Shown here: piece by piece, positions 1 to 32,278 of the stretch
How positions within the stretch are numbered: the stretch's first letter is position 1
How the letters are laid out: each line of letters starts with the position of its first letter
NCBI GenBank assembly: GCA_003990765.1
Contig: RBNJ01000357.1
Span: forward strand, 1 to 32,278
Direction: 5' to 3'
Origin: Jimgerdemannia flammicorona
Taxonomy: Eukaryota
Length of the DNA stretch: 32,278 nucleotides
The notes under the pieces: model-generated
What the model was told of the DNA's origin: nothing
Databases searched by the model: none
Seen by the model: only the letters and a program-made list of their open reading frames with translations
Position numbers and translations under genes: made by a program

Positions 1-615
1 GGGGGGGGGGGGGGGGGGTGGGGTGGAGGCTCGACGTCCATCGAGAGGGGTTGGATGGAGAAAGAGAATAGCCAGCATGAGTTGCTTCTCCGTGGATGAG
101 TGGAGAGGTAACTTGACAAGTGTACAATCGCAAACACGTATTTTCAAATTCCATCGTCAACACTACAAGAACTCAATCGCTTGTCGGAGTAGAAAAAAGG
201 CTCTGACAAAGCTGTGTAGTAGCCCGGCCACGACCTCTTCAGGTTCAAAAGGAGACGATTTTTTTTTTTTTTTTAATATTAATAACAAACCTTTTTTAAA
301 AATAAAATAAAATAAAATAAAATAAAATCTTGGGCCAGCATACGACATGACTTCGCCTAATAATCTGATAAAATAGGAATTGCTTTAATAATGACATTAA
401 ATATCCTTCGAAAGTCTTGTAATCAAGCACGGTCTTTTTATTTTATTTTTCCGTGAAATATGGCGTTTAAACTATTTTTCTAAACGTCAACAAAATTTGA
501 ATATGTTATTATGGATAACACTCCCGATAAAGAACTGACTACATTAAACTAATTATATTTCTACGAGTGGGTCATTAGATTGCCAGTACTAACGTATTTG
601 GAAAAATGGCTTTCG

Positions 616-2885
616 CTACGATCTAGCGAGCAAAAACCCGTCAAAGTAGTCTTCAAGAGTCGAGAAATCTTGCAAGGTCACGGACGCTCCTACGTGTTCA
701 TCTGGTCTTAATACAAACGCAGCTCCGCCCTCAGTCGCGCCGTATTTGACATGCATCCGATTCATTTTGTCCACCAGAATCGTGTGCTGGCTCAAGAACT
801 GCAACTCGCCAGCATGGTGCAGGATCTTTGTCGTCGTCGTCACCCATAGGAACTTGATCAGGGGGCTGGAATCCCGCAAGCGGAACCGATTGACAAATGA
901 ATTTGGGTTGCTCAAATGTTCATGAATTTTACACAATTCCGCAACCGTGGCCGACGACAGTGTTGGATCTCCTACGAACACCAGGATGTAAAACCTGCCG
1001 GCTTCCTTGAATTGATCGTGAAGCCATACCTCCGAGCCATCTTTGCGATACAAGGTTCCATTCAGCGCGATTTGACCAATGCGAATTCTAGGGTGCAGCT
1101 CAGAGATGCAAAATTCTGTTGAGTTGATCACGTTGGGACTATACTCAATATCTGTCCCTATCGACATGCGGAGAGCTCGATTCGTCGCATACGCTAGCTC
1201 TCTCATAATCGTTGCGGTATCCGTGGCACCGCCGGGAACATTGCGGCCCATCTGTAGACGAGTGGTGCTATCTGAATACGCCTGAATTCGGGCTATGATC
1301 TCTCTTCGCTCCGAGTCAAAGGTGTCCAAGACATCCAAGGATGCAAGTCCTTGATCGTAAAGGTGGAGCTTCCAGAACAAGTTGTAAACGTCACCGAACC
1401 CGAGATTTAGTCCTGATATCAATAGTCGAATGATCGGTCATAACTGGTTAGGCTGATGATTTAGGTAAAGTGCAACCTATTTGAATCTGTCACTAACCTT
1501 GACCTGTTTTCGGGCTTTGCACATGTATCGCATCCCCAACAAGGAAGACGCGGTTGCTAGCGCTGAAAGCAGCAGCAACGAGCACATTGACTGGTGGAAT
1601 ATATATATAAATATATATTAGTAACAAGATATCACCCAAATTAGAAGGCATGGCTGAACTCTTACCAGAGTAGGTAGTGAAGTATGTCACATTGTCAACC
1701 AGCAACTCATTGGGCTCCAGAATTCTCCGTATTTTTTCCACAAATTGATCTAAAGTTGCTGTGATTCCCAATGGCATAGGCGAGTCATCGTTTAGCGGAA
1801 CAGCTATTTTATACATTCCATATTCGCTCTTCGGGTAGCATAGAATTGTTCCCCATTTGCTGCTCTTGTGCACACTGTACGGAAACGTAAGGCTCGTAAT
1901 CAATGATTGAAGGTGACGGATCGAATGCAAAGCTTCACTGCATTAATGGTAGTAATACCTACATCAAGCTGCGTGCGTCCGGATGTTTCAGCTGTCCAGC
2001 TACGTCGATGTTTCCGGAAATATACTCATTATTGACTCCCTCGAAGGGAATCGCCAGCTTTTTTCGAACAAAAGAACGTGCGCCGTCTGCGGCTATCAAA
2101 TATCTAGATTGCACGAGCTCGGTGGACACGCCGCCAGTACGGGCCGGCTTGCTCAATGTAATTGTGATGGGGTAGGTGCTTTGGCCAGCTTCGGCTTCGG
2201 CGTCGTTGATGTCAAGTCCCACCACCGTAACAGATCTTTCCACACGTACCCCGAGCTGCTCCAGACGGTTGATTAAGATATTCTCCAGGTCTGACTGTGC
2301 CATGAAGGTATACATGCTCTTATATTTGCAATTCTAACCATTTGATTATAGAGTCATTATGGTTATTAGCGCTACTATTTAAAAATGATCAAGTAAACAT
2401 GTGCTTGGGGCTGATCAATAAAGACCTACTATACAAACCTCGTCGCTCATTGACACCGTCCCAACTTTCTGAGAGTCGCTGTAATAAACAACCTCGGATA
2501 CTTTGCAACCTATTCGTTCGAAATCCCCGGCGACGTTCAAAAATGGTTTTGAGAAAATCTCAAGCTGCCTGGGGAATACGTTATCCGCCTTCCCTGATTT
2601 TACAGGACATGGAAGCCTATCTACAGACGGCAGTCATGTTTTAGTCCATAAACCTGCTCAGTTCCTCAACATACCAAATACTATGCTTCAAACAAGATCA
2701 ACCTACCTACAATCCTGACTTTGTATCCCAACTGAACAAATAGAATTGCTGAATAGAGGCCTGGCAACGACAAAGAAATGTCATTAATAATTAAAGCATA
2801 CAAGAGGACATACTACAGTCGAACGGCGATGACACCTACCGACTGGGCCGGCCCCTGCGACGAAGATGTCTGTCTCTATAGTCAT
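616..2885 (-). CDS. FAD-dependent monooxygenase, phenol 2-monooxygenase/PheA-TfdB type, 7 exons (2885-2840, 2760-2707, 2620-2439, 2333-1963, 1874-1666, 1590-1498, 1412-616), 583 aa
   Basis: The spliced product starts MTIETDIFVAGAGPVG (GxGxxG FAD fingerprint) and contains GKADNVFPRQLEIF, YLIAADGARSFVRK (DG motif), [34 protein letters not shown] (GD motif) and a C-terminal VLRPDEHVG domain. All introns are GT-AG and the exons sum to 1752 nt in frame. Confidence 0.92.
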
Positions 2886-2947
2886 TCGACGATCAAGGAC
2901 TGTGTGGAGTTTCAAAAAGAATGAAAGACGTGAGAATTTACGTGGGG

Positions 2948-2955
2948 TTTATATA
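2948..2955 (-). promoter_or_regulatory. Candidate TATA box (TATATAAA) of the monooxygenase gene
   Basis: TATATAAA on the minus strand, ~63 nt upstream of the ATG at 2885. Confidence 0.5.
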
Positions 2956-4270
2956 ACCGAACGTTCATGCCATTGGTCTGAGGCTATCACAAAATCTTAT
3001 CAAACCATAATACTTAAATACTCATGCACTTACCCAATAGAGCTCGGAAGCTCAAACATATTGAAGTTGACATTGTTCTTCTGTTCCGAAATGTTGATGT
3101 GACGTCTGGATTCGACGGGTTAAAGCCGCGATGCTTCGGTGAGATCTTTTTTAAACATCCGCAACCCAATGACAAGGGTGCTCGTTTATGCAGGTTGCTT
3201 TTTAGTGTCGCATTGCTCAATACGACTGATACGGGCTGGAGGCCATTTGTTCCACATTGACAACGATGATCTATCTCGATGGATGTCCGGTAACAACCGC
3301 TCGAAACAAGATTTGATCGATTATGCCTAACGTGCGGGTAATGATCGCTATTGCGTTGCTGACAGAAAGCGATGAAGGCAGAGGAATTTTGTTTTCGAGC
3401 TTTCGTGTTTTGGCGTGGTTTGAAACCACCATCAATGAATTTTGAGCTACAGTTATTGGGCATACGTGAGTCGGGGTTTAGGCCTCGTGTCTATTCGGAA
3501 ATAAAAAAGTTCACAAAACACTCAGAAGCACAGAAGGAGGGAGATTTTTTTTTTTTTTTTTTTTTGATATTTCCCAGATGCTAATTGGTCTCTGCCTCAA
3601 TAAATCCGAGAGCCTGACCATCATGTAAGTTGCTGCGCTCCAGTCCGAGAGAGAACGGATTGTAGCAAAGAATTGAAGCCACTGGTGGATTGAAGAATAT
3701 CCGAAGCTGACCTTGGCTTTTGACGCGGCTCATGAAATTAGCAGTGACGTCACGAAGACGCTGCGCGAACTGCGCACACAGTTCCGAGCAATATATAATG
3801 CACGGATCACAAAATATTCACCACGACAACGGAAACGTATGCCGTGACAATATGAGAAACGATTAGGAAGCTCCTTCCCGACGATCGCGACCTTTCCAAC
3901 ATTTTTGCAAGAAACATATAATGCAGATATAATAGCTACGATTCAAAAAGACTTTATCTCGAAACCCTTCATTGCAACCCTAATGCACATGGCTGTGGAG
4001 CAAATGCAGTTTTGGCGAAGGCTATTTAGAAGTAATACAAATCAGTGAGTTAGAACAAGATTGTATGTTAAACTATCCGATAATTCCGCCTAATAAATGA
4101 GCAAGACTCTGCCACCCATTATCATCCCACAACAAATCTTACCGACAAACGAAAAGCGCTCTCTCGCATAGCAACAATCGTCCAACACATTACCTCCCCG
4201 CCCCCTCTCAACGTCACCCGACATCCTACCTCCTCCATTCTCGCCATCCCCTTCATTTGTCTCAACCCCC

Positions 4271-4786
4271 TCACACCGCCAATGACCTGAAGCACACACG
4301 CTCCATCTCGTGTATCGCCACGTCCAGCTCGTCCCTCAGTCTCACGACCCGCCGGCGGATCTCGTCTCGCTGCTCTGTCAGCACGCGGGACCGCGTCGCC
4401 GTCAGTTGCGTCAGTGTCTTGGTGTCGTTCAGCAACAGGTGCTGTTTCAGGTCCGTGATGAGCGTTAACAGGGCCTCAGAAGAACGAACCTGTGGAAATA
4501 GTAAGGGAGAGAGAGAGAGAGAGAGAGAGATGAATGTTGGATATGGTGCAGGAAGCGGGGGAGGGAAAGAATGGAAAGGGGGGGGACGTACGATCTGGGC
4601 GGCCTGGCTTTCGATCTGGTACCCCTCCTGCGCGACAACGAACTTGTCTTTGTCTTTGATCTCGGCGACTTTGACAATGTCGTTGAACGAGTCGACCAGC
4701 TTATCGACGTGCTCATCAATGTGTTTGTTGTACTGCTCCTCGATCTGGCGCATGACGGAGACGGTGTTTGTGGCAACGGCGGTCAT
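4271..4786 (-). CDS. MED22: Mediator complex subunit Med22/Srb6 (Surfeit-5 family), 2 exons (4786-4592, 4489-4271), 137 aa
   Basis: LVDSFNDIVKVA...YQIESQAAQI|VRSSEALLTLITDLKQHLLLND matches the Med22 pattern. The 102-nt intron runs GTACGT...CACAG. Confidence 0.88.
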   Translation of the reverse strand: MTAVATNTVSVMRQIEEQYNKHIDEHVDKLVDSFNDIVKVAEIKDKDKFVVAQEGYQIESQAAQIVRPPPFHSFPPPLPAPYPTFISLSLSLSPLLFPQVRSSEALLTLITDLKQHLLLNDTKTLTQLTATRSRVLTEQRDEIRRRVVRLRDELDVAIHEMERVCFRSLAV

Positions 4787-4878
4787 GGGGGTGGTGGTGG
4801 GTGGGTGGTGTGTGGTGTGTGGTGGGTGGTGTGTGTGTGTGGGTGGTGGGTGGGTGGCTTGGGTCGTAAATCGCGGGA

Positions 4879-5046
4879 TGACGTCACGTGTGGTTGATAA
4901 GATACGGCATGCACATCGTTTGACATGTATGCTTTGAAAATGACTATAGGAAGTCAGGGTCTAGGCTTTTCGGCACGGCCCAGGTCACCCCTGCTTTCGC
5001 ATATCTCACGCACGGACTTGCGTGCCAGTGACACAATCCACGTGAC
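4879..5046. promoter_or_regulatory. Divergent MED22/ALDH promoter with overlapping CRE (TGACGTCA, 4879-4886) and GTCACGTG E-box (4883-4890), plus a second inverted GTCACGTG (5039-5046)
   Basis: Motifs read directly in the 351-bp gap between two head-to-head ATGs. Assigning them to ATF/CREB-type bZIP and Cbf1-type bHLH factors is inference. Confidence 0.5.
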
Positions 5047-5137
5047 CCGAACGAGGGTCCCAGTCTTTAAATTTCCCACACCTCCTGCGCGTTTCCCATC
5101 TCTCCTCTTTTCTTCTTTTTCAACCAAAACTTCAATC

Positions 5138-7543
5138 ATGTCTCCGCCCGCCGATCTGCAGACTATCACCTTGCCCAGTGGCAAGCAGATCCAAGGTATT
5201 TAAAAGTCGAAACAACCATCCCCCCCCCCAAAAAAGGAACCGCAGCGTAGCCGCATATACATGTGGCCCATGTCGAGGGGGATCTAAGACGCGTGCGAAA
5301 GAGGCGTTCGGAGACGACACCACTTTGTTTTTCGCAAACGTAATCCATGAATGAAACATTTTCGTTCAACCCACTGACCTGCCCACTCTTCATACCCCCT
5401 ACAGTCCACACTCACCTCTTCATCAACAACGAGTTCGTCCCCGGTACCTCCGGCAAGACCTTCGAAACCATCAATCCTACCAACGGCAAGCCCATCATCG
5501 CCGTTCAGGAGGCGACCGAGGCCGATGTCGACAAGGCTGTCGCCGTTGCGACCGAGGTAAATGAAGCTTTTTCTTACGCTCCTCCTTCCATCGTGTGTTA
5601 GAACAAAATGTCTACTTCCCTCCTTGGAGTCGCGATCCAATATAAAAATTAACACTGCTTTTCATATTACGCGCTCCCTCGCCCCATCCAGTGCTTTGAG
5701 AAAGTCTGGAAGAAAGTCGCGGCCGCTGAACGCGGTAAGTTGATCTTTAAGCTCGCGGATCTGATCGAACGCGACGCGGAAAGTTTGGCGATACTGGAGG
5801 CCCTCGATAATGGCAAGTCGTACAAGATTGCTCTCGAGGGTGACATCGTCGACTCCGTTGGTTGCTACCGCTACTTCGCCGGATGGGCCGACAAGATCCA
5901 TGGCAAGACCATCGAGACCACAAACGACAAACTGTGCTACACTAGGCACGAACCAGTCGGCGTCGTCGGTGCCATCATTGTGAGTACCGTGGCAAGAGTC
6001 TGTCTGGGAGGAGGGGCTATTGCTGATTTAAGGATAGTCTTTGCTGACCCTCGTGGCCACATCTTTGTGTAGCCGTGGAACTACCCCATTATGATGTCCG
6101 CTTGGAAGCTTGCCCCTGCCCTCGCCTGTGGCAACTGCAGTAAAGTATCCATACCTCGTGTCCTATGTTTCATGTATTTTGTCGTCACATTTGCTCATTA
6201 CCTTTCTCACCTCTTTCAAAATAGTCGTCCTCAAGACCTCCGAGTATACTCCCCTGTCCGCCTTGAAGTTCGCTGAGCTCGTCAAGGAAGCCGGTTTCCC
6301 TCCTGTGAGTATTATCATTCATAGGCAGTGAGCTAACCGCCACGTGATGTCACAATCTGTTTATTTGCTGACCTTGCTTGACCTTATTTTGTATCTTCTT
6401 TTGTGCAGGGCGTCGTTAATATCCTGTCTGGTTATGGTAGCCCAAGTGAGTTCTATATTTCTTGCATCGCACCATCATATACAAGTAACCAACCATGCCG
6501 CTCTTACCCTCCTCCTCCTCAGCCGGCGCCTACCTCGCCAGCCACCCTGGCGTCTCCAAACTCGCCTTCACCGGTTCGACCCTGACGGGCCGCAAGATTC
6601 TCGAGTCCTCTGCCAAGAGCAACCTTAAGAAGATTCAGCTTGAGCTCGGCGGCAAATCAGCCAACATTGTCTGCGCGGACGCTGACCTAGACGAGGCGGT
6701 CAAGTGGACCACGGCCGGCATCTTCAACAACCACGGTCAGTCCTGCAACGCAGGTTCCCGCATCTATGTCCACGAGTCTCTGGCTCACGAATTCATCGAA
6801 CGCTTCAAGAAGGAGGCCCTCGCCATCAAGGTCGGCGACCCGTTCCACGAAGAAACCTTCCAGGGCCCGCAGATCTCACAGGTCCAGTTCGACAAGATTC
6901 TCGGCTACATCGAATCCGGCAAGAAGGAAGGTGCCCGCGTTGTCACTGGCGGCGCTAGGTGGGGTACCGTGGGTTATTTCGTCCAGCCCACCGTGTTCGC
7001 CGACTGTAGGGACGAGATGAAAATCATGCAGGAGGAGATCTTTGGGCCCGTCGTCTCCATCGCTACGTTCAAGACTGTCGAGGAGGCGATCGAGAGGGCA
7101 AACGGAACGTCGTATGGGCTCGCGGGTGGCGTGTTCACCAAGGATCTGTCGACCGCCATCAGGGTGTCAAATGAGTTGAAGGCCGGGACCGTGTGGGTGA
7201 ATTGCTTTGATTTGTTCGATCAGGTAAGACGATGGACTGGGATGTTATATTGTGTTTTATGTGGATGTCGATGAGCGATCGGTTGCTTAAAATGCTCGCC
7301 TTTCCTAATACGTTCTCCTGCCACCATTATCGCGCAGAGTACTCCCTTCGGTGGCTACAAAGTAAGATAATCTTATGGTTTCTTCCATAATCGGGGGGTT
7401 TTTTCTATTAAACACCTGCTTACTGTACCGTCACTCTCTCTCCTCCTCAAAAATAGCAATCCGGCTTCGGCAAGGAACTCGGCGAGTATGCACTGCACGA
7501 GTACACCCAGGTCAAGTCCGTTAAGATCAAAATCGACCCTTAA
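5138..7543 (+). CDS. NAD(P)+-dependent aldehyde dehydrogenase (ALDH1/2-like), 9 exons (5138-5195, 5405-5556, 5692-5979, 6073-6139, 6225-6304, 6409-6445, 6523-7223, 7338-7361, 7457-7543), 497 aa
   Basis: Motifs [35 protein letters not shown] (catalytic Glu), GQSCNAGSR (catalytic Cys), EEIFGPV and PFGGYKQSGFGKE. Splice phases are consistent and total 1494 nt. Confidence 0.96.
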
Positions 7544-8121
7544 GTGCGCAATGAAACGAGGAGTCGCATTCTGGGCTGCAATTAGCGTTAGGATTCCGCA
7601 GTGAGGGGTGTAGCTCCGTTTTACATGTATATTTTTTTCTTAAATTGTTCTGAAAAAGCAAAACAATAAAAGCAAAACATCTGTGAATAGTGTCATCGAG
7701 AAAGTTGTGCGTACAGCAAATGGATGAAGTATGATATACGTGACTGGTGTGCAAGTCGATGAGGTCAATTTACCCAAAGGCGTTGCACGTGATGTTGACG
7801 TCACTGGCCGTTTGAGGTTCTTATATGAAATTGATAACCATCGGCATAGCAGTCCTTATGTAGACGGTTATCCTCCATCTCCATCTCAAGAATTCGAAGT
7901 GATCGTCAATTCGAAGATGACTGATGAATGGATTTATAATGCAAAAAGTCCATTTCGTGGATAGTAGTACATATACAGTGTGACGAAACAACCTTCCCTC
8001 CTTGATCCTTGATCAAATTCTCCTTCGACCTTCCGCCAAATCACCAAAGCTACCATCGCCATCCGCCTTAAATTTGACGGTACGTCCCTTGCTACTGCTG
8101 CCTTGGCTGCCCCGGTTAGCC

Positions 8122-11100
8122 TTACTGCCTGGGCCGCCCCTGTTGCTGCTGTTGCTGCTTCGCCATCTTTTTCTCCTCCTCCGCCGACATCGGCCCCCCC
8201 TTCGGCAAAACAAACCCACCAATATTGTCTCCCCTAGGAGGCTTAGCCGGCGCGACAGACGCGGTAGTGGCGGTGCGCGCGGGGAGAGGCACAGGGCTCT
8301 GGGTCAGCCTTCCCGCGGCATTGTTTCCATCACGGATGACGAACCCGCCAACGTTGTCGGCCCTCTGCGCCGCGGCCAGCGCTGGCGTCTGTGCGGGAGA
8401 GGGTGACCCAGAGTACTGCGGGTCCTGCTGAGGATGCCAGTAGGTTGGCTGTTGCTGCGCGCCGTACTGCTGCTGCGCGTACGCGAAGTGCTGCGCAAAC
8501 TCCGAATAGGGGCGCGGCGCGGGTGCTGCGACCTGTTGCGCTTGTTGGTATAGCTGGCCGTAGTTGTAGGTTGTGTAGGTAGGGTAGGGAGCCGTCGCTT
8601 GTGGGGCAAGCGTGTTGGCGTAGCCTTGCGGAGGGGACGGCACCGCGGACTGGTAAGGCGACGTGTGCGTTTGGAGAGGGGACGGCACCGCGGACTGGTA
8701 AGGCGACGTGCGCGCTTGGAGAGGGGACGGCACTGCGGACTGGTAAGGTGACGTGTGCGCTTGGAGAGGGGAGGAGAAGAGGCCCGGGGCCGGCCCGTCA
8801 TCCACCTGGACCTTGTCATCGGTATATGCGGCAGCGGCGGCACCGGCGGCCATGGCAGCGACAACCTCGGCGTCGAGAGGTACTTGATGTTTGGAGACCG
8901 CACGGGCCAGGGAGGTGCTGCCGGTGGCGGCCTCGGCTGTGAGGGGTACTTCGTGTTTGGAGACGGCACGGGCAAGGGAGGTGCTGCCGGTGGCGGCTTC
9001 GGCCATGAGGGGTACTTCGTGTTTGGAGACGGCGCGGGCCAGGGAGGTACTTCCGGTGGCTGCCTCGGCTGTAAGGGTTTCTTTGGTCTCCGTGGATTCT
9101 GTTTTGGTGGTGGTGGCCGTGGTTGTGGCGGGGGCAGAGGTGCCGGCGGCAGCGGCAGCGGCGGCGGCGGCGACGGTGGTGGTGGTCGTGCTGACCCTCT
9201 TGTTGGTGATGACGGTAGAGTGGAATTCCTCGATGGAGTCGGTGGAGAGGGTGCGGCTCGGGTGATGGGCCACGGGCACGGGCTCGTACTCGGACGGCTT
9301 CTGGTACTCGGTGGGCTCCTCGGCGGGCTCCTCGGCGGGCTTCTGGGTGACCGGGTAGGCTGGGGGCGGCGAGGGCGGCGAAGGCAGGTTGTCGAAAGCG
9401 GCCTCGTCGGAACGGATAGTGGTCGAGGTCTCGACCCTCGTACTGCCAGCGACGACAACAGTGATGGACGAGTCTGTGGAGAGCTGGCGATCCCGCTGCG
9501 GGGCCAAGGTCTCCTGGCGCTCCCGCTGCGAGGCCAAGGTTTCCTGGCGCCCCGGCAGTGACGCCAAGGTCTCCTGTCGCTCGGAAAGCGAGGCCACAGT
9601 CTCCTGGCGCTCCGGAGGCGACGCTACGCTCTCCTGGCGCTCCGGAGGCGACACCACGCTTTCCTGGCGCTCCGGAGGCGACGCTACGCTCTCCTGGCGC
9701 TCCGGAGGCGACACCACGCTTTCCTGGCGCTCCGGAGGCGACGCTACGCTCTCCCGCGTGCTCTGACGGAAGGGAAGTGGCGGTGAAGAAGCGAGGCTAG
9801 CGACGGAGTCTTGCGGTGTCATGAACATAGTCTGCCTCGATACCGGCGGGGAGGGCGTGGACGGGTACAGCGTAAAGTTAGGAGATGAGGAGTCCGAGGT
9901 CAGGTTATCCCTCGTGAGTGGCGGGGACGGCAAAGACGTGTACAGGGAAGTGGTGTCCGACTCCACCGAGTCCTGCGACGCCAGACGCTCCCTCGTCAGC
10001 GGCGGCGACGGCATAGACGCGTACAGCGACATGCCGTCCGAGTCCTGCGAGTCCTGCGACGTAACCGAGGCCAACCGTTCCCTGGAGTGGGCGGAGCGCG
10101 ACGAGGCGCCGATCCCCACATCGACGTCATCGGCAGAGACGGCGTGCTCGGCAGCGTCGTGCTGCAGCTGGGCCATACGGGTCGAAGGGTGACGCGACAA
10201 CGCCATGTTCTCCCCACTGTCGTTATCTTGCTGGTAGAAAGCCTCCGCGCCTACCTTTTGTGTCAGCGTCGGGCGCTCGTCCAGCTCGGGGGCGTGCCAC
10301 CCGTTCACCGCTTCAAGCGCGTCCGCAAGAACCTGGGCTGTCTGCCGCCCACCCTTGTACTCGGGGCGCTTCCCGCCCATCACGGTGGGGGTCACGTCAA
10401 TCTCATCGATGATATAACGGCCGAAACCGGCGAGGATCGCCGTCTTCTCCGCGACTTCAAAAAGTGCGTTGAATTGAATGTAGAAGGCCTCGCGGAGGGC
10501 AAAGCGCTTGAAGTCTGCGAGCTCGGTCTCTTGTTCTTGCGTTTCGTGGTCAAGGGCGACGAGTTCGTGCTGGAATTCTTTGAGTTTGGTGGACCTGGGA
10601 CTCGTTTTTTGGAGGTTCTGGATGCGCATCTGCAAGTCGCGCTTCTTCTGGCGTGAGTCGAAGAGGGCCTCCTCGCGGATGCGGATCGACTTGAGGGTCG
10701 AGCGATATTGCTGGTATTTGACTGAAGAGGACGGGAAGGGAGGCAGAGTAGGGGTGGGTGAGTGGGTGAGTTGAGGGCTCGTGTAGGAACGGGAGAATCG
10801 GACGTGTGGAATCAGAAAGAGCGTCCTACGATATATCTATATAATATATATATATGATGATTCTTACTGGCAAACGCGGATTCGATTTCGGCCTGCTTGG
10901 TGAGCAACTGACGGAGTTTGTCGGTAATGTCCTAGTAAGTTGGGTCGTTGCAAAGCGTTTCCCGTTAAATCACGCTGTTTTTCTGGTAAGGAGTCCCACC
11001 TCCTCGTCTTTCTCTTCTTCCTCTTCTAGCCCAATTACACTCAATTCACCTTCTTCTAGCCCATTACTCTCAATTCATACCCATGTGTATATATATATAT

Positions 11101-11360
11101 ATATATAGGATACATACATCCAAGTCCTCTCCCTCCGTCTTTCCCCACTCGTACAAAACCTTCGCGGCCTGTCCCTTCTCGTAGGCAAGAGTCTTGTAGG
11201 AGGTCCATATGTTCTTCTCCTCTGTAATGAGCAGGTGCACGGCGCGGGTGTCCTCGTGCTGGCGCGGGTCAACGCGTGCGAACTGGGACTTGACGTCGTG
11301 GGTGAACTTGCCAAGGTTCAGGTTGAAATTCTTGAAGTCAAGGGGATTATTGAAATTCAT
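8122..11360 (-). CDS. Pil1/Lsp1-family eisosome BAR-domain protein with long low-complexity repeat tail, 3 exons (11360-11118, 10931-10868, 10721-8122), 968 aa
   Basis: The N-terminal region LLITEEKN...LYEWGKTEGEDLD|DITDKL...YQQYRSTLKSIRIREEAL...ELADFKRFALREAFYIQFNALFEVAEKTAILAGFGRYIIDEIDVTP...RPEYKG matches Pil1/Lsp1. Introns are GTATGT..TAG and GTAAGA..CAG; total 2907 nt in frame. Confidence 0.88.
8631..8770 (-). repeat. 45-nt coding tandem repeat x3 (SPLQ[AT][HR]TSPYQSAVP)
   Basis: Three near-identical units containing ggggacggcac(c/t)gcggactggtaagg(c/t)gacgtg. Confidence 0.9.
8876..9073 (-). repeat. 66-nt coding tandem repeat x3 (L[TM]AEAATGSTSLARAVSKH[EQ]VP)
   Basis: Three 22-aa units visible in both the translation and the DNA. 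Confidence 0.9.
9481..9750 (-). repeat. 30-nt coding minisatellite, 9 units (5 near-perfect SV[AV]SPPERQE at 9601-9750 and 4 diverged T[LV]A[SP]xx[EGD]RQ[EL] at 9481-9600)
   Basis: Units (c/t)tcctggcgctccggaggcgac(gct/acc)acgct alternate, giving a 60-nt super-period. Confidence 0.95.
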
Positions 11361-11374
11361 AGTCTGGGGTTGTT

Positions 11375-11418
11375 GTCCTACGGACAGGGGAGGAAGGTCC
11401 TACGGACAGGGGAGGAAG
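11375..11418. repeat. Perfect 22-bp tandem duplication (gtcctacggacaggggaggaag x2) just upstream of the Pil1-like ATG
   Basis: Read directly. Each unit contains the mini-hairpin GTCC-TAC-GGAC. Confidence 0.85.
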
Positions 11419-11745
11419 GAAAGGGGTTCGTGAGAGGTCTGTGCGCTTTATTTGCAAGTGACTGCATTCGCCGGTGATTTGCTCAGCCGCGTCGGAAAAG
11501 TCCACATCAGGCAACAATTCGACGCCCCTTTTCATTACTCTCATTTTCCATTACTCTCTTCGGGTTAATCCTACTTATTCAACGTCAAAATAAAAATATA
11601 CATGTTCGACCTGTATCTGTATTCCCGTGCACACACCCTTTCTGCTAGAATATGGAAGGGTATCATAACCTAGCCAATCCGTTAACCCCCTTCAGACCAA
11701 ACCCCCCTCCCCATTGCCCGCCGGCTCAAATGGTCCCACCAGCCG

Positions 11746-12631
11746 TTAAATCTTAAGGTCATCAGCTGTGGAGTGAGTTTGATATGCAAAGGCGAGAGTG
11801 GAGAAAGATGGTAAGCGATATGCAGCCATATATGTTTTTTTGTTTTTTTAAAAGTGAATTGACTAGCACGTTTGTACAGCAACGCCCCCATGGCAGGTTC
11901 ACCTCTTAGGGGGTCTCCCAAATTAAGCAAGTATACCTCTCCCCATTTCAAACATTCCCCAGTTCCAGCTGCCTCCCCGTAAAAGACCTGGCCCCACCCA
12001 ACCCAACCCAACCCATCCCACCCTGCATTTCGCCTGAACTTATCTATACTCACGAGTAAGAATGCCTTGCGACAACAAGTCCTTCGCATCGGGACGCGAT
12101 GTGATCTTTTGCTCAAGTGCATCGGCGAGGCGGCTTTTTTCGAGCTCCGAAGCTTGCGCCTGAATCGCGGGGGCGATCTTTGTGTCTAAGATTTGGTGAA
12201 TAGTGCCACAAGCAAAGCGTGTTCAGAGAGAGAGATCTAATATTAATTTTGGATACCACGAATCCAAGTCGTAGCTGTTTGTCCACATCACTCTTACCAA
12301 GCGGTTTAATCTGTTGGCTCATTTACACATGCCACCTCCTCCATTTCACTTTTGTCAACCCTCTCCCTCCCTCCCTCATCTCCCCCCCCCCTTTCTCACC
12401 TTTCAAGATGTTGTGCTGAATAAGCTCATCACGGGTAGGCCTCCTCTCGAGCTTGTGCCTGAGATCGGTCTTCCGCTTCTCAATGTCCTCGATGATGTTC
12501 TCAACGGCGACGGCGGCGGTAGCGTTATCAGCTGTATCAAGGTGTACGAGCATGTGACGAGTCGTCAGCGCGTGAAAGATAAATTGTCAAAGACCCACAC
12601 AAGGCACTCCATCAACGGCAGGCTTACCCAT
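11746..12631 (-). CDS. Small two-RPEL-repeat protein, 4 exons (12631-12628, 12531-12400, 12185-12054, 11765-11746), 95 aa
   Basis: Spliced: MADNATAAVAVENIIEDIEKRKTDLRHKLERRPTRDELIQHNILKDTKIAPAIQAQASELEKSRLADALEQKITSRPDAKDLLSQGILTPDDLKI, with two LxxKL/IxxRPxxx(E/D)LxxxxIL motifs. Donors are GTAAGC, GTGAGA and GTGAGT; total 288 nt. Confidence 0.85.
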
Positions 12632-13250
12632 TATGTTGTTTGTTTGACAAGTGACGAAAAAAGTAAGAGATAGAAAGAGAAGTAGAGCGGTCAACGTACG
12701 GTCCTCGGCGCCGCTTTTTAAAAGTAGCGTGTTTCCTGGGGAGGGTGTGGGGTGTGGGAGTGTGGGAACACTGGATCTGGGTCCCGTCATGTGACGTGCT
12801 GCCTTTTTCGGCTCTAACCATCGTCGCCGAGGGGTCGAAGAACGCCCGCAAACATCTGGACCACCGGATTGTCGCGCGGCGTTGTGACGTTTTTTTTTTT
12901 TTTAATTACAAGCATAAAGAACAGTTTGTCTTGCGTATGTATAAACAGGATAGGGCTTTGTTCTACATGTCAAGCATCACGAATCATCCGCCTTAAAAGC
13001 TTTCTGTGATCCGTGCCCAACACATGACTCGGCCTCGCACTGATTTGACATGTGCAGATGATGCCGTCGCCCGTAAGTTTGCGTGAGGTACCGTGCCGTG
13101 CCGTGGCCCTTTTCAAACGTACACGGCATTGGCGCACGTTCTCTGTTCCCTCATGACGTACCACTGTTGGCAACCTCGAGTCGCACGGTGGATTTGGGTT
13201 TCGCTGCCTTTGTACATACGGCGCAGGGGTTGATCGGGCGCAGTGGCCGA

Positions 13251-13468
13251 GCCATTGTTTAGCTACGATGATTGTAATTTAATTAGGTGTATTAGGTGTA
13301 CAATTTGGAGACAAGCAGATAAATAAAGCGTGGCGGGTCAATTGGACCAAGGGATGTGCCATTGTTTAGCTACGAACATTGTTATTTAATTAGGTGTATT
13401 AGGTGTACAATTTGGAGACAAGCAGATCAATAAAGCGTGGCCGGTCAATTGGACCAAGGGATGTGCCA
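13251..13468. repeat. 107-bp tandem duplication (13251-13357 / 13358-13464) with GCCA junction microhomology
   Basis: Two copies of gccattgtttagctacga...ggtcaattggaccaagggatgt, with 5 mismatches counted by eye. Confidence 0.92.
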
Positions 13469-13769
13469 GGTAAAACGGGATCTTGGGGTATAATGGTGGA
13501 ATGAAAATCATGAAGTGTGAGAAATCAGGTATCATTTCTATATTTAATGCATACGGCATGTCCGGATCCAGATCAATTCATGCATCGCTCTGGTTTTTGC
13601 CGGCTTTCTCTTCACGGGCCACCGTCGCTACTTGCTCAATTTTGAAGTGTTCTTGTACTTCTTCCGGCGTCGCCGTAGAAGAGAACGAGGTTTCAAAAGC
13701 AACCGCTTGCGTTTCCACCACCTCTCCCGACGAGCTTTCCGGCTCCGCGACGACGACGGCAACGACCTC

Positions 13770-15824
13770 CTATTCCACCTCCTGCTCCACCTCCTTGCCT
13801 TCCCCTTCTTCAGCCACATCAATTCCCACTGCCTCTTCCTCCCCTTGCATCCCAGATCGCTCTCCCGTCCACTCCGTCCCCATCGGCACCATCTCCACCA
13901 CGACCTCTTCAATCGGCGCCAAGGGCGACACCTCCAACCTAGCGACCTGCCTCCACACCGCTGCCACCCCCTCCGCGACGATCGTCGCCGACGCCGCCGA
14001 CGCCGCCTGCGCTCGGGTCGGGTCCGCCGGCATTGCACTCCGCGTTCGCGCGCCCTCATCCGCTGCCTGTTGCGCTGTCTCCGCCACAGCTGCGGCATCC
14101 GCAGCCGCTTGCTCTGCCGCCTGATGGAGCTGTTTCTGTCGCTCTTGCACTTCCTTGGGAAGGCAATTGAACTTGCAGACGGGACAAAAGGGCGATTTCT
14201 CGGTTAGCCAGGGGTCTGTGGGAGGGTGAGTGGATATAAGAGATTAATGAGTGAGATGTGCATTGCGTACAGATGCTAATCAATCGTGCCACAGTAAGCG
14301 AATAGTAAAAAAGAATGACGAAAACTTACCAATGCAGTGGACGTGATAGACATGCCCACAAGGCAAAACCCTGACCTCATCATTCGGCCGCGCCTCTCCT
14401 TCTGCCCCCGCTCGCCCCTCTTCCATCCCGACGGTACTAGTACTGCCGTTCACCGGCTCCTGCACCCTCATCTCCTCCTTCCTCACCGTGCTCGCCTGCT
14501 CGCTGCTCTCGCCCCCCTCCACCGCAATCGTCTCCACCGCCATCTCAGTCTCCCCCTCCGTCTTTTCATCAAAGTCCATCAGGCAGATCGGGCACCCGTT
14601 GTTCTTTGCCTGCGTCAGGTGGAACCGCGTGATCGGGAACGTGGCCAGTGTCTCACGGTCCAGCGTCAGCCCGAGCGGTTTCAACGCAACAGTTGCCCGT
14701 GCCAGATCGGCCATGAGGCGCGCCGTTGAATCTGGGGGGTATATACAGAAGAAACGGTTCCAAAAGATGATGACTTTATGGAAACGAAAAGATGGTTATT
14801 GGCGTTAAAGCACAGAGATCGATGGCAAGTTTGAAGGTTCAACGATATGACAATTGTGTGACGGGGCCATGAAACAATTACCGTCGAAAAATAAATATAA
14901 AATAAAATAAAATAGTGAACCGTTACTACTCACGTGCCACCCCCAAAATAACCGCCGAGCAACACCCGACAATGGCTCCGATCGCGCTCCCGCTTAACGA
15001 CCCGTAGGTCGAGAGCTTGGACGTCGGATTGATGACCTGGGTCACTTGATCCATGCTCAGCGCCAATATGACCTCGACGTAGTTCTTGGTCTGAGTCACT
15101 TCGAACTTGACGGCCTTCGCGTCGGCCAGTCGACTGAGTAACATCTGCCCCATGACGGCGTCGACATACACAGCCGACGCAGTGTTCGATTCCCCATCGC
15201 CCTGGTCGGCCTTCAGCCCATCGTACGTCTGCGTCGACGTATCGTTGTTGTAAATGATGAAGGCTGTGAAATTTGTGTTCGGGTATGCCTGCTGCGCGAA
15301 CACAAACTTGTCCGTCAGGTGGCAACCGCCTCCACGGGAGATCAGCCCGATCGTCGGCGCTGAGGTTACGGCGAACGGGGTCGTCGAGTCGGTGAGGATG
15401 TTTGCGATGGGGAGGGAGGAACAAGAAAAGTTGAGATCGGCGAGTATACCCTGTAGAGAGGTTTAATAGAGAGAGAGATGTGTTGGTATCGCGCGGCATC
15501 GTGTATTGGAAGCCCTCAAAAAAGATCCCCACTGAACCACATGCACGAAAACCATCTACTCACCCATACCGCCATCTGCAACACAACGCCCGGAACAGGC
15601 AACACTCCCGTCGACACTGTGATATTTCCTGCCGTCGTGTCGGGGTTCGCGGACAACACGCTCCAGTCAGTTATGATCGGCGTCCATAAAAGTCGCTGCT
15701 CATACAGCGTGAAGCTCGTGAAGAGGGGCCCAGAGTCCGGACCTTGCCCGATCACGGCGGCGGCCAGCGTGGCGAGCGAAAGCGCTAGGAGGAGGCGCAA
15801 AAGGGTAGAACCGCGGAAGGTCAT
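13770..15824 (-). CDS. PA-TM-RING-H2 E3 ubiquitin ligase (RNF13/RNF130/Goliath-like architecture), 4 exons (15824-15570, 15450-14934, 14773-14330, 14215-13770), ~553 aa; frame stays open to TGA at 13578-13580
   Basis: Signal peptide MTFRGSTLLRLLLALSLATLAAA; PA motif IGLISRGGGCHLTDKFVFAQ...FIIYNN; TM AIGAIVGCCSAVILGVALIIFW; RING-H2 CPIC...[27 protein letters not shown]. An alternative in-phase donor exists at 15563. Confidence 0.88.
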
Positions 15825-16139
15825 GGCTTGGGTAATTGATGGATTGGAGGGGTTGGGTAGGCCGTGGAAGGGGAAAAGCTGAGAGTACTTGTGGTGTATG
15901 AATGATTTCAAAGACGGAGGGCAACGTGTCCAGATTGAGAGTTGTGTATTTCTCGCAAAAGCTTAACGCGGACCACCATTCATAAGTGCACTCGACACGT
16001 CTTGGTGGAATCGGACAAGAGAGTCCAACACCGATGAGGAAACATCGTCATCACACGTGCGATTGCCAATTTCACCGTATCGCGATCCGACGACGTGGTA
16101 CACCTGCACATTCCCATCGGCAACGAAACCTAAGAATCA

Positions 16140-17636
16140 GATACATCGTCTCTATCGACAATAATTCTGTCGTCGTTACTTATGACACACTGTACGAATA
16201 TCGCGATTCAACTGTCGTTCGAGATTCGGAATTCGCAAATCTGGAAGCAAAAACTCTACCGGAGGGTGTGATCTCCGTCCGATTCAAGCACCTTCAAACT
16301 CGGAAATCAGTCCTGCCTATTCACGACCTGCTATCTTGGAACGCTGCACAAGGATAGGATGATACCCTCTTCAGCTCTTTATAATGAGAATTTCCAAAGC
16401 GCAAATACATTGTAAGAAAGTCCTGCATCATCAAATTTGATAAAGGGTAGCAGGAATGTTTTGGAACATATATACTTGCCGTCATCTCGCCAGCGCGAAC
16501 AGGGTGCCAACTAAAGTTTGTTGGGAGGTTAGACAAGGACATTATTCTGTCTCAAACGTGGTGCCACAATGGAAGAGTGACATGTAGACTGCTCTAGGCC
16601 ACCAAAACAACCTTGTTTCTACCCAAACGCCAAAAACGAACCCCGAAGCGAGAAGGGCCAAAGTCAGCTGAGCGTCGTGACCACTTCTGGACCAACCATG
16701 AGGAATACTCAAAACAACAAACGTAAGCGGAGCCCCGCGTCCACTAACAGATCGTCAAAGACACGAAAATAGCAAGGCAAAGCGCGCAAAGTCGAATCAG
16801 TAGCCGAGATCGGACAACTTGCAGGTATATGTCTCACGTTTATTCAACCTGAACCTGTTGATGTGTCTGCGAGATTTTCGTGTTTCTAGGGTGTCAATCG
16901 ACGTGGACAATGATCCGTGTGTGTGTTGTCGCCTCACACAACTCTCCATTTTACCATTTTTGCAGGCACGCAGTTGCGAGATGTCCAACCAGCAGGAAGG
17001 GGTTTATAGTGCACTAAAGCGTCGGCTAGATAGCCAGCAAGGTACTGTATCTGATTCGCATTTAATGGGTTTGAGAAATATTGCTCGGGCAAGAGTATTT
17101 GTTGGAAGATCTCGTTTGTCGTATGGACGTGAAAGATCTAGGCTTCTGTAATCCCACAGTTACGTTTTACGTCTGATATAAAAAGACCCCAACCAGCAAG
17201 CATGTGGACGTGGATAAGGTGGACCCAATACCAATATCAGTATAAAAATATTATTGGGACCCACAAAGATATTTCAATTAGGAGTGTGTTACCGACATCC
17301 TGAGTACCAATATTGTCATTGTCTAAACAGGTTCGTACTTTAATCACAGTTAATATTCCATTTCTGTTCTAATCCTAATAGGTTTTCGGCGAATATCTAT
17401 AAGAGGTACAATATCTCGTTTGCTTTTGCTCGGAAATAGCGCGGGTTTGGTTTCTCCGCGCTTTCATGTCAAACATACTGATTACCATGTGGTCAGTGGT
17501 CTAGATATACAGGTGGGATCGCGTATGGTATGTACTTAGTTTTGATAGTGGGACGTACGTGGATGTGAGAAGGAAGCAAGGTGTTAGCGTGGCTCATGTC
17601 CGGATTTGATCACAAGGTCTTTGGAAGGTTTACACG
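16140..17636 (+). pseudogene. Degraded multi-exon gene of unknown family
   Basis: Five consecutive phase-compatible GT-AG exons (16966-17041, 17142-17330, 17382-17444, 17513-17527, 17617-17636) read ARSCEMSNQQEGVYSALKRRLDSQQGFCNPTVTFYV*YKKTPTSKHVDVDKVDPIPISV*KYYWDPQRYFN*ECVTDILSTNIVIV*TGFRRISIRGTISRLLLLGNSAGGIAYGLWKVYT. Upstream coding-like blocks (~16165-16411, ~16600-16824) also end in GT donors and contain in-frame stops. Boundaries are uncertain. Confidence 0.5.
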
Positions 17637-18462
17637 GTTAGGTGTGGTGCATATTCATTCATTTATCGTTTGGAAAAATAAAATGAAATAAAATAACATC
17701 CGAGCCAATTCGTTCGCCTATATATCGAGGAGCAATCACCTCCTGTCCGACAACTTAAAGTACGCGAAGAAATGAAAAGAAAGCCTACTTCTTCCAATGC
17801 AGCGCTGCCAATTCTTTAAAGAATGGACTCGGATCGTCATCGTCCCCGACGTCATTTCCAACATCATCATTGTCTACCGTGCTTTTGGTCCCTGGCCGTT
17901 TAGTAACAGTTGTCGCTTTTGTCTACTCCACGACCACCTCCCACTGATGATATAAACCATGCGAAAAAAAGAATGAGGGTTAATGGCAGTACAACCAAAC
18001 ACATGTTAAATATACCTTAACTGAACGAGTCCGCCGTAACATCAGTTTTGTTGGACCATGGCGCCAATTATACGAGGGTAATGGGGCTTCAATCACGCGG
18101 GGCCTCAAGTCCTCCGAGTGCGATAAAAGCAAAGAAGCCATAAGGATGGAACATACACTTTTGATTTATTTACGAGTGAGCCCGGCAACTGTGAATACCG
18201 CGGGCATCCCGGCCAGCGAGACCACGTGGTGTCATGCGAGCATTTGCGAGTTTAGCGGCAAGGTTGATGTATCGTGACGCTATATATACAGTACTTTTGC
18301 TATGTATATGATGATGTGAGGGTGGATTGGATGGATATCCTACTTGGTAAAGCTGATGTGAGTAGTCCGTTGAATAGATTATATGTTTCTAATTATGATA
18401 TGATAATAATTACGAAAATGTCTTTTGAATATCAAATCGTGAAATATTTATATATATACAAT

Positions 18463-20599
18463 TTAGTTGACCGAGATGCTATTTCCATTCGCGTCCATGA
18501 AACTTCCGTGGAATGTCGACGCATTGTACTTCCCAATATCAGCCTTCGCAATCTCCGTCAAGTCTCGTGCGTTCAAGACAAGCAAGAAGCAGCTGTCTTT
18601 CCGGCCCTTCCCGTCGCCGGTCATATTCACGATGCTCAAGATCACACCGACATCTTCTTGTTCCGACGAAGGATTGGGAATGAAGATCGGCTCAGAGCAA
18701 GAGCACCCGGGCTTGTCCCACTTCAAAGTCGCGGAAGGGCCGAGCTTCAAATCGGCCTTGACGATACCGGTGACGAGGCCGGTCGAGGAGGCGTTCGCGT
18801 ACGACTTGCCGTACACGGAGTTGCAAACACCCCAGACGTAACGATAAGGGCGCTGCTCGCGGCGAGGGTCGATCCGCGGAAGTTCCACGTCCTCGGCGAC
18901 AATGATATAGTCGGCGTGAGGGTGCCTGTACTTGTTATAGACACCGGACTTGTCGGCTTGCGCAAGCGCAACCTTGGTCACGTTCTCGAGCCGGTAGCGG
19001 CGCACCTCTGAGGGCCGGATCGGTGGTTTGTCGAGGCCGGGCGCGTGCTCCTGGGTCTGGTTCATGTAGGAGGTCTTCTCGTCAAAAGGTTTGAATGGGC
19101 CATCTTTCTTGAAGTTGATAGAGGCCCTACGGTTCTTCTTCGCCTTACGAGCTTTCCATGCGCGATGCCCTTTTGCCGTAGCGGAACGCTCTATATCCAT
19201 TGATTTCTTCACATTGTTCGTCGCATCCGCCTCGTCGGCCTTACCAAGCCCGAAGCTCGCACTGATAATGTCAGGACTGTCGTAGGCGCACACGTCGAAT
19301 ACGATGACGTCATCGCCATCCTCGTCGACCTCGTCCCAAGCGTTGACGGTGTGGAATGCAAAGTAGGCGTCTGCCTGGTAGGTTGCCACGTGTTTCTTGG
19401 TGCGACGATCGAGCACTTGGTACAATGTCGGCTTCGTCCCGTCCCAGTAGAAAGATTCGTAGACGCTGCCGTGCCAGATGGTTGCCATGCCATTGTAACT
19501 GAACCAGTACGGGTAGTTTGGAATGATGATGTATTTCTCGGTCATTGAAAAGGAGTGTGCGTAAGCTGCCTTGAGAGTAGCCCGCGGATCAGCCAGATTT
19601 TGGCTGATTGGCTCGAACTGAGTGGTAACACCGGACGCAGAGACGGAGAAGGCACGGAATTGCACTACGGGCCCCAGCTCCACGACGAAGTTGACGGTTT
19701 CCCCTGTGACTGGATCTTGTTGGTGGTGTGCGGCGGAGAGTTGACCATTCAGACCAGGCGCATAGTCGGTGTAGGTGAAGATTTTTTTCGGTGCTGTGGT
19801 GGTTACATATGATTGTAATATAGAACAGAGGTTGGTCAGTGATGCCTGCAAGGAATTGTCGCTGGGCGCAATTTCGCGGACAACTCACCCAAAGTGACTT
19901 CATCCAAGACCTGGACCATATTGGCATCAGTCTTTACAACCAAACCCTGGTCAGAAAGGCTGTCGAACCGGTCGCCCTTGGGTAAAGGAAAGTTGGGTGT
20001 CACGGCGACATTGATGATCTCGGAGGTGGGATCCGCCTCTTGGCGGGCACGCATTTTCCCCATGCCAGTAATATGATGGAAGAAGGAGCTGATCTTGTCG
20101 AAAACGGTCTTGCATGGGTCTGGCCCGAAGAAAAGAACGGTGTTGTCTCGCTCGACGATTCGCTTTTCGACGCCTTTGGCTGTGTATCGCGAGTTGTATT
20201 TAACAGTATTTGAGGAGCCAGAGAACTCGAAGCGGTGCACCAGGCTGAGGCCGTCGAAAGGGTGTTGGATGTGATACATTGATCCGTCAGGTAGAGGAAT
20301 GTTGAATTTTCCTGTGCCTAATTGGTTGATTGCACGTTAGCAAATGTTTTCGAATACTTTGTATTTTGTATTTTTGCGCGAGGGGCTCACATACCGGAAC
20401 GATATAGCACTCCGCTGAGCCATCGCGGTAGTTTTCCAGTGACCCGAATTTCTACTTGTTCAGGTATTTCTGGCGTGTTCTTATATCCCGTCGGCTTGCC
20501 GATTGACTTTCCCAGAACGCTTTTGGTCTTAGGAGTGTTTTGACCCTTGTTATTGTTTCGATCTTTGTAGTTGCTTTGAACATTAATAGACGGTGCCAT
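18463..20599 (-). CDS. carS: Carotenoid cleavage oxygenase (RPE65/CCO family), CarS/Tsp3-like, 3 exons (20599-20395, 20317-19889, 19793-18463), 654 aa
   Basis: VTGKLPRWLSGVLYRSG, HPFDG, FGPDPCKT, the four iron-ligand His motifs (SAAHHQ, AYAHSF, FAFHTVNAWDE, TFHGSF), ELPRID and SEPIFIP. The GVEKRI/VTPNFPL/IPNYPY segments resemble Mucorales Tsp3/CarS as I recall them. The family call is firm; the orthology call is less so. Confidence 0.9.
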
Positions 20600-20667
20600 G
20601 GTCGCGTTTCAAAAGAAGAGGCTTTGTTGTTGGTGATGAAAACCCCGTCTAAGAGGTCTATGAATGC

Positions 20668-20675
20668 TTTATATA

Positions 20676-20708
<33 letters not shown>
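20668..20708 (-). promoter_or_regulatory. TATA box (TATATAAA, 20668-20675) directly preceded by a 32-nt poly(dT) tract, promoter of the carotenoid oxygenase
   Basis: About 70 nt upstream of the ATG at 20599; A32 on the + strand at 20677-20708. Confidence 0.5.
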
Positions 20709-20711
<3 letters not shown>

Positions 20712-21847
20712 AAATGTAAAACCCGCTACTATCGTTGTCATGGCGATAGATACGTTGCCTCCAAACCGATCGGCGATTTTTCTCGTCTCCCACGCCCCCC
20801 TTTCGAAAAACCACCAATGGGTTGTGTAGCCACCCCTGGATACAGACCCCTTATCCCACCTGCCATTTTTTCTGAAATCGCCGTTCGTCTAAGCGCGTAG
20901 CGTGTTCATCTCCATGTGATTGTTGACGTCGAACGTGCCAAGCGTAACCTTGGATTGTCGCAGTCTGGGGTGCATGTGCCATTCCAAACCCAGACATGTG
21001 ACTACTGACTACCGTTTTCAAAGTGAATACTACGCCCGGAGTGTTCTATACAAACATTACTCATAAAGCACGCTGTGAGGCAAATTTGGCATAAAGGCGT
21101 TTTATTATTATTATTATTATTTATTCCAAAAGATTCAAAGGACGTCTCGTTACTCATAAAAGTGACTCAAAAATAGACAACGTTGTGAAAACAGACAAGC
21201 CAATGATGGATACAAGTGAAAGTACCCTGCGATGATCTAGCGCTAATCTTATGATCAATGTTTCATCCATACTTGGACTGGTGCGTCAGCCAAGATGCAA
21301 GGGATCTGAAACCAGCGGGGTCCATTGCACGAGTTCGAAAAACTATGTGCTCAAACGGGTTTCCAAAACGGGTAGGTATGCGATCGATGAATTGTTTTTG
21401 CTTTGCTTATCATCGCAGGCTCATGAATGAGCTGTCAACAACTATACACTACTCCCATCCCAATTACGGCAAGCGAAAACTTAACGATCGTTCCGCGACG
21501 CACTATTGTATCCGAAACCATCGCTTTTGCCGACCGAGAGCGGAACACTATTGGGCCTTCTGCTGTCGCCTGTTCAGCTCCGCTGTAGCTACCACCCATT
21601 GTGTAGCTTCCCCTGAATGTTAGCTCCTGTTTCATCTACCGATGAATTTCAGTGACTCGGCGTATGTTACGATTGGGGAATTGATGGTAGGCCATCGCCT
21701 GGTTATCTTTACACTACTTGCCGCGGATTGCTGGCTTCAAAACACCGAGTCCCCTTGTCCCCTTGAGGGCCTCTTCCGTCATCGTGGATCGCACAGTTCT
21801 GAAGCTACGGCTGAGGGTTAATTCCACTGTAGGTCGTTTGGCTAGCC

Positions 21848-21883
<36 letters not shown>

Positions 21884-22829
21884 GACGGTCGCGAGCGCCA
21901 CAAACGACTATTACCAGCTGCCGGTTCGATGGAACGTTACACTAAATTAGTCCGCTGATCGGCATATCTATGCGGTTTAAACCAAACTCTGATAGTGTGC
22001 CAAGCGGGTCAACAACTTTATCCCTACGGGATCATTCCATTCCGCTCAATACACAATGAATACCAAAGCGCAAATCAATCATGTCGTATGTCGTTTTCTC
22101 TTATGAAAGGCCGCCAAGTATTTGGTTATTGCAACTTCATACAGTGGCTGCAATGCTGCTTTCGATAAGACATTTTGGAAAGCCCAGATCGAAAATCTCG
22201 TACATCCTGAGACAACATTGTATGTTTACTCATGAGATCCGGCGGGGCTTCGGTTAGTATTACTATTCTGATCCTCAATTTCCTGATCTAGGAGGGGCGG
22301 GGTAGGTAGATATGGTGTAGGTTCCACACGCGTACACAGTCTAGCCGCCGGACGAGACGTGAATAAAATGCCCCTTAGTAATCGACAATTCAAGGCAAGT
22401 GCGTCTGACCCAATTCAAGCGTTTTCCGGTTTGAGGAAAGCCCAGCATGGTAAAAAATCCTTCGTTTTGGGAGTCAAGTTTCAGAGTTTCAGGAGAAATC
22501 TCGCCAAACGGGTAGGTTGGAAGATCCAGGGCTCCTGAGAAGAAAAAATCACGTAGTCAGAACGGCTATCCGTGTGTTTCCAAGAAATCTACTTGTGTCT
22601 TTGATGTGAGATTCAACAGATCTCGACTGAGATTGAAAAATCGCGGCGTGTGTACGTTGGGCAGAAGCGTGCTCTCTACCCACAAACTGACAAGCGACAG
22701 GTGCACAACGGATTTGTCTGATTGCAAACTGTAATAAATTGTTACGTTTTTGTACAAAAGTGGAGCCGAACTCCCGCTCGTAGTGAGCCAGCGAAGCAGG
22801 ATATTGCGCGCAGCATGGGTGCCACGGTC

Positions 22830-22985
22830 GGCCGTCAACGCCTTCGCAAGGCTCTCGAACCCATCAAAACCTCCACTTCATTGAAGCTGAATATGATCGA
22901 AGATGAGGGCGCAACCACCTTTGCAAAGGCTCTCGAAACCAATAAAACTCGCGCCTCGTTTAATTTGGTATTGAATCGGATCGAA
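22830..22985 (+). pseudogene. Ribonuclease-inhibitor/NLRC3-like leucine-rich repeat fragment (~2 degenerate repeats)
   Basis: KALEPIKTSTSLKL--NMIEDEGATTFAKALETNKTRASFNLVLNRIE fits NxIGDEGAxxLAKALxxNxTLTSLxL. The DNA repeat aaggctctcgaa(c/a)cca occurs twice. No complete gene is visible. Confidence 0.65.
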
Positions 22986-23029
22986 ACAAAATACTCGGAA
23001 AGGAAAACAAGAGCGGAGAACCTGTATAT

Positions 23030-23737
23030 ATATTTTTTTTAATATATATATTCTCTTATAACTAAATATAACTATATCACATTATAAAATAATATATGTA
23101 TATACCTTTATTATACAATAGTTAGATTAATTTTTAGTTAATTTTTAATAGATAGATTGATATACAGTTAATAACTTTACAATAAATCTATTTAGACGAT
23201 TTTTTTTTTTTTTCTCAATAGTAACACTTACTGGTATCAATATTTAGCAGCTTATTAGTATTAACTACTAGTATATAAATTTTCTCTAAAAATTCTATAT
23301 TAGAGAGTTTGCACTATAAAGATTTTCTTTGTAAATTTAACAGAATTTTTTGTAGACCCCCCTCTAGAAGTAAAAGATTTTTGCTAATATGGGAGATTTT
23401 CATTAACTACTTTTTGGCCATCTGCAGTCTGAAACATTGATAAGATATATATATTATACAATATATACAGACCTAAGAGGGATGTTCTTGAAGCTATTTT
23501 AAGACTGTGAGCTATTATTATTATTATTGTATTAGCTATATATAAGATAAGTATTCATTATTATTGTATACTATATTCATTCCTAACTACTTGCATTTAT
23601 ATACTATTGTATTCACTCTATCTACCATACTTCTATACTTGTACCTGCCAAACTCACACCAGGTGTTGTACTCATATATAGCAGGCACTTTGATTGTGAG
23701 AAGTGTTATAATATAGAACAGAAGGAGAGTTTCATGT

Positions 23738-23740
<3 letters not shown>
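23030..23740. mobile_element. Very AT-rich, CpG-depleted degenerate repeat relic(s), unclassified
   Basis: Abrupt switch to TA-rich sequence after the LRR fragment, with a single CpG (23197). No recognisable translation. Confidence 0.4.
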
Positions 23741-23774
<34 letters not shown>

Positions 23775-23784
23775 TTTTTTGTTT

Positions 23785-23823
<39 letters not shown>

Positions 23824-25164
23824 GTTACTTGGACTCCTGGCTTTATTATCATATTCTATATTATATTAATTACAATATTCCATCCAACCTACTACTCAAT
23901 CTCCCTAAGAGGGACCCCACTAACTTCTATCTGTTTGAAGACCACTTGGCCCTCAATTACCTCTATTCAACCCCTGCTCTGTCTGTAGATCCCCTCAATA
24001 AGCCAGTAGTAACAGCTACTCTGAGGCCCCCAGCCCACCCACCAGCTAGTCAAGAGATCCTCCATCAGCCTATTCCATCTCAACAACCTCTCTGCAATAC
24101 TCAACTGCTGTCCTCCCTTAAATACAAAGAGCCAATATCTGGCCAGCCTTACCCAAATTGCCAAGACCCAGCTATATATAATCTACTCATTTCTTACTTT
24201 CTCTACAAGATGTTCCTTCAAATCCTCCCAATGATCCCTCACCTCTTCCCCTCTTATGGACCTCCAGGTACTCCTCTATAGTAATCTAGAAATTACTAAG
24301 TACCTTACACTCTCTCAGCCAATATTTAGATAATTGTACAAAACTCTCTTTCTGCCCCACATTAAGGTACTCCTTATACTCAAACTCTCCACTCTCAATC
24401 AAATATCTAGAGTGAAAGTTCAGCATAATATTTCTCCTTAGTATATACCACCATACCACCCAGAACTTGGGGGGAAGCCACCACTTGACCTCAGTACTCT
24501 AGGACTAAACTCTATCTCAATTCTACTCCTCATCTATATTAACACCCTGCCAGCCCACCAGCCATATGTCCAACCCTATCTCCCTCTGATACTCAATACT
24601 ATCTCCAATATCAAAGTCAATAAGAGGTGAGCCCTCAAGCAGAAGTCTATCTCAGTACTATATCACTGGCCCTCAATATAACTCTCTCTCATCACTCTAC
24701 TACTGTAGTCCAATATGATGCATCCCCACAGCAATCTCCTACCAGAATTCTTTGAAGTATAATCTCTCACTGTTCTGCAGGCCCACCAGTAATAGAAGAT
24801 CCCCCATAGAACTCCTTAGAGAAACCCTCAACTCCTACATCTTCTATATCAAAGAGACCTAGATACTCTCTTGCAATTTCACCACTCTTCTCAACCACCA
24901 GGTCCTCAAGTAATAGAACTTTCTCAGGAAATCTACTAGACCAAGACCACTATAGTTCACTGGTAGGAAAAGAGTTCTTCAGCTAATTTGACTTCTATAC
25001 TCTACTCAGATTCAATCCTTAGCTAACTTCAATAGCTATCATACTATCTAAGAAAAAAAGTCTAGATAGTAAGCCAAGTACCATATCTTTGATAGCCAAT
25101 AGATATTCAGAATTGCCACTCTATTAGCCAGAGAGATATAGTGCCCTCTCCAGCTCTAAAGTGT

Positions 25165-25167
<3 letters not shown>
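23741..25167 (-). mobile_element. 5'-truncated, heavily mutated non-LTR retrotransposon (L1/Tx1-like ORF2 C-terminal half plus poly(A) tail)
   Basis: The minus-strand pseudo-translation gives SWRGHYISLANRVAILNIYWLSKIWY (cf. LSLxGRVxLxNxxxLSKLWY), IS*RTLFLPVNYSGLGLVDF (cf. SWxxLxLPKxxGGLGLxD) and a zf-RVT-like LPPKFWVVWWYILRRNI...CGAERE...WLRECKVLSNF*. An ~80-nt T tract at 23741-23820 corresponds to the poly(A) tail. Confidence 0.82.
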
Positions 25168-25210
<43 letters not shown>

Positions 25211-25390
25211 AAATTGGTACTTACATACGCCCCAGACTTTCAATGTCGGATGTCATCGGATATCACCAATATACGCCATACCTCAATCCTACATTAAGCA
25301 CCATGGACCTTGTCAATCATACATCACACGAACACGCATCATGAACCTTGTCCAAATAAATGAGAGCGAGCATACCTTGAAGAAAACAGA

Positions 25391-25770
25391 TGTCAGAATT
25401 ATAGAGCCCACGCACGCATGTCAGCACCCGCGCATGTCAGAACGTATCCCGCGCATGTCAGTGCTATACCTATGCACATCAGCACTATAGCCCCTGTAGC
25501 ACCTGCGCATATCCTGCGCTGCGTATGTGGAATCATAGTGCCCGCACTAGTCAGAACATATCCTGCGCATGTCAGCAATACAACCCTGCGCAGTTGAGAA
25601 TTATAGTGCCCGCGCTAGTCAGAATGTATCCCGCGCATGTCAGCAATACAACCCCGTGCAGGTGAGAATTTTAGGGCCCGCGCATGTCAGAACATATCCC
25701 GCGCATGTCAGCCCTACAACCTCTGCGCATGTCAGCACTACAGCTCCTGCGCATCACCGCGCATCACCTG
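25391..25770. repeat. Minisatellite with a ~21-26-nt core (cc(c/t)gcgcatgtcag...) organised into 68-bp higher-order units (25530-25597, 25598-25665, 25666-~25733)
   Basis: Many gcgcatgtcag-like cores; gaat(c/t)(a/t)tag(t/g)gcccgc recurs at a 68-bp period. Confidence 0.85.
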
Positions 25771-27458
25771 GTGTTGGTCCTCTGCTTTTTCTGTGGCGTT
25801 TGCAGTCACTCCTTTATATCTGAATTTCGTCAAGTTAGTCGAGCTATTGGTGCTTGACGTTGCGTCATCTGCTCAACAATACTCTTCTGGAGTAGCTCTG
25901 ATCGTCCAGCGTACCACCTGAAAAGTTTTTCTAAATGACTGATCATACGATCTATGAAAAACTACAAATGGAATACAATAAATAATGGAAACTCGTTCAT
26001 AGATAACAATAAAGAGAAAACTGATATCAGAAACTTACCCTCAATCGTATAAACCCTTCTAACAATACTTTGAGTAAATATGTCACACTATGCTCATTCA
26101 GTGGAAATGTGAAACGGTCTATTTCCTGAAACCTATCACATAGTTATATGAAAGGTTGATGGTGTAGACCATGACTTGACAACCTATTGATTGAGAATTA
26201 TATCTTACGTCAGATTAGCATTAATAATAACAACAAATGTCTGTCAACATACCAACGATCTGGACACCGAGGACAAAAACCTTTTGCAGATCCTGATGGT
26301 TAGACCCTCTCAATGAAGTTAACAACAATCTGTTTAAGGCATGCTTCATGCCTCGCATTAGTTTCAATTTATCAACACATGCTTTGGTTCCATATAATTG
26401 CTTGCCAGGGGGTGCAAATTCTATAAGCATAACCTCTAGCTGATTCGAATAGAGAGATCCGATAACATCTGTTCTCTGACCTATTTGTACACGGTCTTCC
26501 TCTTCAATTTCATTATTCCGTTTTGCCGCAGAGGCAATGAGTGAATTTTCCCCCCTATGGTTAAGATAAGAATAATCTGTTAAAATTTCGCTATTAGGAG
26601 CAAGGTTCGTTCTGCCAGAGCGAGGACAACTTACCACTTCCATATCAATTTATCAGATAAACCCATCATAGTTTTCTCGAATATCAGCGAAAAAAACCAA
26701 ATGACAAACGAAGCTTCGAAAACCTCAGCAGAAATTGTATGCCCTTCTAAATAGGTGTGCACGCTTGCTCAAAAAAAAAAAAAAAAACACATGAAATCGG
26801 TTACGATAGATAGAGTGGCGGCGTGCCCAGGGACGAGCAGAGCGCAGAATTTGTGGACCTACGCCCGGCGACAGGCAACCCCCAAGCCGCTGAATTGCCA
26901 AGTCCGCGAGGCTGATGAGGAACGAGGAGTGGAAAGGCCCAAAAGTCAATACATACATATTCTGAGTAGCGATGTGAAGTCCGGTCAATCCACGAACATC
27001 AGGCGAATTGTCTGCTTCGCCAATTTCATGTAGCATATATAGATATCCTTTACCCAAATTTCGAATCATTTGTGTGCTATTGCCCTAAAGAAGATAGCGT
27101 ATCATTCCTAATGTCTCATAATTTTAAAGAAAAAAAGACGGCGAGGTAAAAGAAACACCTACCCCATTCTCACAGAGAAATTCAATGGCTTTTTGGTAAT
27201 TTGCCGGAATGTCGTTTTCCAGTGCGGCCAACATATGTTGGAAATCATCCTGCATCTCTTGCCATTCTTCTGTTGAGACTATCCGACTCTTGCCAGAAAG
27301 ATCGACTATGGCATCTTCCTCCCTAAGCATTAACTCTGTAACATTGAGTCCAGTACGCAACACATAATTGTTTGGATCTGCTATGTTTAACTTTCAATTA
27401 TATTCGTATTCGTTAGCCTTCAAATTATCACGATAGCTGCGTCACGTCCAGCAATATG

Positions 27459-27494
<36 letters not shown>

Positions 27495-27861
27495 TACATA
27501 TGTTTGGGAATTTAATATCTTTCCAAAATCTTTTAACCTCTGAATTATCCTGAGAACGAAGATAACTAAGTGTGAACATCGTACAGATGGTACTAGAAAT
27601 TGAGAATACAAGCAACGAATGTATATTTACCAAATTGAGTTCAAATGGTTCGATATATTCCTTAATATACTGTGGTATATCTGTAGATCAGATACGTCTA
27701 AGACATTGCTTATAGGTTTGGTACAGGGATGTCTTCTCGCTAAGGTCGATTTTTCTTCCACCCTGGACGAATTTCAGAAATTTGATGCAGGTCCACTCGC
27801 GCCAGAGTATGCTCGCGAAAAACGGAGACACGTCAGGGATTTCAATGGTGTCGTCGCTCAT
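25754..27861 (-). pseudogene. Multi-exon PD-(D/E)xK restriction-endonuclease-like gene (Crinkler-REase-type family), copy A, disrupted
   Basis: Spliced core LIWKW|GENSLIASAAKRN...GQRTDVIG...LEVMLIEFAP...TKACVDKLKLMRGMKHALNRL...VFVLGVQIV|GCQVMVYTINL...RFQEIDRFTFP...FIRLR|. Frameshifts near 27825 and 26138, and in-frame TGA stops near 27687 and in the last exon. Confidence 0.7.
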
Positions 27862-28084
27862 TTTGCTACGTTTGAGTGAAGTTTAACAAGAGAAATGGAG
27901 GAAGAGCATGCTCACCTAGCAGGCTCTCATGGCTCTCCGAACCCACTGAAATACCTATTACTATACTCACAGGAAATACAAGGCAGGGTAGAGATATGTG
28001 TTGAGCATGGATCTCAGTGGCGTATGGCGGCGTTTGGAATGTTTATTTATGAAGAAAAAGGTGATGTCACCAAATTCTGCCCAA

Positions 28085-28605
28085 TAGGGGGGCTACATGT
28101 AAATTTGCCTGCACGTAACTACGGGTTAAGGGATATATATTTTATACATAGTTTGTCTAATTTTGTAAAACTTCTTCTATACAATATATTAAAGAATATA
28201 TATAGAAATACCCCTATATATGATATCCATAATATTCTACTTTTTAGAGGGGTTTCTTTTTTTCCTAGGCTCTTGGGATGTTTCTGGTAATTCTCACTTC
28301 TTAGAGTTTAATTTCTGCTGACTTCATCCAGAAATATCTTCTTGATAAATTGCATTTATATTTTTGTTAAAATTATTGAAATTGACATATATATAGTTGT
28401 TGGTAAATTTCATAAGTAATTCTCTCTTTATCCAAATATTCTTGAATAGCTTTGATGTCAGATATTTTAAAAACATAAGGAGCAATTTTCTCTCCTTGTT
28501 CTTGTTTCAAAATGCTTCTGATCACACTATAGTTTTTGGGTTCCATCATAGATTTGATGTGAATTAGTTTCATATAGTTATTTTTATATAGGGATAGTCC
28601 TATGT
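28085..28605 (-). mobile_element. AT-rich CpG-free insertion relic with residual coding frame (28373-28600) and a TAGGGGGGCTACA terminus-like motif
   Basis: No CpG between 28124 and 28607, with a sharp composition border at ~28605. The product is unrecognised. Confidence 0.4.
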
Positions 28606-29110
28606 ATCGCACAACGTGATCGACGGACACAGCACTGGGCGAGAAAAGAGGTCCTTCTTGACACGATTCATCTTAAACCGCGCTCGTGCAAAATCATTGT
28701 TTTTAACATACCATTCGCAACATTCTTCTACGTAAGTCTCATCTAGCATCGAGTTCCATGTATTGTGTTTCGAAACAAGAATCGAAAACATTTGCCTGCA
28801 AAACAGTTTAAGAGATAGTTAGCACTGTGCTGTAGTGCCAAAGCTTTCCTTTTAGTTTCATTATCGTTGTGCGATGTATTTACAGCAATATTGATGCTCT
28901 ATACTCGCCTCGTGCCAAACTGTCATGTGCGGAGTTACATCCATTCGTGCGCAAGTACTTTTTCCACCGTCATCTCTTTTCCATCAGTTTCTTCCCCTTG
29001 ATTCGAGGGAATCAAACCGCTGAATTATTTCCTTAGCAACATCCCCAACTGCGTGTAGAATCCGTCCGTTTATCAACGGAAGCATTATCAACAATAGTCT
29101 GATTTTTTCG
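28606..29110 (-). pseudogene. Degraded gene fragment, possibly a protein kinase C-lobe plus downstream helical domain
   Basis: GDVAKEIIQRF...(frameshift)...EMTVEKVLAHEWM* resembles kinase subdomain XI (AKDLIxxLL...RxTxxExLxHxW). It is followed by NTWNSMLDETYVEE...SVDHVVRYI. Multiple stops and frameshifts. Confidence 0.35.
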
Positions 29111-29210
29111 ATTATATAAGTATATTGCAACAGGTTGATACTCTTGTCGCGGGAGGATTGATTTATTGACAGAAGGGATAGTGTTAGGAAGTTGTAGGTA
29201 GAACAATAAT

Positions 29211-30263
29211 TCATTTGTCTTCATAGATATTATCAAAAATCTCAAAAGGATCGCCCTTTTGCTTCTTTACATTTGGCGTCGTGGAGGTCAGTTGCGGTGG
29301 TGACGACGGCGGCGTTGGTGTGTGGTCTCGATTTGCGGAAATAAGCTGTCTGAGATATTTGTCTTGTTGTAGCAAAGTGCGCTAAGGTTCAAAGGATATC
29401 CCGATTAGCTTAAAGCACATAATACAGAATAAATACAAGAAAATAGTTGACTTACCCGCAAGGAGAGCAAGTTCAGAATGAAACGAGGCAAAAAGTCTTC
29501 CAAATTGGAGAGCGTCGTAGGAAGTTCGAAAGTAGCGAGTTGGTTGAAAAAATAAAATTCCGAAATCGGGTCATAACTCATGGAATATGCGATCCATCTA
29601 TGACCTGGTGTAAGTATCAATTGTCAGTACCAAAAATAGTCGATAAACATCACTGACATAGTCGGCTCGTCTCATACCTATGATTTGGAGGCCGATAAGG
29701 AACACTTCTTGCAGTGCTTTTTTTTTCAGCCCCAATCGCCACCAGAACATATCCACACAATCCTTCAAGGCGATTTTCAACTTGCATCGGTCCAATCTGC
29801 ATTTGTTGCCGCTGGTTGGCTCCGCGCTGTCTGAATTTCCAATTTCCAGCAAGAGTAACTCCACCTCATATCCGCGCATTTCCACTATCATGTCCATCTT
29901 CATGGTATCGTTGCAGAGAATCGAATATTTTGCATCCACATGGCGGCGCTTCCTCGCGGTGACAGCTTTGCATTCTTTTTCGATCCTGACGATCGGTAAG
30001 AAACCAGTCAATGAACACAGGAAGAGGAATAATATCACATCAAAAGGTCAAAAAGGTATGGTGAGTGAAAGAATAATGCAAAGTGGAATCCGGAGACTTA
30101 CCAATACACTTCGAACCGACCAATATCGAATTTTTCCAGTAAGTTTCCCAGCAAGGGTCCTAGAATCTTCATCACCACGTCCCGTTCTCTCAGATCCTGA
30201 ACTAGGATATTAATTTCCCGGGATAAAGTTTCTTCGCTATAAAAAAAAAAAAAAAAAAAAAAA

Positions 30264-30309
<46 letters not shown>

Positions 30310-31599
30310 TGTTATCTCATTATCCTACCTTTGAACTGAAGAACGCGATAAGACAGATGAACTTACAAATAACTGACGATTTCTGCCGCCAACCTTGCAT
30401 CTTCTCCATCAATACTCTCGAATGCCATCTTCCACGTTTTCAATGCAGCAATTGACATCTATGAATTACATCCATTGCGCTTAGAGCCAGTTCCACATGA
30501 AAAAGCATCGGTAGCTCAATATAACAGACAGCAAAAGCAGTTTACCAAACCATCCGGAGGATTTCCGATTATATTTCGCACTTTAGCATCTACAGCAGTC
30601 TTTTCCATCATCCTACGAGTGCGTTTAATGAGTATGCCGTGGTCACCCGTTTCTAAGATACGCCTCCATTCCACGTTGTTCCACTCTGCCAAGTCGATTA
30701 TCCTAGATTCGATAGACCTGTGGTTCAATTCCCAGACCTTTAGATCACGGTCCATATGAACATGCGCTAACGGAGGATTTTCAGAGAAACAAAAAATGAA
30801 ACTTACTGGACATGCGATCCACTTCTATTTAGTCTTGACATAACCTTTTCCCAAATTTCCTCGAGAGTGAATCCTGAATCCAAAATGAGCGACGAGAACT
30901 GACGTGTTGTATGTATTAGACTTATATCTTAAAGAATACGCATGACAAGGAAGAAGTGGTTCAAACTAGATACGTTACCCGATCTGTCGCCTGACTGTCG
31001 GTAACTAACAGCTCATGACTCATTCCATCGTCACCAGCTATTGACTCAGTCTCTCCCTCATCATCAACTATTGACTCACCGTCATTCTCAGTCTCTCCCT
31101 CCAAACTTAGCGAATCTGTGCGTCCACTCCTCTGCAAGAACGCACTCTTGACATTGGCGCTCATTACAATGTGTTCTTCCATAACGTGAAGTTTCACCTC
31201 GGTATCGAGTTTCTTCTGCATAGCCGCAATGATGGAATATATGAAATAATTGTCAGGTTTCATCAACTCCTTGTATCGTGCTCCAACGATCCCAACCTAT
31301 ACCTCTGACTCTTTTATCTGTTCGTGCCTTTCGAGATCCCGCCAAAAGGAAAGACACTGTGGCTGTTCAAAATCGGCTTTGGCCTTGGTGCGTAAACGTT
31401 TCGCGTTCTTCATTAAACTCGTCGGTGTTCGCGCTTTATTGTTGATTAAAAGACCGAGCGCGTCCAAGTAATCCTTTTCCGCAGCAGCACGGGCACCATG
31501 AGGGTATTTAAACTTGCGATAGAAATCCAGCACAGTCAAGCCATGGCCAATCCGTGACGCGATGAAATTGTATTTTTTGATAATGTCTGGTGAAGGCAT
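29211..31599 (-). CDS. Multi-exon PD-(D/E)xK restriction-endonuclease-like gene (Crinkler-REase-type family), copy B, nearly intact
   Basis: Spliced core DLRERDVVMKILGPLL...FEVYW|IEKECKAVTARKRR...MKMDMIVE...VELLLLEIG...NKCRLDRCKLKIALKDCVD...VFLIGLQII|GHRWIAYSM...YFFNQLATFELPT...LLSLR|, with canonical donors (GTAAGT x4, GTATGA). Possible lesions are a TAG at 31297-31299 (may lie in an 87-nt intron) and a 1-nt frameshift near 29340. Confidence 0.7.
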
Positions 31600-32053
31600 G
31601 TTGACGACAGAAACGCGCCTGTGGCTTTGATGACTGTGACGTCGAAATAATTTTTTTTTTCTTTCGACAACACACCTTAGGTTGTTGCCTCGACTTCCTT
31701 TGAATGTACTGGCCGGCGTATCTCCTTCATGTAAGTCCTCTTACTTGCGGGGAGGCCTTGAATGCGTCAGAATGGCTTTGCGGCTCGCGTCCTCCGCGCG
31801 TGACAAGATAGTGAACGATCAGCACCCTGCTCACGCAAAAAGCCTGCCGTTTGCTACCGCACTGCAACGTCTACTGGACACTCTTGCGTTTCGGCTATCT
31901 TGATGACCGGCGTATCTTCTTCATATGGGGCGTGCTGCAACAAAACCAGACAAAGTGAACATTAGGATGATGTTATGTTATTTTATTTATTTTTTTCAGA
32001 GCCACAAATACAATCGCTGTTATCCCTGCTCGAAGATAATAAAAAGGAACTGC

Positions 32054-32239
32054 TTATGCTTCGATTCTCCTATTCAATCTACGTCCGGTGTGTCTTAAAT
32101 ACATTTGAATTGGAAACATGATAATGCCAAGAATTACAGAAAAGAAAAGGCAGTAAACAAAGGTCACAATGGGATTGCCTGGTAATGAAGGTAGCCCGAA
32201 AACAATGCGGCGGGAGCGAGGAGAAAGACGGTGCAACAT
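32054..32239 (-). other. Short ORF with one hydrophobic segment, possibly the 3' end or relic of a membrane-protein gene extending past the window
   Basis: IVTFVYCLFFSVILGIIMFPIQMYL followed by basic residues; no family recognised. Confidence 0.2.
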
Positions 32240-32278
32240 GTAGAAATGAAGAAATGGGCATCCGCAACATCATAAAAA

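Follow-up and report, generated by a model that had tools for sequence, protein, structure and literature searches.

The question raised by this locus is why about two kilobases of fungal DNA with CpG-rich flanks contain no CG dinucleotide at all, and whether this reflects the native composition of a transposon, its slow decay or mutation directed against it. The window, i.e. the whole stretch of 32,278 nucleotides that was analysed, has 1874 CG. Two of these, at 23197 and 25228, are separated by the longest gap (2031 nt), followed in length by gaps of 486 nt (28122-28608) and 183 nt (23014-23197). A preliminary description of the sequence had reported that CG was absent from 23199 to 25227, which is correct (0 CG between 23197 and 25228), and had attributed this to RIP-like damage of a LINE in a probable non-Dikarya fungus. 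A non-Dikarya host agrees with a carotene dioxygenase ORF in the window that has 98 % identity to a protein of Jimgerdemannia flammicorona (Endogonales); this match places the host in Jimgerdemannia or close to it, within Endogonales (Mucoromycotina).

The flanks of the block have CpG o/e values of about 1.0-1.1. The right border is sharp, the interval 25211-25310 having 4 CG compared with 4.1 expected, and on the left the interval 22914-23013 has 7 compared with 4.2 expected, so that the sharp borders first described are also seen in counts per 100 nt. From base composition, 46.0 CG were expected in the LINE part of the block (23822-25167) and 10.6 in its AT-rich part (23216-23740), and none was present in either. 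The LINE part is C-rich, as had been observed (C 0.297 and G 0.115 on the plus strand), and the TpA enrichment noted earlier was found in the block: TpA o/e was 1.15-1.25 inside compared with 0.73 in the left flank, and TpA/ApT was 1.04-1.23 inside compared with a median of 0.73 outside. Within the LINE part TpG (o/e 0.90) and CpA (o/e 0.93) were not raised, TpA/ApT was 1.18 and (CpA+TpG)/(ApC+GpT) was 1.15. A simple statistic, the share of the remaining C/G in CpT/ApG context, marks the mutated tract, with values of 0.40-0.60 inside and 0.23 outside. Windows of low GC content outside the block kept their CpG (o/e 0.55-1.6 in 12 of 15).

The features of the block and of its left edge, listed from right to left, are:

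25168-25210, minus strand: A43 tract (T43 on the plus strand), adjoining the truncated 5' end of the LINE on its upstream side
24235-25167, minus strand: LINE ORF2 segment A, 311 codons with 21 premature stops, corresponding to residues 720-1030 of the related protein P0084
24234, minus strand: the sole frameshift, a 1-nt indel; tblastn matches stop at 24235 and restart at 24233
23895-24233, minus strand: LINE ORF2 segment B, 113 codons with 2 premature stops, corresponding to P0084 residues 1031-1143
23892-23894, minus strand: TAG, the native stop codon of ORF2, placed where P0084 also ends
23822-23891, minus strand: 3' UTR of about 70 nt, with AATAAA at 23842-23847, 20 nt ahead of the tail
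23741-23821, minus strand: LINE poly(A) tail of 81 nt with 3 interruptions, as read from the sequence
23216-23740, no strand assigned: AT-rich CpG-free segment, GC 0.28, with the same mutational signature as the LINE part
23200-23215, minus strand: A16 tract (T16 on the plus strand) ending the AT-rich segment; the last CG on the left, 23197, is 2 nt beyond
23014-23199, no strand assigned: very AT-rich stretch of 186 nt, GC 0.17, with signature-like composition and few C/G

A LINE relic is thus present, as the preliminary description had it, but it makes up only the right-hand 1.35 kb of the block, as a 5'-truncated L1-like ORF2 remnant on the minus strand, and 23216-23740 is non-LINE DNA. The remnant is collinear with P0084, a 1143-aa ORF2 from a metagenome, and starts at about ORF2 residue 720. 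Segment A covers the region from behind the RT domain through the zinc finger, the latter included, and aligned with P0084 without gaps (tblastn E 2.9e-88), and in segment B 45 of the 113 codons were identical to P0084. The reading frame was said to be kept over long stretches, which holds apart from the one frameshift near 24234 in the 1272 nt of the ORF remnant. In the correct frames there are 23 premature stops (21 + 2), or 33 if a single frame is used throughout.

Relatives of the LINE numbered 34 at E<=1e-3 (HMMER), and 10 of the 19 that were scanned carried RVT_1, zf-RVT or Exo_endo_phos. The LINE fragment itself gave no match in a Pfam scan, because it covers only the damaged part behind the RT domain. 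Homology of the ORF2 to RT-bearing LINE proteins, the poly(A) tail, the AATAAA signal and the 5' truncation identify the element as an L1-like non-LTR retrotransposon of the APE + RT + zf-RVT type. The A-rich target site is probably represented by the A43 tract, in which the mutated tract has its right border, and the first CG beyond it is at 25228. The flanks share no word of 6 nt or longer, and both junctions are A tracts, which could mask a target-site duplication. The A tracts (81, 43 and 16 nt) contain 3 non-A bases in 140 nt.

A metagenome scan for DNA of the relatives yielded one locus, L001, which spans only ORF1 and ORF2 residues 2-690. Over the C-terminal part, no DNA of relatives was found in the genome-contig or viral-contig scans; as queries, P0084 residues 700-1143 retrieved no homologue within the length class covered, and P0085 retrieved four. 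An alignment of 13 fragmentary relatives, of low quality with a mean column identity of 17 %, was left out of the analysis. L001 is intact and has 50 CG in 2064 nt (24 CpG per kb, o/e 0.41), with o/e values of 0.62 for TpA, 1.38 for CpA and 1.23 for TpG, and its sense strand has G 0.40 and C 0.146. With such a G content and 24 CpG per kb in this relative, the GC skew is native to the family and the CpG loss is not. A family natively free of CpG, which the preliminary description had named as grounds for abandoning its view, was thus looked for and not seen in L001. A strand-biased process was rejected as the cause of the skew, which L001 already has. In L001 (CpA+TpG)/(ApC+GpT) was 1.66 and TpA/ApT was 0.54, and the LINE part of the window is shifted RIP-ward in both.

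The direction of change was derived from codons, using an ancestor inferred from protein relatives that are 44-51 % identical to the damaged copy, for one copy at one locus; in this comparison synonymous changes are invisible and neighbouring bases may also have been mutated. Compared with P0084, 185 of 424 codons were identical. Of the 239 mismatches, 127 were undone by reversing C>T/G>A and 6 by the opposite reversal, and 73 of the 424 codons were left unexplained. The inferred spectrum was G>A 134.2 and C>T 46.5, with A>G 27.5 and T>C 5.0. The closer relative P0091 gave the same picture, with 103 of 201 codons identical and 62 of 98 mismatches explained, compared with 4 by the opposite reversal, whereas the intact L001, used as a control against P0084, was symmetric (G>A 49.7 and A>G 43.7; C>T 10 and T>C 10). 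The fraction of sites hit was even along the element (0.29-0.51 per 200 nt).

Individual lesions listed in the preliminary description, i.e. Trp positions read as TAG or TGA, zinc-finger Cys and His replaced by Tyr, and a GGLG motif changed to SGLG, were all recovered. At the 37 positions with Trp in P0084 the remnant has TGG (20), TAG (11), TGA (5) or CTT (1), and 16 of the 23 premature stops lie at Trp codons. Positions with Cys in P0084 read TAY in four of five cases and those with His read TAT in six of ten; in the zinc finger two Cys and one His read Tyr, and SGLG is present in the remnant.

The rate of change depended on the base 3' of the cytosine. Inferred hits were found at 34 of 44 CpG, 49 of 114 CpA, 52 of 182 CpC and 6 of 80 CpT sites (Fisher tests, CpA vs CpT p=1.9e-8, CpC vs CpT p=8.5e-5), the CpT rate being at the background level of the L001 control. 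The same pipeline applied to intact L001 gave 11/63 for CpG, 6/156 for CpA, 18/274 for CpC and 7/136 for CpT. Altogether 141 of 420 sites in the remnant had inferred C>T hits, 34 at CpG and 107 (76 %) elsewhere. Earlier, C>T change at CpG plus CpA/CpC had been proposed, with mutation confined to CpG as the counter-case, and it is the former that was found, on both strands. On the sense strand the hits were CG 16/24, CA 12/26, CC 4/17 and CT 2/28, and on the antisense strand CG 18/20, CA 37/88, CC 48/165 and CT 4/52. The 5' neighbour had a weak effect (AC 0.33, CC 0.41, GC 0.32, TC 0.20). A stricter subset, with the neighbour within the same codon, kept the context order (CpG 32/42, CpA 25/63, CpC 27/115, CpT 4/35), with CpC and CpT not significantly different (p=0.16). 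CHG-type symmetric methylation was rejected, CTG being hit in 0 of 11 cases compared with 11 of 30 for CAG. The damage has a direction, a sequence context, symmetry between strands and confinement.

To the left of the LINE, 0.5-0.7 kb of non-LINE DNA bears the signature, whereas on the right the damage ceases about 20-60 nt past the insert and the background is reached again within 100 nt. A right border this sharp fits mutation before or during insertion as well as targeting in place. In the segment 23216-23740 the CpT/ApG fraction of C/G was 0.50 compared with a background of 0.23, and TpA/ApT was 1.22. Possible origins of the segment are an older retro-insert, a 3' transduction and flank reached by spreading mutation; no homology to the LINE or L001 was found in an alignment projected to A/T. 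In the adjoining 23014-23199, where C/G are sparse, there were 2 CG compared with 1.3 expected, with a CpT/ApG fraction of 0.52 and TpA/ApT of 1.16. The second CpG-free patch, 28122-28608, has the same signature without LINE homology, and a search of the protein atlas with it gave nothing useful. Both the AT-rich segment and this patch were rejected as homologues of the LINE or L001, since their projected scores (G to A, C to T) were in or close to the range of the shuffles; the one score in excess of it (48, shuffle maximum 37) involves A/T runs.

The best reading of these data, held with rather more confidence than doubt, is methylation-linked C-to-T hypermutation that acted on duplex DNA and was limited to the transposon. 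A 5'-truncated L1-like LINE would have inserted at an A-rich site, on the minus strand, in a Jimgerdemannia-like genome, and the insert, once duplex genomic DNA, would have been mutated C-to-T on both strands, probably together with the AT-rich 0.5 kb next to it. The rate would have been set by the base 3' of the cytosine, with every CpG destroyed, about 40 % of CpA and about 25-30 % of CpC cytosines mutated and CpT not above background, and with few other substitutions and one indel in the insert. Cytosine-5 methylation aimed at the transposon may have been followed by deamination, either enzyme-assisted or spontaneous, and the DIM-2-like methyltransferases reported for J. flammicorona would be the obvious candidate enzymes. 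The enzyme and any repeat dependence are inferred rather than observed, and so is the timing, whether as a burst or as slow decay.

The outcome is RIP-like, with a context order of its own. RIP is the textbook fungal genome defence, set off by duplicated sequence ahead of meiosis, and in Neurospora its context order has CpA first and CpG low. In the window the order is CpG > CpA > CpC with CpT spared, and the CpA dominance of RIP is lacking, CpG (34/44) standing above CpA (49/114). The classical substrate index, (CpA+TpG)/(ApC+GpT) below 1.03, is likewise not reached in the LINE part (1.15), where CpA is far from exhausted. The dense C>T/G>A-only transitions on both strands of duplex DNA that characterise RID-dependent RIP of Neurospora and Pezizomycotina are found (127 of 239 compared with 6), and the 3' neighbour setting the rate, dense nonsense codons, near absence of indels and enrichment of TpA in the tract are further likenesses, as are confinement to the transposon and a sharp border, reported for RID-mediated RIP (Gladyshev and Kleckner preprint). 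The Mucoromycotina host is a further difference, RID-1 having been reported exclusively from Pezizomycotina (Navarro-Mendoza 2023).

DIM-2 is reported to be able to drive RIP in Neurospora (Gladyshev and Kleckner preprint); its pathway is described as that of a DNMT1-superfamily enzyme with methylation in all contexts and C>T change in or near repeats (Gladyshev and Kleckner preprint; PMC13297926). A likeness to it is that damage in the window may spread into the 0.5-0.7 kb on the left. DIM-2 RIP of Neurospora is described as having a very strong CpA preference and as spreading into single-copy DNA on both sides (Gladyshev and Kleckner preprint), whereas in the tract described here CpG has the highest hit rate and the border on the right is sharp. 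DIM-2-like homologues are reported in Endogonales (Navarro-Mendoza 2023), and for J. flammicorona AD002 three DIM2-class proteins are listed (Navarro-Mendoza et al. 2023, Dataset S1), of 1187, 1038 and 1085 aa, with BAH and C5-MTase domains; no DNMT1 or RID1 of J. flammicorona is among the Dataset S1 rows listed (Navarro-Mendoza 2023). Because of these three homologues, the damage is more likely a variant of a known methylation/RIP-type process than the work of a new defence system. The bolder proposal, that Endogonales have an active RIP-like, transposon-directed C-to-T mutator run by DIM-2-like enzymes without RID, which hits C before G, A or C and spares C before T, is tentative.

Hypermutation at TpCpG in Pucciniomycotina (Horns et al. 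2012) is similar in being RIP-like, CpG-centred C>T change of transposons outside Ascomycota. It is described as strictly TpCpG (Horns et al. 2012), whereas the tract described here loses all CpG and has CpA/CpC hits in addition, and here the 5' neighbour matters little, TC being the lowest (0.20). CpG methylation decay (DNMT1/DNMT5; R. irregularis, Basidiomycota) resembles the locus in the transposon-restricted loss of CpG beside CpG-normal genes and in a family consensus (L001) that is already CpG-reduced, and CG methylation of transposons is reported in the related phylum, in R. irregularis (Dallaire 2021). Decay confined to CpG, with excess TpG and CpA, is not what the LINE part has: 76 % of the hits are non-CpG, and neither TpG (0.90) nor CpA (0.93) is in excess.

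Slow passive decay in more than one context is a stronger competitor, although an unlikely one. The insert would then be a relic in constitutively methylated heterochromatin, with multi-context 5mC deaminating spontaneously over a long time and no dedicated or repeat-triggered mutator. The methylation step is common to this explanation and to transposon-directed hypermutation, and they differ in tempo and in status as a defence. The ratio of C>T hits (141/420) to changes in the A tracts (3/140) is covered by the hypermutability commonly quoted for 5mC, and total loss of CpG is the expected result of maintained CpG methylation. L001 shows chronic CpG decay already (o/e 0.41, with CpA 1.38 and TpG 1.23), its CpG sites being hit at 11/63 compared with 4-7 % in other contexts, and R. 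irregularis transposons are reported as highly CG-methylated (Dallaire 2021). However, a young insert is indicated by a single indel over 1272 nt and by A tracts of 81, 43 and 16 nt that are almost pure, and yet a third of the scorable C:G sites have changed; non-CpG hits exceed CpG hits (107 to 34), and CpG is retained in unmutated DNA of low GC content outside the block (12 of 15 low-GC windows have an o/e of 0.55-1.6).

Editing of the LINE RNA and/or cDNA by a cytidine deaminase during copying-in is improbable. It would account for damage ending about 20-60 nt from the 5' junction and, if 23216-23740 is a 3' transduction ending in A16, for a CpG-free tract that is a single retro-copied unit. 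Editing of first-strand cDNA alone would yield G>A on the sense strand only, whereas the per-site rates and the context order are alike on both strands. Known AID/APOBEC enzymes read the 5' neighbour; neither strand-specific G>A nor a decisive 5' neighbour was found in the window, where the 3' neighbour decides and the 5' effect is weak (0.20-0.41), and the patch 28122-28608 has the same signature without LINE homology. Inheritance of the damage from a source copy that was already hypermutated, the window copy being a trans-mobilised retro-copy, is quite improbable. It would likewise explain why damage and insert borders match, but a template with 23 premature stops could not be the source of the ORF2 protein that it needs, mobilisation of L1-type elements is mainly in cis, and the 186 nt to the left of A16 also bear the signature, weakly. 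Native composition or ordinary neutral decay, i.e. a family naturally CpG-free or skewed, or AT drift, has in its favour the native GC skew (sense G 0.40 and C 0.146 in L001, with relatives rich in W, G, E and R) and is hardly credible, being contradicted by the 50 CG in 2064 nt of L001, the direction test (127 vs 6) with its symmetric control, the 3'-neighbour dependence (p=1.9e-8) and the flanks (CpG o/e about 1.0-1.1).

A kingdom-wide k-mer screen is reported to have found RIP-like signals in only four ascomycete classes (Badet and Croll 2025). Counting against the reading given here, RIP signatures are stated to have gone undetected in Mucoromycotina (Dallaire 2021, on the authority of Venice 2020). 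No description of hypermutation of this kind in Endogonales was found in a literature search whose scope did not include the genome paper (Chang et al. 2019, doi 10.1111/nph.15613) or Venice et al. 2020. Screens that rely on indices could miss such cases, given the native G skew of the family, the CpA that is left and a classical substrate index that stays above its threshold here. The C>T tract in the window is clean, context-specific and sharply delimited, and it comes from a member of Endogonales reported to have three DIM-2-like genes and no RID, making it testable whether transposon mutation driven by cytosine methyltransferases predates Dikarya. If there is such a mutator, the heterochromatin-related branch of RIP would be older than the split of Mucoromycota and Dikarya, contradicting the published absence of RIP-like signatures in Mucoromycotina and their restriction to Ascomycota. 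Also on the side against the hypermutation reading, the J. flammicorona genome is reported to contain >77 % repeats (review PMC10386755); any such defence fails to keep transposons out.

While the relic, the host and the C>T contexts of the preliminary description stood, its extension of the process to other parts of the window was not supported. The same process is unlikely to lie behind the stops at 13770, at 16.3-17.3 kb and in what had been called REase copy A, where CpG o/e is 1.05-1.15. No transposon domain was found when 11.5-18.3 kb and 25.2-32.3 kb were scanned in six frames against Pfam, and the region 14.3-15.5 kb is a RING/PA-domain gene.

The 1874 CG dinucleotides of the window leave one long CG-free gap, hereafter called the block, of 2031 nt between the CG at 23197 and the CG at 25228, followed in length by gaps of 486 nt (28122-28608) and 183 nt (23014-23197). 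The flanks have CpG observed/expected ratios (o/e) of 1.07 (1-23013) and 1.01 (25228-32278), and a TpA o/e of 0.73-0.74 in both. The borders are sharp, with 7 CG against 4.2 expected on the left (22914-23013) and 4 against 4.1 expected on the right (25211-25310). Low GC content by itself does not explain the gap: among 15 windows of 300 nt with low GC taken from outside the block, 12 keep a CpG o/e of 0.55-1.63, and the other three all fall within a second patch (28.1-28.6 kb). Read 5' to 3' on the minus strand, the block consists of the following parts:

25210 to 25168, minus strand: A43 tract, the 5'-most part
25167 to 23822, minus strand: LINE sequence of 1346 nt, directly after A43
23894-23892, minus strand: TAG stop codon at the end of ORF2, within the LINE sequence
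after the ORF2 stop, minus strand: 3' UTR of about 70 nt
23847-23842, minus strand: AATAAA signal
23821 to 23741, minus strand: poly(A) tail of 81 nt with three interruptions
23740 to 23216, read on the minus strand after the poly(A) tail: AT-rich DNA of 525 nt
23215 to 23200, minus strand: A16 tract; the last left-hand CG (23197) lies 2 nt past it

No CG was observed in the LINE part (23822-25167) or in 23216-23740, against 46.0 and 10.6, respectively, predicted from base composition.

A Pfam scan of the LINE fragment itself gave no family. With the X-masked translation as query, a full HMMER search of 1.84 billion representatives returned 34 proteins at E ≤ 1e-3, including 3 at E ≤ 1e-10; RVT_1, zf-RVT or Exo_endo_phos domains were present in 10 of the 19 matches scanned and absent from the other 9. 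One cluster of relatives contained P0084, a metagenome ORF2 of 1143 amino acids, with residues 720-1143 of which the fragment is collinear (tblastn E 2.9e-88), without gaps across 310 residues, with a single 1-nt frameshift near 24234 and with the native ORF2 stop still in place. P0091 (103 of 201 codons identical) and P0090 (103 of 202) are nearer relatives. The family is rare in the public data searched, and its proteins P0084, P0085 and P0074 have a high content of W, G, E, R and V.

The sole DNA relative compared, the metagenome contig L001 (4546 nt), has an open ORF1 and residues 2-690 of ORF2 (73 % identity to P0084), but none of the C-terminal part (720-1143) to which the fragment corresponds. 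Its sense strand is G-rich (A 0.25, C 0.146, G 0.40, T 0.20), and the block's pronounced GC skew (C 0.297 and G 0.115 on the plus strand) is therefore a property of the LINE family. The ORF2 of L001 (2064 nt) contains 50 CG (o/e 0.41), with o/e values of 0.62 for TpA, 1.38 for CpA and 1.23 for TpG, so the absence of CpG and the raised TpA in the block are not properties of the family; at this CG density about 32 CG would be expected in the fragment. In intact-looking copies of the family CpG o/e is already 0.41-0.57, and CpA and TpG are raised.

Each relic codon, in the correct frames, was compared with the corresponding P0084 residue, and 185 of 424 codons were identical. Reversal of T to C and/or A to G restored the P0084 residue in 127 of the 239 mismatches, the opposite reversal in only 6. 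The parsimony spectrum was asymmetric, with 134.2 G>A to 27.5 A>G and 46.5 C>T to 5.0 T>C (G>T 26.8, A>T 25.7, all remaining classes ≤12.8), whereas that of the control, L001 against P0084, was symmetric (49.7 G>A to 43.7 A>G, 10 C>T to 10 T>C). With P0091 as the reference, 62 of 98 mismatches were explained, and 4 by the opposite reversal. The 23 premature stops stand at reference Trp (16), Arg (3), Gln (2), Lys (1) and Glu (1) residues. At the 38 Arg positions AGR was retained in 12, and TAY (7), CAY (4) and CAG (4) were also found; TAY corresponds to alteration of both bases of a CGY codon.

Sequence context was counted in this one copy of the LINE against six relatives, all protein references, at sites where C>T or G>A would alter the residue. 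Among 424 codons, 223 matched a reference and 126 had a unique reversal; the 73 unexplained and 2 ambiguous codons were excluded. Synonymous changes go unseen and could give a neighbouring base the wrong label, a possible bias of the full count against which a within-codon subset, using only same-codon neighbours fixed by the residue, served as a guard.

Altered sites by 3' context (altered/scorable)
Context, window copy, L001 control, within-codon subset
CpG, 34/44, 11/63, 32/42
CpA, 49/114, 6/156, 25/63
CpC, 52/182, 18/274, 27/115
CpT, 6/80, 7/136, 4/35

Compared with L001, CpT is at background, CpA about 11-fold and CpC about 4-fold over it. In the full set the contexts differed by Fisher's test (CpA vs CpT 1.9e-8, CpC vs CpT 8.5e-5, CpA vs CpC 0.012, CpG vs CpA 1.5e-4), and in the within-codon subset p was 0.005 for CpA vs CpT and 0.16 for CpC vs CpT. 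The sense strand (CG 16/24, CA 12/26, CC 4/17, CT 2/28) and the antisense strand (CG 18/20, CA 37/88, CC 48/165, CT 4/52) agree in hit pattern. The 5' neighbour had a small effect (AC 0.33, CC 0.41, GC 0.32, TC 0.20), and the hit fraction stayed even over the length of the element (0.29-0.51 per 200 nt). CHG-type symmetry was ruled out, CAG being hit in 11 of 30 cases and CTG in 0 of 11. The sparing of CpT is visible in raw composition too, the share of C/G in CpT/ApG being 0.40-0.60 across the block, 0.50 in the non-coding 525-nt segment, against a median of 0.23 outside.

Together the results show C>T mutation of duplex DNA that affects both strands alike and depends on the base 3' of the cytosine. 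The damage is confined to the retro-insert and perhaps its left neighbour. Of 420 scorable C:G sites 141, about one in three, were altered, set against which the age markers are a single indel over 1272 nt and 3 bases other than A among the 140 nt of the A tracts; relative to other change this is hypermutation, at one locus and in one LINE copy. Because the 3'-base context and the total loss of CpG fit cytosine-5 methyltransferases, we infer that transposon-directed cytosine-5 methylation, followed by deamination, would have produced the C>T changes; both an acute burst and slow 5mC decay would fit this single copy. Inheritance of the damage from a hypermutated source copy is unlikely given the cis preference and the 23 premature stops, and editing during retrotransposition is unlikely in view of the strand symmetry and the 3'-neighbour rule.

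The window contains intron-split fungal genes for a phenol hydroxylase, Med22, an aldehyde dehydrogenase, the eisosome protein Pil1, an RPEL-repeat ORF, a RING/PA-domain protein and an RPE65-type oxygenase. The last has 98 % identity over 96 % of its length with 'carotene dioxygenase [Jimgerdemannia flammicorona]', followed by a J. flammicorona paralogue (62 %), Endogone sp. (60 %) and Mucorales (about 40 %), which bears out the preliminary description of a non-Dikarya fungus. Jimgerdemannia belongs to the Endogonales, Mucoromycotina, and ordinary ascomycete RIP is thereby excluded. The same process had also been proposed for stops at 13770 and 16.3-17.3 kb. It does not explain them, since the kilobases concerned have a normal CpG o/e (1.05-1.15) and hold the RING/PA gene, and no transposon domain was found there in any frame, nor in 25.2-32.3 kb.

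Navarro-Mendoza et al. (2023) report DIM-2-like homologues in Endogonales, and RID from Pezizomycotina only. Three DIM2-class proteins are listed for J. flammicorona AD002 in Dataset S1 of that paper, and the rows of it that were covered include no DNMT1 or RID1 entry for this isolate; this literature on isolate AD002 makes a DIM-2-type enzyme a candidate. According to the preprint of Gladyshev and Kleckner, Neurospora DIM-2 can itself mediate RIP, with a very strong CpA preference and spreading into single-copy DNA, and RID-mediated mutation stays inside repeats. The block fully matches neither pathway: CpG is the first target and CpT is spared, and the right border is sharp with a possible spread of damage to the left. 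In the kingdom-wide screen of Badet and Croll (2025), which used only scaffolds >50 kb, RIP-like enrichment is reported only in Dothideomycetes, Eurotiomycetes, Sordariomycetes and Leotiomycetes, and 'Jimgerdemannia' and 'Endogon' are absent from its main text. TpCpG hypermutation is described in Pucciniomycotina (Horns et al. 2012), and RIP signatures are given as undetected in Mucoromycotina by Dallaire et al. (2021), citing Venice et al. (2020). Our literature search found no report of comparable hypermutation in Endogonales.

The second CpG-free, AT-rich patch (28122-28608; 1 CG against 8.8 expected, GC about 0.27) has the same signature as the block (CpT/ApG share 0.41-0.45). It matched no Pfam family, atlas protein or LINE, and overlaps an ORF of 99 amino acids on the minus strand (28376-28672), the start of which lies in CpG-rich DNA. 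A CpG-rich tandem array (25416-25733), in which a 68-nt unit is repeated about four times and the motif GCGCATGTCAG recurs, begins 200 nt beyond the right edge of the mutated block and has escaped the mutation (13 CpG against 13.9 expected at 25411-25610). At 13213-13426, in DNA of normal CpG content, a 107-nt unit occurs twice in tandem, the two copies sharing 80 % identity. The 904-amino-acid open frame at 8125-10836 (minus strand) has a Pil1 eisosome domain, then a very GC-rich repetitive tail with tandem units of 30, 45, 66 and 81 nt (8625-10056). Intergenic DNA is dotted with many long homopolymer runs of A or T (15-70 nt), at 254, 3545, 12886, 20678, 21849, 26772, 27459 and 30241 in addition to the three in the block, the longest being about 66 nt (30241-30306). 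LINEs may prefer such runs as targets, or the runs may be tails left by old retro-inserts.
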